DNA of 44,588 nucleotides. Source: an uncultured Candidatus Saccharibacteria bacterium. GTDB lineage: Bacteria; Patescibacteriota; Saccharimonadia; Saccharimonadales; UBA7683. The stretch spans positions 1-44,588 of the forward strand of contig CAZWBG010000001.1 in the NCBI GenBank assembly GCA_964632215.1, in the 5' to 3' direction. The notes beneath the pieces are model-generated. The model was not told where the DNA came from. It did not search any database and saw only the letters and a list, made by a program, of their open reading frames with translations. The translations under genes were made by a program, and so were the position numbers. Of this stretch, positions 1 through 44,588 are shown piece by piece (positions within the stretch are counted from its first letter, which is position 1; the number at the start of each line of letters is the position of its first letter).

Positions 1-801
1 CACGGGCCACCATTTGTAGATTCTCATTTACTTCAAGGTGGCCAGATAAATAATGCACTTATGTGGGATCAGCTGTCGGGTAAGTCAGCTTGCTATGTGG
101 TAGGTATATCGAAGGCTCTTATGGGCAATGTTCCAAAAAAGTATAAATCACAAACCCTTAAGCCTGTGCACAATGCTGTGGACGTAAGACAATTTAATTT
201 TGCTGAGAAAAAGAAAAACTACTTCATAACACTTGCTCGATTCTCTCGCGACAAAGGTCAACACATAGCAGCTCAGTTGTGCGATCAGCTGGGGTATGCC
301 CTGAAGATGGCCGGTACTGTTTCGAGTATTGGTACGCAGAAGGATCTGCTTCTTGAGCTAGCGAATCCTTTGAGTCTATACCGTAGCACGGCAGACTTTC
401 AGTACTATAGTGATGAGATACTTCCTTTGACCGTTAAGAATAAAAATATTGTTTATGTCGGCAATATAGGTGGTGAGAAGAAGAAGACATTTATCGCACA
501 GGCTAGAGCTCTCTTGTTCCCGATAGACTGGGAGGAGCCCTTCGGTATGGCGGTGATAGAAGCGCTGGCAAGTGGTACGCCAGTTGTAGCCATGAATAGG
601 GGAGCGATGCCCGAAATTATAGAACATGGAGTCAACGGTTTTCTGGCTGATACCCAAGAAGAGTTCCGTTCTTATATGCAACGGGTTGACGAGATAGATC
701 CATATGTCTGTCGCAAGAGCGTAGAAGATAAGTTTTCGGTACAGCAAATGACCGCAGGATATATCGAGCGATATCACGAAGCAATAGAACGAGCTGCGTA
801 G
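1..801 (+). CDS. Glycosyltransferase family 4 (GT-B fold), 5' truncated by the window edge
   Basis: Frame is open from base 1. GT4 motifs WEEPFGMAVIEALASGTPVVA and GAMPEIIEHGVNGFL. Confidence 0.9.
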   Translation, partial: HGPPFVDSHLLQGGQINNALMWDQLSGKSACYVVGISKALMGNVPKKYKSQTLKPVHNAVDVRQFNFAEKKKNYFITLARFSRDKGQHIAAQLCDQLGYALKMAGTVSSIGTQKDLLLELANPLSLYRSTADFQYYSDEILPLTVKNKNIVYVGNIGGEKKKTFIAQARALLFPIDWEEPFGMAVIEALASGTPVVAMNRGAMPEIIEHGVNGFLADTQEEFRSYMQRVDEIDPYVCRKSVEDKFSVQQMTAGYIERYHEAIERAA

Positions 802-818
802 ATAGTCTTCAGATCAAC

Positions 819-840
819 TTATCCACAGATCTGTGGATAA
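819..840. promoter_or_regulatory. Inverted pair of consensus DnaA boxes
   Basis: TTATCCACA-gatc-TGTGGATAA is a perfect 22-bp palindrome of two 9/9 consensus boxes upstream of mraZ. Confidence 0.75.
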
Positions 841-896
841 GTACCCTTATTTTGCTCTAAGCACCAGTATATTGTGAAAAGTCTCTCAAAAAGTAC

Positions 897-950
897 TTGC
901 AAGTGGGTAGCTGTGGGTAGTAGTATATACGCAGTGGGTAAGCGTGGGTA
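897..950 (+). promoter_or_regulatory. mraZ/dcw promoter with MraZ-type operator repeats
   Basis: GTGGGTA occurs four times (903, 913, 934, 944; spacing 10/21/10), overlapping TTGCAA(897)-18-TAGTAT(921). MraZ is known to bind GTGG/TGGG repeats with 10-bp periodicity. Confidence 0.8.
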
Positions 951-991
951 ACACCACAGGCCACAAACAAACATTAACAAACAATATAACT

Positions 992-1366
992 ATGGCCACA
1001 GTAGACTACTTTCAGCGTAAACTTGACGATAAACGGCGGTTAACCATACCGGCCGAGCTTCGTGTAGAGTTTGCAAGCGGAGTAGTGGTAACGCGTGGAT
1101 TTGGCAACTACCTTCATCTGTATTCAGCTGAGGTGTGGAGTCAAACAGTGGAACCTGCACTGCGAGGCGACATTTTAGATGAGGCAATAGCCGATAAAAA
1201 TGTTCGGCTTCGGATGGGCAAGATCGAGTCAGATCTAGATCTTAAGCAGGGCCGGTTCACACTCGAGCAGCATCTGCTAGAACATGCCGGTATTAATCGG
1301 GAAGTTGTAGCGGTACGCGCTGGACAATACTGGCGATTGATGCCCGAGGAAACTGCACAGTTATAA
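992..1366 (+). CDS. mraZ: MraZ division/cell wall cluster transcriptional repressor
   Basis: Two SpoVT/AbrB-like halves (KLDDKRRLTIPAELR; DLKQGRFTL) and position at the head of the dcw cluster. ATG 992 preferred because GTG 944 lies inside the operator repeats. Confidence 0.92.
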   Translation: MATVDYFQRKLDDKRRLTIPAELRVEFASGVVVTRGFGNYLHLYSAEVWSQTVEPALRGDILDEAIADKNVRLRMGKIESDLDLKQGRFTLEQHLLEHAGINREVVAVRAGQYWRLMPEETAQL

Positions 1367-1633
1367 CCGTTCTTTAGTTCTTTAACAATTTAGTATCACA
1401 GTAGCACCCCACATTCGAGGTCAGCTACCTGGCAGCCAGCAGTGGACACGAAGGAAGCACTTTAAAACATCCTTAGTACCTTTTTAAAACCTCCCAAAAA
1501 AACTCCACCTCACACATAAGTCTCTCTCGCTAATGAATTTTTAGATAATTTTTAAAATTATCTCACCACAACAGCTTCATTAGCTACAAAAACAAAAACA
1601 ACAAAAAAACAAACACGCTGACTGCTTGGGTAG

Positions 1634-2533
1634 GTGACCTCGCAAATAAAAAAACACCACAACAACTCCCACGTTCCTGTACTGCTTGACGCAACGCTGC
1701 AGTATTTGGCGCCAAAACGAGGTGAATCATACCTTGATTTGACAGCTGGATACGGCGGACATGCTAACGTAGTACTTTCGAATTTGGGTGATGCGTCACG
1801 AATGACACTAGTTGATCGAGACGAATCAGCAATCGCAAGCCTAGAATCTTTCAGAGAAGCAGGCGCTCGGCTTATCCATCAGGATTTTGCTGGAGCGAGT
1901 GCCAAACTGTCGGAGACTGGTGAGCAGTTTGATATGATTCTGCTTGATCTGGGTGTGTCGTCACCACACCTTGACAATGTCGAGAGGGGATTTTCCTTTC
2001 GGTTTGATGCACCACTTGATATGCGCATGGATCAAAGCCAGGTCGTTACAGCCAAAACAGTTGTAAATACTTATTCTGAGGCTGAGCTTGTAGCTCTACT
2101 TAAAGAATACGGCGAAGAGCCACGTGCACATCGTATTGCCCAGGCAATCGTTGCAGCCAGGCCAATTGAAACTACCACTGAACTCGCGGCAGTTGTCGAA
2201 AAACTTTATGGTCGCAAGGGGAAAATTCACCCAGCGACTCGTACCTTTCAAGCCATACGTATAGAAGTGAATCAAGAGCTCTCGCAGCTGAGCCAGACGC
2301 TTCAATATCTTCCTGGGCTTTTAAAGCCAGGGGGTAGGGTAGCAATTATTAGCTTCCATAGTCTCGAGGATAGAATCGTCAAACGGTTCTTCGCGGCAGA
2401 AGCTCAATCTGGTTACGAAGCTCAGCTCAGTATTCTCACCAAAAAACCTATACGGGGCGACATTGAAGACGTTTTTAACCCGCGTGCACGAAGCGCTAAG
2501 CTTCGGGTCGCAGTGAAAATAAACACAAAATGA
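1634..2533 (+). CDS. rsmH: 16S rRNA m4C1402 methyltransferase
   Basis: HVPVLL, DLTAGYGGH, DLGVSSPHLD, LDMRMD, HPATRTFQAIRIEVN, FHSLEDRIVK, NPRARSAKLR. Confidence 0.97.
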   Translation: MTSQIKKHHNNSHVPVLLDATLQYLAPKRGESYLDLTAGYGGHANVVLSNLGDASRMTLVDRDESAIASLESFREAGARLIHQDFAGASAKLSETGEQFDMILLDLGVSSPHLDNVERGFSFRFDAPLDMRMDQSQVVTAKTVVNTYSEAELVALLKEYGEEPRAHRIAQAIVAARPIETTTELAAVVEKLYGRKGKIHPATRTFQAIRIEVNQELSQLSQTLQYLPGLLKPGGRVAIISFHSLEDRIVKRFFAAEAQSGYEAQLSILTKKPIRGDIEDVFNPRARSAKLRVAVKINTK

Positions 2534-2541
2534 AAGGAGCC

Positions 2542-2604
2542 ATGATGCCAATAATGGTAAAAACTAGCTCCCGAGCGTACAAAGTAAAAGTCCGCGTCGG
2601 ATAA
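2542..2604 (+). CDS. Small 20-aa ORF MMPIMVKTSSRAYKVKVRVG (below the ORF-track cutoff)
   Basis: AAGGAG RBS overlaps the rsmH stop. The initiation region GAAAGGAGCCATGATGC is identical over 17 nt to that of murG (7203-7219). Confidence 0.55.
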   Translation: MMPIMVKTSSRAYKVKVRVG

Positions 2605-2626
2605 ATTACTTTGACGCGATCAAAAA

Positions 2627-2652
2627 GGGTGCCTCGAGCAATCGAGGTACCC
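2627..2652 (+). other. GNRA-capped stem-loop upstream of ftsL
   Basis: GGGTGCCTCGA-GCAA-TCGAGGTACCC: 11 bp with one G-U pair. Confidence 0.7.
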
Positions 2653-2710
2653 ACCAGAATTATCGTCAGAGACAAAACACAAATACATAAAAAATATAAA
2701 GGGTAGTAAA

Positions 2711-3064
2711 ATGGCACATTCCACCACGTTTATGCTTTCGCGCGCTGAGGGTGCAACCACTTGGCGACGAAACCAAAATACTGTGCGACACAGTTTTAGC
2801 TCCAAACAGTTTGGTCCAATCGCACACACAGTATTAGTTGTTCTACTTCTATGCATTATGGGCTTGTTATATTTGGCACAAATTAACAAAACAAATGCTT
2901 ATACGTATCCAATTAATGAACTTGAAACTAAGAAATCTACACTTCTAGACGAACACGCTCAGTTAGAAATTGAAGCGGCACGACTTGGTTCTCTTGAGAA
3001 CGTTAAAAATAGTACCGTTGCTAAGAATATGACTAATCCAAGTGGCGTTGATACTATTCGCTAG
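2711..3064 (+). CDS. ftsL: FtsL-like bitopic cell division protein
   Basis: Lies between rsmH and ftsI. One TM helix followed by a coiled coil (INELETKKSTLLDEHAQLEIEAARLGSLENV). Confidence 0.7.
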   Translation: MAHSTTFMLSRAEGATTWRRNQNTVRHSFSSKQFGPIAHTVLVVLLLCIMGLLYLAQINKTNAYTYPINELETKKSTLLDEHAQLEIEAARLGSLENVKNSTVAKNMTNPSGVDTIR

Positions 3065-3142
3065 GCTGCTTTTACGCAGGTTATCTTGGTAATGGTAAGA
3101 TAACTAGGTGACAGTAGCCTAGCCTGGCTTAAGACTCATATT

Positions 3143-4951
3143 ATGAACCCACGCGCATATCGATCCCAACCCAAAAAAACCGTGGCAATGCAGACTAAGA
3201 AGCCACGTACTTCAGAAGCTCGTTCCAAGAGCTTACAATTTCTTGTGCTTGCAATTGGTCTTGTACTCATTGGCCGGCTTTTTTATCTGCAAGTGGTGAA
3301 GCACGGCCACTACAATAACTTGGCTATTGCTGAACATCAGAAGAAGTTTACTGTGCCAGCAACTCGGGGTAGCTTGTATTTTCGTGATGGTGAACAGGTA
3401 GTACCAGCGGTCATCAATTCTAGTGTTTACACACTTTACGCTGATCCTGGTGAAATCAAAAATCCTCAAGAGAGTGCCAAATACATCAGCCAAAAGTTAT
3501 CTTTACCTGAGAGTGAGTTGTTAGATAAGCTTAAAAAAGAAAATACCTCATATGTAGTACTGACTAAGCGACTAAGTCGAGCTCAAGTAGACGATTTGCT
3601 AAGCGAAAAAGAGAAGCTACGGGGCATTAATGTAACCTCGGTACCACAGCGTGTATATCCAGAGGGTATACTAGGCTCACAGTTGCTTGGCTTTGTGAAT
3701 GACGAGGGTGTGGGGCAGTATGGATTAGAAGGGGCTATTAACGAGAAGTTAGAGGGTACTGCAGGCACGCTCAAGGCTATTACTGACGTACGTGGAGTAC
3801 CACTCAGCTTAGATGATTCAACGAATATAGACCAAGAACCGCAGGATGGTAAAAGCTATGTGTTGACTATAGATCGTAATGTACAGGCTAAAGCTGAAGA
3901 GGCGTTAGCCGAGGGTCTTAAGAAAACTGGTGCCACTAGAGGTAGCGTGATTGTAGTTGACCCTAATACTGGTGCGGTACGGGCGATGGCTAATCAACCG
4001 ACTTTTGACCCCGCTCGGTATTTCGAGGTGGGCGATGATGCCTATGAGCGTTTCCGTAACCGTGTGGTGAGTGATCCGTACGAGGCAGGGTCGGTGATAA
4101 AAGTTCTGACTATGGCTGCAGGCATAAATGACGGCGTTGTGACGAAGGATTCACGCTTTAATAACACTGGATCCGTGCAGGTTGACGATGCCAATATTCG
4201 TAACGTTGAGCAGACTGTCAATGGTTCGCGCTCTATGACAGACGTTTTTAAATACTCACTTAATACTGGAGTGGTACATGTTCTCTCACAGCTTGGTGGT
4301 GGATCTATTAATGCTCAGGCACGTGACAAACTCTACAATTATTTTACTGAGCACTACGGCTTTGGCCAGTTAACTGGTATTGAGCAGAGTGGGGAGGTGA
4401 CTGGTAGTATTTATGGGCCACGGACTGAGCAGGGTAATAATGTTCGATATGCCAATATGAGTTTTGGCCAAGGTATGAACGTATCTATGGTACAGGTTGC
4501 CTCGGCGTTTTCTGCTTTGGTTAATGGCGGTAATTATTATCAGCCTCACATACTTGAAGGGGAGCGGGCAGTAGATGGTAGTTTGCAGTCTCAGCCACCG
4601 CAACCAACGCGTAATGTTGTTAGTGAGGCAACTTCAGCCCAGATCAAGGAGATGACTCACAGCGCCCTGCAGGAGACACCAGCAGTGGCTCGTTTTGTAA
4701 AGCCTGGCTATCGAATTGGTGGTAAGACTGGTACTTCTCAGACTATTGACCCAAAAACTGGTAAATATACGGATCAGAATGCCATCGGTACGTACCTAGG
4801 TTATGGTGGTGATAGTACCCCCAGATATGTCATAATGGTACGAGTAGATGATTCAAAGCTATCGGGTTACTCTGGTAGCGAAGCTGCCGCTCCGATATTC
4901 GGTGAAATCAGTAATTGGCTGCTTGAATACTATAATGTAAAACCGGAGTAA
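3143..4951 (+). CDS. ftsI: Class B penicillin-binding protein (FtsI/PBP2-type transpeptidase)
   Basis: N-terminal TM, RG.IY-like PATRGSLY, SxxK (GSVIK), SxN (YSLN), KTG (GGKTGT). Confidence 0.93.
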   Translation: MNPRAYRSQPKKTVAMQTKKPRTSEARSKSLQFLVLAIGLVLIGRLFYLQVVKHGHYNNLAIAEHQKKFTVPATRGSLYFRDGEQVVPAVINSSVYTLYADPGEIKNPQESAKYISQKLSLPESELLDKLKKENTSYVVLTKRLSRAQVDDLLSEKEKLRGINVTSVPQRVYPEGILGSQLLGFVNDEGVGQYGLEGAINEKLEGTAGTLKAITDVRGVPLSLDDSTNIDQEPQDGKSYVLTIDRNVQAKAEEALAEGLKKTGATRGSVIVVDPNTGAVRAMANQPTFDPARYFEVGDDAYERFRNRVVSDPYEAGSVIKVLTMAAGINDGVVTKDSRFNNTGSVQVDDANIRNVEQTVNGSRSMTDVFKYSLNTGVVHVLSQLGGGSINAQARDKLYNYFTEHYGFGQLTGIEQSGEVTGSIYGPRTEQGNNVRYANMSFGQGMNVSMVQVASAFSALVNGGNYYQPHILEGERAVDGSLQSQPPQPTRNVVSEATSAQIKEMTHSALQETPAVARFVKPGYRIGGKTGTSQTIDPKTGKYTDQNAIGTYLGYGGDSTPRYVIMVRVDDSKLSGYSGSEAAAPIFGEISNWLLEYYNVKPE

Positions 4952-4953
4952 AA

Positions 4954-6006
4954 ATGCAACACACCACCCTTACAACCCAGTTAATTATTGAAAACCTACG
5001 TCCTGTACTAGCTCTCGGGTTCGCGGGTTTTGCTTTGTCGATGCTACTCACGCCAGTTTATACCACTTTGGCATATAGATACCAGTGGTGGAAGCGGCCA
5101 CGCAAAGATGCAGTTACTGGTGAAAAAGCGGTTATATACCAAAAGATGCATGCCGAGAAACACAAACGACACATACCTACCATGGCCGGTATTATTGGAC
5201 TTATAGCAGTCACTATAGTGACGCTTAGTCTCAACTTAGATCGTGGTCAGACCTGGCTACCACTAGCTGCTGCTATTGGAGCAGGTATGTTGGGGTTGCT
5301 TGATGATCTAATCAACCTCAAAGGGAGCGGGCTAGGTATCGCGGGGCTTAATTCTAAGCTTAAGTTCTTACTTATGGCTTTAATTTCTGGAGCGATCGCT
5401 TATTGGTTTGTTTTTAAGCTGGGTTATCAGGTTATACACATACCATTTGCGGGTGATTTAGCACTAGCAGCTGGCCTGATGATACCGGTAATTATGTTCG
5501 TTATTATTGCAACTGCCAATGCGGTTAATATTACCGATGGCCTAGACGGCTTGGCGGGCGGATTGCTCACTACAGCCTTCGCAGCTTTTGGCTTAATTGC
5601 ATTTTTGCAGGGAAATTTTGGTATAGCGGGCTTCTGTCTAACTATGGTGGGTGCTTTACTGAGTTATCTTTGGTTTAATATCTATCCCGCACGCTTCTTT
5701 ATGGGTGATGTGGGTAGTTTTGCTTTCGGCGCAGCTCTGGCGGTTGTGGCACTTATGACCAATACCATGCTGCTTATCCCGGTAATTGGCATCTTGTTTG
5801 TCGTAGAGGTTGGTTCATCAGCCTTACAAATGCTTTCCAAGAAAGTCTTAAAACGAAAATTGTTTATTTCGGCACCAATTCATCACCATTTTGAAGCCAA
5901 GGGTTGGCCAGAGACGAAAGTAACCATGCGTTTTTGGGTGCTTGGTCAGGTAGCGGCAGTTATTGGGTTACTTATGGCTATCTTGGGGGGCTTTATCGTC
6001 TTATGA
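4954..6006 (+). CDS. mraY: Phospho-N-acetylmuramoyl-pentapeptide transferase
   Basis: PTMAG, LLDD, NAVNITDGLDGLA, FMGDVGS, APIHHHFE. Confidence 0.97.
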   Translation: MQHTTLTTQLIIENLRPVLALGFAGFALSMLLTPVYTTLAYRYQWWKRPRKDAVTGEKAVIYQKMHAEKHKRHIPTMAGIIGLIAVTIVTLSLNLDRGQTWLPLAAAIGAGMLGLLDDLINLKGSGLGIAGLNSKLKFLLMALISGAIAYWFVFKLGYQVIHIPFAGDLALAAGLMIPVIMFVIIATANAVNITDGLDGLAGGLLTTAFAAFGLIAFLQGNFGIAGFCLTMVGALLSYLWFNIYPARFFMGDVGSFAFGAALAVVALMTNTMLLIPVIGILFVVEVGSSALQMLSKKVLKRKLFISAPIHHHFEAKGWPETKVTMRFWVLGQVAAVIGLLMAILGGFIVL

Positions 6007-7268
6007 ATCCTCGTCGCCCACGTCTCCAGACCACGACTGCGAGTGTAGGAGAGTCTGTAAAGTTAACCGTGGCAGGTTTAGGTCGGCGACATCGTCCTGA
6101 TTACGTTTTAATGGTGTGTATGGTGATGTTGCTTGCCCTGGGGCTGGTGGTGATTTACTCTGTTAGTCCAGCGATCAGCGCTCAGCTCACTGGTGATGTG
6201 AACCCGAACCACTTTATGTATAAACAAATCTTCTTTTTATTGCTTGGATTTTTGGTTTTTACTGTTGCCAGTCTGATACCGCTCCAATGGTGGGCTAAAA
6301 TACAGAAGTACATCATCTGGCTCGCTATAGGCTCATTCCTACTACTGTTCATTCCACAACTAAGCCTGAGTGCTGGCGGCGCCACTAGGTGGGTCCACAT
6401 TGGTCCTATAACGTATCAACCAGCTGAGCTACTGAAGTTCGGAATTGTATTCTATTTAGCACTCTTTTTTGCGAGCAGAATCCGTAATAATGAGCTTGAG
6501 AGTACCAAGACCGTTTATCCGTTTCTACTTATTCTATTTGCGGCTGGACTCGAAGTTGCAGTAATTCAGAAAGACCTTGGTACTATGATTCCAATCGTAG
6601 CAATTATGCTCACCATGCTATACCTAACCGGGATCTCTATGAAACGTTTCTTGAGTGTGAGTGGCGTGATTGCTGCAGCTGTGGTTCTTACGATTGCGGT
6701 TGCGCCACACCGAGTAGCTCGAGTTTTTACCTTTCTGAACCCGTCAACTGATGTAAGTGGTAGTGGCTACCATATTAATCAGGCGCTAATTGCGGTAGGT
6801 AGCGGTGGCCCGTTTGGTAAAGGGTTGGGCAGAAGCGTTCAGGCTTTTGGCTACTTACCCGAAGCAGCAAATGACTCAATTTTTGCTATTATGGCTGAGA
6901 AGTTCGGGTTTTTTGGAATGGTAGCAGTCTTTGTGCTGTATGGAACATTACTCTTTAGAATTATTGGAATTGTAACCCGAGCGCCAAATATCTATTTTAA
7001 ATTAGTTTCTGGTGGTGTCTTTGCTTGGATTTTGATACAAGCTTTCGTAAATATTGGTGCGATGCTAGGCGTTATGCCACTCACTGGCGTGACTTTGCCA
7101 CTGCTCAGTTTTGGTGGCACAAGTCTTATATTTACCCTTGCAGCGCTTGGTGTAGTCTTCCATATTTCCCGCTATACCAAGCTCGGACACGAAACAACTG
7201 AAGAAAGGAGCCATGATGCGAATACTTCTCGTCGGGGGCGGGTCGGGCGGCCACGTTACACCGCTTAA
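6003..7268 (+). CDS. ftsW: SEDS family peptidoglycan polymerase
   Basis: GATRWVHIGPITYQPAELLK, QKDLGT, LPEAANDSIF, GVTLPLLSFGGTS. ATG 6003 overlaps the mraY stop (ATGA). Confidence 0.93.
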   Translation: MNPRRPRLQTTTASVGESVKLTVAGLGRRHRPDYVLMVCMVMLLALGLVVIYSVSPAISAQLTGDVNPNHFMYKQIFFLLLGFLVFTVASLIPLQWWAKIQKYIIWLAIGSFLLLFIPQLSLSAGGATRWVHIGPITYQPAELLKFGIVFYLALFFASRIRNNELESTKTVYPFLLILFAAGLEVAVIQKDLGTMIPIVAIMLTMLYLTGISMKRFLSVSGVIAAAVVLTIAVAPHRVARVFTFLNPSTDVSGSGYHINQALIAVGSGGPFGKGLGRSVQAFGYLPEAANDSIFAIMAEKFGFFGMVAVFVLYGTLLFRIIGIVTRAPNIYFKLVSGGVFAWILIQAFVNIGAMLGVMPLTGVTLPLLSFGGTSLIFTLAALGVVFHISRYTKLGHETTEERSHDANTSRRGRVGRPRYTA

Positions 7269-8367
7269 AGCCGTAGCAGAGCATTTACAGACTACCGAGG
7301 CACATAAAATCGCCGTTATTAGTGATAGGAGATTTTTCAGCCAGACACGTGAGATCTTTCAGCCACTTCCAGATGTAAAACTACATAGAATTTTTGCTGG
7401 TAAATTTAGACGCTATCATAGTAAATCTTTACTTTGGCATTTCACACATCTTCCAACACTTATAAGAAATTTACGCGATGTTTTCTACCTTCTTATAGGT
7501 GGCTTGCAAGCATTGATACTCTTTGTCCGATTCCGACCGCAAGTTGTTTTCTGCAAAGGAGGCTTCGTGTGTGTTCCTGTGGGTTTTGTAGCACGTTTAC
7601 TACGTGTGAAGATCGTCATCCATGATTCTGACACGCGGCCAGGTCTGACTAATCGGATATTAGCACCTTGGGCCCATGTTATTGCAACTGGGATGCCTGT
7701 TTCTTTTTATCCATATCCCAAGGAAAAGATGATTTATACTGGTATACCTGTAAGTGATGAGTATCGACCGCTATCTAGTGCACAGCAACAGTCTCATAAG
7801 CAGCAGCTTGGTTTTGAAGTGCAACAGCCACTACTACTTGTTACCGGCGGAGGTAACGGGGCGACTTTCCTAAATCAACAGGTGAGTAGTATAGCAGAAG
7901 GGCTACTTGGCAAGGGGTGGGGGATTATCCATATTGCTGGTCGGGATAAGGTCCAGCCAGTTCTAGAAACTCGAGCGAAACTGAGTAAAAAACTGCAACA
8001 ACAATGGCAAGTGGAGGAATTTACACAGATGACCCCAAGACTGCTCGCAGCAGATCTTGTGCTAGCTCGTACCAGCGCGAGTACTATCCAAGAATGTGCC
8101 AATGCCCAGAAGACCGTTATTGGTATTGCGAGTCAACATCTCTCTGATCAAAAAATGAATGCCGAGTATTTTTCCTCTCAAGACGCGCTACTTTCGTTGG
8201 ACGAATCACAATTAGCCACTGATGGCTCACAGCTACTACAGGCCTTGAGTGATCTGCAGAATGATCCTAAGGCTGCTAAAAACTACGCCAGGGCATTACA
8301 TGACCAATTCGCAAAGCCTGATGCAGCTCAGGTACTTGCGGGAATCCTATTAGATTACCCCGTATAG
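7213..8367 (+). CDS. murG: UDP-GlcNAc:lipid I GlcNAc transferase
   Basis: GGGSGGHVTP, KGGFV, HDSD..PGLTN, TGGGNGA, HQ-like DQKMNA. Confidence 0.95.
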   Translation: MMRILLVGGGSGGHVTPLKAVAEHLQTTEAHKIAVISDRRFFSQTREIFQPLPDVKLHRIFAGKFRRYHSKSLLWHFTHLPTLIRNLRDVFYLLIGGLQALILFVRFRPQVVFCKGGFVCVPVGFVARLLRVKIVIHDSDTRPGLTNRILAPWAHVIATGMPVSFYPYPKEKMIYTGIPVSDEYRPLSSAQQQSHKQQLGFEVQQPLLLVTGGGNGATFLNQQVSSIAEGLLGKGWGIIHIAGRDKVQPVLETRAKLSKKLQQQWQVEEFTQMTPRLLAADLVLARTSASTIQECANAQKTVIGIASQHLSDQKMNAEYFSSQDALLSLDESQLATDGSQLLQALSDLQNDPKAAKNYARALHDQFAKPDAAQVLAGILLDYPV

Positions 8368-8423
8368 AACATGTTTTGTAAATAGCGTATACTACTGGTA
8401 GCAATAAAATAAAACAAAGAATT

Positions 8424-9350
8424 ATGTCACAAAAGTCTAATAGATTATTACCTCAGCGAAAACGGAGCACTCATGCAGTGGATGGCTCTTTTAGGCGTAA
8501 TACGTTGGTTACCTCGAAGTCTCAAAGAGAGGTTGCGCTGCATAAGCAAACGGTCACACAGCGTCAGTATGATCGGAAGAAGGTTGTGCGCCGACGTAAG
8601 GTACGGTTACAGTTTTTGGCGGTGGGTGTCGTAGTATTTCTAATACTAGCTGGTTGGCGTCTAGGTATCACGCACGTTTCGCTCAAACTCGTAGATCGGC
8701 CAATGGTAAGTCAGGAAGACAAGAGCCAGTATGAAAAGGGTATACAAGAGGCTATGAGTGAGGCAACGTTTGGTAGGCAAGTATGGCTACTCGACAAGCA
8801 GCAGTTAGAGGCAGATATTAAGCAAAAATATCCTGAAATTGCCCAGATTAGTTTCACATCTCAAGCACCTTTTGCAACTGGTCTTGAGGCCGAGGTGAGG
8901 TTCAGAGACCCGGTCTTTATCTGGCAAGATGTGAGTCAGGTACAACAATATATAGACAGTCAAGGAGTTCTTTTTGCGATAAATCGTAGCGCTACAACAG
9001 ATGTAAATAAACTAACTCACATAGAGGATGAGAGTGGGGTCGTACTAGACCCAGGTACCTCTGTGCTTGGCGTAAATCTGATTCAGTCTATCGGCCAGTT
9101 ACCAACTAAATTACCAGAGGCCTTTGGTGATCCTAGCTTAAAAATTGAGCGAGTTGTGATACCAACTTCAACTCGAGAAATCCAAGTGAAAGTTGCTGGG
9201 CAACCGTACCTTATTCGTCTTAGCTCAGAGCGGGACTTCGATGAGCAGATTCGAGAGCTCCAAACAGTACTAGCCTACCTGAAATCTAAGAATATCTCTC
9301 CTGGGGGTGTTGTAGATATACGTATACCACACAAAGTTTTTTATAAGTAA
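8424..9350 (+). CDS. FtsQ/DivIB-like cell division protein
   Basis: Basic cytoplasmic N-terminus, single TM, POTRA-like region (IKQKYPEIAQI), C-terminal VDIRIPHKVFYK, dcw position. Confidence 0.7.
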   Translation: MSQKSNRLLPQRKRSTHAVDGSFRRNTLVTSKSQREVALHKQTVTQRQYDRKKVVRRRKVRLQFLAVGVVVFLILAGWRLGITHVSLKLVDRPMVSQEDKSQYEKGIQEAMSEATFGRQVWLLDKQQLEADIKQKYPEIAQISFTSQAPFATGLEAEVRFRDPVFIWQDVSQVQQYIDSQGVLFAINRSATTDVNKLTHIEDESGVVLDPGTSVLGVNLIQSIGQLPTKLPEAFGDPSLKIERVVIPTSTREIQVKVAGQPYLIRLSSERDFDEQIRELQTVLAYLKSKNISPGGVVDIRIPHKVFYK

Positions 9351-10248
9351 TTCTTCTACAACAGGGGAGAGTGAGCGTGAACTATGCTATTGCCCTGTAC
9401 GCATGTTAAGTAGATTTAGTAGCTGTACATATTTTATGGGTGAGTAATAGGAGTGTTATCCCTACGAAAGAGACTTCTCTAGGCACTATACTCACCTTTA
9501 TGTTCGTATTTTGTTTACATTCTCTCGTATATAAAAAACTATATAAAAATATATAATTCTAAAAAAGCAAGTTATCTAACAATCGGAAGAGAGTAGAGGG
9601 GAGAGTGCTATTAAAATAATAAGACTATGAAAATGTCAAAAAGTAAAGTTTTCACAACGAACTGTGGAAAAGTCAAATATAATGCCATAGTGTAAATAAC
9701 CACATTCGAAGAGCACGTCAGGCTCAGGAGGAGCCGTCAACCTTATAGAGTATTGGCGGTAAAATAGAATATAAGTACAGTCCGAGTGCCCATTAAAGAG
9801 GATGAGATCCCCTTTTAGTGGAGTATACTTATAACAGAGGTTAATTTGTTAATATGTCGCAAAATATACATTGTGCGACATTAAGTTTATCACTCAAAGT
9901 TGTGTATATACTCATCCCTTCCATGCTTTTATGTCGTTCATTTCTTATGTATGCTACATAGTTTTCTGTGCTCACTTCTCTACCTGGATTTAAGTGGACT
10001 TTTTTGCTGGCTGGGCTGTATGTGTAGTTGCCTAGTCTGTCTATTGAGTTAACTACTACATCTTATATTTATTGTTCGTTTTTTGTTCGATTATGGTTCA
10101 CAATTATATAAAACTGTACTTTTGGGTAGTGTGGTGGCTGTTTCTGGTCATTTGTGTAATTACGTACGAAATTTAATAATTCGTATAGCACATACTCATA
10201 GTCTATGTTCGCTTTTTGTATGCTTATTCCCCTACACCAGGAAAGTGG

Positions 10249-12210
10249 TTACCAAATAAAAGCTCGATCACTCTTTGGAAGATAGAGTTCATCAGAAGAG
10301 GTCAAGCCGTAAGTAGTATAGAAGTCATCAATATTTTTGAGCATACCATTTACGCGGAACGTTTCGTGTGGATGAGGATCGGTCAGGGTAACCATTCGGG
10401 TCATTTCTGGTCGTGAAGCTCCACACTCTGTTGTAGCGTATCCAATGAAGAAAAGCTGCTGGTGGGTAAATGATCCTAAAACTGGCTGTGTAACGTCAGG
10501 TATATGAGTCTTGAGGGCTTCTAGGGCAATTTCTAGGCCACCTAGGTCAGCTATGGCCTCGCCTATCACGAGATCACCTTTCATCTTTAAGTCTGGTAGC
10601 ACTTGCCAAGCATCAGCTTGCTCTATGATCATCCGTGCTTTTTTGGTAAAGGCTATTCGTTCTTCGGTAGTTTGCCAATCTCGGACGTTACCTTCGGCAT
10701 CAAATTGACAGCCTTGGTCGTCGAATCCATGCGTTAGTTCATGGCCAATTACTGTACCGATACCCCCCATATTAACGGCTAGAGGTGCTTTTGGATCAAA
10801 GAAGGGTGCTTGCAGTATGGCGGCAGGAAAACAGATGACGAGTCGGTTGGGGTCGTGGTAGGCGTTAACTGTTTGTGGACTCATAAACCATTCATTACGA
10901 GATGTTGGTTTTAGTAATTTCTGAAGCTTAGATTGGCTTTCGAATATTAGGGTTGAGATAATGTTTTCAAGATACGAAGTACGGTCGATTGTGAGTTTGG
11001 AGAAATCGCGCCACTCATCGGGATACCCAATTAGTACTGACATATTGTGTAGTTTTTGCTGGGCATAGGTTTTGGTCGCGTCGCTCATCCAGTCTAGGCG
11101 GTTTATTCGTGCTGCGTAAGCCTCTCTAACCTCTTCTACTATGGCAAGCACCTGCTTTTTTGCCTCTGGCGAAAAGTGGTTTTTAGCATATAATTTTCCA
11201 ACGTTATCACCCATACAGGCATCTATGGTCGTGACGGCTCGTTTCCAGGTGGGTTGCATTTCTTGTTTGCCGCTTAAAATTTTACCAAAGAAATCGAACT
11301 GAATCTCAGCCGCTTCTTCGGAAATATAACCCAAATAGCAGGTTGCGAGGCGCCACTTCAGGTAGAGTTTCCACTCGTCGAGCGAACGGGTTTGGAGCTG
11401 TAAATTCACAAACTTCATAAATTCTGGTTGGTCAACAGTAAGTGAGCCCTGCATATCCCACCCCAGGGCTTTAGCGTAAACTGACCAATCAATCTGTTGA
11501 TACCGCTGGGTTAACTTACTAAGACTAGTAGGATTGTAGTTGCGATTAATATCTCGGAGCTCTACACTTGAGCGAGAGTGGTTAGCTAGGTCAAACTCCA
11601 GCGAGTAGACCGTACTCCAGAGTTGGTTAAAATCAGCCGCCAATTGGGGTAGGAAGCTGATAACCTTCTGACAGTATTTCTTATATGCGTTTCGAACATC
11701 AACCATCTTTTTAGTTTCTTCAAGATAGTAGTCACGGCTAGGTAGCGTCAGTCCGCCCTGCTGGAGGCGTAGAACATGTTGCTTGCTGTCTTTGTTGTCT
11801 ACATCTACGATTACTCGCCAAATGCTAGGGCCAATACCACCGCTTAGTGTACCGAGTAGGTGTGAGAGCTCCGTAAGATTTGTGATCTGGTCAATCTGGG
11901 TGAAGTACCTGTCAAGCACCTTAAGGTTCGCATCTTTCAGTTCTGTAAAATGAGTAGCCGTAAAGTAAAAATCACGAGCTTGTTGCTCTACACTACCCTC
12001 TGTCTGAGGCGTATCTTGCAGATCTTGATAGATAGTGTGCATATGACTGGTTACCTCTTCCCGAAGCACATTAAAAGAGCCCCAACGACTTTCGGTTTCA
12101 GGAACCGGGTTAGCTTCAAGCCATTTTTTATTAACGTAACTAAAAAAATCGTCTTGAGGACGAACGGTAGAATTTAGTCTGTCTTGTATGCGAAAGTTTT
12201 TTACCATCAC
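10249..12210 (-). CDS. M13 family zinc endopeptidase (PepO/neprilysin-like)
   Basis: PQDDFFSYVN, VNAY, HELTHGFD (HExxH), GEAIADLGG, DPHP. Confidence 0.95.
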   Translation of the reverse strand: MMVKNFRIQDRLNSTVRPQDDFFSYVNKKWLEANPVPETESRWGSFNVLREEVTSHMHTIYQDLQDTPQTEGSVEQQARDFYFTATHFTELKDANLKVLDRYFTQIDQITNLTELSHLLGTLSGGIGPSIWRVIVDVDNKDSKQHVLRLQQGGLTLPSRDYYLEETKKMVDVRNAYKKYCQKVISFLPQLAADFNQLWSTVYSLEFDLANHSRSSVELRDINRNYNPTSLSKLTQRYQQIDWSVYAKALGWDMQGSLTVDQPEFMKFVNLQLQTRSLDEWKLYLKWRLATCYLGYISEEAAEIQFDFFGKILSGKQEMQPTWKRAVTTIDACMGDNVGKLYAKNHFSPEAKKQVLAIVEEVREAYAARINRLDWMSDATKTYAQQKLHNMSVLIGYPDEWRDFSKLTIDRTSYLENIISTLIFESQSKLQKLLKPTSRNEWFMSPQTVNAYHDPNRLVICFPAAILQAPFFDPKAPLAVNMGGIGTVIGHELTHGFDDQGCQFDAEGNVRDWQTTEERIAFTKKARMIIEQADAWQVLPDLKMKGDLVIGEAIADLGGLEIALEALKTHIPDVTQPVLGSFTHQQLFFIGYATTECGASRPEMTRMVTLTDPHPHETFRVNGMLKNIDDFYTTYGLTSSDELYLPKSDRAFIW

Positions 12211-12249
12211 CCTACTCTACCCTATTTTGATAAAATTTTCTTGCTTAAC

Positions 12250-14772
12250 TCAGCGTAATGAAACGCTCGTGCTTGAATCTGATGAACCAGTACTCTCTGG
12301 CTTCTTCTTACCACCACGCGTGCCGCGACGGGTCTTCTTTTTAGCAGGTTCACCTGTAGCTGGATTGGTTGGGCGCGGCGTTTGAGGTGCTGTAGCTGGA
12401 GGCTGTGGGGGTAGCGAATTGGCAGCAATTGTGGCTGCAATCTGGGCTTGAGGTACCGAAAAATTCTGGCGTGAATGAGCTATGATTTCCTCCATGTGGC
12501 TACGTGGTGAGGACGGTATGACTAATGTTTTACCGGAGAATGCCTGAGTCTTTTCGCCATCAATAGCCATAGTAGCTAGGAAATGGCGATTATTCTGCTG
12601 CAAGATATCTTGGGACTCAAAATGTGGCTCAAAGTACTTTACGAGTGCACTGCCGTCTTCGGCACCTACTCGGAAGACCACCATACTTCCTACGTTTCCA
12701 AAGACCGCATCTTTCACTTCAGGTGGCATTTGTGAGATGTATTGGTTGGCTACAGTCAGGTTAAGACCGTACTTACGGGCTTCACTTAAGATTACGGCAA
12801 AACTATCAGTTGCAAAGTTCTGAAACTCATCAACGTAAAGATAGAATGGCCGACGCTGACTAAGATGGACGTTGGCGCGGCTCATAGCTGCTAGTTGAAT
12901 CTTGGTGACCATTAGGGCACCCATAATTGCTGCGTTGTCCTCACCCATCAGGCCACGGCTTAGGTTAACGATAAGAATCTTGCCTTCATCCATAATTTGC
13001 CGTACGTTAAACGTACTTTTTGGTTGGCCGATGATGTTTCGGACCATCGGGTTAGCTACGAAGGCACCAACTTTGTTTAGAATTGGAGCAACAGCTTCGG
13101 TGGCAAACTTCTCATTCCAGCTGGCAAACTCAATCGTCCAAAACTGCTTAACAACTATGTCCTGAATATTATCAACAATTTGGCGGCGGAATTTTACATC
13201 GGTGAGCATACGGGTGATATCAAGCATAGTGGTATCTGGTGTATCTAGTAGGGCCAAAATAGTGTAGCGCAAAATATACTCGAGACGTGGACCCCAACTG
13301 TCAAACATACGTTTAAGTACTCCCACTAGCTCTGAGCTGGTGTGGCCCTTCATATTCTGGTCTGCTACTTCCATGGGATTGAAGCCAATTGGGAATTCGG
13401 TATCTGCGGGGTTAAAGTAAACGACATCTTTAATACGATTTTCAGGTATAAAAGCCATAACATCCATAGCGTAATCACCGTGTGGATCAACAACTGCAAA
13501 GCCTTGATCGTGGAAGATATCTGAAAGAGTCAGAAGTGTGAGTAAACCAGATTTACCTGTTCCAGTTTGACCGATAATATACATGTGCCTACCACGGTCA
13601 CCACGTTTAATACCGAATTGAATGTTGCTACCGCGGAAGTTAGTAATACCAAATGGGCTAGTGCCTTCAATAAATTTACCACCCGTAACAGGTAGATTAG
13701 CTGGTGGTTCAGCCGTTTTGGCGTTGGCCCAAACGATATTAGGGGTTTCCACGGTCGTATGTGGTAAGTGGTATACACTCGCAAGCTCTTCAATATTGAA
13801 GACAAAGCCTTTATCTATGAAAAAGCGCGCTCGATATTCGGCTAGTTTAAGTGGATCAAAAGAAGCATTCTTTTGCTTAAAACCGTTCAGATTGGTGGTA
13901 TTAAACTGCTTGAAAGTACCAACCATGGCTTGCATTCGCAGACGAGCTGTTTGTTTATCGGTACCTAGATAGGCCATGCGTATCTTAACTCTGTAGCCGA
14001 GTTTACGACTCTTTTCTTCTATGGCCGTAATACGTGACCGGTCACGCTCACTTACTTCACTACTGCTACCACCAGTTGTGGCTTCGGGAGGTCGCCAAAG
14101 GGCCTCAAAAGCCTGTAGGAGCCAGTTTCCACCACCCTTGCCACCATGACCACCTTTGAGGCGAGACATGTAGCGTGTGCTCTTTTTGTGCCAATTGTCA
14201 TCGACTGGTCGAGCTAGTACCTGAATCCACATCTCTTCCCCTTCTCCCTCGAGTTTGGCTAGTGTGGCTGTAATTGCTGCCAGTGGATCAACCTCAAAAC
14301 TCGGGAAACTCTTAATAGGGAGAGCTTCGTTGTCACTTAGTGTTAACTCGGCAGTATGAATAACCGGCTGAAGATGCTCACGACTAGCATAATCTTCTTG
14401 AGCTACGTGAATCTGTACGGTTGGGTACTGTGCGTAAATCTGACCCTCTACAAAGTTTTGTAGGTGCTCAGGAATCCACACATAAAAGCGTATTTGGTTG
14501 CCAATTGAGGCAATTTCTAGACCGAGATGCTCCTGGGTGCCACCTTCGCGCAGACGTTCGCGCTTGGGTTGTAAAATACCATGTAAGCTGGCAAACATTT
14601 GTTCAGCAGCGAGCTCTTTTTTGTCGTTAGCTCGGGGGATTTCTAAAGTTAGAATAACGTGGCTATGTTCTTTAAGCACTTTTATTTTCTGCCGATTACG
14701 ATAAGTCAGAAAAGCGAGCCCAGCCACTACTGGAATCCATATCCACCACGCACTGAGAAGCGTTCCTAGCAT
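12250..14772 (-). CDS. VirD4/TraD-like (type IV coupling protein/HerA-like) ATPase with N-terminal membrane anchor
   Basis: Walker A GQTGTGKS, DPHGD, Walker B YVDEFQNF, EARKYGL.LTVANQ. Confidence 0.88.
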   Translation of the reverse strand: MLGTLLSAWWIWIPVVAGLAFLTYRNRQKIKVLKEHSHVILTLEIPRANDKKELAAEQMFASLHGILQPKRERLREGGTQEHLGLEIASIGNQIRFYVWIPEHLQNFVEGQIYAQYPTVQIHVAQEDYASREHLQPVIHTAELTLSDNEALPIKSFPSFEVDPLAAITATLAKLEGEGEEMWIQVLARPVDDNWHKKSTRYMSRLKGGHGGKGGGNWLLQAFEALWRPPEATTGGSSSEVSERDRSRITAIEEKSRKLGYRVKIRMAYLGTDKQTARLRMQAMVGTFKQFNTTNLNGFKQKNASFDPLKLAEYRARFFIDKGFVFNIEELASVYHLPHTTVETPNIVWANAKTAEPPANLPVTGGKFIEGTSPFGITNFRGSNIQFGIKRGDRGRHMYIIGQTGTGKSGLLTLLTLSDIFHDQGFAVVDPHGDYAMDVMAFIPENRIKDVVYFNPADTEFPIGFNPMEVADQNMKGHTSSELVGVLKRMFDSWGPRLEYILRYTILALLDTPDTTMLDITRMLTDVKFRRQIVDNIQDIVVKQFWTIEFASWNEKFATEAVAPILNKVGAFVANPMVRNIIGQPKSTFNVRQIMDEGKILIVNLSRGLMGEDNAAIMGALMVTKIQLAAMSRANVHLSQRRPFYLYVDEFQNFATDSFAVILSEARKYGLNLTVANQYISQMPPEVKDAVFGNVGSMVVFRVGAEDGSALVKYFEPHFESQDILQQNNRHFLATMAIDGEKTQAFSGKTLVIPSSPRSHMEEIIAHSRQNFSVPQAQIAATIAANSLPPQPPATAPQTPRPTNPATGEPAKKKTRRGTRGGKKKPESTGSSDSSTSVSLR

Positions 14773-14852
14773 AACCTTACTTTCAAGTAGTTAATCACAA
14801 GCGGTATTATATCATTTTAGAGGTCAACAAGAGAAACATTTACTCTCTTGAA

Positions 14853-15884
14853 TTACTCGGCTAGTTCGTAAGTAGCTTTGGCCACACGCTTGAACTGTGG
14901 CTTGCCCTGTAGGTTGAGCAAAATAGTTGTCTCACGTACCTGTCGGCTTTTGAGTACTTCACGGACAATATCGTCGCGGTGCATCGGCGCCTTAGACTTT
15001 TTAAGAATTTTGGCAATAATATCAGATACCGTACCTTTGCTGTAGCCCCACTCTGCAAGTGCGTAAATACCACGGCCGATGAGCACAAAGCGCTTGTCTT
15101 TAATAAGTTCGTTATGAATTGCCTGGGTGGTAACATCTTTTCGCTTGAAGTCAGATTCTTTGATCTTGCCAGCAATCTCTGAAAAGTGCATAGGTTTGCC
15201 ATTCTCTTGTAAAATTACATAGATTTTGTCACGGATGTTCTTTGGGTTCACCAAAGGCCACTTTACGTAACCCCATTGGTTCTTTAGGTGTGCAAGATGT
15301 TTGCTAAGGCTAGCCAAGGCCTTCACATGGTCGGGGTGCTCATAGCCGCTGAGCTGCTGGTAGAGTTCGGTAATAGTAACCGGTTGGCCGTGAGCTTTAA
15401 TGGCTTCTAAAATTGCATCAACTTGGCTTTTAACTTTTTTGTCGTCACCGTATTCTTTAATGCCAAGCGCGTGATAATAATCGTCATTCTCTTCAACAAC
15501 AGTGATTCCAGGTGCAAGAGTGCCTAGGAATGCCACATGGGCTTTGTCTCGTTCGTCACCAGACTTACTCATCTTTTTAGCAAGGTCGCTCACACGAGCA
15601 ACGCGGCCCATTTCTGAAAGCTGACGAACGAGTTCACGTTCAACTTGCTTAATATGTGGCAAATCGTCCTTCTCAGCTGCAAGCTTTAAGCGAATTAAAA
15701 TAGCTTTTTCAAGTTGTCGTACTCGTTCACGGGTAATGCCGAGCAACTCCCCTATTTGTTCGAGTGTTTCTTTGCGATCGTATAAACCAAATCGACGAGC
15801 AATAATCTCACGTTCACGATCACGTTCGATCGTTTCAACGATGTCCTTAGTTGCCTGTTTAATGTCGAGCTTGGTTTCATCCAT
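14853..15884 (-). CDS. Sigma70 region-4 HTH plus winged-HTH (HARE-HTH/RNAP delta-like) protein
   Basis: REREIIARRFGL..ETLEQIGELLGITRERVRQLE at the N-terminus. GKPMHFSEIA and HNELIKDKRFVLIGRGIYALAEW in the C-terminal half. Confidence 0.8.
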   Translation of the reverse strand: MDETKLDIKQATKDIVETIERDREREIIARRFGLYDRKETLEQIGELLGITRERVRQLEKAILIRLKLAAEKDDLPHIKQVERELVRQLSEMGRVARVSDLAKKMSKSGDERDKAHVAFLGTLAPGITVVEENDDYYHALGIKEYGDDKKVKSQVDAILEAIKAHGQPVTITELYQQLSGYEHPDHVKALASLSKHLAHLKNQWGYVKWPLVNPKNIRDKIYVILQENGKPMHFSEIAGKIKESDFKRKDVTTQAIHNELIKDKRFVLIGRGIYALAEWGYSKGTVSDIIAKILKKSKAPMHRDDIVREVLKSRQVRETTILLNLQGKPQFKRVAKATYELAE

Positions 15885-15931
15885 GGTTATATTCCTATTG
15901 AAGTTCTTTACAGTTATTGTAGATTATACCT

Positions 15932-15960
15932 ATTGTAATATATAAATTGTTTAAAGTCAA
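15932..15960 (-). promoter_or_regulatory. Sigma70 promoter for the HTH gene
   Basis: TTGACT-17-TACAAT on the minus strand, about 50 bp upstream of the start codon. Confidence 0.7.
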
Positions 15961-16090
15961 CATCAACTTCTTTATCAGATGTATGTAACTATTATAGCAC
16001 TAAGTAGACGACTTTAAAAATACCTTATTACCCTATATATCCAGATGTATATTAGTCAAGCTTATGGTATACCTTATAATTTCAACAAAT

Positions 16091-16138
16091 TAAAAAGCGC
16101 TCATGTGCAGCTCATCTTTCGATGGCGCGCAGAGCGCT
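16091..16138 (-). terminator. Intrinsic terminator closing the large RNA
   Basis: AGCGCTC (16096-16102) pairs with GAGCGCT (16132-16138), encloses CATC-GAAA-GATG on the minus strand and is followed by a U-run on the minus strand. Confidence 0.7.
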
Positions 16139-16961
16139 AGAGTGGTTGGGCTCAGGGAATTCCCTCATTTACCTCCGGGAGAGATTGGAGGTTTAGGGAA
16201 TTCCCTGAGCACCCTATGTACAGCGGAGCCGCGAAGCCATGCGTCTCGAACGCTATACAAGATGGTTGCCTCGGATCACTGGGCGGTTAGGCAAACAGTG
16301 ATCCGAGACTGACCGTTATAGGGGCGGAGGTCCCATAACGGCGTGTAGTGTCTCCAGTGGTAGTTGCCCATTCCCGATCCCCCGAGGGGAATAGTAGGCC
16401 ACTGGAGACGATATGGTGATAATAAATTATCACGCGATGTTGCGAGCTAAACTCGTATCCTCACTCGAGTGTCCCCTTGGGGACTTTCGTGCAAAAGCAC
16501 ACTCGAGATCTTAGGAGACAAGCAGGGGTATAACCCACTTTTTTATACTCAGGAATTCTATTCCAAGGCATAAATAGCTCGCTCAGAGACACTATAGTGA
16601 TGCAGAAATACCTGGGAGGGCGCAGTTCTGTGATCACGTTCGTATCTCAAGGTTTTGTGAGTAATATGACAAAATGGTACCGCGGTTGCGTGCATTCCAT
16701 GTTCATCATAGGGCAAACCAATACGGGCTGCAGGTTGTGGTCCGAAGGCCACTCCTTGTTGACTGAGAGATCACTGTCTCTCTAGTGTTGCCGTATTTCA
16801 CTCACGCAGGAGATGATCTGAGGTGAAATCAAGAAAAGAGTTCCGTCAATCCTTAGGTCACTTCAATATCTCCGTATTGTGTTGAGCCAAAGACTCGAAC
16901 CTAGATTCTTACAAAAAATCTACATTTGAGCCTTCGGCATTCCGCCAATTCTTAAGGTGCG
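16091..16961 (-). ncRNA. Candidate large (~870 nt) structured non-coding RNA of unidentified class
   Basis: Consensus promoter upstream and terminator downstream. No ORF over 70 aa. Perfect stems of 16, 12, 11, 9 and 7 bp. Several imperfect stems resolve as G-U pairs on the minus strand. Confidence 0.75.
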
Positions 16962-16967
16962 ATATGT

Positions 16968-16996
16968 ATTATACAGATAAGCAATACTTTTGTCAA
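16968..16996 (-). promoter_or_regulatory. Perfect-consensus sigma70 promoter
   Basis: TTGACA (16996-16991), 17-bp spacer, TATAAT (16973-16968). The next gene on this strand is more than 1 kb away and has its own promoter. Confidence 0.88.
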
Positions 16997-17013
16997 CGTA
17001 TGTTTGTGCGCTG

Positions 17014-19326
17014 CTACTTTTTAGTCTTTTTACGCCCAGCGAAACGTTTTTTAGCGGGAGCCTTCTCCAGCAGTTCTTTGGCTATTTCTTCGGTGATATC
17101 TTTAGGCTCAACATCTTTGGGAATTTTAGCATTCTTTTTGCCATCGGTAATATAGGGTCCATAACGGCCTTTTAGTACCTTTAGCCCCCCGCCGAAGTCG
17201 GCAATATTCTTCTCAGCTTCGGTCTTTAACTTCTCAGCGTATAGCGCTTTAGCCTCATCAAGCGTAATAGTATGAGGGTCGAGTGGTTTAATGCTGACAA
17301 ACAGCTTGTCTATCTGTATATAGGGTCCAAAACGACCAATATTAGCCTTAATATCTTGACCGTCGTCAGTTTGACCAACAACTCGTGGGAGCTTAAACAT
17401 CTCTAAGGCGTCTTCTAACGTGACGGTTTCTAGTTTGGAGCCAGTTGGAAGTGGTGCAAAACGAGGTTTATCTGTCTCGTCTTCGGTAGCACCTAGTTGC
17501 AACATGGGACCATAGCGGCCAAAACGGGCCAAAACAGGCTTGCCGGTCTTGGGATCAGTACCGATCTCTCGGGCTTGGGCTACCTCGCTACGCTTAATGT
17601 CTCCAGATTTTTCTATAAGATCGTGAAATGGTGTGTAGAAATCTTGTAGCATTTTGTTACGCTCAAGTTTGCCACCAGCAATTTCGTCAAATTCAGCCTC
17701 AACCTTAGCAGTAAAGCCGTAGTCGACTACCTGGTCAAAATGACCAGTTAGAAAGTCGCTGACTACTTGCCCGCTGGCAGTTGGTACTAATTTACCGCGA
17801 TCTGCACCAGTTTTTTCTTGTACAACCTCGCGCTGCACGGCTCCATTTTGTAGGTTGAGCGTGATAACATCACGTGGCTCACCTTCACCCTCGCCTTTTT
17901 GGGCATAGCCGCGCACCTGAACGGTATTAATGATGGTGGCGTAGGTAGAAGGTCGGCCAATGCCAAGATCCTCAAGCTTTTTAACCAGACTACCTTCGCT
18001 GTAACGAGCTGGAGGTCGGGCAAATATTTGGCGAGCACCGGCTGTTTGCAGGTCTAGGCTATCTTGCGCTTTGACCGCGGGTAGAATATCAGCTTCTTTT
18101 TTGCTACCACCATACACTTTTAGGAAGCCGTCGAAGAGAATCACCTCGCCCTTGGCTTCAAATAGTTCGTTGCCCGTAGAGACTACAATCTTAATAACTG
18201 TTTTTTCCAACTTAGCGGGTGCCATCTGGCTGGCTAGCGTGCGGCGACGAATCAGGTCATAAAGTTTTTGGTTGTATTCGTCACTACTGGCGTGCTCGAT
18301 TTTAACATCTGTCGGGCGAATTGCCTCATGAGCTTCTTGGGCACCACTTGCCTTGGTCTTGAAAGTTCGCACTTGATGATATTGTTTACCAAATTCAGAG
18401 GTAATATAGTCGGTCATTTGGGCGAGTGCTTGGCCACTGAGGTTGACCGAATCAGTACGCATATAGGTAATTTTACCTTCTTGATAGAGCTTCTGGGCGG
18501 CCGACATGGTGGCCTTGGCACTAAAGCCAAGCCGGCTGTTGGCATCTTGCTGCAGGGTACTAGTAGTAAACGGTGCACCAGGGTTGCGAGTGCTGGGGCT
18601 GGTGGTGACATCGGAAACTGTAAAGCTAGCGTTAATTAAGCTTTCTAAAAAGGCTTGGGCTTCCTCTTCCGTCTCGAAGCGTTTTGGTAGCTCAGCCTTC
18701 ATAGCTGCGCCTGCCACGCTAAATTCAGCAGTTACCTTAAAGACTGCTGAGCCAGCGAAAGCATCAATTTCACGCTCACGTTCTACGAGTAGCCGTACAG
18801 CTGGTGATTGAACACGCCCAGCAGATTTACCGCCGGGAACCTTTTGCCAAACAACTGGTGAGAGTTCAAAACCAACTAATCTATCAAGAATTTGACGGGC
18901 TTGTTGGGCTTGAACGAGACTCATATCTACGGTGCGGGGGTTTTTGACCGCCTCTTCGATCGCACCCTTAGTAATTTCGTGAAATACAATTCGCTTGGTA
19001 GTTTTTGGATCAAGCTTCAAGACCTCGCATAAATGCCAGGCAATCGCCTCTCCTTCGCGGTCTTCATCGGTTGCGAGCCAGACGGTCTCAGTAGTTTTGA
19101 CGGCTTTTTTCAGCTCTGCAATAACCTTCTTCTTTTCTGGATCAACCTCATACACCGTTTCAAAGCCAGCCTCAACGTTAATCGGCTCAGCTCCGCCTTT
19201 TGCTTTCTTAGCAATCGAACGTATATGACCCACGCTTGAGAGCACGGTAAAATCGCTACCGAGGTACTTCTCGATAGTTTTGGCCTTGGCTGGCGACTCT
19301 ACAATTACTAAGTTCTTTTTGCTCAT
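17014..19326 (-). CDS. topA: DNA topoisomerase I with C-terminal repeats
   Basis: LVIVESPAKAKTI, LATDEDREGEAIAWH, SAGRVQS, GKITYMRTDS (catalytic Tyr), GIGRPSTYA. Confidence 0.98.
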   Translation of the reverse strand: MSKKNLVIVESPAKAKTIEKYLGSDFTVLSSVGHIRSIAKKAKGGAEPINVEAGFETVYEVDPEKKKVIAELKKAVKTTETVWLATDEDREGEAIAWHLCEVLKLDPKTTKRIVFHEITKGAIEEAVKNPRTVDMSLVQAQQARQILDRLVGFELSPVVWQKVPGGKSAGRVQSPAVRLLVEREREIDAFAGSAVFKVTAEFSVAGAAMKAELPKRFETEEEAQAFLESLINASFTVSDVTTSPSTRNPGAPFTTSTLQQDANSRLGFSAKATMSAAQKLYQEGKITYMRTDSVNLSGQALAQMTDYITSEFGKQYHQVRTFKTKASGAQEAHEAIRPTDVKIEHASSDEYNQKLYDLIRRRTLASQMAPAKLEKTVIKIVVSTGNELFEAKGEVILFDGFLKVYGGSKKEADILPAVKAQDSLDLQTAGARQIFARPPARYSEGSLVKKLEDLGIGRPSTYATIINTVQVRGYAQKGEGEGEPRDVITLNLQNGAVQREVVQEKTGADRGKLVPTASGQVVSDFLTGHFDQVVDYGFTAKVEAEFDEIAGGKLERNKMLQDFYTPFHDLIEKSGDIKRSEVAQAREIGTDPKTGKPVLARFGRYGPMLQLGATEDETDKPRFAPLPTGSKLETVTLEDALEMFKLPRVVGQTDDGQDIKANIGRFGPYIQIDKLFVSIKPLDPHTITLDEAKALYAEKLKTEAEKNIADFGGGLKVLKGRYGPYITDGKKNAKIPKDVEPKDITEEIAKELLEKAPAKKRFAGRKKTKK

Positions 19327-19406
19327 GCTTTTTCCTAGTGTAATGGGTTATTGACGAAATGCAACAGGAACCTACCTTATTACAGACAGGCGGCTTTTGC
19401 AAATCT

Positions 19407-19577
19407 CTAGAATGACTGGCTAATGTGATAACCGGCAAAAATTCCGGCTATACCGCCGGTAGCAGAGGTTAAGACCGCCCATAGCCCAAAGCTGCTCGCG
19501 CCAAATAATGAAGGTAGCAGCCCACCGAGTGTGCCACCCACAAAAAGTCCGAGAGTAATCCATGCTTTAGTAGACAT
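19407..19577 (-). CDS. Small Gly-rich membrane protein
   Basis: MSTKAWITLGLFVGG...: 56 aa with two hydrophobic segments. Internal ATG chosen over the ORF-track start. Confidence 0.6.
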   Translation of the reverse strand: MSTKAWITLGLFVGGTLGGLLPSLFGASSFGLWAVLTSATGGIAGIFAGYHISQSF

Positions 19578-19782
19578 TACGTTTATGGTAGTCTTCGGCT
19601 TTATAAAAGTAAAGTCGTCGTATGTCCATGTATTTTCACTTTTCGTCGTTTTCGACTCATCAGAATAGCTGCACATCTATTGAAGTGAATTGGGAGAACT
19701 CCACAGTACAATACTGGGCAGATCTGTCGCATGTGCGATAGCCTCTTTGCTGCCCAGTATTTGTATAACCATTGCTATATCA

Positions 19783-20178
19783 CTAGAAGATCTTTTGCCC
19801 GTTGAGGCATACTCCAGTGACGGCGTTGGTGTGCATCGGCTGTCCATTACGGGTGGTCCATCCATCAAAGAAGATCGACTCACCCAGCTGGATTTCCATC
19901 TGGGGGCTGATATCCTTCCAGCTGCGCAGGATCTGACCTGCGTTCTTGCTGGTAGTCATCATGGCCATTCGTGTCATGTAACTTCCGGAGGGAAGAGGCA
20001 TGGCACCGCGAGCAGGACCCGTGAAGACCGTCGATTGGGTAGTGCGGACGAACGTCCACACACTCCCACTTGCGGTAGCGACCTCCACTACGTCGCCAGG
20101 GGTAGTGCTACTCAGGTCGAACGACTTTTGTCGGGCGTCTTGCATGAGGGGACGAGCGGTTGCAAAGAATTCTGGCAT
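19783..20178 (-). CDS. Hypothetical protein
   Basis: GGAGA RBS before ATG 20178 and globular composition. No family recognised. Confidence 0.55.
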   Translation of the reverse strand: MPEFFATARPLMQDARQKSFDLSSTTPGDVVEVATASGSVWTFVRTTQSTVFTGPARGAMPLPSGSYMTRMAMMTTSKNAGQILRSWKDISPQMEIQLGESIFFDGWTTRNGQPMHTNAVTGVCLNGQKIF

Positions 20179-20339
20179 GGATTCTCCCAAATTGTTTGTG
20201 TGCGTACTTTTGATTCCGCACAACGGGTACGATGCAGGAAGTTTAATTCCCACTATCTATAGGATTATATCACTAATAACTAATATTGTCAATGTCATCA
20301 TCGAGATCTTCTCCGTTTTCTCGAATCAGATAACTATCT

Positions 20340-20921
20340 TTATTTGAGGTCGGATTGGGGTTTGTTTTTGCAAATGTAGACCATCATATTTATATCTTGG
20401 TAGGCTTCTAGGCTAAAGTGTTTTTCCAGCAAGCTAAGCGCCTGAACGTGGTCTGTCGCGATAGCTCTTTTGTCTTCTGGCACAAGCTCTTGTGAGGGGC
20501 TAATGATCACAAACATTCCTGCGGGACGAAGTAACTGCTCTATTTTCTCTAAAAAAGCCGACCTGTCTTTTATGAGGGCGTAAACAAGCTTACAGAAAAT
20601 GAGTGAATAAGTACCTTTGAGCTGCTGGGTTTCAATATCGAGTTGTTGGTACTCTAGTTCTGGCGGTTGTAAATGGGTACGTTTTTGCGCAAGATTTATA
20701 GCCAGAGCTGAAGCATCAATACTTAGTACAGAGAAGCCTCGGTGCCAGAGTTCACGACTAGTCTGACCGGTGCCACAACCGATATCTAGGCAGGTTTTAG
20801 GTACATTTTGCGGAAAGTAACTTAAGATCTTATCTAAAGTTGGGCCGGTAATACTACTGAATTCTTTGCCATTCTGGTAGGGTACATCCCATTGGTCACT
20901 TAAGTTCTGGTTCATGACCAC
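20340..20921 (-). CDS. Class I SAM-dependent methyltransferase
   Basis: Motif I CLDIGCGTG, IDAS, YSLIF, LLRPAG. Confidence 0.88.
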   Translation of the reverse strand: MVMNQNLSDQWDVPYQNGKEFSSITGPTLDKILSYFPQNVPKTCLDIGCGTGQTSRELWHRGFSVLSIDASALAINLAQKRTHLQPPELEYQQLDIETQQLKGTYSLIFCKLVYALIKDRSAFLEKIEQLLRPAGMFVIISPSQELVPEDKRAIATDHVQALSLLEKHFSLEAYQDINMMVYICKNKPQSDLK

Positions 20922-20960
20922 ATTATACGTTATTTTTGATCTTCACCCCTATTTACGAGC

Positions 20961-21818
20961 TTATTTTAGGGTCCAGTGGGCGGCGCCGAGTGGGATAATT
21001 TTACCGTTGATCTCGAGCATGGTCATAGCTTGGCTGAATTGGGCAGGTTCAAGCTGACTTTTGGCCTGTAGCTCTTCCATGTCACTTACTCCCTCTTGCA
21101 GTAGGTCTATAATAAGCTGCTCTTCTTTGGTATCGCCAAAAACCTCTTCCCGCTCTTTTGTTTGGGCCTGTACGCCTAGGGCATTCAAAACATCTTGAGC
21201 CTCGGTAACAGGTATGGCTCCAGATTTGATCAGATTGTTGGGCCCCACACTCAGTGGGCTAGTTGCATTGCCTGGCACAGCGCCAACCAGCTTATTTTGT
21301 TCCAGGGCGTAGTTTGCGGTAATCAGCGAGCCACTGGCTTGGGCGGCTTCGGTAATAATTGCCATGTCGCTCAGCCCAGCAACCAAACGGTTGCGGGCAA
21401 TAAAGTGCTGTTTAAGCGCTGGGGTGCCCTCGGGGTACTCACTTACAATAGTGCCACCTTTTTGTAAAATATCGATTGCCAGATTGCGATGGCTGGCTGG
21501 ATATATGGTGTTTAGGCCACAAGCGAGCACGGCGATAGTTCTGCCACCGGCTTCTATAGCCGCTTTATGGGCAATTCCATCGGTTCCTAGTGCCAAACCG
21601 CTTACAATGGTTATACCAGCCTGAGCGAGCTCGTAGGCTAGTCTGTAAGTCATCTCTTTGCCGTATTGGGTGTTTTTGCGACTACCAACAATGGTAACAG
21701 CTGGTAAGTAGTCAATTGGTGGCTCGCCTAGGTAGTAGAATTCTTTGGGCGGATAAGCAATTTCTAAGAGGTAAGGTGGATAGTGCTTATGATTCTTTAC
21801 AACTTTATTGATTTTCAT
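20961..21818 (-). CDS. dprA: DNA-processing protein DprA
   Basis: IVGSR..T.YG, VSGLALGTDG.AH, FIARNRLVAGLS, SGSLITA, GPNNLIKSGA, C-terminal winged helix. Confidence 0.96.
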   Translation of the reverse strand: MKINKVVKNHKHYPPYLLEIAYPPKEFYYLGEPPIDYLPAVTIVGSRKNTQYGKEMTYRLAYELAQAGITIVSGLALGTDGIAHKAAIEAGGRTIAVLACGLNTIYPASHRNLAIDILQKGGTIVSEYPEGTPALKQHFIARNRLVAGLSDMAIITEAAQASGSLITANYALEQNKLVGAVPGNATSPLSVGPNNLIKSGAIPVTEAQDVLNALGVQAQTKEREEVFGDTKEEQLIIDLLQEGVSDMEELQAKSQLEPAQFSQAMTMLEINGKIIPLGAAHWTLK

Positions 21819-21838
21819 ACAATTTTCTTCTTATACTA

Positions 21839-21867
21839 TTGACAGTAGCTTATATCTATGCTAGTAT
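21839..21867 (+). promoter_or_regulatory. Sigma70 promoter divergent from dprA
   Basis: TTGACA-17-TAGTAT with an extended -10 TG. Confidence 0.75.
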
Positions 21868-21873
21868 AGTTCT

Positions 21874-22246
21874 TCGTAAGCGATACAACTTTAAAAGTAT
21901 CGTTTTCGTACCTTTTATACCCCATTGTAACATTCCGCTTTCGGGCGGAAATCGTTAGGAAGTCCTTAAGCGTGTCGAAAAAAGTTTTTACCCTCCACTT
22001 TTTGAGCATCCTTAGCATATAGGCACTTAGCCTGCTAAGAACGCTTTAGGATCTTCTAACCCCTTTAACCCTACCCTTCTCGCTCCTTAGCGGAAAGAGT
22101 ACTTCAAAGTGAGCCCACAAAGGTATCTGCCTCGGCAGATGGCGGCTAGACATTCGAGAGAGACATGTCTCAGTACGCTTCGCTCGGGTGGGTTGAAGGG
22201 AGAATTCAGCGCCCAGCAGTGCCCACCCCTGCTGGGCGCTGTTTAT
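21874..22246 (+). ncRNA. Candidate ~370-nt structured RNA
   Basis: Bounded by a promoter and a 13-bp terminator stem, with no plus-strand ORF of 60 aa or more inside. Long stem 22061-22076/22186-22200 encloses smaller hairpins. Confidence 0.5.
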
Positions 22247-22248
22247 TT
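22207..22248 (+). terminator. Intrinsic terminator
   Basis: CAGCGCCCAGCAG pairs perfectly with CTGCTGGGCGCTG (13 bp), followed by TTTATTT. Confidence 0.75.
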
Positions 22249-22250
22249 CC

Positions 22251-22279
22251 TTGACTTTTTATTCTACTTTTGCTATAAT
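22251..22279 (+). promoter_or_regulatory. Sigma70 promoter for the downstream ORF
   Basis: TTGACT-17-TATAAT immediately after the terminator. Confidence 0.75.
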
Positions 22280-22440
22280 ATGGATATACAGTTGAGCTTT
22301 TAGCTCCTGTAGCACTTTTGATTTTATGGTAAGAGTTATATTGTTTTTGTCTGGGGGAATAAGCGCAGTGCTTTGCAGCGCGTTTATTCCCCTTGATTAA
22401 CTTCAAACAATTGACTACTGGGGGAGAGACGGGATATCCC

Positions 22441-22797
22441 ATGTGTAAAGACTCTGCATCGAATGCCGATTTGAGTGATGACCCACGTTTTGTAGAACTG
22501 GAGCTCGAGAGAATTCGCCTGCTGCGTCTGCACGTTTCACTTCTTCATAAGCTTGAGATGGTTCATCTCGAGCTTGATGAAGCGCGTGTACTCAAGCTTG
22601 AAGCATCGGTTGTGGATGGTCTCTGGGCCAAGCACGACGCGTTGATATGGGAACTCGATACGCAGCTGGTTCCGGACATCGCTGCTTACGAGGAGAAGGT
22701 GAAGATCTACAAGCGTGAAAGAGGAGTTGCCTCACCACCCACTGGCCATACGGAATTTGTTTACATCATGGGTATGGGATTTGCGGTAGTGGTATAA
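22441..22797 (+). CDS. Hypothetical helical protein
   Basis: Own promoter, purine-rich RBS region before ATG 22441, coiled-coil-like Leu/Glu-rich sequence. Confidence 0.55.
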   Translation: MCKDSASNADLSDDPRFVELELERIRLLRLHVSLLHKLEMVHLELDEARVLKLEASVVDGLWAKHDALIWELDTQLVPDIAAYEEKVKIYKRERGVASPPTGHTEFVYIMGMGFAVVV

Positions 22798-22801
22798 GTT
22801 C

Positions 22802-22843
22802 GGGTGGGTGTCACGCTACGAGTTACGCTCGTGACACCCACCC
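22802..22843. repeat. Perfect 14-bp inverted repeat between convergent genes
   Basis: GGGTGGGTGTCACG pairs with CGTGACACCCACCC. No U-tract. Confidence 0.8.
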
Positions 22844-22922
22844 AGCTCACCTCCCGTTTGACCTATCCATTAAATCAAAAGTTTCTGAGCGCCAATACGG
22901 CGCTCTTTTTTCATGCCCAGTT

Positions 22923-23528
22923 TCAGAGTTTTTCTAGGGCAGTTTGGATTATAGTTCCGAGCTGCTTTTTTTCTTCAGCGGAGAATTTGGCGAGAACAAA
23001 ATCAGCAGCATCTATTTTCTGGGCCAAATCATTTTTAATACCTATTCTTACTCGGTGGAAATCTTCACCAATATGAGCGATAATGCTCTTGAGGCCGTTG
23101 TTGCCAGCACTTCCCCCGCCTTGCTTCTCTTTTATGGTTCCAAACGGTAGATCAAGCTCGTCATGGACTACAAAGATATCGTTGTTACTCAGCTTGTAGA
23201 AATCTTTTAAAGTTCGCACTGATTCGCCGCTTAGGTTCATAAAAGTGGTTGGTTTGGCTAAAATTACCTTTTTACCATTTAGGAAATCCTCAGATACCAG
23301 GGCTTTGGACTTGGTTTTTTCTTGCCACTCAGGGAACGCATTAACCTTAGCGAACTCATCAGCTACTAAAAAGCCGACGTTGTGCCTGGTATCAGCATAT
23401 TGTTTACCAACATTACCGAGGCCAATTATCAGTTTAATAAAGCCATCATCTTCGTTAGATGCAGCGGGCCGTTCGTGGGCAATTTGTACGAGTTGGTCAC
23501 GTTTTTGGAAGCGTTGGAATAAAGCCAT
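22923..23528 (-). CDS. pth: Peptidyl-tRNA hydrolase
   Basis: LIIGLGNVG..Y..TRHNVGF, KPTTFMNLSG, HDELDLPFG, GGSAGNNGLKSI, RVRIGI. Confidence 0.96.
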   Translation of the reverse strand: MALFQRFQKRDQLVQIAHERPAASNEDDGFIKLIIGLGNVGKQYADTRHNVGFLVADEFAKVNAFPEWQEKTKSKALVSEDFLNGKKVILAKPTTFMNLSGESVRTLKDFYKLSNNDIFVVHDELDLPFGTIKEKQGGGSAGNNGLKSIIAHIGEDFHRVRIGIKNDLAQKIDAADFVLAKFSAEEKKQLGTIIQTALEKL

Positions 23529-23573
23529 AGCAATAAGTATCGGGTATCTTGGTGTAACTAGCAAGTGTGGCGG

Positions 23574-24011
23574 TTATTGCTGGCCCTCGCAGTACCCCGG
23601 CCGTACTTTGCTCCAGTCGATATCATCTAGCTGCAGTTGAATGACTCCTAGACCATTGAATTGAGGGTAGTCTTGTATCTCGCGGTCATCAGATGGTTGA
23701 GATATTCCTTGAAATCGTACCTGAACACTTCCCTTGTCGGTTATATAGGTACCATGAATGGCGACCCACTTCAGTGCGTTAGGGTCGGTTAGTTCCTCTC
23801 TTGTTTGGGTGAGATTAAACTGAATCAAGAAGTCACCAGCTCCTATCGAAGGTTCTAGCGCAAGCATGGCAGCGACTGACTCGGAATGCTCCTGCCAAGA
23901 ATTTGGTAGCAATATGTCTTTGAGTAGCCCATGGCAAATCATGTCAATGGCAGCTACAGCTTCCTTTGCGGTTATCTCAGGTTTGTCGTTGGGTGTATCT
24001 TCGTAGCTCAT
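23574..24011 (-). CDS. Hypothetical protein
   Basis: Open frame with protein-like composition. ATG 24011 chosen to avoid overlap with the upstream ORF. Confidence 0.5.
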   Translation of the reverse strand: MSYEDTPNDKPEITAKEAVAAIDMICHGLLKDILLPNSWQEHSESVAAMLALEPSIGAGDFLIQFNLTQTREELTDPNALKWVAIHGTYITDKGSVQVRFQGISQPSDDREIQDYPQFNGLGVIQLQLDDIDWSKVRPGYCEGQQ

Positions 24012-24132
24012 TGGACCGATTTTATCATAGTTGTAGAGTTGTTCATGGTAAAAACGACAAGCAAACGATAGAAGTGAACTGACGGCTGAAGCCCTCGGTT
24101 TTTCAATCGGTGGCTTGCCGTCTTTACGGTAA

Positions 24133-24381
24133 TCAGTTTTCTTTCTGGTTGTTGCCAACAGTTAGGTCTGTTAGACGTGCCTCTTGGCTGACGGTTGCAG
24201 CAGAGAGCCTTATCCTACGACCTACTCGTTCTAGCTTCCTAGAAGATTGTTCTTCGTACCGCACCAGGAAAACGTATGGTGAGCGAGTAGCTCTGTTGTA
24301 GTTGGTCTCATCAACTTCATAGATGCTTCCACGAAAACGAATGACATCACCCTTACGGGGCTGATAGGCGGTTTTAGGCAT
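24133..24381 (-). CDS. Small basic hypothetical protein
   Basis: GGAAGAG RBS. Beta-rich KGDVIRFRGSIYEV. Upstream TTGTAA-17-TATGAT promoter at the end of der. Confidence 0.55.
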   Translation of the reverse strand: MPKTAYQPRKGDVIRFRGSIYEVDETNYNRATRSPYVFLVRYEEQSSRKLERVGRRIRLSAATVSQEARLTDLTVGNNQKEN

Positions 24382-24537
24382 ACTCTTCCTTTGGAATAGG
24401 GATTAGATACGGGGTGTCTGTAGAAAACTGCGGATCGAGTCTGAATTATCGCTTGCTTGTCGAGGTACGACACGCAGGCGATAATTTGGTATATATCGCG
24501 CGTGAAGTGGTTAAATCATACAATCGGAGTGTATATT

Positions 24538-25923
24538 TTACAAGCTTGATGCTTCTTCGGCGGGTTCATCTTTCTTAGGGAGAAACTTTGTAGTTTTACC
24601 ACTGCGGCGTTCGTTGTTCATAAAGAACATTCGGATTGGTGTGCCGCTCAGATCAGCAATCTCTCGTAAGTGCTTTTCCAGATAGCGTTTATAGCTCCAG
24701 TGAAGGAACTCAAGATGAGCACCGTAGATTCTGAATGTTGGCGGTTCACTGTCGTCTTGTACCATATAGCGTAGCTTCGGGTGACGGTTTTTCAGGCCAG
24801 CTGGTGGATGTGACTGTAAGCACTGGGCTAGTACCTTATTGAGCTCGGCGGTGCGGAGCTGACGCTTGCGGTTTACATCAATCTTCATGGCAAGTTCAAA
24901 CAGTTTGGTGACATTCTGCCCTGTTACGGCACTGGTAAAAATAAGCGGCGCCCAGGGAATAAATTTAAAGTTGTAGCTAATCTTAGGAGCTAGCGCATCG
25001 CGGGTGAAAGCATCCTTCCCTTCGGCTTCATCCCACTTACTGACAACTACAATTAAGCCCTTACCGGCTTCTTTAATGATTCCAGCGATCTTTTGGTCGA
25101 GCGAGGTATTGAGTTCGTTAACATCCATAAGGAGGAGGCAGACATCTGCTTCTTCAATTGCTTGCAGGCTTCGGAGTACGCTAAATTTTTCGATGCCACG
25201 TTCGATTTTACCGCTACGGCGGATACCAGCAGTATCGAGTAGTTCAATATCACGACCTTCAAAACGCACTCGTAGTCGGTTTACATCTCGAGTCGTTCCG
25301 GCAATGTTGGCGACAATAGCCTGCTGTTTTTTAGCGAGTGTGTTGAAAAGATGACTCTTGCCAACATTTGGGCGACCAAGTAGTGCAATTCGTAGCACGT
25401 TGTCGTTAGGTAAGGCTTCTCGGGCTGGAATATGCTCGACAATGGTGCCCAGTAGATTATCCATGCCATATCTCTGAGTGGCACAGGTAGCAACAATCTC
25501 TTTAACTCCTAGACGTTGCCACTGAGTGGCTTCGTCATCTTTGCTAACTTGATCTGCTTTGTTGGTTACTAAGATGACTGGTTTTTTGCTTTGCAAGGCC
25601 TTTTTGGCAATTCGGCGGTCGTCATCGGTAATGATACTATTGGCTTCTACAACTACCACAATGATATCAGCAGCATCTACTGCTTCCTCAATCTGTTCTT
25701 GAATAGTCGCTTCAAATTCGTCTTCAGGATCTTTTAGGCCAGCAGTATCTACTAACCAGAAGTGGTGTTTGCCGTAGCCGACGTTGCCATATACGGCGTC
25801 TCGCGTTGTTCCGGCCTCACGCGCAACAACTTGCTGTTTCCAGCCAACGAGTACATTGAACAGGCTAGATTTTCCAACATTGGCCTGACCGACAATCGCA
25901 ACTACGGGTAATTTTTTGCTCAT
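24538..25923 (-). CDS. der: Ribosome biogenesis GTPase Der
   Basis: Two G domains (GQANVGKSS..GTTRD..DTAG; GRPNVGKS..GTTRD..DTAG) and a KH-like C-terminus. Confidence 0.97.
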   Translation of the reverse strand: MSKKLPVVAIVGQANVGKSSLFNVLVGWKQQVVAREAGTTRDAVYGNVGYGKHHFWLVDTAGLKDPEDEFEATIQEQIEEAVDAADIIVVVVEANSIITDDDRRIAKKALQSKKPVILVTNKADQVSKDDEATQWQRLGVKEIVATCATQRYGMDNLLGTIVEHIPAREALPNDNVLRIALLGRPNVGKSHLFNTLAKKQQAIVANIAGTTRDVNRLRVRFEGRDIELLDTAGIRRSGKIERGIEKFSVLRSLQAIEEADVCLLLMDVNELNTSLDQKIAGIIKEAGKGLIVVVSKWDEAEGKDAFTRDALAPKISYNFKFIPWAPLIFTSAVTGQNVTKLFELAMKIDVNRKRQLRTAELNKVLAQCLQSHPPAGLKNRHPKLRYMVQDDSEPPTFRIYGAHLEFLHWSYKRYLEKHLREIADLSGTPIRMFFMNNERRSGKTTKFLPKKDEPAEEASSL

Positions 25924-26013
25924 ATTCTCTTGATACTTAACTTTCTACTGTTTGGTCTTCTGATAAAAGCCAATATTTCTGTAATGAATCTTACAATTAT
26001 ACCATAAAACTAC

Positions 26014-26706
26014 TTAAATTTGCAAGAACTGCTGGCCGCGGAGTTGCTTTAAGGCGTATGGTCCAAACTGTGTTCGTTCCAGATGATTTACTGTGTAGCG
26101 CAGGCCACCGAAGGTTCGCCTGATTTGACGGTTGCGCCCCTCGTGCATAGTCACTTTATAAAAGTAGTCACCCGTTTGAGTGGCCGGATGCTTGAGTGGC
26201 TTAACTCGCATGTCACTTTTGCCGTCTTCGAGCATGATACCTTCGTTAATTTTTGCAAAATCTTCTGGATCAAGTGGTCTACTGAGTCCAACTTGGTAAA
26301 CTTTTTCTTTACTAAATTTGGGGTGAGTTAGCTTAAAAATAGCGTCACCGTCATCTGTCAGCAATAGTAAGCCACAGCTGTCTTTGTCGAGCCGCCCAGC
26401 TACTTTGAGTTGGCTGAACTCTGGTGGTAATAGTTTGTAGATAGTTGGTGTGTCACCTTGTTGACGTCGTGAACAGATATAGCCGACAGGTTTATTAAAG
26501 AGCAGATAGGTGTACTGTTTTTCTGCGCCACTCATAGTTGTTCCATCAACTTGTATTTGGTCTTGGCTCGGCTGAACAACGGTACCGAGAGGAGCTGCTT
26601 TGCCGTTTACGGTTACCCTCCCCTGTTCGATATAAATATCGGCTTCGCGTCGACTGACGCCAAGAGTGTGGGCAATATGTTTGTTGAGTCGGACGGAGTC
26701 AGCCAT
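26014..26706 (-). CDS. S4-domain rRNA pseudouridine synthase (RsuA/RluB family)
   Basis: RLNKHIA...SRREAD, NKPVG, GRLDKDSCGLLLLTDDG, EGRNRQIRR. Confidence 0.93.
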   Translation of the reverse strand: MADSVRLNKHIAHTLGVSRREADIYIEQGRVTVNGKAAPLGTVVQPSQDQIQVDGTTMSGAEKQYTYLLFNKPVGYICSRRQQGDTPTIYKLLPPEFSQLKVAGRLDKDSCGLLLLTDDGDAIFKLTHPKFSKEKVYQVGLSRPLDPEDFAKINEGIMLEDGKSDMRVKPLKHPATQTGDYFYKVTMHEGRNRQIRRTFGGLRYTVNHLERTQFGPYALKQLRGQQFLQI

Positions 26707-26707
26707 G

Positions 26708-27478
26708 TTATAAGGTCTGGCTTGGTTCTGGTGTAGGTGTCGGGTTCTGGGGTGTTGATGCACTTGGTGTAGGGGCGGTGCCATTCATGAGCGGACTGGT
26801 AGCCACAAACTGCTCCACCTCTTTCGTAAGCTGGGCTTCATCACTTGGGTCTAATGGATCTTGGCTCGGCTGGGGCGTAGGTTGGATTGGTGTGGTAGGA
26901 GCGTACGTAGGATCTGGGGATTGCGGAGTAGTTACGTTAACTGGTATTGGCTGTTGGGGTGTAGGGTCCGTTGCAATGGACGTAACGGGTTCAGTAGGTG
27001 TTGGGTCAGGAGTCTGCGTAATAGGTACCTGAACGGTTGCGGGTTGTTGCGGTGCTGCAACTGGGGCGGATGGTGCGTTTAGAGTCGAAGCATCAGGAAT
27101 CGGCTGGGATACTGTAGCAAGAACTTCTTGGACCATACTGACGACGTCGTCTAGAGTAACCTGACTCTTAACTACATAGCGGTCAGCACCAAGTTGTTCA
27201 CCACGCTTGCGATCTTCCTCTTGGCTTAGGGCGGTCATTACGATCACCTTAACCTCTCTGGTCTCGGGTGTTGAGCGCAAAATATCTAGCATATCAAAGC
27301 CACTAATGCGGGGCATCATAACATCGCTAATAATAAGATCAGGATGTTCGCGTACAGCTAATGCTAAAGCTTCTTCACCGTCACTGGCTGAGATGATCTG
27401 ATAACCTTCGGCTTCAAGACGAGCACCATATATCTCGCGTAAGTTGCTATCATCTTCGACTAATAGTATTTTTGCCAT
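26708..27478 (-). CDS. Response regulator receiver domain with a Pro/Thr/Gln-rich tail
   Basis: KILLVEDD, DLIISDVMMP, MTA, YVVKS, then a ~130-aa low-complexity region. Confidence 0.9.
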   Translation of the reverse strand: MAKILLVEDDSNLREIYGARLEAEGYQIISASDGEEALALAVREHPDLIISDVMMPRISGFDMLDILRSTPETREVKVIVMTALSQEEDRKRGEQLGADRYVVKSQVTLDDVVSMVQEVLATVSQPIPDASTLNAPSAPVAAPQQPATVQVPITQTPDPTPTEPVTSIATDPTPQQPIPVNVTTPQSPDPTYAPTTPIQPTPQPSQDPLDPSDEAQLTKEVEQFVATSPLMNGTAPTPSASTPQNPTPTPEPSQTL

Positions 27479-27514
27479 CTGTGCTCTTCCTTTTTATCAC
27501 TATGAATTATCTTA

Positions 27515-29260
27515 TCATACTTCTTGTGTTTTATTTGCGGCATTCAGTTGAGCCACAGCATCTGGTGAAATGCGAGGTAACTCTACATAGAAGGTACTAC
27601 CAGCGCCCACGGTACTCTCTACCCAGATTTTCCCGCGCATCAAGTCAACCATTTGTTTACAGATGTAGAGCCCAAGTCCCGTGCCGCCAATTTCTCTGGT
27701 CGCAGAGTTGTCAGTACGGTAAAATTTTTGAAATAGATGCGGTATATCTTCGTTCGCAATCCCCATGCCGGTATCTGAAATTCGGATAGTAACGCCCTGC
27801 TCTTTTAGGGAACAACCGATAGTGACAATACCCTTTTGAGTGTATTTAATAGCATTATCGAAAAGGTTGAGTACAACCTCTCTGAGACGCCCCTTGTCTA
27901 CGTATACGTACATGAGTGGCACGACTGTTTTATCAGACGAGCCATCATCAAAGACTACTTGCAACCCTTTTTTCTCAGCTGCTAACTTGCCTTGTTCTGT
28001 CATTTCACCCAAGAACTCCACGACATTAACCACCTCTGGATTATTATTTAGTCGACCATCATCACCCTTAGATACTGTCAGTAAATCTTGAAATAGTTCA
28101 CCAAGATGTTTAGTGGCTTCATGGGCTTTCACTAAATACCCCTGAGCTTTTTCATCAACAACGCAGAGCTTCGGGTTGAGTGCTAGTTCTAGGTAACCTT
28201 GTATAGAAGCTACTGGTGTACGCATTTCGTGGCTCGCGGTAGAAATGAAATCACTACGCTGTTCTTCTTCACGCTTCTGTTGGTCGACATCACGAAGAAC
28301 AGCAATGACACCCACAAGTTTTTTCTTAGTTTGTGGGCTTTTAGTATTTTCTTCAAACATTGGTGAGGCGACAATATCTACGTACAGGCGTTGTTGGCTA
28401 TGGGTTTGCAAGAAGCTTATAGCTTGTGTTGGCCTGCCTGTTGCAAAGGTAGTTGTAATGGCTAGGTCGGAGGCTTCTTTGGCGCTGGTATCCTCCTCGC
28501 TTGCATTGGCTAGGGGCAAAAGAGATCTGTAGTCGAGACTTTGAGCTTCGGCTTTTGTCCAACCAAGCATCGTTGCGGCACTTTGGTTGAGGACCTCTAC
28601 GGTGCCTTTCGTGTTAATAATGAGCACACCATCGGTAATAGATTCGAGTACCAGACCGGATTTAAATTGTTCCTGCTCAAGCATATTGGAGAGCGTAATA
28701 ATTTTACCTATGCCCACATCTTTAATGTAGAAGCGTTTGAAGAAGAGCCAACCACCAAAGCCAAATACGGTTGTAATGACTGCCATGATCGACTGCGCTA
28801 TGATATTTACCTGCGGGTTAGCAACGAGTCCTAAAAATGTAATCATAGTGAGTACCCAAGTCAGTATTACTGCAGAAAGAGCCGCAAAAATTCCGTTCAT
28901 ACCAATAAAGAAGATAAAGAGCGCAAAGATTGGATAAAGCCACAGGTTATCATGATTTGAGATCTCAAACAAGGCGGTTAACAGTAGTCCGTATATTGTC
29001 ATAGAGACAAGACTTGCCGCCCAAGTATTTTGTTTTTCAACAAATGGGAAGATAAAAAGTGCATAAACTGCGTGAATGAAGGCTAGCACTAAAACGAGGG
29101 GTACCATACCCCAGTGAAGCTGGGTCAGCTCGAGCACGTCGAACACTTGAAAGAGTAAATAGGTAGTGAAAATAACTACATCGGCTCCGATGAGGATATA
29201 GTTGAATATTTTCAGCCATCTGGGTTGTACATGTTGCATAATACGATTCCGCTTATGCAC
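27515..29260 (-). CDS. Membrane PAS-domain sensor histidine kinase
   Basis: Several TM helices, PAS (SITDGVLIIN), H-box ASHEMRTP, N-box DNAIKYT, DTGMGI, GGTGLGLYI. Confidence 0.93.
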   Translation of the reverse strand: MHKRNRIMQHVQPRWLKIFNYILIGADVVIFTTYLLFQVFDVLELTQLHWGMVPLVLVLAFIHAVYALFIFPFVEKQNTWAASLVSMTIYGLLLTALFEISNHDNLWLYPIFALFIFFIGMNGIFAALSAVILTWVLTMITFLGLVANPQVNIIAQSIMAVITTVFGFGGWLFFKRFYIKDVGIGKIITLSNMLEQEQFKSGLVLESITDGVLIINTKGTVEVLNQSAATMLGWTKAEAQSLDYRSLLPLANASEEDTSAKEASDLAITTTFATGRPTQAISFLQTHSQQRLYVDIVASPMFEENTKSPQTKKKLVGVIAVLRDVDQQKREEEQRSDFISTASHEMRTPVASIQGYLELALNPKLCVVDEKAQGYLVKAHEATKHLGELFQDLLTVSKGDDGRLNNNPEVVNVVEFLGEMTEQGKLAAEKKGLQVVFDDGSSDKTVVPLMYVYVDKGRLREVVLNLFDNAIKYTQKGIVTIGCSLKEQGVTIRISDTGMGIANEDIPHLFQKFYRTDNSATREIGGTGLGLYICKQMVDLMRGKIWVESTVGAGSTFYVELPRISPDAVAQLNAANKTQEV

Positions 29261-29365
29261 CAGTATAGGATAAGAGGCGGACTTTTGATAGTCCTACAAA
29301 TACTTCTTACAGATTGCATAGAGGTGGTGAATATGGTAACATAGCACCGCTATTACCCCACGCGC

Positions 29366-29441
29366 GGCCCCGTCGTCTAGTGGTTAGGATATCTGGTTCT
29401 CATCCAGAAGATCGCGGGTTCGAATCCCGCCGGGGTCACCA
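29366..29441 (+). tRNA. tRNA-Glu (anticodon CTC)
   Basis: Acceptor GGCCCCG/CGGGGTC, anticodon arm TCTGG-TTCTCAT-CCAGA, T arm GCGGG-TTCGAAT-CCCGC, encoded CCA. TTGCAT-17-TAACAT promoter at 29314-29342. Confidence 0.97.
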
Positions 29442-30936
29442 AAGAAGACTCATCACGCGTTGGTGAGCCTTTTTGATTTGCAGCCAATCTGTAAAGTGAG
29501 CTCAATTTTGCCGTTCCAAACTGCCTTTTAGCAAGATCATAACTCAGACCTTCTGGAAACACTAGATTTTGGTAAATGATGCGATGCTCAACAGATGCAT
29601 CAAGCCAGATTCGGGGTGCGTTCGACATAAATTGGAGCGCGTAGTCTATTGAGTTGGTTTTGAAATCATTCATAGATCCTACCTCATCAAGTTGTTTACG
29701 CGTTCTTGTTTCTTCTGCATCTAAGTTATTAATCAGCGCTTTCTTTTCATCTGTAGTAATTTGACCGCTCACAAGCATCTCAACAGTCTTATTCTTGCGG
29801 ACTGTGAGACTCTCTAGGGCCTTGTGTAGTTGCTTCTGCTTAGTAGCGAGGGTCTGTGTTTCATCACGCCATACGCGCACGATCATCTCCTTCAGAAACT
29901 TCTCCATACCTGGGTCGGGTTTTAGGGAATTGAGCAACTCAATAAATTGCTTGTGCATCTCATCGGGTTTAATAGACGGCACATGGCATCGCGAGCAATG
30001 GTACCGCGGCGACGGTATTCCTGAGCCATTGCGAGGGCTGCTCCCCGTCATTGGTTTTTCGCAATTAGTGCACAGTAAGAATCTTCGTAAAGGAAATTCT
30101 GGATTGTTCTGTTTATATTTTGCTGTCGAGTTCTTGTTTTTCTTGAGTACGTCCTGGTTACGATAAAAAGTACTAGGGGATATAATTCCACCGAACTTCG
30201 AAGGTAATAGCTGTCCGTCAGTATGTTGGCTTTTTTCTAGGCCCGCATAGATTGGATTTCTCAAAGCCTTACTAATAGCCTGTATTTGCATCTTTTTCCC
30301 TGAAGCTGACTTTAGTCCGATCTCTTCACAAAGCACTACAAGCCCCGCCATTGTGTGAGCCCCCGACGAGTACGCTTCAAGTATCGTAGCCATATTGTCG
30401 GCTATTCCTTCAATTGGCTCAACGGTCGATCTTCCCAGGACGTCTCTGACGTTCCTCAGGCCTAAAGGAGCCTTACTCATTCGATAGCCTTCCTTTGCCT
30501 GGCGTTTCATATTTTCCTTCACGCGTGCGGACTTAAGGCGATTATCATGATTGGCGATTACAGCTTCAAGGCTCTGAACAAGCTCGTCATTCAGATTCTC
30601 ATCTAAGCTTGAGTTTATGTTTTTATACTCGACGCCCGATAGAGACAACCTTGCCCTTAATGCAAAGAAATCAACTGCACTCCGAGTCAGGCGATCCGTT
30701 TGATAGGTGATTAGGTACGAGATTTGATTTCGACTAGCTTCAAGAGCTGACAACATCTCTTTCATTGCAGGTCGTTCTAGTGTTTTTGCCGAAGCACCGT
30801 CGTCATGATAGATCTTTTCCACCAGAACATTATTGCGTGATGCCCATTCTTGACACATAAATTGCTGCGTCTCAAGACTCGCACCATCAACCTGCTTAAG
30901 CGTAGAGACTCGAAGATAGATTACAGCACGTTTCAT
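29377..30936 (-). CDS. Large serine recombinase (integrated-state form, last 19 aa from antisense tRNA)
   Basis: Catalytic YLRVS, DRLTR, GYRMSKAPLG, LRNPIYAG, zinc ribbon C-x2-C...C-x2-C (CTNC, CSRC) and a coiled coil. Confidence 0.92.
   Translation of the reverse strand: MKRAVIYLRVSTLKQVDGASLETQQFMCQEWASRNNVLVEKIYHDDGASAKTLERPAMKEMLSALEASRNQISYLITYQTDRLTRSAVDFFALRARLSLSGVEYKNINSSLDENLNDELVQSLEAVIANHDNRLKSARVKENMKRQAKEGYRMSKAPLGLRNVRDVLGRSTVEPIEGIADNMATILEAYSSGAHTMAGLVVLCEEIGLKSASGKKMQIQAISKALRNPIYAGLEKSQHTDGQLLPSKFGGIISPSTFYRNQDVLKKNKNSTAKYKQNNPEFPLRRFLLCTNCEKPMTGSSPRNGSGIPSPRYHCSRCHVPSIKPDEMHKQFIELLNSLKPDPGMEKFLKEMIVRVWRDETQTLATKQKQLHKALESLTVRKNKTVEMLVSGQITTDEKKALINNLDAEETRTRKQLDEVGSMNDFKTNSIDYALQFMSNAPRIWLDASVEHRIIYQNLVFPEGLSYDLAKRQFGTAKLSSLYRLAANQKGSPTRDESSLVTPAGFEPAIFWMRTRYPNH
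29436..29442 (+). repeat. attL core TCACCAA
   Basis: Identical to 34540-34546 and overlaps the tRNA ACCA terminus. Confidence 0.8.
29447..29474 (+). terminator. Element-supplied terminator for the tRNA, antisense within the recombinase CDS
   Basis: CTCATCA-cgcgt-TGGTGAG stem followed by TTTTT. Confidence 0.6.
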
Positions 30937-31130
30937 GATTCAATATTATCATTGTTTTTGTTGTTTTTGGAACGAATATATTGACGTACACCTATTCTTA
31001 CCACCGTTTCAGTGTCATTTATTAGTTGCAATAACTCTTCGTTGGTAATATCTTTTGCCGATGCACCCAAAAGCTTACGAGCTTCCATTAAAGAAATGAT
31101 TGGTTTTTGTGGAGATAGCGAATTAGCCAA
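30933..31130 (-). CDS. Small helical protein, possible excisionase/directionality factor
   Basis: ISLMEARKLLG resembles a short HTH start. Its stop overlaps the recombinase start (ATGA). Confidence 0.65.
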   Translation of the reverse strand: MANSLSPQKPIISLMEARKLLGASAKDITNEELLQLINDTETVVRIGVRQYIRSKNNKNNDNIES

Positions 31131-31345
31131 AGTGTCATATTGACCCTTCCTGCTTGCTCCCGTCCAGACACCTTCGTCGCGGGGTTATTATCTGTTATTC
31201 AGACAAGCTTTGTGATATTGGCTAAACTACGCTTATATGTTTCTATTATATCACTTTTTCGGTGTTGCTACGCTATAATAAGCAACAAGTCGCTAGTGCG
31301 GCGGTAGCCTAGAGCCACGTATATAACGAAGGTATGGTTATAAAT

Positions 31346-31440
31346 CCACGAAAAGAAACAGCTCGTCATGAGTACCTCTTTTCGTGGTTACTACTGGAAA
31401 CGGTAGTAGGGGCGCAAGCCTCGCTCGTGGCGGGCTTTTT
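31346..31440 (+). promoter_or_regulatory. Structured leader/attenuator-like RNA
   Basis: 11-bp stem 31346-31356/31377-31387 and 13-bp stem 31360-31372/31424-31436 followed by a U-run, plus GAAA- and GCAA-capped hairpins. Confidence 0.55.
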
Positions 31441-31477
31441 AGTTTGTCACGGCCACAAACTAAAAAGAGGAGGGTAC

Positions 31478-31720
31478 ATGGCAAAGAAACCACTATTTTA
31501 CGAGGGTATGACAAACGGAGAACGCTTACGATCGGTAATCTGGGTTATCGTTATTCTCGTAGCGCTTGGAGTTTTTCTATTTGGTGCGTTTTTTCTACCT
31601 CGTTCGTCTGGCAACGATACAAAGCAGGATCCAGGTGAAAGTGACTACGAATATCATCAACGTATTCAAGGTCAGGACGAGGAGCAATATAAAGACTGTG
31701 GCTTTAAGCCAACTTGCTAG
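31478..31720 (+). CDS. Small single-pass membrane protein
   Basis: GAGGAGG RBS before ATG 31478, one TM helix, C-terminal CGFKPTC. Confidence 0.65.
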   Translation: MAKKPLFYEGMTNGERLRSVIWVIVILVALGVFLFGAFFLPRSSGNDTKQDPGESDYEYHQRIQGQDEEQYKDCGFKPTC

Positions 31721-31803
31721 CTCCTCAAGCTATCATTGACATCCGATGATTTTATATGATTGATGTTATAATTATCGAAGATAACCAGTGAGAGATTGGA
31801 GAA

Positions 31804-33162
31804 ATGATGCTGAATATGTCGAATTGGCCAACTGTGACCGAAAAGGTTGTTAACTTGCAGCTCGATGAGTCAAACATACGCATAGATATACAAAACCCAT
31901 CTCAGGACGCGATAATCCAGGATTTATTTGCCAACGAAGGGGCGATGCAAATCGTCGAGAGTGTTCTGAGAAATGGGTTTTTTAACAACGAGCTCCCCGT
32001 CGTATTAAAAAATAGCTCCAAGTATGTAGTGCTGGAAGGCAACAGGCGCGTTGCTGCACTTAAGGCTATTATTAACCCACGACTCGTGCCGACTTTTGAA
32101 GCCAAGATCAACGCACTTATTAACGGACAAGATATTAGTCCGCTAAGAGAGGTAGAGCTAAAAGTTGCTCCTTCTCGCGACGATGCCTCTCGCCTCATTT
32201 CCTCAATTCACACAATTCAATCACGCAAGCCTTGGCGACCTTTAAGACAAGCGTACTTCTACTATGCTCAGCTAGAGAAAGGTAAGCGCAAGATTGAAGA
32301 CTTAATTCTTGAATACCCAAATATAGATATCCCTAGATTCGTAAAGATGTGGGAAATGCATAAAATTGCTCAGTCAATAAAGTATGACGATGCCGACACG
32401 CAGACCGATGTCAGTTCTCGTGGCTTCAAAATCAGTACCTTCGAACGTCTATATCAAAATGATAAGTTTCGTGAAAAATTTGGACTATCTTTCGACAAAT
32501 ACGGCAGGGTGAAGGTTAGCGCCAAAATGAGTGATTTCAAGGACTCCCTGAAACAGGTTGTAACCGATATTGTCACTGGGGAGATTGATTCTCGTAAGAT
32601 CAACAAGGAGTCACAGCTTGATGGCTATTTAGAGAAGTGGAGTTCACCTGATAAAAAAGGTGAGGGGGCGCCGAAAACAAGTGACGACTTTGAACCCGTG
32701 GAGGTACCAAAGAAAGCCTCTACCCCGAAGGCGTTAATACCAAAAAGTGTTCAGACGACGCTGGGAAGCGCAGGAGTTGAGCGTCGGCTCAAAGAGCTAC
32801 AGAAACTCCCATATAGAAACTATCCTAACGCCGCCCACGACCTATTACGCAGTCTTCTCGAGTGCGGATTAAAGGCTTACTGTCAAAAAGAAGGTATTAC
32901 ACTGCAGGCACGACGCCAAGGTGGATATGTATTCCTACACGACGCACTAACGGAGACGAGAAATCATCTGCAATCAAACAACATCCGCAAAGATCTTTTG
33001 CAGGTGATAGACAAGACTGTTAGCAAAGCCGAGAAATTCTCAGTAAAAGACAACCTCGACGCCATAAATCACAATCACAACATCTTCTCTACGGGTGATG
33101 AAGTAAAAGAAGCTTGGGATACCATAAGCGCTTTGGTACAATATGTATTAGATCCTAAATAA
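31804..33162 (+). CDS. ParB/Srx-like N-terminal domain protein with a helical C-terminal domain (possibly HEPN-like)
   Basis: ParB-type motif YVVLEGNRRVAALK after NGFFNNELPVV. C-terminal LLRSLLE...LDAINHN. Confidence 0.7.
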   Translation: MMLNMSNWPTVTEKVVNLQLDESNIRIDIQNPSQDAIIQDLFANEGAMQIVESVLRNGFFNNELPVVLKNSSKYVVLEGNRRVAALKAIINPRLVPTFEAKINALINGQDISPLREVELKVAPSRDDASRLISSIHTIQSRKPWRPLRQAYFYYAQLEKGKRKIEDLILEYPNIDIPRFVKMWEMHKIAQSIKYDDADTQTDVSSRGFKISTFERLYQNDKFREKFGLSFDKYGRVKVSAKMSDFKDSLKQVVTDIVTGEIDSRKINKESQLDGYLEKWSSPDKKGEGAPKTSDDFEPVEVPKKASTPKALIPKSVQTTLGSAGVERRLKELQKLPYRNYPNAAHDLLRSLLECGLKAYCQKEGITLQARRQGGYVFLHDALTETRNHLQSNNIRKDLLQVIDKTVSKAEKFSVKDNLDAINHNHNIFSTGDEVKEAWDTISALVQYVLDPK

Positions 33163-33177
33163 TACAAAAACCAAAAA

Positions 33178-34032
33178 ATGATAACAGCAAAAATACAAAG
33201 AAAGCTTCTATTCACACCGTTGCGCTATCCAGGTGGCAAAACATCTCTTTTCGAGTACTTTGACAAGGTCATCAAAGAGAATAACCTCAAGGATGTATGC
33301 TACATCGAACCCTACGCAGGTGGAGCGGGGGCTGCTTTATCCCTCTTGTTGTTAGAGAAGGTGGACCGACTTGTTATTAACGACTACGATAAGGCCATAT
33401 ACGCTTTCTGGAAGAGTATCCTGGATCAAACGGATGAGTTTGTCGGGTTAGTGCAAAGCACGCCTCTCACTATAGAGGAGTGGAAGAAACAGAAAGCCAT
33501 ATATGCCAACGGCTCTGATGACTTACTAGAGTTAGGTTTTGCGACTTTTTATCTAAATCGAACTAACAGATCTGGAATCCTGACTGGCGGACCGATCGGC
33601 GGAATGGCACAACAGGGCAAATGGTTACTTGATGCACGCTTTAATAAACCAAAACTTATCGAGAGAATTAAGCTCATATCGCTATATCGTGACCGAATCA
33701 CAGTATCGAACACTGATGGACTTGAAGTAATACGCAAATACTCAAAAAATCCCACCTCCTTTTTCTACATAGACCCCCCGTATTACGATAAAGGCCAATG
33801 TCTCTACCTCAACTCCTACAAGCACGAAGACCACGAGAGACTCGCTAAGTTACTGAATAAGCAATCAACAGCAAAGTGGATATTGAGCTACGATAATGTT
33901 CCTCAAATTAAGGAACTCTACAAAACACGCAAAAAGCAGTACGAATTTTCTCTGCACTATCAAGCCCACTCGAGCAAAGAAGGCTCTGAACTTATAGTAT
34001 TCTCTGACAAACTTATAGTTCCCGAGGATTAG
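33178..34032 (+). CDS. Dam/D12-class N6-adenine DNA methyltransferase
   Basis: PLRYPGGK, motif I YIEPYAGGAG, FYLNRTNRSG, catalytic IDPPY. Confidence 0.93.
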   Translation: MITAKIQRKLLFTPLRYPGGKTSLFEYFDKVIKENNLKDVCYIEPYAGGAGAALSLLLLEKVDRLVINDYDKAIYAFWKSILDQTDEFVGLVQSTPLTIEEWKKQKAIYANGSDDLLELGFATFYLNRTNRSGILTGGPIGGMAQQGKWLLDARFNKPKLIERIKLISLYRDRITVSNTDGLEVIRKYSKNPTSFFYIDPPYYDKGQCLYLNSYKHEDHERLAKLLNKQSTAKWILSYDNVPQIKELYKTRKKQYEFSLHYQAHSSKEGSELIVFSDKLIVPED

Positions 34033-34427
34033 TCCAATACACTCTGTATATTAAACTGGATGGCCGCAAGGCGACTCGATCCAAACATCTGGTAATGCTT
34101 CATCATCATATCGATGGCACGCAGTTTATTTTGTGTCGTTTCTGTGCCACCATTAATTATGCTCGTTAATTTAAGTAGCAAAAGGTCGGGCTCCATTGTC
34201 TGCATCTGACCGAGTTTTTCCGATAACCACTTGGGCCGATTATGTGTTAGGTTTCGTGCTGTTTCAGATGTATAACCCGCGCTTAAGGCTGACCTATAGC
34301 AATTGCCGAATGACGGGCTTGTTACGCTAAAGTAGAGCTCAATGAACTTGTCTTGTCGCGGGTCTAGGGTCGAGAGGGTTCCTTTGGGCTCCACCCCCCG
34401 TCCTTCGTGAAATACTTCTATACTCAT
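34029..34427 (-). CDS. Terminase small subunit-like protein
   Basis: LDPRQDKFIELY...GNCYRSALSAGYTSETA matches the TerS N-terminal HTH pattern (L..KQ..F...Y...NA..AA..AGYS..TA). Confidence 0.7.
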   Translation of the reverse strand: MSIEVFHEGRGVEPKGTLSTLDPRQDKFIELYFSVTSPSFGNCYRSALSAGYTSETARNLTHNRPKWLSEKLGQMQTMEPDLLLLKLTSIINGGTETTQNKLRAIDMMMKHYQMFGSSRLAAIQFNIQSVLD

Positions 34428-34540
34428 ACACCCGTTCCTATAACTGCTGGAATGCTTCTAGCTACTGTTGTACTACGGAGTAGGTCATACCATGATTGTA
34501 TCTCTGACAAGATATCGTTCCAATTCGAACGCAGGTAGTT
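34424..34540 (-). other. Stranded 3' end of the recombinase gene (38 codons plus TGA)
   Basis: Reads NYLRSNWNDILSEIQSWYDLLRSTTVARSIPAVIGTGV* in frame with the recombinase when joined through TCACCAA. The stop overlaps the TerS-like ATG. Confidence 0.75.
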
Positions 34541-34546
34541 CACCAA
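34540..34546 (+). repeat. attR core TCACCAA
   Basis: Identical to 29436-29442 and directly followed by a terminator. Confidence 0.8.
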
Positions 34547-34581
34547 CAAAACAGCTCACCACCGGTGGGCTTTTTTGTTGG
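34543..34581 (+). terminator. Probable original tRNA-Glu terminator displaced by integration
   Basis: AGCTCACC-acc-GGTGGGCT stem with TTTTTT, extended by CCAACAAAA/TTTTGTTGG. Confidence 0.75.
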
Positions 34582-34689
34582 TTATTCTCGCAGAGAAGCG
34601 AAGCCGCGCAGCGGGTACGTTCATAAGCAGCTCTCGCAGGAGCTCGCTCCGAGAAAGCTCACAGAAGTAATAATGTCGGGTAAAGTGTA

Positions 34690-36627
34690 CTAGCGATTTG
34701 ATTCGGATACCCTGAAAGCCTGAGCATGACGCAGCCGAACATTCCAACGATCTTCAATTAGTTTACTGGGCTTTATTGGCGCAAGGTGGCTATATGTATC
34801 AATAATGTGCTGGCGGATTGCTGCTACTGTCTCGTAAGGACTATCTGCTTCACTAACGACTGTGTCCACGAGGCCGATTTCATGCTGCGCTTCACTGCTA
34901 GGGCTGAGCGCTAAAATAGTATCAGTACGATTTTGCGGCGTTGCGTTGGCACCGTATACGATAACTGATGCTGCACCAGGTTCGGCAACAGTCATCAGCC
35001 CTTTGCTTAACACTGCCAGCGAGTCACCGCGAGGGGATGTCACTAAACCTCCACCGCTACCCTGTAGACCTGTAATGATACTCATGATTGGCTGGCCATA
35101 GGTGCGGTAGCGCGCCAAGATGTTCGCGATGTCTTCGAACTGGCCTTGAAGTTCTGATTGTAGGGACGGTTCGGCACCAGGGGTGTCAGTTAACAGTATA
35201 AGCGGCAGTTGCAGTCTATCCCCCAGGTTTACCATGCGTAGTAGATACTTAAGATCAGAGGGTTTTGGTGTCGAAAGAATTTTTGAAACCTCTCCGTCGA
35301 CAATCCTGTATGACGGCTGATCGCCTGCTACCATAAAAGACCGCATGCCTATACGGCCAATACCTGCAATAATTGATGGATATATATACTCACCTCGATC
35401 TTTGTCGTAAAAGTGATTATAAAGTGGCACTACGTCTTGGAACGCTTGCTGTAGGACCATTTCGGTATCAGGGCGAGCTACGTCGAATAAAAGATTTCGG
35501 TAGCGATCGGTGAGCATTTGACCTATGGCGGTTTGCTGAGCGTCGGCTTCAGTTTTGCCCGCTGCGAGTTCGGTGGCGTACAGATCCGCTATATTACGCT
35601 CATGGCGTGGTTCCGCAGAAATAGTAATGTGAGCGTCTCTCTGATTATCTTCATATAGCGGTGGTGCGATTATGTTTTGCGAGAAGCGGAAGAATCGCTG
35701 CTCACCATCGGGCCCCACAAGTTGTGTAGGAGGAATAATGCTGCCATCAAATTTTGGGGTTTGTGCACTATCAACACTCAAAAAGCTACCAAGGTACTGG
35801 GTTAATTCACTGGTATTATGTACCAATACGTCGATGTTGCGCTGTAAAGCATGTACCTCTACCCGCTGTGCGCCCTCGGCTACTTCGCGATTTTCTTGAG
35901 CTGCGATAACACGGCCACCTGCAAACCCCATTTGAGTGCCAGTGTACGCAATGCGCAGGTCTGCTCGGGGCATTGAACTAGCAGTCACCCCACCCCAGAC
36001 TTCGCCAAGGAGCACGGCAACATTGGGCACATGAGGGGCTTTTTCTTTTAAGGCTTCGAGAGCTACTACGCCGCGCTCCATCTGGTATAGTGCTCGACCA
36101 TTTTCGTCTTGACGGGCTCCTCCCGATGAATAGATAGTTATGAGTGGACGCTTGGTGGCTTCGGCCAGCTCAATGGCCTGAAGGAGTTTCTCGCCAGCAA
36201 CAGACGAGAGTGAACCACCCATGAAGTCATAATGCATAGCATAGATTACGACATCGTGATCGTCTATTTTGCCAACACCAAACTCTGCGGCTTCGGGCTT
36301 GCCTTTTTCTTCTCGGTTCCTTGAGTGCTTGTCTTTGTAGACTTCAATCTTTTCGCCAATACGCTTAAAGAATGGAATGGTATCAAACTGCGGTATGAGA
36401 TGCGTGCCTCGCGGGTGAAAATCTACCTGTTCAAGGATAGACTCGAGTTCTTTCGGTATTTCTTTACTACTCCACCGTGGTGTGGCTTCAACCAGTTGTT
36501 CGGCAAGTGTTGGTGCGATAACTTGATGTGAAGAATCGAGCTCTTGGGCTAGTATCTGCGCAATATCGTCACAGATGACCTCACCCCCTATAAAGTGGTC
36601 TTCGTTAGTTATTGCTTCTTTGCTCAT
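34690..36627 (-). CDS. Fused acyl-CoA carboxylase carboxyltransferase (AccD-like beta plus AccA-like alpha)
   Basis: Beta motifs FMGGSL..AGEK, SSGGARQDE, GGVTAS, GFAGGRVI. Alpha motifs DTPGA, GSGGG, EPGAASVI. Confidence 0.82.
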   Translation of the reverse strand: MSKEAITNEDHFIGGEVICDDIAQILAQELDSSHQVIAPTLAEQLVEATPRWSSKEIPKELESILEQVDFHPRGTHLIPQFDTIPFFKRIGEKIEVYKDKHSRNREEKGKPEAAEFGVGKIDDHDVVIYAMHYDFMGGSLSSVAGEKLLQAIELAEATKRPLITIYSSGGARQDENGRALYQMERGVVALEALKEKAPHVPNVAVLLGEVWGGVTASSMPRADLRIAYTGTQMGFAGGRVIAAQENREVAEGAQRVEVHALQRNIDVLVHNTSELTQYLGSFLSVDSAQTPKFDGSIIPPTQLVGPDGEQRFFRFSQNIIAPPLYEDNQRDAHITISAEPRHERNIADLYATELAAGKTEADAQQTAIGQMLTDRYRNLLFDVARPDTEMVLQQAFQDVVPLYNHFYDKDRGEYIYPSIIAGIGRIGMRSFMVAGDQPSYRIVDGEVSKILSTPKPSDLKYLLRMVNLGDRLQLPLILLTDTPGAEPSLQSELQGQFEDIANILARYRTYGQPIMSIITGLQGSGGGLVTSPRGDSLAVLSKGLMTVAEPGAASVIVYGANATPQNRTDTILALSPSSEAQHEIGLVDTVVSEADSPYETVAAIRQHIIDTYSHLAPIKPSKLIEDRWNVRLRHAQAFRVSESNR

Positions 36628-36728
36628 AATTTGGCTTAATATACCATTTTCAGCATTTGTTCGCAACTAATGTGACGGCGCGAGAGGTGTTCTAGACTAA
36701 TACTCGTGAGCCCCTTCAAGATTAGTAG

Positions 36729-37964
36729 TTATCCTTCGGAGTTTACGGTGACTGGAGTATCGTGTGGATGTTTGAACTTTCGCACACAACCACAACGAAC
36801 GAGTAACCAGTAACTTATTGCTAGCCCTACTATCATAAACGCAGCCTGCACGAAGTATCCGAGCTTGAGCGAACCACCGGCAATAATAAGGCCGAGCAAG
36901 AACGTGAGAATCATCTTGGCAAACCTGCTCGCCAGCGACATTCCTGAAAGCACGGTGGCACGGATATTGCTCTGCATTTCTTGGTTAGCATAGTCAGACA
37001 CAATTGGCCGCTCCAGGTTGAATACGCCAATAGTGCTAATCACCAGGATGACAATCAGCGGGCTTTGTGTGGCGAGTGCTAGGCCAAAATATCCAATAAT
37101 CGAGAGACTTTTAATTAGCGCAAAGGCCTTCTCGAACGTCAGGTAGTTTTCAATAAGATAGACATATCTCTGCAAGACGAAGTTTATAAACAACCCGGCA
37201 CTAAACGCCGCTCCAACCCAGAAGTTATTAACGCTACTTGCTTCAAAGTGTGGCCCGTAGGTTCCATACAGGAAGTATTCATTACAAATCGTTAGCAGCC
37301 CAATCATGGTGAGCGCAAAGATTGTCTTGTTGTTCTTCATGAGATGAAAAGTTTTTGTAAGTGAGGTGAACATCTTTACTTCTTCCTGAACCACTGACTC
37401 GTGCTTAGATTCTTTGGAGCTATCTTTCAACGTAAGCGCAAAGACCGTAATAAATAGCTGAAGCGCTGCGGTGGCCAGTATGAGTGGTACATAGCTTGCA
37501 GAGTTAAACTCCCCGTATATAACAGCAGTTATAAGGCCTGCTGCAAATAAGCCAGCTATGCCGTTTGAGGTGACAATACTACTTTGCTTTTTATAGTTAA
37601 GTCCTTCTTCTTGCGAGGCCTCAAATAGGAGTGCTTCGTTTGCACCACTGACCATGGCCGTGCCAATGGCTCGGATGATATTCATGGCGTAGAGTCCAAA
37701 AGTGGTTGGTGAGAATACGATAACCAAAAGACCAAGGACGTTTAAGAAGTAACCGAGTGCCATGGAGGTTTTTCGCCCAAACTTATCAGCAATAAAGCCA
37801 GTCGGAATCTCTGAAAGAAAGACTGTGCCCGCGAAGATGCTCTGTGCAATTACAGCATTTGAAAGCGACACTCCTTGCGAGATCGCAAAGAGATTCGTCA
37901 CTATAGTGGCGAAAAACATACCATCAATAAACTCAATGAGTTTTAGTTTTTGTACTGTTTTCAT
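36729..37964 (-). CDS. MFS transporter
   Basis: About 12 TM segments, motif A-like EIPTGFIADKFGRK, SGANEALLFE, RATVLS. Confidence 0.92.
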   Translation of the reverse strand: MKTVQKLKLIEFIDGMFFATIVTNLFAISQGVSLSNAVIAQSIFAGTVFLSEIPTGFIADKFGRKTSMALGYFLNVLGLLVIVFSPTTFGLYAMNIIRAIGTAMVSGANEALLFEASQEEGLNYKKQSSIVTSNGIAGLFAAGLITAVIYGEFNSASYVPLILATAALQLFITVFALTLKDSSKESKHESVVQEEVKMFTSLTKTFHLMKNNKTIFALTMIGLLTICNEYFLYGTYGPHFEASSVNNFWVGAAFSAGLFINFVLQRYVYLIENYLTFEKAFALIKSLSIIGYFGLALATQSPLIVILVISTIGVFNLERPIVSDYANQEMQSNIRATVLSGMSLASRFAKMILTFLLGLIIAGGSLKLGYFVQAAFMIVGLAISYWLLVRCGCVRKFKHPHDTPVTVNSEG

Positions 37965-38043
37965 ACGATTGAGTATATCAGAGAGAAGAGTGTTCGTACC
38001 AAGCACGCCATAAGAAGTGACTATCCCGTCGGAGTCACTAAAT

Positions 38044-38511
38044 TTACGCAAATTGAATGGTATATAAGATCCAGAAAAGGAATATAGTAGCAGCTCCTTC
38101 TATGATTGCTCCCCATGGTCGTTCGCACCACTGGATGTATCGGTGAAATTTTGTGTGTGCAAGCTCCAGAAGACGTGTGGGCTTACGGTGCCACCTCTCG
38201 TAAGCGACATAATAATATATTCCAGCTACATCAGGTGATGCTGCAACGAGGCCAGTGAAAAGCGCAAACCACTGCGCTTGCATAGCTAAGAGTGACACAA
38301 CTATAATTGAGGATATTACAGATAAGGTTGCAACCCAATAGGTAAGTTTGTACTCAAGTGCCTTTCCGTACCCCCTGTTTCCTTTATATCCAAAGTGCGG
38401 TAATGCATCCAGGACAAAGTGAGATGCAAAAGCGAGCGTCGTTGCGGCTACGGGATTCTTAACAGTTAACCCAATTATTGCTCCAACAAGAATGTGGTTT
38501 GTGACAGTCAT
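38044..38511 (-). CDS. Membrane protein, possibly a metal-binding hydrolase-like family
   Basis: NHILVGA, ASHFVLDALPH and SPD pattern among TM segments. Confidence 0.65.
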   Translation of the reverse strand: MTVTNHILVGAIIGLTVKNPVAATTLAFASHFVLDALPHFGYKGNRGYGKALEYKLTYWVATLSVISSIIVVSLLAMQAQWFALFTGLVAASPDVAGIYYYVAYERWHRKPTRLLELAHTKFHRYIQWCERPWGAIIEGAATIFLFWILYTIQFA

Positions 38512-38722
38512 TGGTAGTAGTTTACCACTCCTGTCTCGTGGTGGCATTCGATGTGCGATATGTGAGGTTGCCTTACTTCATTTTTTACACCTACATAGCT
38601 ACTAGGGCATATTATATTTGACAAGATTCGGTCAGGGCGGGTAACATAAACAGTATACACACCACAATAGCTCTAGTAGAAAAATATAAAATTAATATAA
38701 ACTACGGAGCAAAAAATACGAA

Positions 38723-40148
38723 ATGAAGCTAAAACAGTTAGCCAAAAAAATAATGATATTCGCAGTGGCGTTATTCACGTTTGTAGTATTCAATTCGTCA
38801 AAACCAGCTTACGCTGCAAGCTACATCTGGGACGGTGGCGGGGCTACAAGTAACTGGAGCGACTGTGATAACTGGAGTGCAAATATCTGTCCAACTGCTG
38901 CGGACAATGTTATCTTCAATGCAACGAGCGTAAAAGATGCTTCAATTAATACAGGTTTTACAGGTACTATCCTTGGTTTAACAATTGCTAGTGGCTATAC
39001 AGGTTCTATAATGCAGGAGCGAGATCTCATCGCTAACAGTTTTGCCCAAGCAGCTGGAGCATACAACGCTGGAAATCATAACCTTACCATTCGAGCCGGA
39101 TTCTTGACTTCCGGGGGTACTTTTACCGCGCCTAGCGAGACTCTTGATCTTTGGGGTCAGTTTACAATTGGAGCAGCGAACCAATTTATTCATAATAACG
39201 GCACAGTTATTTTTTGGTGGTACAGATAGTTCACGATTCACCGTAACCTGTAATGGAGCAGAGTTCAACCATGTGATACTCAGCTGGGCAAGAAATGTCC
39301 GCGAGACCTGTATTTTACCACTCGGGCACGATCCTATAGTGGGCGTTGGTAATGGCTGGAACTATCACCGTATTTACGGAGAGATCAACGGTACTGGTAA
39401 GCTTAGCGTAGGGATGGGAGAATCAAGTCTAAATCGAGGCTATCAAGTGCTCGATGGCGGCAAGGTAGAGGGTTTTTCGAGTATTGAGACTGGCACGCTA
39501 AGGTATAGTAATGCTGTATTTGACCTCAGCAGTACGCCAACTGTTACTGTGCTCGGGCCACTATTGATACAAAATAACTCCAATCTTACAGCACCCGAAT
39601 CTTTGACAATCAATGGCTTCCTCACAACTGATGCAACCAGTACTTTCACACATAATAACGGCACAGTTGCATTTACAGGCATAGCCAACGCTGTTAATGG
39701 TAATAACACCTTCTATAACCTTACTAAGGTTGCCACTGAGCCAAGTACCCTCACGTTTGCCGCCAACTCAACACAGACTATTTCGGGTAGCTTAACCTTG
39801 CGAGGAGTTAATCAAGATAATTTACTAGCTTTAGTCTCGAGCGTTCCTGGTACGCAGTGGAATATTGATGTCCAGGGGCAACAAAGTTTACGCTATCTTT
39901 CCTTCCAAGACGGTAATAATGTGGGCGCAAATGTCTTGTTGGCTTATGACAGTCAAGATCTTGGTGACAACTCGAACATACAGTTCGCGGCATTTCCGGT
40001 ACCTAATCCTCCAGCAGCAAATGAAAACTCAGCAAATATAAATGGATTGGCAAACACCGGAGTAAACAAAGCTACACTACTCTCAATAAGTGTAGCTAGT
40101 GTTGCTATCGGAGCTATATTCCTTACTTTGCGCAAATACGTCTTCTAA
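38723..40148 (+). pseudogene. Secreted beta-rich surface protein with a LANTG anchor, split by one extra T in a T6 run (39210-39215)
   Basis: ORF1 has a signal peptide and YIWDGGG...NWS...NWS. ORF2 ends LANTG-TM-RK. An 18-nt internal repeat encoding HNNGTV (39191 and 39651) sits in the two different frames. Confidence 0.75.
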
Positions 40149-40270
40149 TTGCAATTAACGAGTCCAAAGCGAGCGCATACTTGTACAAACGAGTCCAAAA
40201 GGATGAAAGTGAAGGCTAAGAGGTAAATTCAGGTCATTAATGTTAACGACTCCTGTAGATCGACATCTGT

Positions 40271-40711
40271 TTAATTGGTAAGGGTGCCGATTTTATATTG
40301 GGCTAGTTGTTGGGTGGCGCTGCTGCTGTGTGGTGTTCCGGAGCCTACCGCTTGCCCATCATTGGTTGTGCGCTCGGTAAATAATGTCGTGCCATCAACT
40401 CCACAGGCCTGCAGTATTCGATCACCTCCTGGGTGACTCCTGATGTAGGAAGTGATGTCATACACGGTGCCGTTGATGATTGTCCAGCAGCTATCTTTGG
40501 TGCTGTGAGTTGCAACTTCAGCACGAGCATAGCTTACTTCTCCACTAGTACTCGTGTCTTCAACTTCGGGTGCTGCCTCAGGTTGAGTAACTGTGGTTGG
40601 CTGTGTGTTTTGCTCAGCGGGTTTATCGATTACGAGTTTCCAAACAGCAAATCCGCCTGCAAGAATGATTGCGATGGTCAGTAAAATAATTGCGAGTTTT
40701 TTGTTACTCAT
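40271..40711 (-). CDS. Membrane-anchored cytochrome b5-like heme-binding protein
   Basis: EVATHSTKDSCWTIINGTVYDITSYIRSHPGG and a second His in PHSSSA. Confidence 0.9.
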   Translation of the reverse strand: MSNKKLAIILLTIAIILAGGFAVWKLVIDKPAEQNTQPTTVTQPEAAPEVEDTSTSGEVSYARAEVATHSTKDSCWTIINGTVYDITSYIRSHPGGDRILQACGVDGTTLFTERTTNDGQAVGSGTPHSSSATQQLAQYKIGTLTN

Positions 40712-40754
40712 GTATACGATTGTAGCATAAGTAATTTAGGGGTAGAATGGGTGT

Positions 40755-41396
40755 ATGAAGCATCTTATGAAGCATCTTATGAAGTGGCTGCCCTGGGGGT
40801 TGTTCGCCTTAGTCGTTGTTGTCTCATTCTTAGGATGGGCGGATCTACGTGATTGGCAATTTGACTCGCTTACTGCTCTTGCTCTCTTTCCGCTCCTTGG
40901 TCTACTAGCCTGGAGTATTATGTGGACACACTATGCAGTTGGTGGAGTGCGCTTGTTCTCGCCTGCTCCAGAGAATAAGTTGTACTCCAAAATTACGTCA
41001 ATCATCGTTTTGGTATGTCTACTGCTTCATCCTGGGCTCCTGGCCTGGAGTCAGTGGGATACTACTGGCATACTTCCGGCAGAAAGTTACTATAACTATG
41101 TCGGTCCTTCGCTTAGAGGGGTGGTTATCTTAGGTAGCGTAAGTCTCGTTATATTCTTAAGCTTCGAAGTGTTTGAACTATTGCGTAAACATCCACTGGT
41201 GAAGCGTAATTGGAAATGGATTAGTCTAAGTCAGATGATTGCTATGATTTTGATCTTTATACATGCTCTGCGACTCGGCCAAAACCTGCAGAGTGGTTGG
41301 TTTCAGTTGTGGTGGATTGCATTAGGAGTCTTACTTGTCCCCTGCTTCGGTTTAATAATCCGCAACGAATGGTCGCAAAAATCCCCTGATAAGTAA
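40755..41396 (+). CDS. Multi-pass membrane protein, ferric reductase-like TM domain
   Basis: About 6 TM helices with intramembrane His residues (WTHY, LLHP, FIHA). Divergent from the b5 gene. Confidence 0.65.
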   Translation: MKHLMKHLMKWLPWGLFALVVVVSFLGWADLRDWQFDSLTALALFPLLGLLAWSIMWTHYAVGGVRLFSPAPENKLYSKITSIIVLVCLLLHPGLLAWSQWDTTGILPAESYYNYVGPSLRGVVILGSVSLVIFLSFEVFELLRKHPLVKRNWKWISLSQMIAMILIFIHALRLGQNLQSGWFQLWWIALGVLLVPCFGLIIRNEWSQKSPDK

Positions 41397-41422
41397 TGAT
41401 TTAATAATCCTATTATGGTAGG

Positions 41423-41821
41423 ATGGGTGATATGAGTTTAGGTCCACCACTTGAAGGTACAAAATTAGCTGGTTTTGATCCCATTGATTCGGTCGATGAG
41501 CTGCAGGTTATTGACGTTGTTGAAGGTACGGGCGATGAGGTAAAGCCTCTGGCTCGAATAACTGCCCACTACACCGGTGCATTGGCGGCTGATGGTACCA
41601 TCTTCCAGAGTTCGCACGATATCTCTCAACCTGCAACATTTGGCTTAGACCAAGTTATAGCGGGCTGGACAGACGGCGTTCCTGGTATGAAGGTTGGCGG
41701 TACACGCCGTTTAATTATTCCAGCAGCTCAAGCCTATGGTGAACGCTCCCCTGCTGCTAATATCCCAGCCAATTCAGATCTTGTTTTTGATATCGAACTG
41801 ATCGAAATCAAGCCTTTTTAG
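41423..41821 (+). CDS. FKBP-type peptidyl-prolyl isomerase
   Basis: HYTGAL..G..FQSS, VIAGWTDGVPGMKVGGTRRLIIP..AYG, IPANSDLVFDIEL. Confidence 0.95.
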   Translation: MGDMSLGPPLEGTKLAGFDPIDSVDELQVIDVVEGTGDEVKPLARITAHYTGALAADGTIFQSSHDISQPATFGLDQVIAGWTDGVPGMKVGGTRRLIIPAAQAYGERSPAANIPANSDLVFDIELIEIKPF

Positions 41822-41869
41822 CCTATCTGCCTAAATAAAATTAATTAAATTAGCCTAGAAGAGGTAAAT

Positions 41870-42253
41870 TTATTTGGCTGGTTCGGAAAGAACTTGGCCA
41901 ATTAATTCTACGAGCATGCTCGGTGTTACGTCGGCTTTAATAATATAACCATCGGCCATGCGCTCAAGTCGTTCACGGTCATCGGCTGGTTCGTCAAAGT
42001 TGGTGGTAACAATAATTTTGGTGAGTGGCAGGCCGTCGGCCTTTTCACCGCGTAATTCTTCTAATATTTCCACACCAGTTTTATCTGGTAGCATGATGTC
42101 GAGTAAAATCACATCGTATACGTGCTCACGAGCTTGCTTAAGGCCCTCTTCTCCGTTGGAGATTACATCTATGTCGTAACCCGCTTTTTTCAGTGAGTGA
42201 ACATACATATCGGCTATAAAATGATCGTCTTCAATACATAAGATTTTTGTCAT
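41870..42253 (-). CDS. Stand-alone response regulator receiver
   Basis: KILCIEDD, DVILLDIMLPD, YIIKA. Confidence 0.92.
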   Translation of the reverse strand: MTKILCIEDDHFIADMYVHSLKKAGYDIDVISNGEEGLKQAREHVYDVILLDIMLPDKTGVEILEELRGEKADGLPLTKIIVTTNFDEPADDRERLERMADGYIIKADVTPSMLVELIGQVLSEPAK

Positions 42254-42262
42254 AGTTGCTCC

Positions 42263-43711
42263 TTAGCGACGGTAGAGTGCATGGTTCTTAATCCAGCCAT
42301 GGCTCCCCCGTATGATACCATTATCTTCACTGTTTACACCGTTCTTTAGTTGATCCGCCACAGATGCATAGGTTGGAATCGCAAATCCGAAGGTTGTGCC
42401 GACGCCCTCGGTAGAACGAACCCAGATGCTGCCACCGTGAGTGTCAACAATAACTTTACAGAGGTAGAGGCCGAGTCCTGTCCCACTCACAATTTGCTTA
42501 CTACGGTGTGAGCGGTAGAATTTTGTAAAAAGATTTGAAACGACGTTGCCAGGAATACCAATGCCAAAATCTTGAATAGTGGTTTCTATAGTGTCTTCTT
42601 TGAGCTTCGCACTTACAACGATCTTCCCACCATCTTTACTGTATTTAATAGCGTTATCGATCAGGTTTTGAATAACGTGTTGGATCGCGATTGGGTCAAC
42701 GGCTATGGTCGGTAAGTTCTTAGCAATATGTAGCTCAATCACCCTGTGGTGTGCTTTGGCACGAATCGAAAGGTCGTTGGCTGATTGTGTGAGTATACTG
42801 CCCCAGTTGGCCTCTTTTTGATGAATTTCGAAGGTATCTTTATCAACTCGCGAGACGTTTAGAATGTTGTCAACATAGCCAGCGAGCTGTCGGGCAGAGA
42901 TAGCCATACGAGTTAAGAGCTCTTTGTGTTCAGCGTCAAGCGTGGCACCAACTTCGTCTTGAAATATGTCTATAATGCCACGCATGACGGTAATTGGCCC
43001 GCGTAGTTCATGAGCTGCAAGCGAGATAAATTCCATTTGTTTTTCCTGGCGATTGTATTCTTCGCTGCGGTCAATAAGTAGTGCAACAACTTCATAATTG
43101 TAGGTGTCATTTTTGTTGTAGTGTACCAGTATGTCGTAAGCCATAGTTTCTTCACCATGCTGAAAGATGACCATCGGCCACCGCTTGAGATCTTGAATCT
43201 TCTGACTTTTTGCCTGATGAAGCCAATCGAGAAAATTCACCACTCCACCACCATTACTGCGCAGCTGACTTAAGCGTTGCAGAGTGGTCTGGGTATTAAT
43301 TTGGTCTTCTTCATTGAAGCCGAGCATCTTAGCAGCAAGTTGGTTAACTTTTGTAAGCTCGTCGTTATTATCGAATATTAGAAAGCCGACCGGAAGATCT
43401 TCAAGCAGTGTCTTGGTATTTTCACTGACGGCAGAAAGGGCGCTGTTTGAGGCATTTACTTTCTCGTTAAGCTCGTTGAGCTCTTTCGTGATGTGCTCAA
43501 TTGGCTCACGTAGACTTTTGCTGAGCACTCGTGTGACGATTCCACCAGCCAACAGCAAACTTGTAAGAGCGAGTAGGGTCATCTGTACCCAGTTGAGTTG
43601 CAGTAAAAGATGAGTGCCACCGACGACTACAACTGTAATAAGAACACTCACTACATAGCCTCCAAAGATATAACGGCTAAAGGATTCTTGGGAGTGATTC
43701 GTGTGTTTCAT
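42263..43711 (-). CDS. Sensor histidine kinase
   Basis: Two N-terminal TMs, AAHELRGP, NLIDNAIKYS, DFGIGIP, GTGLGLYL. Confidence 0.93.
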   Translation of the reverse strand: MKHTNHSQESFSRYIFGGYVVSVLITVVVVGGTHLLLQLNWVQMTLLALTSLLLAGGIVTRVLSKSLREPIEHITKELNELNEKVNASNSALSAVSENTKTLLEDLPVGFLIFDNNDELTKVNQLAAKMLGFNEEDQINTQTTLQRLSQLRSNGGGVVNFLDWLHQAKSQKIQDLKRWPMVIFQHGEETMAYDILVHYNKNDTYNYEVVALLIDRSEEYNRQEKQMEFISLAAHELRGPITVMRGIIDIFQDEVGATLDAEHKELLTRMAISARQLAGYVDNILNVSRVDKDTFEIHQKEANWGSILTQSANDLSIRAKAHHRVIELHIAKNLPTIAVDPIAIQHVIQNLIDNAIKYSKDGGKIVVSAKLKEDTIETTIQDFGIGIPGNVVSNLFTKFYRSHRSKQIVSGTGLGLYLCKVIVDTHGGSIWVRSTEGVGTTFGFAIPTYASVADQLKNGVNSEDNGIIRGSHGWIKNHALYRR

Positions 43712-43717
43712 AAGCGA

Positions 43718-44588
43718 TTACTGCCAGGTTGGCGTTCTATCTGACGGGATAGCGGTGATCCAGGTTTGTCCCGCATTTAGTTTGACGGTTTTACCCTCGG
43801 CATCCTTGAAGGCGATCTGATCCTTGTCGCTAGCCTTGCTCCAGGTAATCTCTTGGACCGTACCATCTTGGAAGAGCCAGGCCTTACCAGACCCATTTAC
43901 ATCTGGGTAGCCATAACCATTGGAATCTCGTATAACATCATGGGGTACTTGCAGAACTATCACAACCTTTGGTGTAATCTGGCCTTTTTCACGGTCTATA
44001 TGGGCCGCACCGCCAACACTTCGTCGATAGCTGTTAGTTGTTGGATCCCAAGTGTAACTTACGGCGAACATACCAGTCGAGATAGGTACATCGATACTTG
44101 ATGCGTTTGGTGTTGCGCTTGGAACCTCCTTTTTGGTTCGCTCCCAGCTAGTGAAGGTACTGCCTGTGTAACCCTTTGCTTTGTTGAGTGCCTGCAACCG
44201 CTCGTCGCTTGTATAGACATTATGCGGTGCATAGCGGTCATTACTTCTCCAATAAGTGTCTGGGTTGAAGAACTGATCTAAGTCACGTATAGCACCGGAG
44301 CGGAGTTTTTGCAGTGGTATATCGCTACCACCAACGTGGGCCAAACCGGCATCAAACCCGGCTATCCAGCTGGCAAACTGGGGTCGAACACTGCGGACTG
44401 GTCCGATCATTGCAGGCCTGCTCTCTTGAAAAATTGCCAAGAAGCGAGTGATGCCGCCCTCAGCTACACTTTCGAAGACTACTCCAGCCTCTTGTAAGCC
44501 AGATTGTGGTCGAGCTTCCGGGCTATTCTCTATCATAACTCCTGTCACGGGACGTTTACTGTCTTCTTCGCTCACCTCTATCCCTGTA
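43718..44588 (-). CDS. DUF3048-like extracytoplasmic protein, probably 5' truncated by the window edge
   Basis: RPVTGVMIENSPEARPQSGL..A.VVFE..AEGGITRF, GPVRSVR, APHNVY. The frame stays open to the window end. Confidence 0.82.
   Translation of the reverse strand, partial: TGIEVSEEDSKRPVTGVMIENSPEARPQSGLQEAGVVFESVAEGGITRFLAIFQESRPAMIGPVRSVRPQFASWIAGFDAGLAHVGGSDIPLQKLRSGAIRDLDQFFNPDTYWRSNDRYAPHNVYTSDERLQALNKAKGYTGSTFTSWERTKKEVPSATPNASSIDVPISTGMFAVSYTWDPTTNSYRRSVGGAAHIDREKGQITPKVVIVLQVPHDVIRDSNGYGYPDVNGSGKAWLFQDGTVQEITWSKASDKDQIAFKDAEGKTVKLNAGQTWITAIPSDRTPTWQ

What the first reader, a model, noticed from the sequence alone, without database searches (positions are those of the whole stretch)
16091..16996. 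Large (~870 nt) highly structured ncRNA candidate with its own consensus promoter and terminator
Seen: TTGACA-17-TATAAT at 16996-16968 (minus strand), a terminator at 16138-16091 and no ORF over 70 aa between them. Perfect stems: 16150-16165/16195-16210 (16 bp), 16270-16281/16296-16307 (12), 16350-16360/16399-16409 (11), 16464-16472/16499-16507 (9), 16313-16319/16335-16341 (7). Imperfect stems near 16220-16258, 16370-16395 and 16485-16498 resolve as G-U on the minus strand. I could not find RNase P, tmRNA or intron hallmarks. Established: GOLLD, ROOL, OLE and MISL RNAs are large bacterial RNAs of this general kind. Inference: a member of one of these classes in an unexpected lineage, or a new class.
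Basis: partly seen in the sequence, partly recalled or inferred. Interest (0 to 1): 0.85.

Follow-up and report, generated by a model that had tools for sequence, protein, structure and literature searches.

The report
New large structured RNA in Saccharibacteria
The 0.9-kb gene-free stretch after topA in this tiny Saccharibacteria genome is a gene for a roughly 870-nt, densely folded non-coding RNA that I found in one bacterial family only; it matches no catalogued RNA class, a relative's copy is clearly expressed in wastewater metatranscriptomes, and its function is unknown.

Summary
On the minus strand there is a perfect TTGACA-17-TATAAT promoter, a terminator hairpin with a U-tract, no credible ORF, and the listed perfect stems. 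The fold z-score is -8.5, and this is the longest ORF-free stretch in the 929-kb genome.

It matches no Rfam family. RNase P RNA and tmRNA lie elsewhere in the genome. I found homologues in the same slot, between topA and a sigma-region-4/HARE-HTH gene, in 7 other genomes of the same Saccharimonadales family and in 3 metagenome contigs. I found none in 385 other genomes of the order, nor in the phage collections searched.

The homologues share a near-consensus promoter placed 7-8 nt before an invariant 5' end (GCACCUUAA-type). They also share a core of five helices (P1-P5) joined by conserved single-stranded segments. Helices P1 and P3 covary strongly (0 of 500 shuffles reach the observed values). 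Everything else, a chain of very stable hairpins, is replaced between genera, and length ranges from about 600 to 1500 nt.

In most of the 12 metatranscriptome runs examined, one homologue's RNA region has contigs while its flanking genes have none. A strain variant of that homologue carries a compensatory U-A to C-G change.

Verdict: a real, lineage-restricted, previously uncatalogued large structured ncRNA of unknown function.

The parts
16968..16996 (-). Sigma-70-type promoter: TTGACA (16996-16991), 17-nt spacer, TATAAT (16973-16968). It begins 18 nt after the topA stop codon.
   Evidence: 12 of 12 match. All homologues whose upstream sequence was read have a near-consensus TTGAC-N17-TAnnnT promoter at the same distance from the conserved 5' end.
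16939..16960 (-). Inferred transcription start (G16960) and conserved 5' leader, GCACCUUAAGAA...
   Evidence: The conserved G(C/U)AC(C/A)UU block starts 7-8 nt after the -10 element in the homologues read. The start site is inferred and has not been mapped.
16886..16938 (-). P1: an 11-bp closing helix (GCCGAAGGCUC/GAGUCUUUGGC) with a variable tip.
   Evidence: On a MAFFT alignment of 8 homologues, 93.4% of cells are paired, 13 of 19 pairs change on both sides, 0 of 500 shuffles reach this, and slid controls give 27-43%.
16874..16885 (-). J1/2: conserved single-stranded segment UCAACACAAUAC (consensus CUCAAMA.AAUA).
16657..16873 (-). Two lineage-specific domains (GGAGAU...AUCUCC and GUGAGUG...UACUCAC) lying between J1/2 and P2.
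   Evidence: Per-sequence fold only. The other homologues lack them. Their layout resembles a P2-P3 unit, but there is no sequence similarity (z = -0.7).
16586..16648 (-). P2 hairpin domain (GAGAUAC.../...GUGUCUC), followed by J2/3 UGA (16585-16583).
   Evidence: The four closing pairs are kept, with changes on both sides, in 10 homologues (hand-anchored alignment).
16442..16582 (-). P3: a long-range helix (GCGAGCUA/UAGCUCGC) that closes a 141-nt variable domain.
   Evidence: With the interior excised, MAFFT alignment A7 gives 87.5% of cells paired, 7 of 8 pairs changed on both sides and 0 of 500 shuffles reaching this. The enclosed domain is 57-147 nt in the homologues.
16410..16441 (-). J3/4 AACAUCGC (16441-16434), P4 hairpin GUGAUAA-UUUA-UUAUCAC (16433-16416) and J4/5 CAUAUC (16415-16410).
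   Evidence: This is the only interior block that BLAST finds in relatives. The lower 4 bp of P4 are 100% paired, with UA to CG and GC to AU exchanges.
16350..16409 (-). P5: a long hairpin with an 11-bp perfect closing stem.
   Evidence: An equivalent long hairpin follows P4 in 10 homologues, with its closing 8 bp all paired and covarying (hand-anchored).
16150..16342 (-). Four successive stable hairpins: 16342-16312 (loop ACCUCCGCC), 16309-16268 (loop containing CUAACCGCC), 16266-16211, and 16210-16150 (16-bp perfect stem).
   Evidence: Relatives have hairpins with related C-rich loops (UCCCGCC, CCCACCC) on unrelated stems in the same order. This is shown by inspection and was not tested statistically.
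16092..16138 (-). Intrinsic terminator: hairpin 16138-16096 with a GAAA-capped inner stem, then the U-run.
   Evidence: Sequence. A homologous element, AGCGCUCU...GAGCGCU-UUU, ends the locus in relatives G001 and G002.
15932..16060 (-). Not part of the RNA: tandem, strongly conserved promoters of the downstream sigma-region-4/HARE-HTH gene (14853-15884).
   Evidence: The last ~180 nt of the intergenic region is the only part that aligns across all family members.

Best explanation
Window 16960 to about 16092 on the minus strand (about 869 nt) is an independent gene for a large structured non-coding RNA. It belongs to a previously uncatalogued family that I could find only in one family of Saccharimonadales (Saccharibacteria, candidate phyla radiation). 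It always sits between topA and the sigma-region-4/HARE-HTH gene.

**Shown.**
- A consensus promoter feeds a conserved 5' end.
- The core consists of five helices (P1-P5) joined by conserved single-stranded segments: CUCAA-rich J1/2, UGA, AAYAUCGC and CAYCUA.
- That core is kept by compensatory substitutions, while the peripheral hairpins are swapped, lost or added. Total length ranges from about 600 to 1500 nt, and some genomes carry a second unit with its own promoter.
- A homologue is expressed well above its neighbouring genes.

**Inferred mechanism (roughly 30-35% on its own).** The RNA acts in trans as a folded scaffold, either a ribonucleoprotein or an RNA-only assembly. The conserved junctions of the 5' core would be the functional or partner-binding centre, and the fast-changing hairpin arms would be structural periphery. 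Its patchy presence, in a slot that other lineages fill with pilin or small accessory genes, argues for an accessory role, possibly conflict- or interaction-related, rather than a housekeeping one.
For: - **Anatomy.** Searches give the promoter, terminator, stems and fold z-score.
- **Not a known RNA.** Searches give no Rfam match. RNase P RNA lies at C4:25922-26422, and tmRNA also lies elsewhere.
- **Not coding.** tblastx finds no conserved frame, and the largest ORFs here and in relatives have no Pfam hit.
- **Synteny and distribution.** The 5' domain model R1 hits 8 of 16 genomes of the family (5 of 8 genera). Every hit whose context could be checked lies just downstream of topA. It hits 0 of 385 other genomes of the order. 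It hits 3 of 12 extra contigs, exactly those with a long gene-free gap.
- **Covariation.** P1 has 13 of 19 pairs changed on both sides, with 0 of 500 shuffles reaching this. P3 has 7 of 8, with 0 of 500 shuffles reaching the observed pairing and covariation score. The lower part of P4 is 100% paired with exchanges. In the hand-anchored core of 11 sequences, 346 of 357 cells are paired.
- **Strand.** Unpaired bases on the sense strand are A 37%, C 28%, G 12%, U 23%; on the antisense strand G is 19%.
- **Expression of homologue G012.** It is present in at least 18 wastewater or sludge metatranscriptome runs. In 9 of the 12 runs laid, only the RNA region (L062:2217-2704) has contigs, and topA and the downstream gene have none.
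- **Microevolution.** In runs X21 and X26, T2307C and A2319G change both sides of one predicted pair, U-A to C-G.
Against: - No RNA-seq run holds this organism's own copy, so transcription here is inferred from the promoter, the terminator and the homologue.
- Logan contigs carry no direction, so the RNA data do not fix the strand. Both strands also fold about equally well.
- Only about 150 nt of core is supported by covariation. The other roughly 700 nt cannot be aligned even within a genus, so those stems rest on single-sequence folding.
- Many stems are perfect and very long. That fits rapid hairpin turnover better than a long-kept tertiary fold.
- Presence is patchy (8 of 16 genomes, varying within a genus), so the RNA is dispensable.
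- No partner protein, target or catalytic signature was found, so the mechanism is inference only.
Confidence: 0.8

Rival explanations
1. It is a multi-hairpin sponge or decoy RNA. The many exposed C-rich, G-poor loops (CCUCC, UCCCGCC, CCCACCC) would titrate a G-rich partner, either Shine-Dalgarno regions of mRNAs or an RNA-binding protein. The model is CsrB/RsmZ, 6C RNA or RsaE.
For: Hairpins with UCCCGCC-, ACCUCCGCC- or CCCACCC-type loops recur on unrelated stems in most homologues. The number of hairpins varies freely, as in CsrB-type sponges. The promoter is strong.
Against: Loop C content (29%) is no higher than the RNA's overall C content, and only G is depleted, which is generic for structured RNAs. 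No single loop motif is present in every hairpin. A conserved multi-helix core with long-range helix P3 is not needed for a sponge. No partner was identified.
Confidence: 0.1
2. It is a cis-acting element and not a trans-acting RNA. It could be a structured topA 3' UTR or stabiliser, a transcriptional insulator, or a regulator of read-through into the downstream sigma-region-4/HARE-HTH gene.
For: There is no terminator between the topA stop and the promoter. The position between the same two genes is fixed in all homologues. Run X10 has contigs extending past the terminator.
Against: The unit's own near-consensus promoter keeps a fixed spacing to the conserved 5' end. The downstream gene has its own strongly conserved tandem promoters. 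In 9 of the 12 runs laid, the RNA region is covered while topA and the downstream gene are not. Relatives without the RNA keep both flanking genes.
Confidence: 0.07
3. It has no RNA-level function. The slot after topA would be an insertion hot spot that accumulates inverted repeats (quasi-palindromes, decayed mobile DNA), or the repeats would work at the DNA level as cruciforms or protein-binding sites.
For: - Both strands fold equally well and few pairs are G-U.
- Stems are often perfect.
- The interior turns over completely between genera.
- The same slot holds unrelated small genes in other families.
Against: - The hairpins are unique in the genome, so they are not REP or MITE copies.
- P1 keeps G-U pairs, and P3 is a long-range helix closing 57-147 nt, which DNA cruciforms cannot explain.
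- The promoter, the conserved +1 and the terminator are kept.
- The homologue is abundantly transcribed.
- A compensatory pair change occurs within a species.
- Keeping 0.9-1.5 kb of junk in a 0.9-Mb genome is unlikely.
Confidence: 0.06
4. It is a highly diverged member of a known large RNA class: GOLLD, ROOL, OLE, HEARO/omega RNA, a group I or II intron, or RNase P.
For: Size and ornate appearance only.
Against: - No Rfam hit at E up to 10 here or E up to 1 in six homologues.
- RNase P RNA and tmRNA are found elsewhere in the genome.
- There is no phage or IMG/VR match.
- No tRNA, reverse transcriptase, IscB or TnpB gene is adjacent.
Confidence: 0.03

Closest known systems
GOLLD RNA (RF01998) and ROOL RNA (RF03087)
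   Same: They are very large (about 580-800 nt), multi-helix bacterial ncRNAs with few invariant nucleotides, patchy distribution and no known function from sequence.
   Different: There is no covariance-model match. This RNA is not near tRNAs or in prophages and is absent from the phage collections searched. It sits in a fixed chromosomal slot in one Saccharimonadales family. Its periphery is far more variable in length.
OLE RNA (RF01071)
   Same: It is a lineage-restricted, roughly 600-nt ornate RNA with its own transcription unit, and is thought to act as an RNP scaffold.
   Different: OLE is highly conserved in sequence across its whole length and is linked to oapA-type partner genes. Here only a core of about 150 nt is conserved, no partner gene co-varies visibly, and there is no model match.
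UG27 reverse-transcriptase-associated ncRNA arrays (bioRxiv 10.64898/2026.09.22.753630)
   Same: They are variable arrays of structurally conserved but sequence-diverse hairpin RNAs.
   Different: Those arrays are repeated units next to a reverse transcriptase and accessory genes in prophages. Here the hairpins are not repeats of one unit, no reverse transcriptase is adjacent, and the locus is chromosomal between core genes.
Other uncatalogued Saccharibacteria ncRNAs noted in this scan, such as the RNA divergent from dprA (here 21839-22279)
   Same: They share the phylum, the dprA-topA neighbourhood and the promoter-to-terminator organisation, and none matches Rfam.
   Different: That RNA is about 400 nt, is reported in hundreds of species, and has an invariant terminal loop (here AGUGCCCACCCC). 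The RNA studied here is twice as long, is confined to one family and has no invariant loop.
CsrB/RsmZ-type sponge RNAs
   Same: They are chains of hairpins whose number varies between lineages, driven by a strong promoter.
   Different: CsrB hairpins all present a GGA motif for CsrA. Here no uniform loop motif exists, and there is a conserved helical core.

Membership tests
GOLLD RNA (RF01998) | Match to the family covariance model. | tested here: not met
   cmscan at gathering threshold on the window, at E up to 10 on 15900-17100, and at E up to 1 on six homologous loci gives no hit.
GOLLD / ROOL | Frequent location in prophages or phages and next to tRNA genes. | tested here: not met
   The neighbours are topA and a sigma4/HARE-HTH gene in all homologues. 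There is no tRNA in 15900-17100. There is no match in the phage collection or IMG/VR.
ROOL RNA (RF03087) | Match to the family covariance model. | tested here: not met
OLE RNA (RF01071) | Match to the family covariance model. | tested here: not met
OLE RNA (RF01071) | Adjacent oapA-type partner gene. | not tested
   The neighbours have topoisomerase, Sigma70_r4/HARE-HTH and TrwB/VirD4-like domains. I made no specific OapA search.
Group I / group II introns | Match to the intron core models (P7/G-site; domain V), interruption of a host gene, and an intron ORF. | tested here: not met
   The only hit is a 19-nt, E = 7.4 hit to a plastid D5 model on the opposite strand. The element is intergenic, with its own promoter and terminator and no reverse transcriptase or homing-endonuclease ORF.
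RNase P RNA / tmRNA (housekeeping RNAs) | It would be the genome's only copy of that RNA. | tested here: not met
   RNase P RNA is at C4:25922-26422 (238 bits). tmRNA is at about C1:420820-421215.
Structured ncRNA gene (generic criteria) | Secondary structure kept by compensatory changes across homologues. | tested here: met
   P1, P3, P4 lower helix, the hand-anchored core, and a within-species U-A to C-G exchange.
Structured ncRNA gene (generic criteria) | Not protein-coding. | tested here: met
   There is no conserved frame by tblastx, no Pfam hit for the longest ORFs, and the longest sense ORF is 64 aa.
Structured ncRNA gene (generic criteria) | Discrete transcript. | tested here: inconclusive
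   The homologue G012 is covered in many metatranscriptomes while its flanks are not. The contigs are unstranded and broken at hairpins, and no RNA run holds this organism.

The most novel reading that the evidence does not exclude
This would be a new class of modular giant RNA in episymbiotic Saccharibacteria. A conserved 5' core (leader, P1-P5 and their junctions) would form an RNP or ribozyme-like centre that carries a freely exchangeable set of hairpin arms, and in some genomes a second tandem unit. It would act in cell-cell, phage or DNA-uptake conflict and not in housekeeping, since it sits inside the dprA-topA-sigma4/HARE-VirD4-like gene string, in the slot that other lineages fill with a type IV pilin gene.
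Probability: 0.2. Interest if true: 0.85.

Novelty: new variant of a known kind. Interest (0 to 1): 0.66.

Why it matters
Bacterial RNAs larger than about 500 nt with conserved multi-helix folds are rare, and those understood so far are mostly ribozymes, RNP scaffolds or self-assembling cages. A new one would add to that short list.

This RNA is longer than ROOL's reported average of 581 nt (PMC5737381). It comes from an uncultivated, genome-reduced lineage where every kilobase is expensive, and it is expressed in nature. Its conserved core combined with an exchangeable periphery offers a natural experiment on how large RNAs grow and shrink.

It also gives a concrete target in wastewater Saccharibacteria. 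Metatranscriptome data for these organisms already exist, so strand, transcript ends and abundance can be tested directly.

Tried and rejected
1. **Direct homologue searches.** BLASTN of the whole RNA against 40 relatives and single-sequence nhmmer against 80 syntenic intergenic regions found nothing. Homologues appeared only through synteny and then a 5' domain model.
2. **Metagenome scan.** A scan with the downstream protein returned only relatives at 72% identity or less, from other families, and all lacked the RNA.
3. **Other occupants of the slot.** In other families the slot holds pilin-like or small membrane-protein genes, so long gaps elsewhere are not this RNA.
4. **5'-3' closing helix.** A candidate helix between the 5' GCACCUU and a downstream GGGUGC exists in 3 members, but at non-equivalent positions and not in the GCACAUU members. 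I rejected it.
5. **Leader-loop kissing.** GGCGGA with UCCGCC was seen only in two members and was not pursued.
6. **Internal duplication or tandem diverged copies.** I found no sequence similarity between putative units in the window, G001 or G002 (z about 0).
7. **tRNA-like 5' module.** ARAGORN finds nothing, and the T-loop-like GGUUCGAGUC is not conserved in homologues.
8. **C-rich loop enrichment.** It is not above the RNA's overall composition.
9. **Near-identical strains.** DNA runs of near-identical strains carry no informative variation.
10. **Literature.** Searches found no described Saccharibacteria RNA of this kind. Weinberg 2017 lists only lysM-TM7.

Full report
**Observation.** Read on the minus strand, the window shows the following.
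- The topA ORF (17014-19326) ends.
- Eighteen nucleotides later comes a perfect TTGACA-17-TATAAT promoter at 16996-16968.
- About 870 nt follow without a credible ORF. The longest is 64 aa on the sense strand and 69 aa on the antisense strand, and neither has a Pfam hit.
- A hairpin at 16138-16096 is followed by a U-run.
- The strongly conserved tandem promoters of the next gene then follow.

The region folds far better than shuffles, at -359.8 against -254.7 +/- 12.4 kcal/mol, z = -8.5. It is the longest ORF-free stretch of the 929-kb genome. Windows with three or more perfect inverted repeats of at least 10 bp make up about 0.5% of the genome, and the hairpins are unique in the genome, so they are not dispersed repeats.

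**Organism and context.** The genome has 929 kb in 15 contigs. Related loci come from Candidatus Saccharibacteria/Saccharimonadales MAGs. The minus-strand gene string is dprA, a methyltransferase, topA, the RNA, a 343-aa Sigma70_r4 + HARE-HTH protein, and an 840-aa TrwB/VirD4-like ATPase. RNase P RNA and tmRNA lie elsewhere in the genome.

**Not a known RNA.** cmscan against Rfam 15 gives nothing in the region at gathering thresholds. At E up to 10 it gives only miRNA-type hairpin noise. The same holds for six homologous loci. ARAGORN finds no tRNA-like gene. Neither the phage collection nor IMG/VR holds anything similar.

**Homologues.** Whole-sequence BLASTN and nhmmer found nothing, so I used synteny. 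The topA-to-sigma4/HARE arrangement is conserved across the order, but the gap between the two genes varies from about 170 to 2400 nt. In other families the gap holds small protein genes, such as pilin-like or membrane proteins.

In the window's own family, several long gaps share a 5' block. A covariance model of that block (R1) gave these results.
- It hits 8 of 16 genomes of the family (5 of 8 genera). Every hit whose context could be checked lies immediately after topA.
- It hits 0 of 385 other genomes of the order.
- It hits none of 160 loci from genome and metagenome scans outside the family.

About 90 further protein clusters at family level exist. I fetched 12 of their contigs. The three with a long gene-free gap all carry the 5' domain, and the nine without a readable long gap after topA do not. 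The family therefore has at least 11 members and is present or absent even within a genus.

**Conserved architecture.** All members have a near-consensus sigma-70 promoter whose -10 element lies 7-8 nt before an invariant G(C/U)AC(C/A)UU. I therefore take that position as +1, which is G16960 in the window. The order of elements after +1 is:
1. a short leader;
2. P1, an 11-bp closing helix with a variable tip;
3. J1/2, which is CUCAA-rich;
4. P2;
5. UGA;
6. P3, whose GCGAG.../...CUCGC helix closes a variable domain of 57-147 nt;
7. J3/4, AAYAUCGC;
8. the P4 hairpin;
9. J4/5;
10. P5, a long hairpin;
11. often GCCAAYCUC.

Downstream lies a chain of very stable hairpins. Their order and loop types (UCCCGCC, CCCACCC, ACCUCCGCC) recur, but their stems are unrelated in sequence. 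The window, G001 and G002 share a homologous terminal hairpin, AGCGCUCU...GAGCGCU-UUU. G001, G002, L238 and L242 carry an internal terminator and a second promoter, conserved as TTGACATTATAGCYAAGSTGTGCTATAAT in G001, L238 and L242. These genomes therefore have two tandem units. The window has one transcript of about 869 nt. It also has two extra domains (16873-16657) that the others lack.

**Covariation.**
- **P1.** On a sequence-only MAFFT alignment of eight 5' domains, 93.4% of cells are paired, 13 of 19 pairs change on both sides and the covariation score is 0.647 against 0.286 for shuffles. None of 500 shuffles reaches these values, and slid controls give 27-43%.
- **P3.** The long-range helix was tested after excising the enclosed domain. 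It has 87.5% of cells paired and 7 of 8 pairs changed on both sides, and 0 of 500 shuffles reach the observed pairing or covariation score, even though one sequence was mis-registered by MAFFT.
- **P4.** The lower helix is 100% paired, with UA to CG and GC to AU exchanges. The upper part is limited by the alignment.
- **Whole core.** In a hand-anchored alignment of P1-P5 in 11 sequences, 346 of 357 cells are paired and 33 of 34 positions change on both sides, against 33-42% pairing when the eight-sequence version is slid. This last figure is biased, because the helices were picked from per-sequence folds. The informative point is that they occur at equivalent places relative to the conserved junctions.

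Unpaired bases on the sense strand are A/C-rich and G-poor, with G at 12% against 19% on the antisense strand. That is the usual signature of a structured RNA and supports the minus strand. tblastx shows no conserved reading frame.

**Expression.** No RNA run holds this organism's sequence, and DNA runs hold only near-identical strains. The homologue in G012 (L062) is present in at least 18 wastewater or activated-sludge metatranscriptome runs from many studies. I laid 12 of these runs on a 2.8-kb stretch covering the topA 3' half, the RNA and the downstream gene.
- Nine runs have contigs only inside the RNA (2217-2704), at 99-100% identity, and nothing on either flanking gene.
- Two runs add small flanking pieces.
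- One run covers everything.

The contigs start just after the P1 hairpin and stop within the terminator hairpin, as expected if the assembler breaks at palindromes. Two runs carry a strain variant with four changes. T2307C and A2319G are the two sides of one predicted pair, converting U-A to C-G. One change lies in an internal loop, and one turns an A-U pair into A.C.

**Interpretation.**
- **Shown.** This is an independently promoted, terminated, non-coding and structurally constrained RNA gene of a new family, restricted to one family and expressed in a relative.
- **Inferred.** It is transcribed in this organism, and +1 is at G16960.
- **Mechanism (unknown).** My best guess, at about one in three, is a trans-acting scaffold whose conserved junctions form the functional centre. 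Patchy presence, very fast turnover of the arms, and location in a slot used for accessory genes in other lineages point to an accessory, possibly conflict-related role.
- **Rivals.** These are a C-rich-loop sponge, a cis-acting 3' UTR or insulator, functionless or DNA-level palindromes, and a diverged known class. Each is less well supported, as set out in the rival-explanation entries.

**Relation to earlier notes of this scan.** One note (e1-1073188) describes tandem hairpin-array RNA genes after topA in another Saccharibacteria genome. That fits the two-unit members I saw (G001, G002, L238, L242), although I could not confirm sequence similarity between units. Another note proposes a tRNA-like module at 16880-16955. 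My results do not support it.

**Novelty.** The family is uncatalogued in Rfam 15, and I found no description of it in the literature I could search. It belongs to the known kind of large orphan structured bacterial ncRNA. It is unusual in combining a small covarying core with a hypervariable hairpin periphery of 0.5-1.3 kb.

Noticed in passing
window 21839-22279 (+), loop at 22218-22229: A second promoter-to-terminator non-coding unit lies divergent from dprA. It carries the loop AGUGCCCACCCC, one mismatch from the GGUGCCCACCCC motif that other sessions of this scan report as invariant in a roughly 400-nt RNA present in hundreds of Saccharimonadales and copied by phages.
   Followed up: partly
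window 31306-31422 (+): There is a LOOT RNA (RF03000; 68.8 bits against a gathering score of 46.4) overlapping the start of the ORF 31334-31720. A tRNA (29366-29438) and a 519-aa ORF (29377-30936) lie nearby, and another note of this scan calls that ORF a serine integrase.
   Followed up: no
window 15932-16060 (-), and the last ~180 nt of every homologous intergenic region: The tandem promoters of the sigma-region-4/HARE-HTH gene and the sequence between them are by far the best conserved non-coding DNA of the locus, with long invariant runs across seven genomes of the family. This suggests tight and unusual control of that gene.
   Followed up: no
G000 C3:1-715 and C4:23157-23950: Two more ORF-free, strongly structured stretches of this genome (mononucleotide-shuffle z of -10.1 and -7.1) have no Rfam match apart from a tRNA at the edge of the second.
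   Followed up: partly
Loci L053-L132, between topA and the sigma4/HARE gene: The slot is a hot spot. Depending on lineage it is nearly empty (about 170-300 nt) or holds pilin-like genes, small membrane-protein genes with strong Shine-Dalgarno sites, other small ORFs, or this RNA.
   Followed up: partly
L046:369-1098, L038:382-863, L054, L055 (family members without the RNA): A different 480-730-nt non-coding sequence, conserved between genera g7 and g8 (CUACUCAARAACCGAGAGA...GAGUUCCGCAG...), follows a topA terminator hairpin and has no obvious promoter. It may be another structured element.
   Followed up: no
L035 (G001) ~1525-1497, L238:1216-1244, L242:2388-2416: A conserved internal promoter, TTGACATTATAGCYAAGSTGTGCTATAAT, preceded in G001 by an intrinsic terminator, starts a second hairpin-rich unit in some genomes. 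G002 has its own internal terminator and promoter. The window lacks the second unit but ends with the same type of terminal hairpin as those two-unit loci.
   Followed up: partly
window 16282-16299: In DNA run X4 the assembly breaks and flips strand exactly at the 12-bp perfect hairpin. This shows how such loci fragment MAG assemblies, and it explains why several relatives' contigs end inside this region.
   Followed up: no

What the first reader, a model, noticed from the sequence alone, without database searches (positions are those of the whole stretch)
21839..22279. Second ncRNA candidate (~370 nt) divergent from dprA
Seen: extended TTGACA-17-TAGTAT promoter, no plus-strand ORF of 60 aa or more within the unit, hairpins TTCCGC-UUUCGG-GCGGAA, CTTAG/CTAAG and ATCTGC/GCAGAT, a 15-bp bulged stem (22061-22076/22186-22200) enclosing a multi-hairpin domain, and then a 13-bp terminator. 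A fresh promoter follows immediately, so this is unlikely to be merely the leader of the next ORF. The size matches tmRNA or RNase P RNA but their signatures are missing. A divergent 6S-like or novel RNA is possible (inference).
Basis: partly seen in the sequence, partly recalled or inferred. Interest (0 to 1): 0.6.

Follow-up and report, generated by a model that had tools for sequence, protein, structure and literature searches.

The report
New structured RNA family in Saccharibacteria
The gap between the dprA and pth genes holds a stand-alone gene for a folded non-coding RNA of about 380 bases; it is kept in nearly every genome searched of the ultrasmall Saccharibacteria, matches no catalogued RNA family, always displays the same C-rich ACCCUCC loop, and has no known function.

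Summary
Window 21873-22250 (+) is a stand-alone non-coding RNA gene with its own extended sigma-70 promoter and an intrinsic terminator. It lies between dprA (divergent) and pth (convergent).

- **Not a known RNA.** Rfam 15 gives no match. RNase P RNA and tmRNA sit elsewhere in this genome, and so does a weak 6S candidate.
- **Distribution.** A covariance model found one copy in 140 of 151 Saccharimonadales genomes. Three of four apparent absences re-examined had weaker copies. A shorter homologue occupies the same dprA/pth slot in a sister order, and the core motif occurs across the class. I found nothing above background elsewhere in Patescibacteria.
- **Structure.** It is strongly supported: 91.7% of cells pair, and 69 of 78 pairs show compensatory change.
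- **Invariant parts.** These are a hairpin loop ACCCUCC (anti-Shine-Dalgarno-like), the helix CCCUUUAA/UUGAAGGG and, within the order, a GGGUGGG tract and a 3' hairpin loop CCCACCC.
- **Function.** It is unknown. My best guess (about 0.4) is trans pairing with G-rich, Shine-Dalgarno-like RNA. A protein-binding scaffold is nearly as likely.

This scan had already reported the same family on other DNA (e1-2531081). New here are the class-wide range, the 3' loop, the alternative pairings and the excluded partners.

The parts
21839..21867 (+). Promoter of the RNA: -35 TTGACA, 17-nt spacer, extended -10 TGcTAGTAT
   Evidence: Promoter scan, 10 of 12 with TG. TTGACA and TGCTAATAT are invariant or nearly so in 11 same-family homologues. 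TTGACA also lies upstream in 18 of 19 sister-order loci.
21873..22250 (+). The RNA itself, about 378 nt. The start is inferred about 7 nt after the -10 box; the end is at the U-tract after the 3' hairpin.
   Evidence: Fold z = -7.36. Covariance model R1 scores 298.9 bits on 21907-22245. Covariation over 100 homologues: 91.7% paired, 69 of 78 pairs compensatory. Frequent G-U pairs fix the strand as +. The ends are inferred, not mapped.
21878..21905 (+). 5' hairpin P0 (family-level feature)
   Evidence: RNAalifold pairs 10-16 with 31-37, with CG/UA and AU/GC exchanges among 9 same-family sequences.
21908..21932 (+). Conserved single-stranded 5' block GUACCUUUUAUACCCCAUUGUAACA (order consensus GnACCUUnUA..CCC..UUCUAAC)
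   Evidence: Unpaired in the consensus structure and at least 90% conserved at many positions in 100 sequences.
21933..21950 (+). P1 variable hairpin (UUCCGC-UUUCGG-GCGGAA)
   Evidence: All 5 pairs show compensatory changes.
21954..22060 (+). P2 domain: a long helix (21954-21968 with 22045-22060; outer GUUAG/CUAAC invariant, inner part covarying) that encloses P3 and P4
   Evidence: 10 of 14 pairs compensatory in both the 50- and 100-sequence alignments. One extra pair at MI 0.94 extends the helix.
21981..22001 (+). P3 hairpin AAAGU[UUUUACCCUCC]ACUUU. The loop core ACCCUCC is at 21990-21996. This is the universal signature of the family.
   Evidence: The loop is essentially invariant in the 100 aligned sequences. 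The same ACCCUCC loop sits on a different stem (CCUAAA/UUUAGG) in the sister order. Class-wide pattern hits.
22011..22039 (+). P4 variable hairpin (absent in the sister-order version)
   Evidence: All 10 pairs compensatory, lengths variable. No counterpart in A6.
22061..22200 (+). P5 domain: helix CCCUUUAACCC (22061-22071, extended to 22076 in this lineage) with GGGUUGAAGGG (22190-22200), enclosing variable hairpins 22077-22185
   Evidence: The helix sequence is nearly invariant in the order (99% paired). It covaries in the sister order (AU:10, CG:5 at one pair). The inner hairpins are fully compensatory.
22186..22192 (+). G-rich tract GGGUGGG, immediately 5' of and overlapping the P5 3' strand
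   Evidence: Near-invariant in the order. It usually has no local partner, because the sequence after CCCUUUAAC varies. It is complementary to the 3' loop CCCACCC. Both motifs are absent in the sister order. The pseudoknot is an inference.
22207..22249 (+). 3' hairpin and intrinsic terminator: a 13-bp stem, loop UGCCCACCCC (CCCACCC at 22222-22228), then UGUUUAUUU
   Evidence: Terminator scan. All 14 stem pairs are compensatory while the loop stays fixed. CCCACCC occurs within 131 nt after P5 in 97 of 100 homologues.
20961..21818 (-). dprA, the conserved divergent neighbour. Its ATG lies 20 nt from the RNA's -35 box.
   Evidence: Pfam DNA_processg_A, 3.2e-70. Divergent neighbour in 42 loci of about 48 and in the sister order. 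No Shine-Dalgarno motif in most of 154 dprA upstream regions, and the reverse complement of TTGACA lies within 25 nt of the ATG.
22923..23564 (-). pth (peptidyl-tRNA hydrolase), the conserved convergent neighbour
   Evidence: Pfam Pept_tRNA_hydro, 1e-58. Convergent downstream in 36 loci of the order and in 15 of 18 sister-order loci.

Best explanation
Window 21873-22250 (+) is a stand-alone gene for a structured non-coding RNA of about 380 nt. The RNA belongs to an unclassified family found across the class Saccharimonadia (Ca. Saccharibacteria/TM7).

A strong extended sigma-70 promoter starts the transcript and an intrinsic terminator hairpin ends it. The transcript folds into two covarying domains, P2 and P5. 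These act as a scaffold that holds invariant C-rich sequences single-stranded:
- the P3 loop ACCCUCC;
- the 5' block ACCUU..CCCC;
- in Saccharimonadales, the 3' hairpin loop CCCACCC.

The mechanism I think most likely is action in trans by base pairing. The anti-Shine-Dalgarno-like loop would pair with G-rich, GGAGG(G)-type sequences, such as ribosome-binding sites of mRNAs, and so lower their translation or titrate them. This is the logic of RsaE/RoxS, 6C and Yfr1, but on a much larger scaffold. The CCCACCC loop probably also docks on GGGUGGG inside the molecule, as a pseudoknot that locks the 3' end.

Shown here: the gene, its strand, its fold, its conservation and its invariant loops. Inferred: high expression, the exact ends, the pseudoknot and the whole trans-pairing mechanism.

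That this is a real, undescribed, structured stand-alone RNA I put at about 0.97. The mechanism I put at about 0.4, and that is the confidence given here.
For: **The gene is real and stand-alone**
- Promoter and terminator are present, and both are conserved in 11 same-family homologues.
- Both flanking conserved genes are on the other strand.
- The region is non-coding: the median longest ATG ORF is 23 aa, and the reading frame between conserved blocks is random at 33/30/27.

**The fold is supported**
- Fold z = -7.36.
- 29 of 86 pairs are compensatory in 9 sequences.
- 93.1% of cells pair and 61 of 78 pairs are compensatory in 50 sequences.
- 91.7% of cells pair and 69 of 78 pairs are compensatory in 100 sequences; 0 of 500 shuffles reach this, and slid controls give 34-53%.

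**Distribution**
- 140 of 151 genomes of the order have a hit, mostly one copy each.
- Three of four re-examined 'misses' (those with dprA) have weaker copies beside it.
- The sister order has the same architecture in the same locus.
- The core pattern occurs in 90 of 151 genomes of the class, against roughly 0.2 control hits per genome.

**Points that favour the mechanism**
- ACCCUCC is unpaired in the consensus and essentially invariant, while its stem changes between orders.
- It contains CCUCC, the core of the 16S anti-Shine-Dalgarno sequence (established knowledge).
- The 3' loop CCCACCC is fixed while all 14 pairs of its stem covary.
- In this genome the full 10-nt complement GUGGAGGGUA sits 7 nt before the ATG of a membrane-anchored FKBP-type gene. 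Shorter complements lie at two other ribosome-binding sites.
- Known precedents of widely conserved sRNAs with invariant C-rich loops that pair with G-rich or ribosome-binding sites are RsaE/RoxS, 6C and Yfr1 (my own knowledge).
Against: - No target is demonstrated. In this genome extended complementarity at ribosome-binding sites is no commoner than chance: G follows GGAGG in 14 of 51 cases. About 1.8 perfect 10-mers are expected by chance and 2 were found.
- Base-pairing sRNAs are usually 50-150 nt. This RNA is 220-400 nt.
- Sequence-invariant helices (GUUAG/CUAAC and CCCUUUAA/UUGAAGGG) suit protein recognition or tertiary structure better than a mere display scaffold.
- A loop that complements every strong Shine-Dalgarno sequence would lack specificity.
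- There is no transcript evidence. 16S rRNA is not in this assembly, so the organism's own anti-Shine-Dalgarno sequence could not be compared.
- The pseudoknot has no covariation, because both partners are invariant. A few sequences keep CCCACCC although GGGUGGG is altered.
Confidence: 0.4

Rival explanations
1. The RNA is a ribonucleoprotein scaffold or a protein-sequestering housekeeping RNA, with the logic of 6S, Ms1, CsrB or OLE. The invariant C-rich loops and the sequence-invariant P5 and P2-base helices would be binding sites for one or more proteins, and the RNA would work as part of, or as a decoy for, that complex.
For: - Conservation is near-universal, mostly single-copy and class-wide, with rRNA-like invariance of short elements on a covarying scaffold.
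- Helix sequences are invariant although any base pair would keep the fold (helix 7: 99% paired, almost no variation).
- The size and multi-domain build are typical of RNP RNAs.
- The promoter is very strong.
Against: - No partner was identified. The neighbours dprA and pth give no hint of one.
- The one candidate tested fails. The RRM protein of this genome is class-wide, but it was not found in genera g127, g101 and g132, where the RNA was found in g127, g101 and g132.
- Invariant unpaired C-rich loops are also typical of base-pairing sRNAs.
Confidence: 0.35
2. The locus works mainly in cis on its neighbours. The very strong promoter fires away from dprA and against pth. It would control dprA (natural competence) through promoter competition, transcriptional interference or antisense pairing with a pth-to-dprA read-through transcript. 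On this view the RNA product itself matters less.
For: - The arrangement dprA <- | RNA -> | <- pth is kept across two orders, although DprA is only 45-53% identical between them.
- The dprA ATG lies about 15-25 nt from the RNA's -35 box, and most dprA genes lack a Shine-Dalgarno motif. dprA must therefore be leaderless or be transcribed from inside or through the RNA gene.
- No minus-strand promoter or pth terminator was detected in this interval.
Against: - Interference or antisense control needs no conserved fold. Yet 69 of 78 pairs covary, and the loops are invariant on the + strand reading, with many G-U pairs that would be A-C on the other strand.
- In this genome an extra promoter and a 134-aa ORF lie between the RNA and pth without disturbing the RNA.
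Confidence: 0.12
3. The element is a cis-regulatory leader, such as a riboswitch or attenuator, for the gene downstream on the + strand.
For: - A terminator hairpin follows a structured domain.
- Alternative pairings exist. In the sister order CCCUUUAA can pair either with an upstream UUGAAGGG or with the downstream UURAAGGG. In the order GUUAG has two CUAAC partners.
Against: - The conserved downstream gene is convergent.
- The small + strand ORFs downstream differ between genomes.
- In this genome the next ORF has its own 11-of-12 promoter after the terminator.
Confidence: 0.03
4. The element is a highly divergent member of a universal RNA family: RNase P RNA, tmRNA, 6S RNA or SRP RNA.
For: - The size resembles that of RNase P RNA or tmRNA.
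- No SRP RNA is detectable in this genome or in 40 relatives.
Against: - RNase P RNA (238 bits) and tmRNA (85 bits) are found elsewhere in the genome, and a weak 6S candidate (31.5 bits) as well.
- No Rfam family matches the element even at E up to 10, apart from noise on the terminator.
- The SRP proteins are missing too: PF02978, PF00448 and TIGR00959 give no hit, and the DTAGR motif does not occur in any frame of the genome in an ORF with a P-loop. An SRP RNA would therefore have no partner.
- SRP loss is known for CPR bacteria (PMC4508563, PMC8080830), and here it extends beyond the range of this RNA.
Confidence: 0.02

Closest known systems
RsaE/RoxS (Bacillales) and other C-rich-loop sRNAs: 6C RNA of Actinobacteria, Yfr1 of cyanobacteria
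   Same: All are stand-alone transcripts with their own promoter and terminator. All carry invariant unpaired C-rich motifs on hairpins and are conserved over unusually wide taxonomic ranges. The motifs complement G-rich or Shine-Dalgarno-type sequences (my own knowledge of these families).
   Different: Those RNAs are about 55-110 nt with two or three hairpins. This one is 220-400 nt with two multi-branched domains and sequence-invariant helices. It shows no sequence or model similarity to them: Rfam holds these families and none matches at E up to 10. No target is known.
6S RNA and Ms1 RNA (abundant RNA-polymerase-binding RNAs)
   Same: Each is a single-copy, probably abundant RNA of housekeeping type. 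Ms1 is also about 300 nt and lineage-restricted (my own knowledge).
   Different: 6S and Ms1 are rod-like with a central bubble. This RNA is branched. The Rfam 6S model does not match it, and it finds a separate weak candidate elsewhere in the genome.
Large bacterial ncRNAs of unknown or partly known function (OLE, raiA, ROOL, GOLLD)
   Same: All are lineage-restricted, strongly covarying multi-domain RNAs of a few hundred nt with invariant internal motifs. All were found by comparative genomics before any function was known.
   Different: There is no similarity to any of their Rfam models. The taxon differs (Saccharimonadia only), the RNA is smaller than OLE, ROOL or GOLLD, and its gene position between dprA and pth is fixed.
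LOOT RNA (RF03000), the other unexplained small RNA of this genome
   Same: It occurs in the same window (31306-31422) and elsewhere in the same genome, and its function is also unknown.
   Different: It is an unrelated model and sequence, 120 nt long, present in two copies and already catalogued in Rfam.

Membership tests
RNase P RNA, bacterial type A (RF00010) | Match to the covariance model (P4 pseudoknot, CR-I to CR-V) | tested here: not met
   No RNase P match in 21700-22500 even at E up to 10. The genome's RNase P RNA is at C4:25922-26422, 238.4 bits.
tmRNA (RF00023) | tRNA-like domain plus tag-peptide reading frame; match to the covariance model | tested here: not met
   No match in the region. 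The genome's tmRNA is at C1:420820-421215, 85.1 bits.
6S RNA (RF00013) | Long irregular hairpin with a large central bubble; match to the covariance model | tested here: not met
   No match in the region. The consensus fold is two multi-branched domains with 7 branch points. A separate weak candidate lies at C4:23598-23761, 31.5 bits, below the cut-off.
SRP RNA (RF00169, RF01854) | Helix 8 with a GNAR tetraloop and the symmetric/asymmetric loops that bind the Ffh M domain | tested here: not met
   No match in the region or anywhere in the genome. The partner proteins are absent as well.
RsaE/RoxS, 6C, Yfr1 (C-rich-loop sRNAs in Rfam) | Match to the family's covariance model | tested here: not met
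   cmscan against all 4227 Rfam families lists none of them at E up to 10, and none at gathering score in 5 homologous loci.
RsaE/RoxS, 6C, Yfr1 (C-rich-loop sRNAs in Rfam) | Functional hallmark: C-rich loops pair with G-rich or ribosome-binding sites of defined mRNAs | tested here: inconclusive
   Complements of the loop lie at three ribosome-binding sites of this genome, but this is not more than chance. Conservation of targets could not be tested, because whole genomes of relatives cannot be scanned with these tools.
Riboswitch or attenuator leader | Located in the 5' UTR of a conserved downstream gene on the same strand | tested here: not met
   The conserved downstream gene (pth) is convergent. 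The + strand ORFs downstream vary between genomes.
The Saccharimonadia RNA family defined here (model R1; same family as earlier scan report e1-2531081) | P2 helix enclosing a hairpin with loop ACCCUCC, directly followed by helix CCCUUUAA/UURAAGGG; own promoter, divergent from dprA | tested here: met
   The window copy scores 298.9 bits against R1, which was built with it (so this is partly circular). Independent homologues score 45-150 bits. All motifs are present at 21954-22200.

The most novel reading that the evidence does not exclude
The RNA may be the core of an undescribed housekeeping ribonucleoprotein, or a conformationally switching RNA machine, that is specific to Saccharibacteria and needed for their growth as epibionts. 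Possible roles are in translation or in the control of ribosome-binding sites, in a lineage that has lost SRP and much else. On this reading its three-strand alternative pairings and its invariant C-rich loops would be working parts, not a display scaffold.
Probability: 0.3. Interest if true: 0.85.

Novelty: new variant of a known kind. Interest (0 to 1): 0.7.

Why it matters
Saccharibacteria are the best-studied lineage of the Candidate Phyla Radiation. They are cultivable on Actinobacteria hosts and, from my own knowledge, naturally transformable.

A 2022 TM7x transcriptome paper states that TM7x has "no currently validated small RNAs" (10.1101/2022.03.25.485537). In genomes under 1 Mb that discard even SRP, a 220-400-nt RNA kept in single copy at one locus across a whole class is very likely important.

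It is missing from Rfam, so it goes unannotated in thousands of metagenome-assembled genomes. Covariance model R1 and the core pattern given here make it annotatable at once. The cultured strains make its function directly testable. Its invariant anti-Shine-Dalgarno-like loop points to a possible global layer of translational control in these reduced cells.

Tried and rejected
1. **Known RNA families.** Rfam at gathering score on the whole window, at E up to 10 on the region, and at gathering score on 5 homologous loci: nothing relevant.

2. **Divergent SRP RNA replacing a lost one.**
   - SRP RNA, the Ffh M domain, the SRP54 GTPase domain and ffh are indeed undetectable.
   - The loss is phylum-wide (0 of 201 genomes) and already published (PMC4508563, PMC8080830).
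   - It therefore does not track this RNA, and I rejected it as an explanation.

3. **RRM protein as partner** (lead from e1-2184469). The distribution does not fit.

4. **Pseudoknots by mutual information.** This yielded only one extra pair that extends P2. The C-rich and G-rich motifs are invariant, so nothing can be learned this way.

5. **Target search in this genome.** Complements of the loop occur at chance level. The ribosome-binding sites of dprA and pth show no conserved complementarity.

6. **Presence outside the class.** R1 on 150 genomes of the phylum hits only the same order. The pattern search outside the class stays at control level. The recurrent hits in family f110 are the antisense strand of a coding gene.

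7. **Coding potential.** Rejected.

8. **Literature.** Five full-text searches and three paper look-ups found no description of this RNA.

9. **Technical failures and gaps.**
   - One cmsearch call with filters off failed internally and was repeated with default filters.
   - 16S rRNA is not in the assembly, so the anti-Shine-Dalgarno comparison could not be made.
Full report
**What is there.**
- An extended promoter, TTGACA-17-TGcTAGTAT, lies at 21839-21867. The scan scores it 10 of 12 with TG.
- About 380 ORF-poor bases follow.
- A 13-bp GC-rich hairpin with a U-tract lies at 22207-22249.
- A second strong promoter lies at 22251-22279.
- The + strand folds at -141.4 kcal/mol, z = -7.36 against dinucleotide shuffles. 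The reverse strand gives z = -5.44.
- The only ORF of 60 aa or more that touches the unit on the + strand is a 64-aa GTG frame. It runs through the terminator and the next promoter.

**What it is not.**
- Rfam 15 finds only a LOOT RNA and a tRNA elsewhere in the window.
- At E up to 10, Rfam gives nothing in 21700-22500 apart from noise on the terminator hairpin.
- The window's genome has 929 kb in 15 contigs and is 97.75% complete.
- It carries RNase P RNA on contig 4 (238 bits), tmRNA at C1:420820 (85 bits) and a weak 6S candidate on contig 4 (31.5 bits).
- The element is single-copy in the genome.

**Conservation and structure.**
- BLASTN in 60 relatives found the whole element at about 70-75% identity in 12 of 15 same-family genomes. 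Its 3' part also appeared in many other families.
- Eleven family members align from the promoter to the terminator with long invariant blocks.
- RNAalifold on nine of them predicts 86 pairs, of which 29 show compensatory change.
- I built covariance model R1 from window 21907-22245 and eight relatives: 329 positions and 78 pairs.
- R1 hits 140 of 151 genomes sampled from the order, mostly once per genome.
- Among the apparent absences that have a dprA gene, three of four re-examined show weaker copies beside dprA (61, 44 and 28 bits). One further miss lacks dprA too, so it is probably an assembly gap.
- On 50 aligned homologues, 93.1% of cells pair and 61 of 78 pairs show changes on both sides.
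- On 100 homologues the figures are 91.7% and 69 of 78. No shuffle of 500 reaches the observed values, and slid controls give 34-53%.
- These alignments are fitted to the model, which favours its structure. However, the independent MAFFT/RNAalifold result and the size of the effect make the fold secure.
- Frequent G-U pairs fix the strand as +.
- The region is not coding. The median longest ATG ORF is 23 aa, and the frame between conserved blocks is random.

**Who has it.**
- Record titles from a public-collection scan identify the carriers as Candidatus Saccharibacteria / Saccharimonadales. R1 confirms the RNA in 69 of those 80 loci.
- With R1, the class-level sample hits 39 of 46 same-order genomes but only one genome of another order. 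The phylum-level sample hits only the same order.
- R1 is too specific, however. In a sister order, 18 of 19 dprA-upstream regions carry a TTGACA promoter. About 100-140 nt downstream of it lies a hairpin CCUAAA[.CUCACCCUCC]UUUAGG.
- Fifteen of these align to the same architecture: P2 encloses the ACCCUCC hairpin, helix CCCUUUMA/UKRAAGGG follows directly, then two inner hairpins and an ordinary terminator. Of 33 predicted pairs, 18 are compensatory.
- A strict core pattern occurs in 90 of 151 genomes of the class. Examples by family are 23/25, 9/10, 14/21, 3/3 and 5/6, against roughly 0.2 control hits per genome.
- Outside the class the pattern stays at control level. The recurrent hits in one family lie on the antisense strand of a coding gene.
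- The family is therefore class-wide in Saccharimonadia. I did not find it elsewhere in Patescibacteria with these queries.
- One unpublished genome (G048) is among the genomes counted.

**Anatomy in this window.**
- 5' hairpin P0: 21878-21905.
- Conserved single-stranded block: 21908-21932.
- P1 hairpin: 21933-21950.
- P2: 21954-21968 paired with 22045-22060.
- P3 hairpin: 21981-22001, with the loop core ACCCUCC at 21990-21996.
- P4: 22011-22039.
- P5: 22061-22071(76) paired with 22186/22190-22200, enclosing variable hairpins.
- 3' hairpin: 22207-22241, with loop CCCACCC at 22222-22228.

Across 100 sequences several elements are nearly invariant. They are the P3 hairpin, the outer GUUAG/CUAAC of P2, helix CCCUUUAAC/GUUGAAGGG and the tract GGGUGGG just before it. 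CCCACCC occurs within 131 nt after P5 in 97 of 100 sequences, and all 14 pairs of its stem covary.

GGGUGGG usually has no local partner, because the sequence after CCCUUUAAC varies. It is perfectly complementary to CCCACCC, and both motifs are missing together in the sister order. I therefore propose a pseudoknot. This is inference only, because neither motif varies.

Alternative pairings exist. In the sister order an upstream UUGAAGGG can extend P2 by pairing with CCCUUUAA, in competition with P5. That pairing shows some compensation, but less than P5 does. In Saccharimonadales the 5' block carries a second CUAAC that could compete for GUUAG.

**Context.**
- dprA (Pfam 3.2e-70) is the divergent neighbour in 42 of about 48 loci, at a median gap of 79 nt. 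pth (1e-58) is the convergent neighbour in 36.
- The same order holds in 15 of 18 sister-order loci. The RNA therefore lies antisense in the pth-dprA spacer across the class, and it cannot be the leader of a conserved downstream gene.
- The dprA ATG sits within about 25 nt of the RNA's -35 box, and dprA mostly lacks a Shine-Dalgarno motif. dprA must then be leaderless or be transcribed through the RNA gene. This keeps a cis role (promoter competition or antisense) alive as a minor rival.
- In this genome a separate promoter, a structured leader and a 134-aa ORF of unknown function are inserted between the RNA and pth.

**Function.** None is shown.

*For trans base pairing.* The ACCCUCC loop contains the CCUCC core of the anti-Shine-Dalgarno sequence. 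It is unpaired and is invariant over two orders although its stem changes. RsaE/RoxS, 6C and Yfr1 are precedents for widely conserved sRNAs with C-rich loops that pair with G-rich or ribosome-binding sites (my own knowledge). In this genome the perfect 10-nt complement lies 7 nt upstream of the ATG of a membrane-anchored FKBP-type gene, and shorter complements lie at two other ribosome-binding sites. These counts are at chance level.

*For a protein-bound scaffold.* The points in favour are the size, the invariant helix sequences and the housekeeping-like distribution. The one candidate partner I could test is the RRM protein of this genome. It does not share the RNA's distribution.

I put trans pairing at about 0.4, an RNP scaffold at about 0.35, a mainly cis role at about 0.12, and the remaining readings lower.

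**Side results.**
- SRP RNA, the Ffh M domain, the SRP54 GTPase domain and ffh are undetectable in this genome. They are also undetectable in the 30-200 relatives searched, up to phylum level.
- The invariant DTAGR motif of SRP GTPases does not occur in any frame of this genome in an ORF that also has a P-loop.
- This agrees with published reports for Parcubacteria and other CPR bacteria (PMC4508563, PMC8080830). It does not explain this RNA, whose range is narrower.

**Novelty.**
- No Rfam family matches, and no paper in the held library describes the RNA.
- A TM7x transcriptome paper states that TM7x has no validated small RNAs.
- This scan had already met the family on other genomes. Several first-reader notes and one follow-up (e1-2531081) reached the same basic reading, including the comparison with RsaE/RoxS. 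My analysis was done before I read those notes, and it agrees with them.
- New here are the extension to a sister order and to the class, the universal CCCACCC loop with its GGGUGGG partner, the alternative pairings, the conserved pth side of the synteny, and the exclusion of SRP and the RRM protein as explanations.

Noticed in passing
window 15885-17013 (minus strand suspected): A 1.13-kb gap without any ORF of 90 aa or more lies between two minus-strand genes (14853-15884 and 17014-19326). No Rfam family matches it, even at E up to 0.1.
   Followed up: partly
window 31306-31422 (+) and G000:C1:549336-549455: The genome has two LOOT RNA copies (68.8 and 78.1 bits). The window copy is followed at 31467 by GAGGAGGGUA, one base and an ATG that opens an 80-aa membrane-protein-like ORF. 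That ribosome-binding site complements the ACCCUCC loop.
   Followed up: partly
whole genome G000 and relatives: No SRP RNA, Ffh or FtsY signature is detectable in this genome. None is detectable in 30-200 sampled Patescibacteria either. This is consistent with published CPR reports.
   Followed up: yes
window 22251-22850 (+): This is a separate unit inserted between the RNA and pth. It has a near-consensus promoter (22251-22279) and a hairpin-rich leader of about 110-160 nt. A 134-aa ORF follows (22393-22797; only a weak sub-threshold AMMECR1 hit), then a long GC-rich hairpin at about 22800-22850 that again contains GGGUGGG/CCCACCC. The promoter is shared with two same-family genomes in alignment A1.
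   Followed up: partly
G000:C4:23598-23761 and C4:25922-26422: A sub-threshold 6S RNA candidate (31.5 bits against a cut-off of 46.4) lies 2 kb upstream of the RNase P RNA gene.
   Followed up: no
G000:C1:557195-557404 and class-wide: A single-RRM RNA-binding protein is found in 133 of 151 Saccharimonadia genomes, which is unusual for bacteria (2 of 14 control genomes). It was not found in the genera g101, g127 and g132.
   Followed up: partly
window 21790-21845 and 154 dprA loci: dprA genes of this class mostly lack a Shine-Dalgarno motif. They start 15-25 nt from the RNA's -35 box, often after a GATAAT-like box 5-7 nt before the ATG. This hints at a leaderless dprA mRNA or at overlapping divergent promoters.
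   Followed up: partly
L012 (G012:C10) and G012:C4:254983-255428: One same-family genome shows the RNA locus on two contigs. Its copy carries a 68-nt palindromic insertion in the P1 loop. This may be assembly redundancy or a real duplication.
   Followed up: no
whole genome G000: No 16S rRNA gene is present in the assembly, although estimated completeness is 97.75%.
   Followed up: yes

What the first reader, a model, noticed from the sequence alone, without database searches (positions are those of the whole stretch)
29377..34546. Serine integrase gene is cut by its own attachment site, giving state-dependent C-termini
Seen: the core TCACCAA encodes L499-V500 of the recombinase on the minus strand. 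Integrated, the frame continues through antisense tRNA-Glu (TPAGFEPAIFWMRTRYPNH*, 519 aa). Joining through the second copy at 34540-34546 gives an uninterrupted, amphipathic-looking tail NYLRSNWNDILSEIQSWYDLLRSTTVARSIPAVIGTGV* (538 aa). Its TGA (34426-34424) overlaps the next gene's ATG (34427-34425) as ATGA, which is hard to explain by chance. Established analogies: SSV1-type tyrosine integrases are split by attP, and attP lies in the repressor gene of mycobacteriophage BPs. Inference: recombination itself rewrites the integrase tail, which could control directionality, stability or activity.
Basis: partly seen in the sequence, partly recalled or inferred. Interest (0 to 1): 0.9.

Follow-up and report, generated by a model that had tools for sequence, protein, structure and literature searches.

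The report
Serine integrase gene spanning its attP
A 5.1-kb mobile element in a Saccharibacteria genome has its recombination site inside its own serine-integrase gene, so insertion at the tip of a tRNA-Glu gene swaps the enzyme's conserved helical tail for 19 residues read backwards off the tRNA, a layout I found described only for tyrosine integrases.

Summary
The 7-mer repeat alone means nothing, since it occurs 14 times in the window. The in-frame tail at the far end is real:
- A profile built only from uninterrupted homologs hits exactly one place in the window, the predicted tail (E=7e-9).
- A relative's genome has the empty site. An identical tRNA-Glu(CTC) runs straight into the sequence that lies 5.1 kb away here, and the break is at TCACCAA.
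- The end-joining test repeats in a second element of this genome, and tails were found in 16 of 22 loci examined across the class.
- Contigs with the unbroken, tail-bearing gene exist.

The last integrase codons before the junction also form the terminator that the element supplies to the tRNA. The first ~10 tail codons are conserved as DNA (probable attP arm). The next ~15 are conserved as protein, as a helix after a disordered linker.

In this element and four relatives a TerS-like gene follows the tail directly, so integration also splits an operon. Cargo is a PD-Lambda-5 defence pair.

Excision of this copy was not observed, and the tail's function is untested. I rate it a new variant of a known kind: Mx8 IntP/IntX and SSV1 are the tyrosine-integrase precedents.

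The parts
29366..29441 (+). tRNA-Glu(CTC), intact, with encoded CCA at 29439-29441. This is the B arm of attB and the host side of attL.
   Evidence: ARAGORN. It is 100% identical over 77 nt to the tRNA at a relative's empty site.
29436..29442 (.). Core copy 1, TCACCAA: the last 2 nt of the acceptor stem, discriminator A, CCA, plus 1 nt. The crossover lies within it.
   Evidence: Across 12 elements the shared core always covers TGGTNN in the integrase sense.
29377..30936 (-). Large serine recombinase, integrated isoform, 519 aa. Residues 1-500 come from the element; residues 501-519 are antisense tRNA.
   Evidence: Pfam Resolvase 5.6e-25, Recombinase 1.7e-5, Zn_ribbon_recom 8e-4; translation. 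The homolog model matches SPbeta, Bxb1, phiC31 and LI integrases.
29443..29475 (+). Element-supplied intrinsic terminator for the tRNA: hairpin 29449-29467 followed by a T run. On the minus strand the same bases encode integrase residues ~488-498 (QKGSPTRDESS). It is the probable P arm of attP.
   Evidence: Terminator scan and fold, -12 kcal/mol. The equivalent AAAAAAGACCCATC...GATGAGTC motif (KKDPS..DES) is seen in most of the 12 int-ends compared.
30933..31130 (-). 65-aa ORF whose stop overlaps the integrase ATG (ATGA). It is a conserved partner and a candidate regulator or directionality factor.
   Evidence: Homologous small ORFs lie directly upstream of the integrase in L006, L007, L009 and L010. 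No family match.
31334..31720 (+). 128-aa ORF of unknown function, with a hydrophobic stretch.
   Evidence: No family match.
31804..33162 (+). Cargo: PD-Lambda-5 protein A, with a ParB-like N-terminal domain.
   Evidence: PADLOC PD-Lambda-5_A, E=2.3e-50.
33178..34032 (+). Cargo: PD-Lambda-5 protein B, a D12-class N6-adenine methyltransferase.
   Evidence: PADLOC PD-Lambda-5_B, E=3e-115; Pfam MethyltransfD12, E=4.4e-21.
34029..34427 (-). 132-aa TerS-like protein. Its ATG overlaps the stop of the tail ORF. In the circular form it would be the third gene of an operon: small ORF, integrase, TerS-like gene.
   Evidence: PHROG 51 terminase small subunit, E=1.3e-6; Pfam Terminase_2, E=1.2e-4, below the cut-off. 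It is conserved directly after the tail in L007, L008 and L009.
34424..34539 (-). Stranded integrase tail: 38 codons (NYLRSNWNDILSEIQSWYDLLRSTTVARSIPAVIGTGV) plus TGA. It joins codon 500 only in the excised form.
   Evidence: independent tail HMM, E=7.4e-9; protein-level conservation pattern.
34517..34528 (-). TCGAATTGGAAC, tail codons S-N-W-N. It is nearly invariant, third codon positions included, and is the probable recognition motif in the P' arm of attP.
   Evidence: Codon entropies over 18 tails; alignments.
34540..34546 (.). Core copy 2, TCACCAA, at attR.
   Evidence: The relative's empty site resumes here.
34553..34577 (+). Native terminator of the tRNA: an 8-bp stem followed by TTTTTT. 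It is the B' side of attB, displaced 5.1 kb by the insertion.
   Evidence: Terminator scan; fold -23.3 kcal/mol, z=-6.3. In MAG CAYJDY01 it follows the tRNA directly.

Best explanation
Positions 29443-34546 are a 5,104-bp integrative element inserted at the CCA end of tRNA-Glu(CTC) by its own large serine recombinase.

**Layout of attP.** The element's attP lies inside the 3' end of that recombinase gene.
- The P arm is the last ~10 codons before the junction. These codons double as a replacement terminator for the tRNA.
- The crossover lies in TCACCA(A).
- The P' arm is the first ~10 codons of a further 38-codon tail.

**Circular form.** The gene is unbroken. It encodes a 538-aa enzyme that ends in a flexible linker plus a conserved helix. 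It is translationally coupled to a TerS-like gene downstream.

**Integrated form.** Integration separates codon 500 from the tail.
- The chromosomal copy makes a 519-aa enzyme ending in 19 residues of antisense tRNA.
- The tail and the TerS-like gene are stranded 5.1 kb away, behind the host terminator.

**What is shown and what is inferred.**
- Shown: the anatomy, the empty site in a relative, recurrence of the layout across the class, the existence of unbroken genes, and protein-level constraint on the helix.
- Follows from the anatomy: integration in a new host can only be done by the long form. Excision can only be started by the short form.
- Inferred, at about 35%: the helix tunes the reaction. 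It may favour or stabilise attP x attB synapsis, or restrain the coiled-coil/zinc-domain switch that directionality factors act on. Recombination would then reset the enzyme's own properties.
- Also inferred: the split switches off the downstream TerS-like gene.

The confidence given (0.85) is for the architecture (attP inside the gene, state-dependent C-termini); the functional role of the helix is rated separately at about 0.35.
For: **Anatomy.**

**Tail is not chance.** The tail HMM built without the window gives a single hit, at the predicted place, E=7.4e-9.

**Empty attB in a relative.** MAG CAYJDY01 has the identical tRNA followed directly by window 34547 onward, collinear for ~95 nt.

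**Replication.**
- A second element in the same genome, at tRNA-Glu(TTC), has core TGGTGA and joins in frame to NYVKSKLNAICTELLEVY....
- All 22 integrase genes examined, at 28-100% identity, read [LMV]V and then antisense tRNA.
- Tails were found in 16 of the 22 loci, all on the integrase strand and on its 5' side.
- The int-end and far-end cores are always identical over TGGTNN, 6-9 nt in total, and 10 of the 13 far-end flanks hold a clear terminator-like hairpin.

**Unbroken genes exist.** They occur on assembled contigs with element genes on both sides: L003, L028 and L029.

**Conservation pattern.**
- TGG AAC is invariant, third positions included.
- Codon 15 is GA followed by a free third base (E/D).
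- Hydrophobic residues fall at codons 12, 13, 16, 19 and 23.

**Structure.**
- AF2 of the unbroken homolog P0009 has mean pLDDT 86.5, a disordered junction at 493-507 and a helix at 507-524.
- The fold matches SPbeta, Bxb1, phiC31 and LI integrases.

**Terminators.**

**Operon.** A TerS-like gene sits directly after the tail in 5 elements, with ATGA overlap in 3 of them.

**Published precedent that an extreme C-terminal element matters.** PMC11722253 cites earlier work showing that SprA residue F532 is important for directionality control (its reference 49, Abe et al. 2021).
Against: - **No direct sign that this copy excises.** Logan contigs of four runs holding the locus show no joints. The exact attP junction is absent from the metagenome and viral collections.
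- **Circularity not shown.** None of the contigs with an unbroken gene is demonstrably circular. One unbroken copy is frameshifted and sits inside another element (L004).
- **Weak helix prediction.** The tail helix has only moderate or low AF2 confidence, pLDDT about 50-72. Its hydrophobic moment in this sequence is not exceptional.
- **Possible DNA-only constraint.** The most conserved tail codons are conserved as DNA, so part of the 'tail conservation' may be attP function alone.
- **Variable tail.** Its length runs from 27 to 54 residues and its distal sequence varies.
- **No functional data.** Nothing here bears on whether the two isoforms behave differently.
Confidence: 0.85

Rival explanations
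1. The tail is a by-product. The element is compact, so attP overlaps the end of the integrase gene. The P' arm has to be conserved as DNA, the reading frame simply runs on until a stop, and the extra residues do nothing for the enzyme.
For: - The strongest conservation is at the DNA level (TCGAATTGGAAC, third positions fixed).
- AF2 places the tail after a disordered linker and gives it low confidence.
- Tail length is 27-54 residues and the distal sequence varies.
- The hydrophobic moment is not significant in this sequence.
Against: - Codons 11-24 lie 30-75 bp from the crossover. That is beyond the ~25 bp half-site of known serine-integrase attP sites (40-50 bp in total, as stated in the abstract listed).
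- Those codons still keep a helix-type pattern with free third positions: GA+N at codon 15, and T at the second position of codons 12 and 16.
- The frame stays open for at least 27 codons in all 18 tails, across integrases only ~30% identical.
Confidence: 0.25
2. The point of the arrangement is to split an operon. Placing attP between the integrase body and the downstream gene makes expression of that gene depend on the circular state. The downstream gene is TerS-like here and a PLD-like gene in L029. The tail would be only the translational bridge.
For: - A TerS-like gene follows the tail with ATGA overlap, or a 1-11 nt gap, in 5 related elements.
- Integrase and a PLD-like gene overlap by 8 nt in L029.
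- In the integrated state the host terminator sits directly upstream of the stranded tail and TerS-like gene.
Against: - The conserved tail helix is also present where no co-directional gene follows. L028 has a convergent Fic gene, L003 has a ~480-nt gap, and no ORF was found after the tail in L013, L015a and L017.
- A promoter-like site lies inside the tail-coding region upstream of the TerS-like gene. It is a weak consensus match only.
- This reading is compatible with the main explanation and does not exclude it.
Confidence: 0.3
3. This copy is an immobile relic. The 519-aa protein is a truncated, inactive remnant, and the far-end tail is a fossil of the last integration.
For: - No excision junctions or empty-site contigs were seen in the four runs that hold the locus.
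- No attP junction was found in the public collections.
- Decayed relatives exist. L004 has a frameshifted copy. L032 has an attP-like junction with no integrase body.
Against: - The integrase, the partner ORF, the tail frame and both core copies are all intact.
- The tRNA-tailed form is what nearly all of the ~80 closest homologs show, and none of the 22 copies examined carries an internal stop before the junction.
- Logan contigs drop rare variants, so their silence is weak evidence (tool note).
Confidence: 0.15
4. The second TCACCAA and the open frame behind it are coincidence, and the island boundary lies elsewhere.
For: - The 7-mer occurs 14 times in the window.
- A 38-codon open frame has a chance probability of roughly 0.17.
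Against: - The independent tail HMM gives E=7.4e-9.
- The empty site in a relative breaks exactly there.
- Tails were found in 16 of the 22 loci examined.
Confidence: 0.01

Closest known systems
Myxophage Mx8 integrase IntP/IntX
   Same: attP lies within the integrase coding sequence. Integration creates a recombinant gene with a new 3' end, and the prophage form is altered, not dead (PMC6070905, read). From memory, the target is a tRNA-Asp gene.
   Different: Mx8 Int is a tyrosine recombinase, with arm-type sites and a different chemistry. Here the enzyme is a large serine recombinase, the crossover sits at the CCA tip, and the codons before the junction also serve as the tRNA's terminator.
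SSV1-type (type I) archaeal integrases
   Same: The integrase gene is partitioned by its own attP when it integrates into a tRNA gene (from memory; the review PMC8371274 was listed but I did not read it).
   Different: These are archaeal tyrosine recombinases. The split falls mid-gene and separates the protein into two non-functional parts. Here only the last 38 codons are exchanged and the catalytic and DNA-binding body stays whole.
Canonical large serine integrases (phiC31, Bxb1, A118/LI, TP901-1, SPbeta SprA)
   Same: The domain set is the same (resolvase catalytic domain, recombinase domain, zinc ribbon with embedded coiled coil) and so is the overall fold. They also use short att sites with a small identical core.
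   Different: In those systems attP lies outside the integrase ORF (from memory), so one protein does both reactions and direction is set by a separate RDF. Their targets are mostly protein-coding genes or intergenic sites and not the tRNA CCA end. I found no paper that describes a serine integrase ORF spanning attP.
SprA extreme C-terminal element, and engineered integrase-RDF fusions
   Same: They show that what hangs on the C-terminus of a serine integrase can set direction. [quoted passage not shown] 2021). It also reports that an RDF fused to the C-terminus by a flexible linker drives the excisive reaction (see also PMC5737554, listed).
   Different: Those are point mutations, truncations or artificial fusions. 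Here the natural gene structure adds or removes a linker-plus-helix as a consequence of recombination. No effect on direction has been measured.
Mycobacteriophage BPs integration-dependent immunity; Tn4451 TnpX joint promoter
   Same: Site-specific recombination rewrites a gene or its expression signal. In BPs the repressor is truncated by attP. In Tn4451 a promoter for the serine recombinase is assembled at the circle joint. Both are from memory.
   Different: The rewritten unit there is a repressor tail or a promoter. It is not the recombinase's own C-terminus.

Membership tests
Large serine recombinase (serine integrase) | N-terminal resolvase-type catalytic domain with the serine nucleophile | tested here: met
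   PF00239, E=5.6e-25, residues 4-150. The motif is YLRVS(11)T. S11 is nearly invariant in 53 homologs.
Large serine recombinase (serine integrase) | Recombinase domain (DBD1) | tested here: met
   PF07508, E=1.7e-5, score 25.4 bits against a cut-off of 21.1.
Large serine recombinase (serine integrase) | Zinc-ribbon domain (DBD2) with an embedded coiled coil | tested here: met
   PF13408 scores 20.2 bits, below the 25.3 cut-off. However, C289, C292, C314 and C317 are conserved. AF2 of the homolog shows long paired helices at 342-438. The full-length fold matches SPbeta, Bxb1 and phiC31 integrases (E=3.8e-19) and, in part, LI integrase.
Large serine recombinase (serine integrase) | [quoted passage not shown] | not testable with these tools
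   The shared core is 6-9 nt, which is compatible. The cleavage position was not determined.
attP-within-integrase arrangement (Mx8 IntP/IntX type) | The integrase ORF spans the crossover point | tested here: met
   Unbroken homologs read through NTGGTN into the tail. The empty site and the end-joining test place the crossover at codons 499-501.
attP-within-integrase arrangement (Mx8 IntP/IntX type) | The integrated copy encodes a protein with a different C-terminus but an intact body | tested here: met
   519 aa with antisense tRNA residues 501-519, against 538 aa when joined.
attP-within-integrase arrangement (Mx8 IntP/IntX type) | Tyrosine recombinase chemistry | tested here: not met
   The enzyme is a serine recombinase. 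It therefore works like the Mx8 case but is not a member of that family.
tRNA-gene genomic island (Islander-type definition, PMC4383910 abstract) | Integration into a tRNA gene, with the gene regenerated and a displaced fragment marking the far end | tested here: met
   The tRNA is intact. The displaced fragment is only the 7-nt TCACCAA, followed by the native terminator.
tRNA-gene genomic island (Islander-type definition, PMC4383910 abstract) | Catalysed by a tyrosine integrase | tested here: not met
   It is a serine recombinase.
PD-Lambda-5 defence system (cargo) | Adjacent A and B (methyltransferase) genes | tested here: met
   PADLOC gives A E=2.3e-50 and B E=3e-115. The genes lie 15 nt apart on the same strand. 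Function was not tested.
Phage satellite (PICI-like) | Packaging-redirection gene plus helper-dependent induction and replication genes | tested here: inconclusive
   There is only a weak TerS-like match (PHROG 51 at 1.3e-6; Pfam below the cut-off). No replication, capsid or repressor gene was recognised.

The most novel reading that the evidence does not exclude
The linker-plus-helix tail is a directionality determinant built into the gene's structure. The full-length enzyme can be made only from the circle, and it is locked into attP x attB integration. Integration removes the helix. The chromosomal isoform is then the one that can be switched to attL x attR excision, perhaps with the conserved 65-aa partner. 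This would be a serine integrase that reads its integration state from its own gene and toggles itself accordingly.
Probability: 0.25. Interest if true: 0.85.

Novelty: new variant of a known kind. Interest (0 to 1): 0.72.

Why it matters
- **Directionality.** How serine integrases control direction is an active structural question, and these enzymes are widely used as genome-engineering tools. A natural family in which integration and excision must be carried out by two different isoforms of one enzyme gives a direct test: compare the 538-aa and ~500-aa forms. The difference is a short linker plus helix at the C-terminus, which is where engineered RDF fusions have been attached (PMC11722253).
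- **Dense overlapping code.** About 60 bp serve at once as coding sequence, attP, the rebuilt 3' flank of the tRNA, and its terminator.
- **A route for gene movement in Saccharibacteria.** The enzyme targets the near-universal ACCA tip of tRNA genes. Homologs were found in 44 of 401 sampled genomes of the class. This is a plausible major route by which these ultra-small bacteria exchange defence genes; the cargo here is PD-Lambda-5.

Tried and rejected
- **Direct evidence of excision.** Four metagenome runs hold the locus, but only as Logan contigs. They show no joints and no empty-site contig. One loose end (X2, at 34528) belongs to a related element and not to this one.
- **Exact attP junction of this element.** There were 0 matches in metagenome contigs and 0 in viral contigs.
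- **Empty site within the GTDB family.** None of the 15 other genomes in the family carries the integrase or the right-flank carboxyltransferase gene, so they were no help. The empty site came from an exact-pattern scan of genome contigs instead.
- **Circularity of contigs with unbroken genes.** No terminal overlaps were found.
- **A degenerate family-level attP pattern.** It found only one metagenome locus (L032), which turned out to lack the integrase body.
- **The 7-bp repeat as evidence.** Rejected, because the 7-mer is common in the window.
- **Amphipathicity of the single tail.** Not significant.
- **Literature.** Five full-text searches found no description of a serine integrase ORF spanning attP or of these Saccharibacteria elements. 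That is absence from the held library only.
- **Dyad symmetry.** By eye I looked for symmetry between att half-sites and saw none that was clear. The P' arm resembles the tRNA arm, with TCGAA offset by 1 nt. I could not interpret this against the 5-bp DBD2 shift known from LI and SPbeta integrases.

Full report
**What is in the window**

The window comes from a 929-kb Candidatus Saccharibacteria genome. A tRNA-Glu(CTC) gene lies at 29366-29441 on the plus strand, with its CCA encoded.

On the minus strand a 519-aa ORF (29377-30936) has the domains of a large serine recombinase:
- a resolvase catalytic domain, E=5.6e-25;
- a recombinase domain, above the Pfam cut-off;
- a zinc ribbon just below the cut-off.

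Its last 19 codons (TPAGFEPAIFWMRTRYPNH) are the reverse complement of the tRNA. L499-V500 are encoded by TTGGTG(A), the complement of TCACCAA at 29436-29442. A second TCACCAA lies at 34540-34546. Reading the minus strand on from it gives 38 further codons (NYLRSNWNDILSEIQSWYDLLRSTTVARSIPAVIGTGV). Their TGA overlaps the ATG of a 132-aa ORF.

**Is it more than chance?**

The repeat alone is not evidence. TCACCAA occurs 14 times in the window, and a 38-codon open frame is not rare.

The decisive evidence came from homologs. Among the ~80 closest relatives, nearly all end ...ES-x-[LMV]-V followed by a peptide typical of antisense tRNA, such as IPRGIEPLLPG or TSRRIELRLPG. About ten continue instead with N-[YH]-x-x-S-x-W-N-x-I-L..., which resembles the predicted joined tail.

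I built an HMM from nine of those uninterrupted tails, leaving the window out, and scanned all six frames of the window. The only significant hit is the minus-strand segment 34555-34427, E=7.4e-9. The next best hit has E=1.1.

**The boundary**

An exact-pattern scan for the predicted empty junction found another Saccharibacteria MAG, CAYJDY01. There an identical tRNA-Glu(CTC), 77 of 77 nt, is followed directly by CAAAACAGCTCACCTTCGGTGGGCTTTTTTGTTGGTCATTCTTGC... In the window that sequence starts at 34547. The window's two flanks, joined in a script, align collinearly with the relative for about 95 nt past the tRNA, and the break is exactly at TCACCAA.

The element is therefore 29443-34546, 5,104 bp. 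The sequence just beyond its far end is the tRNA's native terminator: an 8-bp stem followed by TTTTTT, -23.3 kcal/mol, z=-6.3.

**Replication**

- The same genome holds a second element with an integrase 66% identical to this one. Its ORF runs into tRNA-Glu(TTC). The tail HMM gives one hit there as well (E=7e-13), 5.8 kb upstream on the integrase strand. The shared core is TGGTGA, and joining gives ...NESLLV-NYVKSKLNAICTELLEVYSYMR... in frame.
- A search of 401 genomes of the class found homologs in 44. I fetched 20 loci.
- All 22 integrase genes, at 28-100% identity, read [LMV]-V and then antisense tRNA.
- Tails were detected in 16 of the 22 loci. They were always on the integrase strand and always on its 5' side, 3.8-14.7 kb away.
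- In the 12 elements compared base by base, the int-end and far-end junctions are identical over TGGTNN, 6-9 nt in total. In tRNA sense this is the last two acceptor bases, discriminator A and CCA.
- Ten of the 13 far-end flanks hold a clear terminator-like hairpin. Most of the 12 integrase ends carry AAAAAAGACCCATC...GATGAGTC, which is a terminator hairpin on the tRNA strand and the motif KKDPS..DES on the integrase strand.
- In the window the element-borne terminator is at 29449-29467, followed by a T run.

**Unbroken genes exist**

Contigs L003, L028 and L029 carry the full gene with element DNA on both sides. L029 is a conjugative element with T4SS genes and a Gabija-like pair, and its integrase overlaps a PLD-like gene. 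None of these contigs is demonstrably circular. One unbroken copy (L004) is frameshifted and sits inside another element.

**What kind of constraint acts on the tail?**

I aligned 18 tails by codon.
- TCG AAT TGG AAC (codons 7-10) is nearly invariant, third positions included. That points to a DNA-level role, most simply the P' arm of attP.
- Codons 11-24 behave like coding sequence for a helix. Codon 15 is GA followed by any base (E/D). Codons 12 and 16 keep T at the second position while the other positions vary. Hydrophobic residues recur at 12, 13, 16, 19 and 23.

AlphaFold2 on an unbroken homolog (P0009, 53-sequence alignment, mean pLDDT 86.5) folds the body confidently through about residue 486. 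It leaves the junction (493-507) disordered and predicts a helix at 507-524 with pLDDT of only about 50-72. The model matches SPbeta, Bxb1, phiC31 and LI integrases. For this window's tail alone, the hydrophobic moment is unremarkable.

**Surroundings**

- A 65-aa ORF overlaps the integrase start (ATGA). It is conserved in related elements and has no family match.
- The cargo is a PD-Lambda-5 defence pair: A at E=2.3e-50 and the methyltransferase B at E=3e-115.
- The 132-aa gene after the tail is weakly TerS-like.
- The same gene follows the tail in four relatives. Counting the window, ATGA overlap is seen in three of the five elements and gaps of 1 and 11 nt in the other two.
- In the circular form, the small ORF, the integrase and the TerS-like gene would form one co-directional unit across attP. 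Integration cuts that unit behind codon 500.

**Mechanism**

Shown:
- attP lies inside the integrase ORF.
- The integrated and excised states encode different C-termini.
- The tRNA is left intact and receives a substitute terminator.

Follows from the anatomy:
- Only the long form can be made in a newly entered host, so it must carry out integration.
- Only the short form can be made from the chromosome, so it must start excision.

Inferred, at roughly one in three: the helix changes activity, directionality or stability. PMC11722253 cites earlier work showing that SprA residue F532 is important for directionality control. It also reports that an RDF tethered to the integrase C-terminus by a flexible linker drives the excisive reaction.

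Two other readings remain open. The tail may be a by-product of overlapping attP with the gene. Or the main effect may be to uncouple the downstream gene.

**What is missing**

I saw no excision of this copy. I have no cleavage mapping and no functional data.

**Comparison with known systems**

The closest functional precedent is myxophage Mx8. Its attP lies in the integrase gene, and integration yields a recombinant gene with a new 3' end and altered properties (PMC6070905). SSV1-type archaeal integrases are also split by attP (from memory). Both are tyrosine recombinases.

The enzyme here meets the tests for a large serine recombinase, so it is not a member of those families but works in a like manner. 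In the canonical serine integrases attP lies outside the gene (from memory). Five full-text searches found no description of this layout for serine integrases or of these Saccharibacteria elements.

Earlier unchecked notes of this scan report the same layout in other Saccharibacteria genomes and in this genome's second element. I had reached my reading before opening them, and I re-tested the overlapping claims here.

**Verdict**

The functional interpretation is open. This is a new variant of a known kind. Interest: 0.72.

Noticed in passing
window 31804-34032: The element's cargo is a two-gene PD-Lambda-5 anti-phage system: a ParB-like protein A and a D12-class adenine methyltransferase B. 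This 5.1-kb unit is in effect a mobile defence cassette.
   Followed up: partly
window 34029-34427; L007 7277-7681; L008 7449-7850; L009 5338-5733: A conserved ~132-aa TerS-like gene always sits directly after the stranded tail, with ATGA overlap or a gap of 1-11 nt. It would join the integrase operon only in the circular form. This may be a hint of a satellite-like or packaging-related function.
   Followed up: partly
window 30933-31130 (-): A 65-aa ORF is translationally coupled (ATGA) to the integrase start. It is conserved in L006, L007, L009 and L010 (motif KPIIS..EARKLLG...L..EEL....E.VVR) and has no family match. It is a candidate directionality factor or regulator.
   Followed up: partly
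L031 (MAG CAYJDY01), reverse strand ~1-200: About 110 nt downstream of the relative's empty attB lies a second copy of the tRNA 3' end plus terminator (CCCGCCGGGGTCACCAACAAAACAGCTCACCTTCGGTGGGCTTTTTTGTTGG). It could be a duplicated attB-like remnant or a footprint of earlier element traffic.
   Followed up: no
L032 4100-4420 (-): This is an attP-type junction (AAAAAGACCCATCCATGACGGATGAGTCCCTT-TTGGTGA-ACCATCTGACATCGAATTGGAAC) with a complete tail and a TerS-like gene but no integrase body upstream. It is either a decayed element or an integrase-less unit that could be moved in trans.
   Followed up: partly
L004 2203-4022 and 6637-8224: A frameshifted integrase of the unbroken (attP) form lies inside or next to another element. 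That element's own serine integrase reads into tRNA-Glu(TTC). The elements appear composite or nested.
   Followed up: no
L015 ~10407 and ~13096 (-): Two far-end tail copies lie 8.8 and 11.5 kb from one integrase. This suggests tandem or nested insertions at one tRNA.
   Followed up: no
proteins P0097, P0101-P0103, P0105-P0110: Much more distant serine recombinases, at ~24-27% identity, also end in peptides typical of antisense tRNA in various frames (PGIEPG, RESNPRP, GQDSNL, AEGFEPP). ORFs that read across the att site into a tRNA may therefore extend beyond this family.
   Followed up: no
L029 3693-6475 and 14071-18957: This contig holds an unbroken integrase and also carries a Gabija-like pair (an OLD-family ATPase-TOPRIM protein and a UvrD helicase) and type IV secretion genes. 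It is a conjugative element that uses the same integrase design.
   Followed up: no
window 34690-36666 (-): The right-flank gene is a 658-aa protein with two carboxyltransferase-type regions (Carboxyl_trans N-terminal, ACCA C-terminal). It has no homolog in the other 15 genomes of the GTDB family, so the flank may itself be variable DNA.
   Followed up: no
window 34517-34546 compared with 29413-29442: The tail arm of attP resembles the tRNA arm of attB: both carry TCGAA at nearly the same distance from the core, offset by 1 nt. The same offset is seen in L011. I could not reconcile this with the 5-bp DBD2 shift described for LI and SPbeta integrases.
   Followed up: partly

What the first reader, a model, noticed from the sequence alone, without database searches (positions are those of the whole stretch)
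29436..34546. Minimal phage-satellite-like element whose TerS-like gene joins the integrase operon only after excision
Seen: the 5104-bp predicted circle would carry a three-gene ATGA-coupled run (65-aa ORF, recombinase, TerS-like ORF) driven from an extended -10 (TGATATAAT near 31245-31253). Integrated, the TerS-like gene is stranded at the far end, cut off from that promoter. No capsid, primase or replicase gene is visible. Established: PICIs use their own TerS to hijack helper-phage packaging, and tycheposons are tRNA-targeting serine-recombinase elements that can carry TerS. Inference: an ultra-small satellite in a CPR host in which excision switches on packaging.
Basis: partly seen in the sequence, partly recalled or inferred. 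Interest (0 to 1): 0.8.

Follow-up and report, generated by a model that had tools for sequence, protein, structure and literature searches.

The report
Tiny tRNA-inserted element with terminase gene
A 5.1-kb mobile element in an ultra-small (Saccharibacteria) bacterium is cut by its own insertion so that its recombinase gene and a phage-type DNA-packaging gene form one operon only when the element is a free circle. This layout is conserved in a family of very small defence-carrying elements and fits a minimal phage hitchhiker, but that lifestyle is not shown.

Summary
Window 29443-34546 is a 5,104-bp element inserted at the last bases of tRNA-Glu(CUC), bounded by a 7-bp repeat (TCACCAA). A related genome shows the empty site. 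A 93-97% identical copy sits at another tRNA-Glu in a different genome.

The large serine recombinase (LSR) gene runs across the attachment site. Only the joined (circular) form encodes the full 538-aa protein, and its stop overlaps the start (ATGA) of a 132-aa small-terminase (TerS) homologue. In 14 related Saccharibacteria elements (2.9-6.9 kb; tRNA-Glu, Pro, Lys, Leu) the tail stops within 47 nt of terS; four others differ. One relative's joined form exists as a metagenome contig.

TerS homology is real but remote (SPP1 G1P, hhalign 81%, E 1e-5). The cargo is the PD-Lambda-5 defence pair, and the element also carries the orphan LOOT RNA. It has no capsid, replication or large-terminase gene.

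Not shown: excision of this copy, packaging, a helper phage, or absence of an own terS promoter (a 9/12 sigma-70-like site lies upstream). The satellite reading is plausible (about 40%) but undemonstrated. It is a new variant of known kinds (PLE/PICI-like satellites; Mx8-type split integrase).

The parts
29366..29441 (+). tRNA-Glu(CUC), intact. Its last bases (TCACCA) are the left copy of the attachment core.
   Evidence: ARAGORN; Rfam tRNA, 66 bits.
29436..29442 (.). attL core TCACCAA (left copy of the 7-bp direct repeat). The crossover lies somewhere within it.
   Evidence: Empty-site comparison with G008.
29443..34546 (.). The integrated element, 5,104 bp. The boundaries are ambiguous by the 7-bp core.
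   Evidence: Empty site in G008. Same element at another tRNA-Glu in OU701451.1.
29449..29475 (+). Hairpin plus T-run supplied by the element. It replaces the tRNA's own terminator and lies antisense inside the LSR coding region.
   Evidence: Terminator scan. Stronger in tRNA sense than in LSR sense in all 13 elements folded.
29377..30936 (-). Large serine recombinase, integrated form (519 aa). The last 19 residues are read antisense through the tRNA. Residues 1-500 are element-encoded.
   Evidence: Pfam Resolvase 5.6e-25, Recombinase 1.7e-5, Zn_ribbon_recom 8e-4; phrog_95 integrase 4.5e-67.
30933..31130 (-). 65-aa ORF, ATGA-coupled to the LSR. Predicted as two helices; function unknown.
   Evidence: Conserved in 12 elements. 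AF2 pLDDT 82. No informative family or fold match.
31245..31253 (-). Extended -10-like TGATATAAT upstream of the 65-aa ORF/LSR run. The -35 is poor.
   Evidence: Read directly. Not tested functionally.
31306..31422 (+). LOOT RNA (Rfam RF03000), full length, divergent from the LSR run and upstream of the small membrane ORF.
   Evidence: 68.8 bits against gathering score 46.4. Present in 13 related elements.
31478..31720 (+). 80-aa ORF with one predicted membrane helix. Conserved in the OU701451.1 copy and in L025.
31804..33162 (+). PD-Lambda-5 component A (ParB-like N-terminal domain protein, 452 aa).
   Evidence: PADLOC PD-Lambda-5_A, E 2.3e-50; phrog_9592 3.6e-40.
33178..34032 (+). PD-Lambda-5 component B (D12-class N6-adenine DNA methyltransferase, 284 aa).
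   Evidence: PADLOC PD-Lambda-5_B, E 3e-115; Pfam MethyltransfD12 4.4e-21.
34029..34427 (-). 132-aa small-terminase (Terminase_2-type) homologue.
   Evidence: Pfam 23.2 bits, below the cut-off of 26.1. phrog_51 1.3e-6. 23 of 24 family members hit Terminase_2. SF6 TerS in PDB, E 3.2e-5. hhalign to SPP1 G1P 80.6%, E 1.3e-5, residues 21-118. BFVD hits are mostly TerS.
34424..34546 (-). Coding sequence of the LSR's native C-terminal tail (LVNYLRSNWNDILSEIQSWYDLLRS..., 38 residues after LV). It is separated from the LSR by integration, and its stop overlaps the TerS-like ATG.
   Evidence: In-silico junction. Homologous tails in 10 tRNA-Glu elements and in a real 532-aa protein, P0003.
34495..34523 (-). 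Sigma-70-like TTGGAA-17-TACAAT inside the tail region. This is a possible independent promoter for the TerS-like gene in this copy.
   Evidence: 9 of 12 matches, not above shuffle expectation. The -10 is not conserved outside the closest relatives, and 10 of 17 elements have no candidate.
34540..34546 (.). attR core TCACCAA (right copy).
34553..34582 (+). Host hairpin plus T-run. It is the tRNA's original terminator and now lies between the host accD-accA gene and the element's right end.
   Evidence: Homologous to the sequence directly after the tRNA in G008.

Best explanation
**Shown**

- This is a 5.1-kb integrative element of a Saccharibacteria genome, moved by a large serine recombinase (LSR) that targets the 3' end of tRNA-Glu.
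- Its attachment site (attP) lies inside the LSR reading frame, 38 codons before the natural stop.
- Integration therefore does two things. It swaps the LSR's conserved C-terminal helix for 19 residues read antisense through the tRNA. It also moves the next gene, a small-terminase (TerS) homologue, 5 kb away to the far end, behind the host's terminator hairpin.
- Excision restores one compact run: 65-aa ORF, full-length LSR, TerS homologue.
- The cargo is the PD-Lambda-5 anti-phage pair, plus a LOOT RNA and small-membrane-protein unit.

**Inferred**

- The TerS homologue is made mainly from the LSR promoter in the circular state.
- It then directs the terminase of an infecting helper phage to the element's DNA, so the element spreads in phage particles as a minimal satellite.
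- Excision is probably triggered from outside, for example by a phage-encoded directionality factor as in the PLE elements of Vibrio, because no such factor is recognisable in the element.

**How likely**

- Mobile element with an integration-split operon: about 0.95.
- TerS expression mainly in the circle: about 0.6.
- Packaging by a helper phage: about 0.4.
For: - **Element boundaries and mobility.** The empty site is seen in a related genome. A near-identical copy lies at another tRNA-Glu with other flanks.
- **attP lies inside the LSR gene.** The frame stays open across the junction. A second element in the same genome, with an LSR 66% identical, has a homologous tail at its far end. A real 532-aa homologue with this tail is encoded on a contig that equals the predicted attP junction. 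The tail is conserved to about residue 24, beyond a 25-bp half-site.
- **Conserved coupling.** In 14 loci the LSR tail stops -8 to +47 nt from the TerS-like start, always on the same strand, and five have an ATGA-type overlap.
- **No conserved internal promoter.** 10 of 17 loci have no sigma-70-like candidate between the core and the TerS-like start. A host terminator hairpin lies just outside the core.
- **TerS homology**.
- **TerS is not needed for recombination.** Closely related LSR elements lack it.
- **Defence cargo, as in known satellites**.
- **Minimal relatives.** Relatives of 2.9 and 3.3 kb hold only the LSR, TerS-like gene, LOOT and small membrane ORFs.
- **Precedent.** An LSR satellite whose directionality factor is phage-encoded is known: PLE/PexA (10.1101/218164).
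Against: - No excised or joined form of this copy was found. Only contigs could be laid and none showed a joint.
- No relative of the TerS-like protein and no attP junction was found in IMG/VR.
- Phage records gave no match to the TerS-like protein or to the element's DNA.
- No large terminase (Terminase_6N, TerL_ATPase) is present in the 98%-complete genome.
- The element has no replication gene, no iterons and no tandem repeats. A 3-7-kb circle would therefore need another route to a headful-sized substrate.
- The window's copy has a 9/12 promoter-like site upstream of the TerS-like gene.
- A hairpin followed by a short U-rich run sits in the LSR sense just before the core and could attenuate read-through.
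- In four loci (L036/L037, L039, L040) the TerS-like gene is 0.19-2.8 kb from the tail.
- The attP contig of the relative could come from a tandem array rather than a free circle; a tandem array is seen in L039.
Confidence: 0.4

Rival explanations
1. The TerS homologue has been taken over as a sequence-specific DNA-binding accessory or regulator of the element. It could be an architectural factor at attP, or a repressor or activator of the LSR or LOOT promoters. On this reading it has nothing to do with packaging, and the element spreads by other means such as natural transformation or co-transfer with other elements.
For: - The strongest similarity is in the helix-turn-helix domain.
- The protein is co-expressed with the recombinase in the circle, which is when attP must be used.
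- There is no helper phage, no large terminase, no replication module and no virome trace.
- The elements are far smaller than any capsid capacity.
Against: - Homology extends over the oligomerisation helices of SPP1 G1P, not only the DNA-binding domain (phrog_51 residues 17-117).
- LSRs 66-67% identical work in elements without it, so it is not a needed cofactor.
- By established knowledge, large serine integrases need no accessory DNA-binding protein for integration.
- A directionality factor co-expressed with the integrase in the incoming circle would block integration.
Confidence: 0.25
2. The TerS homologue is itself an anti-phage device. It would act as a decoy small terminase that captures the large terminase of an infecting phage and blocks phage packaging, without transfer of the element.
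For: - The elements are defence carriers: PD-Lambda-5, a PD-T4-6-like kinase, SRA-HNH and RM cargo.
- No replication or capsid genes are present.
- Packaging interference by satellite-encoded terminase-related proteins is established for SaPIs (own knowledge).
Against: - Its fixed position directly after the LSR across attP, same strand, in 14 loci contrasts with the freely swapping defence cargo.
- A constitutive defence gene would be expected to be expressed in the integrated state, yet it sits behind a terminator without a conserved promoter.
Confidence: 0.12
3. The split has no regulatory meaning. attP happens to lie in the 3' end of the LSR gene, the tail is dispensable, and the TerS-like gene is expressed from its own promoter in the integrated state.
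For: - A sigma-70-like TTGGAA-17-TACAAT lies 60 nt upstream of the TerS-like ATG in the window.
- An AGGA-type ribosome-binding site precedes the ATG.
- The distal half of the tail is poorly conserved and shows only a mild third-position bias.
Against: - The promoter-like site is no better than shuffled sequence. It is missing in 10 of 17 relatives.
- The proximal 24 tail residues are conserved across LSRs only about 30% identical.
- Tail stop and TerS start stay abutted or overlapping across clades that target five different tRNAs.
Confidence: 0.15
4. It is a decayed prophage remnant that merely retains an integrase and a small-terminase gene.
For: An integrase plus a TerS gene next to a tRNA is what many prophage stumps look like.
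Against: - All ORFs are intact.
- The same gene set is 93-97% identical at a different site in another genome.
- The compact architecture recurs in 17 or more loci with exchangeable cargo, and the TerS-like family has 211 clusters.
- The element's DNA has no similarity to any phage record.
Confidence: 0.03

Closest known systems
[quoted passage not shown]
   Same: - It is a phage satellite moved by a large serine recombinase.
- It encodes no directionality factor of its own; the factor (PexA) is supplied by the helper phage, so excision reports infection (10.1101/218164).
- It protects the host against phage.
   Different: - PLEs are about 18 kb and have their own replication initiator and capsid-remodelling genes.
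- They do not insert in tRNA genes.
- They have no TerS homologue placed after the integrase, and attP is not inside the integrase gene.
- Helper dependence is demonstrated for PLE and unknown here.
PICIs / SaPIs that encode their own small terminase (Terminase_2 type)
   Same: A chromosomal island carries a TerS homologue without a large terminase or capsid genes. In SaPIs this redirects the helper's terminase to the island's pac site (own knowledge; the tycheposon preprint summarises it). Defence cargo is common.
   Different: - PICIs use tyrosine integrases and have Stl/AlpA-type regulators and a primase-replicase with an origin.
- They measure 10-18 kb (PMC10085698).
- None of these features is present here.
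PICMI (phage-inducible chromosomal minimalist islands) of Vibrionaceae
   Same: A very small satellite with reduced gene content, no capsid-remodelling genes and a defence system as cargo (10.1101/2023.07.18.549517).
   Different: - PICMIs insert at the end of fis.
- Their three core proteins serve excision and replication.
- They are packaged as concatemers and carry no TerS.
- The element here has an LSR, no replication protein and a TerS homologue.
Tycheposons of Prochlorococcus
   Same: tRNA-targeting cargo-carrying integrative elements. A minority (27 of 937) carry a large serine recombinase, and the PICI-like ones carry terS or a capsid gene (10.1101/2020.12.28.424599).
   Different: - Tycheposons are larger and mostly use tyrosine recombinases.
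- Many carry replication modules.
- PICI-like tycheposons were never seen with cargo.
- No split integrase-TerS operon is described for them.
Integrase genes that extend across attP: Myxococcus phage Mx8 (intP to intX) and Sulfolobus virus SSV1
   Same: attP lies within the integrase coding sequence. Integration therefore gives the integrase a new 3' end, and in Mx8 this alters its properties (PMC6070905; PMC4383910).
   Different: - Those are tyrosine recombinases of complete viruses.
- Here it is a serine recombinase of a 3-7-kb element.
- Here the split also disconnects a downstream gene.
- The 2014 Islander paper stated that serine integrases were not known to target tRNA genes.
LOOT RNA motif (Rfam RF03000)
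   Same: The element carries a full-length, above-threshold LOOT RNA.
   Different: Rfam lists it only as an sRNA-type gene, and the main text of the paper I recall as its source (Weinberg et al. 2017, PMC5737381) says nothing about it. Here it is a standard part of LSR/TerS islets, always upstream of small membrane ORFs.

Membership tests
Large serine recombinase (serine integrase) | N-terminal resolvase catalytic domain followed by a recombinase domain and a zinc-ribbon domain with an embedded coiled coil. | tested here: met
   Pfam Resolvase 5.6e-25 (residues 4-150), Recombinase 1.7e-5 (185-267), Zn_ribbon_recom 8e-4 (282-333, below its cut-off). phrog_95 integrase 4.5e-67. 23-27% identity to phage serine integrases.
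Large serine recombinase (serine integrase) | Short att sites with a small crossover core and no long direct repeats. | tested here: met
   The core is 7 bp here (TCACCAA) and 6-13 bp in relatives. The P and B arms both carry TCGAA 11-12 nt from the core.
Terminase_2 (PF03592) small terminase | Score above Pfam's gathering threshold. | tested here: not met
   The window's protein scores 23.2 bits against a cut-off of 26.1, and only residues 21-62 match. 23 of 24 family members match at E <= 0.01, best 6.1e-8.
Terminase_2 (PF03592) small terminase | Homology over both the N-terminal DNA-binding domain and the helical oligomerisation core. | tested here: met
   hhalign of the family profile against SPP1 G1P: 80.6%, E 1.3e-5, residues 21-118 against 8-129. 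phrog_51 residues 17-117. SF6 TerS 3zqp E 3.2e-5, DNA-binding domain only. The AF2 model is all-helical at pLDDT 68, and its BFVD matches are mostly named small terminases, best E 6.7e-4 with TM only 0.3-0.4.
Terminase_2 (PF03592) small terminase | Forms a ring oligomer, binds a pac site and activates a large terminase. | not testable with these tools
   Needs biochemistry. No large terminase is present in the genome.
Phage satellite (general) | Excises and is packaged in particles of a helper phage. | tested here: inconclusive
   An attP-form contig exists for a relative. The Logan contigs for this copy show no joints. There are no hits in IMG/VR or phage records. No raw reads or virome data were available.
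PICI (SatelliteFinder model) | The PICI model's five core components: as I recall them, integrase, AlpA/Stl-type regulator, primase-replicase, and packaging or capsid-morphogenesis genes. The paper passages read here name the number of components and mention integrase, regulator and primase. Size 10-18 kb is from my own knowledge. | tested here: not met
   No primase/replicase and no AlpA/Stl-type regulator appears in any ORF, and the element is 5.1 kb. Model description: PMC10085698. SatelliteFinder itself was not run.
PLE | The PLE model's core set: integrase, capR, the replication initiator repA, a nickase and other markers (PMC10085698). The integrase is an LSR (10.1101/218164). | tested here: not met
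   Only the LSR is shared. No replication-initiator or capsid-related domain appears in any ORF.
PICMI | Insertion at the end of fis, with three core proteins for excision and replication. | tested here: not met
   Insertion is at tRNA-Glu, and no replication protein is present. Definition.
Tycheposon | tRNA-targeting site-specific integrase plus a replication module and cargo, defined in Prochlorococcus. | tested here: inconclusive
   tRNA targeting and cargo are met. The integrase is of the minority LSR type. The replication module is absent. No sequence comparison with tycheposon genes was made.
PD-Lambda-5 defence system | Two adjacent genes, component A and component B, both matching the PADLOC models. 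Here A is a ParB-like domain protein and B a methyltransferase. | tested here: met
   PD-Lambda-5_A E 2.3e-50 and PD-Lambda-5_B E 3e-115. The genes are adjacent and co-oriented. Anti-phage activity was not tested.
LOOT RNA (RF03000) | Covariance-model score above Rfam's gathering score over the full model. | tested here: met
   68.8 bits against 46.4, model positions 1-121 of 121.
Integrases that span attP (Mx8/SSV type) | attP lies inside the integrase ORF, so integration changes or splits the protein. | tested here: met
   This concerns how it works only. The recombinase family here is serine, not tyrosine.

The most novel reading that the evidence does not exclude
These are the smallest phage satellites yet seen (2.9-6.9 kb) and the first in the candidate phyla radiation. 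They would work through a self-contained physical switch. Because attP lies inside the recombinase gene, the DNA topology itself (integrated or circular) decides two things at once: which form of the recombinase is made (native tail or tRNA-antisense tail, perhaps with different directionality) and whether the packaging protein is made. No repressor, no own directionality factor and no replication module would be needed.
Probability: 0.2. Interest if true: 0.85.

Novelty: new variant of a known kind. Interest (0 to 1): 0.68.

Why it matters
**What it would show**
- Ultra-small, host-dependent Saccharibacteria exchange anti-phage systems on a dedicated family of 3-7-kb elements.
- Serine integrases, not only tyrosine integrases, have specialised on tRNA gene ends.
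- Placing attP inside the integrase gene can work as a topology-sensing gene switch that also controls a downstream gene.

**What it makes testable**
- How genes move between CPR bacteria, for which neither plasmids nor many phages are known.
- It gives the orphan LOOT RNA a genomic home.

**Practical value**
- The LSRs are compact, tRNA-directed integrases with clearly definable attP/attB pairs.
- They could serve as genetic tools for Saccharibacteria, which have only recently become tractable.

Tried and rejected
- **Reads for excision.** Only Logan contigs exist for the four metagenomes that hold the element. They showed no joints and only loose ends at the tRNA from other organisms. Two wastewater RNA-type runs and one soil run hold only 90-95% relatives in short pieces, which says nothing on transcription.
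- **attP-specific pattern scans.** IMG/VR gave 0 matches. JGI metagenomes gave 1 match (L047), which is not a clean attP: only the last 40 nt of an LSR precede the core.
- **Small contigs as circles.** Contigs of element size (L046, L050, L052, L053, L041-45) were tested for circular overlap. None is a circle. L052's 25-nt terminal repeat is a duplicated attL-like scar.
- **The 65-aa ORF.** Pfam, PHROGs and PADLOC gave nothing. A PDB profile search gave only chance EF-hand-like matches. AF2 gives a two-helix model without an informative fold match.
- **TerS-like fold against PDB.** The only match is a weak one to the SF6 DNA-binding domain (E 2). The model confidence is moderate.
- **Profile search for more distant TerS relatives.** It returned 211 clusters, but the listed 120 are all the same family, so it gave no link to phage-borne terminases.
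- **Repeats.** No iterons or tandem repeats that could mark an origin or pac site were found.
- **Prophage-remnant reading.** Rejected; see the rivals.
- **Directionality-factor reading of the TerS-like gene.** Judged unlikely. The gene is co-expressed with the integrase in the circle, and close LSR relatives lack it.

Full report
**1. What is there**

The genome is 929 kb in 15 contigs.

- tRNA-Glu(CUC) lies at 29366-29441.
- Downstream, on the minus strand, lie a 519-aa large serine recombinase (LSR, 30936-29377) and a 65-aa ORF (31130-30933) whose stop overlaps the LSR start.
- On the plus strand lie an 80-aa membrane ORF, a 452-aa ParB-like protein and a 284-aa D12 methylase.
- A 132-aa ORF lies on the minus strand at 34427-34029.
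- The LSR frame runs antisense through the tRNA, so its last 19 residues are tRNA-encoded.
- The 7-bp TCACCAA at 29436-29442 recurs at 34540-34546, which is 5,104 bp away.

**2. The boundaries are real**

- In a same-family genome (G008) the identical tRNA is followed directly by the homologue of window 34546-34600 (59 of 70 aligned bases identical). That is the empty site.
- In GCA_916098165.1 (OU701451.1) the same six genes (93-97% identical) lie at a different tRNA-Glu(CUC) with different neighbours. They are flanked by a 13-bp repeat.
- The element brings its own hairpin plus T-run to replace the tRNA's terminator (29449-29475).

**3. attP lies inside the LSR gene**

- Joining the ends keeps the LSR frame open. 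It yields a 538-aa protein ending ...LVNYLRSNWNDILSEIQSWYDLLRSTTVARSIPAVIGTGV, and its TGA overlaps the ATG of the 132-aa ORF.
- A second element in the same genome sits at tRNA-Glu(UUC). It is 5,759 bp, its LSR is 66% identical and it has the same 64-aa upstream ORF. It gives a homologous tail when its ends are joined.
- A database protein of 532 aa (P0003) carries this tail. Its 4-kb contig has no tRNA. Left of the core it matches the LSR end, and right of the core it matches the far end of the second element. This is exactly the predicted attP junction.
- In ten tRNA-Glu elements the tail follows [LVM]V[NT]x[LIV]xSNWNxILxE[IVL]xxW[YHW]xxL. It is conserved to about residue 24, beyond a 25-bp half-site, and is variable thereafter.
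- All nine further LSR homologues fetched from related genomes also abut a tRNA, either Glu or Met.

**4. The split operon is conserved**

- The 132-aa protein belongs to a family of 211 clusters.
- Seventeen genome loci were fetched. Sixteen are labelled Saccharibacteria or Saccharimonadales (one only 'uncultured bacterium') and one is a bin labelled Salinisphaerales.
- In 14 loci the LSR frame crosses the inferred junction and stops -8 to +47 nt from the start of this gene, always on the same strand. Five have an ATGA-type overlap. These 14 include Logan contig L046 and clades whose LSRs are only 21-31% identical.
- The family as a whole targets tRNA-Glu, Pro, Lys, Leu and Gly. The tRNA-Gly locus, L040, is one of the exceptions below.
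- Element sizes are 2.9-6.9 kb. The smallest (L038, 2,903 bp; L053, 3.3 kb) hold only the LSR, this gene, a LOOT RNA and small membrane ORFs.
- The exceptions are L036/L037 and L039, with 1.7-2.8 kb between tail and gene, and L040, with about 190 nt.

**5. Is it TerS-like?**

The answer is yes, remotely.

- The window's protein is below Pfam's Terminase_2 cut-off (23.2 against 26.1 bits, helix-turn-helix only).
- 23 of 24 family members hit Terminase_2, and phrog_51 aligns residues 17-117.
- The family profile finds the SF6 small terminase in the PDB (E 3.2e-5).
- hhalign against SPP1 G1P gives 80.6%, E 1.3e-5, over residues 21-118. This covers the DNA-binding domain and the two core helices.
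- The AF2 model (pLDDT 68) is all-helical, and its viral-library matches are mostly small terminases.
- No relative was found in 50,697 phage records or in IMG/VR.

**6. Is the gene cut off from transcription when integrated?**

- Outside the right core lies the host hairpin plus T-run (34553-34582). Only about 115 nt of element DNA (the tail-coding part) precede the gene.
- The window has TTGGAA-17-TACAAT there (9 of 12 matches). TTGGAA is part of the conserved att arm, and the -10 is conserved only in the closest relatives.
- Ten of 17 loci have no candidate at all, and none exceeds shuffled sequence.
- In the LSR sense a hairpin just before the core is weaker than in the tRNA sense in all 13 elements folded, because G-U pairs become C-A mismatches. 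Read-through is therefore possible but perhaps attenuated.
- No transcript data could be obtained.

**7. Cargo and other parts**

- The ParB-like protein and the methylase are the two components of PD-Lambda-5 (E 2e-50 and 3e-115).
- Relatives carry other cargo. Examples are a PD-T4-6-like kinase, an SRA-HNH nuclease, an RM pair, an IrrE/HTH protein with a Beta_protein gene, KAP and AAA NTPases, and HAD plus NUDIX genes.
- No ORF of this element, and none of the larger cargo ORFs of relatives that were scanned, matched a capsid, portal, tail, large-terminase or replication family.
- A full-length LOOT RNA (RF03000) lies at 31306-31422, divergent from the LSR run and upstream of the membrane ORF. 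It recurs in 13 related elements in the same position.

**8. How common, and is TerS core?**

- Among 61 related genomes the LSR family occurs in 13, LOOT in 9 and the TerS-like gene in 1.
- The TerS-like gene is thus an accessory module of a wider LSR-element family, and the LSR works without it. This argues against a role as recombination cofactor.

**9. Mechanism**

*Shown:* integration swaps the LSR tail and separates the TerS homologue from the LSR run.

*Inferred:*
- The TerS homologue is expressed chiefly from the circle.
- It serves to hand the element to a helper phage's terminase.
- Excision is triggered externally, as in PLE, where the phage supplies the directionality factor.

*Weak points:* there is no replication module, no helper phage, no virome trace, and a possible own promoter in this copy. 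I give the whole chain 0.4.

**10. Comparison and novelty**

- Integrases that span attP are known for Mx8 and SSV, which use tyrosine recombinases.
- Serine integrases were reported in 2014 as not known to target tRNA genes, and a few tycheposons use them.
- LSR satellites (PLE) and minimal satellites (PICMI) exist.
- I found no published description of a 3-7-kb LSR element whose integrase gene spans attP and is coupled across it to a TerS homologue.
- Earlier notes of this scan report the same family in other genomes. They agree with my results but are not independent evidence.
- Verdict: a new variant of known kinds.

Noticed in passing
G000:C1:452126-457890 (locus L016 3126-8890), same genome, outside the window: A second element of the same LSR family lies at tRNA-Glu(UUC). 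It is 5,759 bp, its LSR is 66% identical, and it has the same small upstream ORF and a homologous split tail. It has no TerS-like gene and no LOOT RNA. Its cargo includes DUF4238, two ORFs I read by eye as pyridoxamine-oxidase-like and one as RidA-like (not scanned), and an 81-aa HTH ORF.
   Followed up: partly
window 31306-31422 (+): A LOOT RNA (Rfam RF03000, orphan sRNA family) is a standard part of these elements. It always lies directly upstream of one or two small membrane ORFs and opposite to the LSR. It may be a leader or sRNA controlling a small membrane protein, either a toxin/holin-like protein or one for exclusion.
   Followed up: partly
G000:C1:549336-549455 (locus L076 7337-7456): A second LOOT RNA occurs in the same genome. 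It is 1.2 kb from a tRNA-Met and followed by small membrane ORFs, with no recombinase nearby. It is probably a decayed islet.
   Followed up: partly
locus L017 (G008:C7) about 3240-3262: About 120 nt downstream of the empty tRNA-Glu site lies a second 19-nt copy of the tRNA's 3' end (AATCCCGCCGGGGTCACCA). It looks like the scar of an earlier insertion. L052 has a similar duplicated attL-like scar 150 nt outside its element.
   Followed up: no
locus L039 5569-12870: Two elements lie in tandem at tRNA-Glu(UUC). The outer LSR (559 aa) is contiguous with a tail in the chromosome. SurE and a DUF7380/DUF4209 gene lie between that tail and the TerS-like gene. Tandem arrays can therefore give attP-like junctions without free circles.
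   Followed up: partly
locus L050 (a Logan contig from one of the runs that also hold the window's element): A third, different TerS-like/LSR/LOOT element (5.0 kb, AAA-ATPase cargo, tRNA-Lys-type core TGGAGG) occurs in one of the metagenomes that also hold the window's element.
   Followed up: no
loci L041-L045 (Logan, five runs): A TerS-like gene with its tail, followed by a class-I SAM methyltransferase and a 239-aa ORF. The contigs end shortly after a 20-nt tRNA-Glu fragment, with no LSR on them. This may be an LSR-less derivative, or the contigs may simply break.
   Followed up: no
window 29449-29475 and the same place in 12 relatives: The hairpin inside the LSR's 3' coding region is 2-11 kcal/mol more stable in the tRNA sense than in the LSR sense. 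The peptide KKDPS..DESL is thus shaped by a terminator on the other strand.
   Followed up: yes
window 34690-36666 (-): A fused AccD-AccA carboxyltransferase (Carboxyl_trans plus ACCA domains) lies directly next to the element, on the same strand as the TerS-like gene. It is separated from the element only by the shared hairpin.
   Followed up: no
locus L047 (Ga0114940_10000580) about 3000-4320: The only JGI metagenome hit to the attP pattern has just the last 40 nt of an LSR before the core. Its TerS-like gene seems interrupted by about 0.8 kb.
   Followed up: no

What the first reader, a model, noticed from the sequence alone, without database searches (positions are those of the whole stretch)
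34690..36627. Fused AccD-AccA carboxyltransferase in a lineage thought to lack fatty acid synthesis
Seen: beta and alpha carboxyltransferase motifs in one ~645-aa chain, no N-terminal Cys4 zinc finger, and no biotin carboxylase or BCCP gene in the window. Established: CPR genomes generally lack FAS II. Inference: an acquired enzyme repurposed as a decarboxylase or acyl-CoA modifier, or evidence of unusual lipid metabolism. It sits right beside the element's attR, next to an MFS transporter.
Basis: partly seen in the sequence, partly recalled or inferred. Interest (0 to 1): 0.55.

Follow-up and report, generated by a model that had tools for sequence, protein, structure and literature searches.

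The report
Orphan fused carboxyltransferase in Saccharibacteria
A tiny parasitic bacterium carries a well-preserved, horizontally acquired copy of the carboxyl-transfer half of acetyl-CoA carboxylase, although it has none of the biotin partners or fatty-acid genes that this enzyme normally serves, so the enzyme must do another job, most likely removing CO2 from a malonyl-type thioester.

Summary
Window 34690-36627 (minus strand) encodes a 645-aa protein with an AccD-like half fused to an AccA-like half. It has no Cys4 zinc ribbon, and both glycine-rich catalytic motifs are intact.

The 0.93-Mb genome (97.75% complete, Saccharibacteria) has no biotin carboxylase, biotinyl domain, BirA, BioY, ketoacyl synthase, FabD, PlsX, AcpS, CoaE, Pta, acyl-CoA synthetase, type III CoA-transferase or MdcA.

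The gene is accessory:
- It was not found in 15 genomes of the same family or in 400 sampled genomes of the class.
- It lies in a 12.4-kb variable region at a tRNA-Glu hot spot, about 145 bp outside the serine-integrase element.
- It is shared with two other Saccharibacteria only as the ORF plus its own conserved promoter-like block. The MFS neighbour is not shared.

It belongs to a zinc-ribbon-less clade found mainly in Actinomycetota (Ornithinimicrobiaceae, Acidimicrobiales), with several separate CPR carriers. Purifying selection is strong (dN/dS 0.07 in the one pair where dS could be estimated).

Best reading: an acquired carboxyltransferase that works without a biotin carrier protein, probably as a malonyl-thioester decarboxylase. 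The function is inferred, not shown. The well-kept AccA-like half argues that a second ligand is still bound.

This scan has already noted the same kind of gene on other DNA (e1-3984632).

The parts
34690..36627 (-). Fused AccD-like (residues ~94-289) and AccA-like (~365-629) carboxyltransferase, 645 aa, with a non-zinc N-terminal region (1-93) and a disordered linker (286-309)
36638..36666 (-). Promoter-like block (TTGCGA, 17 nt, TGgTATATT). The ATG follows 10 nt after the -10 element with no Shine-Dalgarno sequence. The block is conserved upstream of the orthologues in UBA5170 and UBA5145. Promoter function is inferred.
36729..37964 (-). MFS_1 transporter (411 aa as called on the Logan contigs). 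It is an upstream neighbour with its own -10-like element and is not shared with the other carriers, so it is probably an incidental neighbour.
34516..34580 (+). Pseudo-tRNA-Glu 3' end (right junction of the serine-integrase element) followed by a terminator hairpin and T-run. This marks the boundary between the element and the carboxyltransferase gene.
   Evidence: note e1-5254890
29366..29441 (+). tRNA-Glu(CTC), anchor of the variable region
29442..41869 (.). 12.4-kb variable region between tRNA-Glu and the RR2 gene. Relatives have about 0.66 kb here. It holds the 5.1-kb serine-integrase element plus an older block: carboxyltransferase, MFS, three unknown ORFs, Cyt-b5, a 213-aa ORF and FKBP.

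Best explanation
This is a horizontally acquired single-gene cassette (its own promoter-like block plus the ORF). It encodes a zinc-ribbon-less fused AccD-AccA carboxyltransferase that works without biotin carboxylase, BCCP or biotin ligase and does not feed fatty-acid synthesis.

Shown here:
- The architecture and the intact catalytic motifs.
- The absence of all ACC, FAS II and Mdc partners that were searched for.
- Accessory status, transfer as a single gene, purifying selection, and membership of a clade shared by Actinomycetota and CPR.

Inferred: the enzyme binds a malonyl- or methylmalonyl-type thioester in the AccD-like half. It stabilises the enolate with the SGGAR glycine amides and releases CO2, so that malonyl-CoA gives acetyl-CoA. 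It would do this either directly or through a free, non-protein-bound acceptor held in the still-conserved AccA-like site. The thioester would come from the cell's scavenged acyl-CoA pool.
For: Architecture and motifs.

Nearest solved relatives are AccD (2e-44) and AccA (6e-39). The AF2 model shows two crotonase-like halves.

Partner families searched and not found. In this genome only: accC (the only weak hit is Ddl), BirA family (22), ketoacyl synthase, PlsX, FabD, AMP-binding. Biotin_lipoyl is absent here and in four other Saccharibacteria carriers. Absent here and in those four carriers: CoaE, type III CoA-transferase, Pta, AcpS, BioY, MdcA. Control genomes were positive in each search.

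Acquired: 0 of 15 family genomes and 0 of 400 class genomes. Variable region at tRNA-Glu. Only the ORF is shared with UBA5170 and UBA5145, at 71-72% nt, together with a conserved promoter-like block. Carboxyltransferase identity is discordant with TopA identity. CPR copies are not one clade.

Maintained: dN 0.07-0.17 with saturated dS; omega 0.07 in the UBA5170/UBA5145 pair, the only pair where dS could be estimated for the whole gene.

An acyl-CoA pool is plausible: five or six GNAT-type genes (six matches in five reading frames).

Precedent: MdcD-MdcE decarboxylates malonyl-CoA in vitro without biotin (PMC5534430). Mycobacterial AccD3 binds no BC/BCCP partner and is dispensable for lipid synthesis (PMC4347857, PMC5311964).
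Against: - No activity was measured and no substrate is indicated by a conserved neighbour.
- The AccA-like half, which in ACC binds carboxybiotin, is the most constrained part (omega 0.03 in the UBA5170/UBA5145 pair, GSGGG invariant). In the truly biotin-independent MdcE this half has diverged (PMC5534430). A second ligand is therefore probably still bound, which a plain one-substrate decarboxylase would not need.
- Saccharibacteria are reported to lack acetyl-CoA metabolism (PMC6031116), and no source of malonyl-CoA is encoded.
Confidence: 0.4

Rival explanations
1. It is a true two-substrate carboxyl transferase whose AccA-like site binds a non-BCCP partner. That partner could be free biotin or biocytin scavenged from the host, or another ureido or enolisable acceptor. 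The enzyme would then move CO2 between an acyl-CoA and that molecule, as a transcarboxylase does, rather than simply releasing it.
For: The AccA-like half is the most conserved part and scores much better against AccA than against MdcE (107 vs 31 bits; 6e-39; omega 0.03). GSGGG is invariant in 30 family members. MdcE lost AccA-likeness once biotin was no longer bound (PMC5534430).
Against: No BioY, BirA or biotinyl protein in five carriers. No candidate second substrate emerges from the gene neighbourhoods. The alpha half could instead be conserved for folding or for forming the dimer interface.
Confidence: 0.22
2. It is a host-directed enzyme. It would act on the actinobacterial host's malonyl-CoA or biotinylated carrier during epibiotic contact, or be delivered into the host, to alter host lipid metabolism. 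This would resemble an auxiliary metabolic gene of a phage.
For: The family's main reservoir is Actinomycetota, the phylum that holds the hosts of the cultured Saccharibacteria (the host link is from PMC10768705). The epibiont itself has no use for malonyl-CoA. Saccharibacteria alter host lipid storage (PMC10939385, abstract only).
Against: There is no signal peptide or recognisable secretion tag in the N-terminus. No secretion genes are linked to it. The idea is purely inferential.
Confidence: 0.1
3. It is a functionless passenger: a recently transferred gene that is decaying or non-catalytic.
For: It is rare and patchy and sits in an island of unrelated cargo. Its subclade has changed 40 of 161 family-conserved columns and sits on a long stem.
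Against: The frame is intact in all carriers. dS is saturated with dN of only 0.07-0.17 across three genomes whose TopA identity to this genome is 59-78%. All catalytic motifs are kept, and the promoter-like block is conserved.
Confidence: 0.06
4. It is an ordinary acetyl-CoA carboxylase subunit whose partners lie in unassembled parts of the genome.
For: The assembly has 15 contigs and is 97.75% complete, so it is not closed.
Against: BC, BCCP, BirA and FAS II were all sought in this genome and none was found. The biotinyl domain is also absent in four other carriers. The gene is absent from 415 related genomes. The lineage is known to lack FAS (PMC6031116).
Confidence: 0.02

Closest known systems
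Carboxyltransferase of heteromeric bacterial acetyl-CoA carboxylase (AccD beta + AccA alpha; e.g. E. coli 2F9Y, S. aureus 2F9I)
   Same: Both crotonase-like halves are present, in the order beta then alpha. These are the best sequence matches among solved structures (2e-44 and 6e-39). The SGGAR and GSGG glycine motifs are conserved.
   Different: It is a single chain with no Cys4 zinc ribbon. Its scores are about a third of the equivalog cut-offs. The genome has no BC, BCCP, BirA or FAS II.
Zinc-ribbon-bearing fused AccD-AccA proteins of actinomycetes and Chloroflexota (e.g. Nonomuraea, Sphaerisporangium; P0013, P0017)
   Same: The same beta-alpha fusion order, at 26-30% identity.
   Different: They carry zf-ACC (PF17848) and form a separate clade, divided from this family by a branch of 1.1-1.4 substitutions per site.
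Mycobacterial AccD3 (orphan carboxyltransferase)
   Same: It is a carboxyltransferase homologue that binds no BC/BCCP partner and is dispensable for fatty and mycolic acid synthesis, and its function is unknown (PMC4347857, PMC5311964). This is the same 'partnerless carboxyltransferase' situation. Earlier notes of this scan (e1-4320256, e1-2651489) link that family to type III CoA-transferases.
   Different: A sequence relationship to this clade was not tested here, because no AccD3 sequence was at hand. The Saccharibacteria carriers have no type III CoA-transferase.
Biotin-independent malonate decarboxylase MdcD-MdcE (Pseudomonas, 5VIP)
   Same: It is a carboxyltransferase-fold beta/alpha pair that decarboxylates a malonyl thioester without biotin, and it accepts malonyl-CoA in vitro (PMC5534430).
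   Different: Similarity is much weaker (MdcD 4e-12; 47 and 31 bits against cut-offs of 278 and 237). MdcA was sought and not found; the other Mdc partners (the MdcC carrier and its prosthetic-group genes) were not searched for. Here the alpha-like half remains AccA-like.

Membership tests
Carboxyl_trans / ACCA superfamily (crotonase-fold carboxyltransferases) | Pfam PF01039 and PF03255 matched above their gathering scores | tested here: met
   81.8 bits (cut-off 22.3) and 98.5 bits (cut-off 23); fold confirmed
Acetyl-CoA carboxylase carboxyltransferase (AccD/AccA equivalogs) | Score above the NCBIfam equivalog cut-offs for accD and accA | tested here: not met
   125 vs 317 bits; 88-107 vs 300-357 bits
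Acetyl-CoA carboxylase carboxyltransferase (AccD/AccA equivalogs) | Catalytic glycine motifs of both halves (SGGAR in beta; GSGG in alpha) | tested here: met
   G170, R172, Q173 and G523-G527 are invariant in 30 family members
Acetyl-CoA carboxylase carboxyltransferase (AccD/AccA equivalogs) | N-terminal Cys4 zinc ribbon of bacterial AccD | tested here: not met
   No PF17848 hit; one Cys in residues 1-110
Acetyl-CoA carboxylase carboxyltransferase (AccD/AccA equivalogs) | Biotin carboxylase, BCCP and biotin ligase encoded in the genome | tested here: not met
   for this genome; Biotin_lipoyl is also absent in four other carriers; controls were positive in 14 of 14
Acetyl-CoA carboxylase carboxyltransferase (AccD/AccA equivalogs) | A malonyl-CoA consumer (FAS II: KAS, FabD) in the genome | tested here: not met
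   an orphan ACP is present but there is no AcpS
Biotin-independent malonate decarboxylase MdcD-MdcE | Score above the malonate_beta and malonate_gamma cut-offs | tested here: not met
   47 vs 278 bits and 31 vs 237 bits
Biotin-independent malonate decarboxylase MdcD-MdcE | MdcA transferase in the genome | tested here: not met
   PF16957 absent in five carriers
Biotin-independent malonate decarboxylase MdcD-MdcE | MdcC carrier protein and its prosthetic-group genes in the genome | not tested
   No search was made for MdcC or the other Mdc accessory genes
Mycobacterial AccD3 family | Sequence membership (orthology to Rv0904c / MSMEG_5642) | not tested
CoA-transferase + fused carboxyltransferase pair (candidate malonate-to-acetyl-CoA module; notes e1-4320256, e1-2651489) | A type III CoA-transferase adjacent or elsewhere in the genome | tested here: not met
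   PF02515 absent in five Saccharibacteria carriers. It is adjacent, in convergent orientation, in 9 Acidimicrobiales loci.

The most novel reading that the evidence does not exclude
This zinc-ribbon-less AccD-AccA clade would be a carboxyl-transfer enzyme that needs no protein-bound biotin. Saccharibacteria and other CPR would have captured it repeatedly from their actinobacterial hosts as a self-promoted single-gene cassette, and would use it on host-derived malonyl thioesters. Its role would be either to regenerate acetyl-CoA in cells with no encoded acetyl-CoA source, or to interfere with host lipid synthesis.
Probability: 0.15. Interest if true: 0.8.

Novelty: new variant of a known kind. 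Interest (0 to 1): 0.5.

Why it matters
Carboxyltransferases of the AccD/AccA type are textbook biotin-dependent enzymes. Here a conserved, selected copy exists in at least five Saccharibacteria genomes that encode no biotinyl domain; biotin ligase and biotin carboxylase were sought, and not found, only in this genome. None of the five shows an evident route to acetyl-CoA (no Pta or CoaE; acyl-CoA synthetase was checked only in this genome), and this genome lacks the fatty-acid synthesis genes sought. That combination forces a non-canonical activity.

The case also gives a clean natural test for the unexplained partnerless carboxyltransferases of Actinomycetota, the AccD3-type orphans. Cultured carriers such as Ornithinimicrobium pekingense DSM 21552 make the question experimentally tractable.

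It further documents gene flow between Actinomycetota and CPR, and movement of a single promoter-plus-gene unit among Saccharibacteria.

Tried and rejected
- Conserved neighbours as a guide to function. ORFs from 81 loci were clustered and neighbours scanned with Pfam. No universal partner emerged. Neighbours included ABC-2 exporter plus FUR, a sigma/anti-sigma pair, a type III CoA-transferase (9 loci, convergent), a DSD1-like PLP enzyme (11 loci), GrpB, ArsP with metal genes, MMPL, PEMT and PAP2. My ORF caller is crude for high-GC DNA.
- MFS plus carboxyltransferase as an operon or co-transferred pair: rejected. The MFS gene is not shared and each gene has its own -10-like element.
- The carboxyltransferase as cargo of the serine-integrase element: rejected. 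The junction and terminator lie between them.
- Long direct repeats as att sites: none found.
- The weak accC hit turned out to be D-Ala-D-Ala ligase.
- Free-biotin uptake via BioY: not found.
- Foldseek whole-chain superpositions gave low TM-scores (about 0.3) because the domain arrangement differs from single-chain acyl-CoA carboxylase beta subunits. They confirm the fold only.
- Literature searches for CPR together with carboxyltransferase returned nothing.
- The root and the direction of transfer could not be resolved; the backbone is a polytomy.

Full report
**Observation**

The minus-strand ORF at 34690-36627 encodes 645 aa from an ATG. A longer TTG start at 36666 lies inside the promoter-like block, and the N-termini of the homologues do not support it.

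Pfam finds Carboxyl_trans at residues 116-249 and ACCA at 365-629. NCBIfam finds accD at 94-289 (125 bits) and AccA at 384-627 (107 bits). Both are far below the equivalog cut-offs, so this is a divergent member.

There is no zf-ACC hit and only one cysteine in the first 110 residues. The motifs SSGGARQ, DTPGAEP and GSGGGL are present and are invariant or nearly so across 30 family members.

An AlphaFold model (pLDDT 79.7) shows two crotonase-like halves joined by a disordered linker at 286-309. Foldseek returns only acyl-CoA carboxylase beta subunits and transcarboxylase 12S. Among solved structures, a profile of the family matches AccD best (2e-44), then AccA (6e-39). MdcD reaches only 4e-12.

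**Genome background**

The window is the start of contig 1 of a 929-kb, 15-contig genome that is 97.75% complete. Its TopA is 78% identical to that of "Candidatus Saccharibacteria bacterium UBA5170". All family relatives have genomes of 0.7-1.1 Mb. Earlier notes of this scan also call it Saccharibacteria.

Six-frame HMM searches, with positive controls, found:
- No biotin carboxylase. The only weak hit is D-Ala-D-Ala ligase.
- No biotinyl/lipoyl domain.
- No second carboxyltransferase.
- No ketoacyl synthase, BirA-family ligase, PlsX, FabD or AMP-binding synthetase.
- No CoaE, type III CoA-transferase, Pta, AcpS, BioY or MdcA.

One acyl carrier protein is present, and so are five or six GNAT-type acetyltransferase genes (six matches in five reading frames). 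Four other Saccharibacteria that carry a homologue also lack biotinyl domains, CoaE, CoA-transferase, Pta, AcpS, BioY and MdcA.

Published work states that Saccharibacteria lack fatty-acid synthesis and acetyl-CoA metabolism (PMC6031116).

**The gene is accessory and mobile**

It was not found in 15 other genomes of the family or in 400 sampled genomes of the class.

In relatives the gene order is DUF3048, HK2, RR2, about 0.66 kb, tRNA-Glu(CTC), HK. In the window, RR2 and tRNA-Glu are 12.4 kb apart. That interval holds two things:
- A 5.1-kb serine-integrase element. Its right junction, a pseudo-tRNA 3' end at 34516-34546 plus a terminator, lies about 145 bp from the carboxyltransferase stop codon.
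- An older block of unrelated genes: the carboxyltransferase, MFS, three unknown ORFs, Cyt-b5, a 213-aa ORF and FKBP.

The gene is therefore beside the integrase element, not inside it.

A DNA search of the older block against other carriers matched only the carboxyltransferase ORF (71-72% nt identity). One further match was to FKBP at an unrelated locus.

Upstream of the ORF, a promoter-like block (TTGC-AAC, then TGnTAyATT, ending 10-15 nt before the ATG, with no Shine-Dalgarno sequence) is conserved in all three genomes. The downstream flanks are unrelated. The unit that moves is therefore the promoter plus the gene. The MFS gene is an incidental neighbour.

**Family and phylogeny**

A scan of 185,579 species genomes found the family in the following groups:
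- Four Saccharibacteria (UBA5170 at 75%, UBA5145 at 76%, UBA1944 at 35%, and one further MAG at 37%).
- Two Levyibacteriota and one "Patescibacteria" MAG.
- Dozens of Actinomycetota, at 34-38% identity: Ornithinimicrobium and Serinicoccus, including cultured strains, and many Acidimicrobiales.

Trees (quick with 96 rows, careful with 38 rows) separate this zinc-ribbon-less family from the zinc-ribbon-bearing fused AccD-AccA proteins by a long branch. They place UBA1944 and the Patescibacteria MAG with Ornithinimicrobiaceae at 100/100 support. The CPR copies form one clade in 0 of 200 bootstrap trees. The backbone is unresolved, so the direction of transfer is open.

Carboxyltransferase identity is discordant with organism relatedness:

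| Carrier | TopA identity to this genome | Carboxyltransferase identity |
|---|---|---|
| UBA5145 | about 60% | 76% |
| UBA1944 | 73% | 35% |

**Selection**

Among the three close Saccharibacteria copies, dS is saturated and dN is 0.07-0.17. In the UBA5170/UBA5145 pair, the only pair where dS could be estimated for the whole gene, omega is 0.07 overall and 0.03 for the AccA-like half.

The subclade has changed 40 of 161 family-conserved columns. None of these touches the glycine motifs, and several changes return to the canonical AccD/AccA residue, the latter judged from memory of the canonical motifs.

**Mechanism**

The shown facts exclude a role in a canonical ACC or in fatty-acid synthesis. 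They also exclude the Mdc system and the pairing with a type III CoA-transferase in these carriers.

The best-supported reading is a carboxyltransferase that acts on a malonyl-type thioester without a protein-bound biotin, with net decarboxylation. There are two precedents. MdcD-MdcE shows biotin-free decarboxylation of malonyl-CoA in vitro (PMC5534430). Mycobacterial AccD3 has no partner (PMC4347857, PMC5311964).

One caution stands out. In MdcE the alpha-like half diverged once biotin was no longer bound (PMC5534430). Here the alpha-like half is the best conserved part. A second ligand may therefore still occupy that site: free biotin, biocytin or something else.

Gene neighbourhoods give no consistent clue. 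I give the decarboxylase reading about 0.4 and the two-substrate variant about 0.2. The host-directed, passenger and hidden-ACC readings score lower.

**Prior notes of this scan**

The same kind of orphan fused carboxyltransferase was already reported on other DNA, with the same conclusion (e1-3984632). My searches of five carriers agree with that note independently.

Note e1-5254890 defines the integrase element. I confirmed its right junction and the hot spot.

Notes e1-4320256 and e1-2651489 propose a CoA-transferase partnership in Actinomycetota. I found such a neighbour in 9 Acidimicrobiales loci but none in the Saccharibacteria carriers.

**Verdict**

This is a new variant of a known enzyme kind. 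Interest is moderate.

Noticed in passing
window 29366-41869; L089, L090, L094: The 3' flank of tRNA-Glu(CTC) is an integration hot spot in this family. One relative (G005) carries a different serine integrase at the same tRNA. Another (G009) carries a short match to the integrase C-terminus overlapping its tRNA-Glu gene. Others have only about 0.66 kb between the tRNA and RR2.
   Followed up: partly
G000 C3:15146-15346 (L008:1477-1767, -): An acyl carrier protein gene scores above the NCBIfam subfamily cut-off, yet the genome shows no AcpS/Sfp, FabD, ketoacyl synthase, PlsX or acyl-ACP synthetase. It sits beside polA. How it would be phosphopantetheinylated, and what it does, are unexplained.
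   Followed up: partly
window 40271-40711 (-): A cytochrome b5-like haem/steroid-binding domain protein (146 aa) lies in the same variable block as the carboxyltransferase. This is an unexpected domain for a fermentative ultra-small bacterium.
   Followed up: no
L009:7830-8000, L010:7794-7964, window 36628-36700 (-): A conserved block of about 70 nt (CTAGAAC ... TTGCnAAC ... TGnTAyATT) precedes the carboxyltransferase ATG in three Saccharibacteria that share no other flanking sequence. It looks like a promoter for a near-leaderless mRNA travelling with the gene.
   Followed up: partly
L010:6830-14226: In UBA5145 the carboxyltransferase sits among metal-handling genes: an ArsP-type permease, an HMA-DsbD-like protein and an HMA P-type ATPase. 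This is another accessory-island context.
   Followed up: no
L021:9682-11789 and 8 other Acidimicrobiales loci; L020, L064 and 9 others: Two neighbours recur in Actinomycetota. One is a convergent type III CoA-transferase with an alpha/beta hydrolase. The other is a divergent Ala_racemase_N + D-ser_dehydrat (DSD1-like, PLP) enzyme, seen in both Ornithinimicrobiaceae and Acidimicrobiaceae.
   Followed up: partly
window 12250-14772 (-): An 840-aa VirD4/TrwB-like coupling-protein ATPase lies next to an M13 peptidase and a sigma70_r4/HARE-HTH protein, in the part of the window to the left of the variable region.
   Followed up: no
L009:3422-3496: In UBA5170 a tRNA-Asn gene lies 4.5 kb upstream of the carboxyltransferase, with GrpB and unknown ORFs in between. 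This may be another tRNA-anchored island.
   Followed up: no
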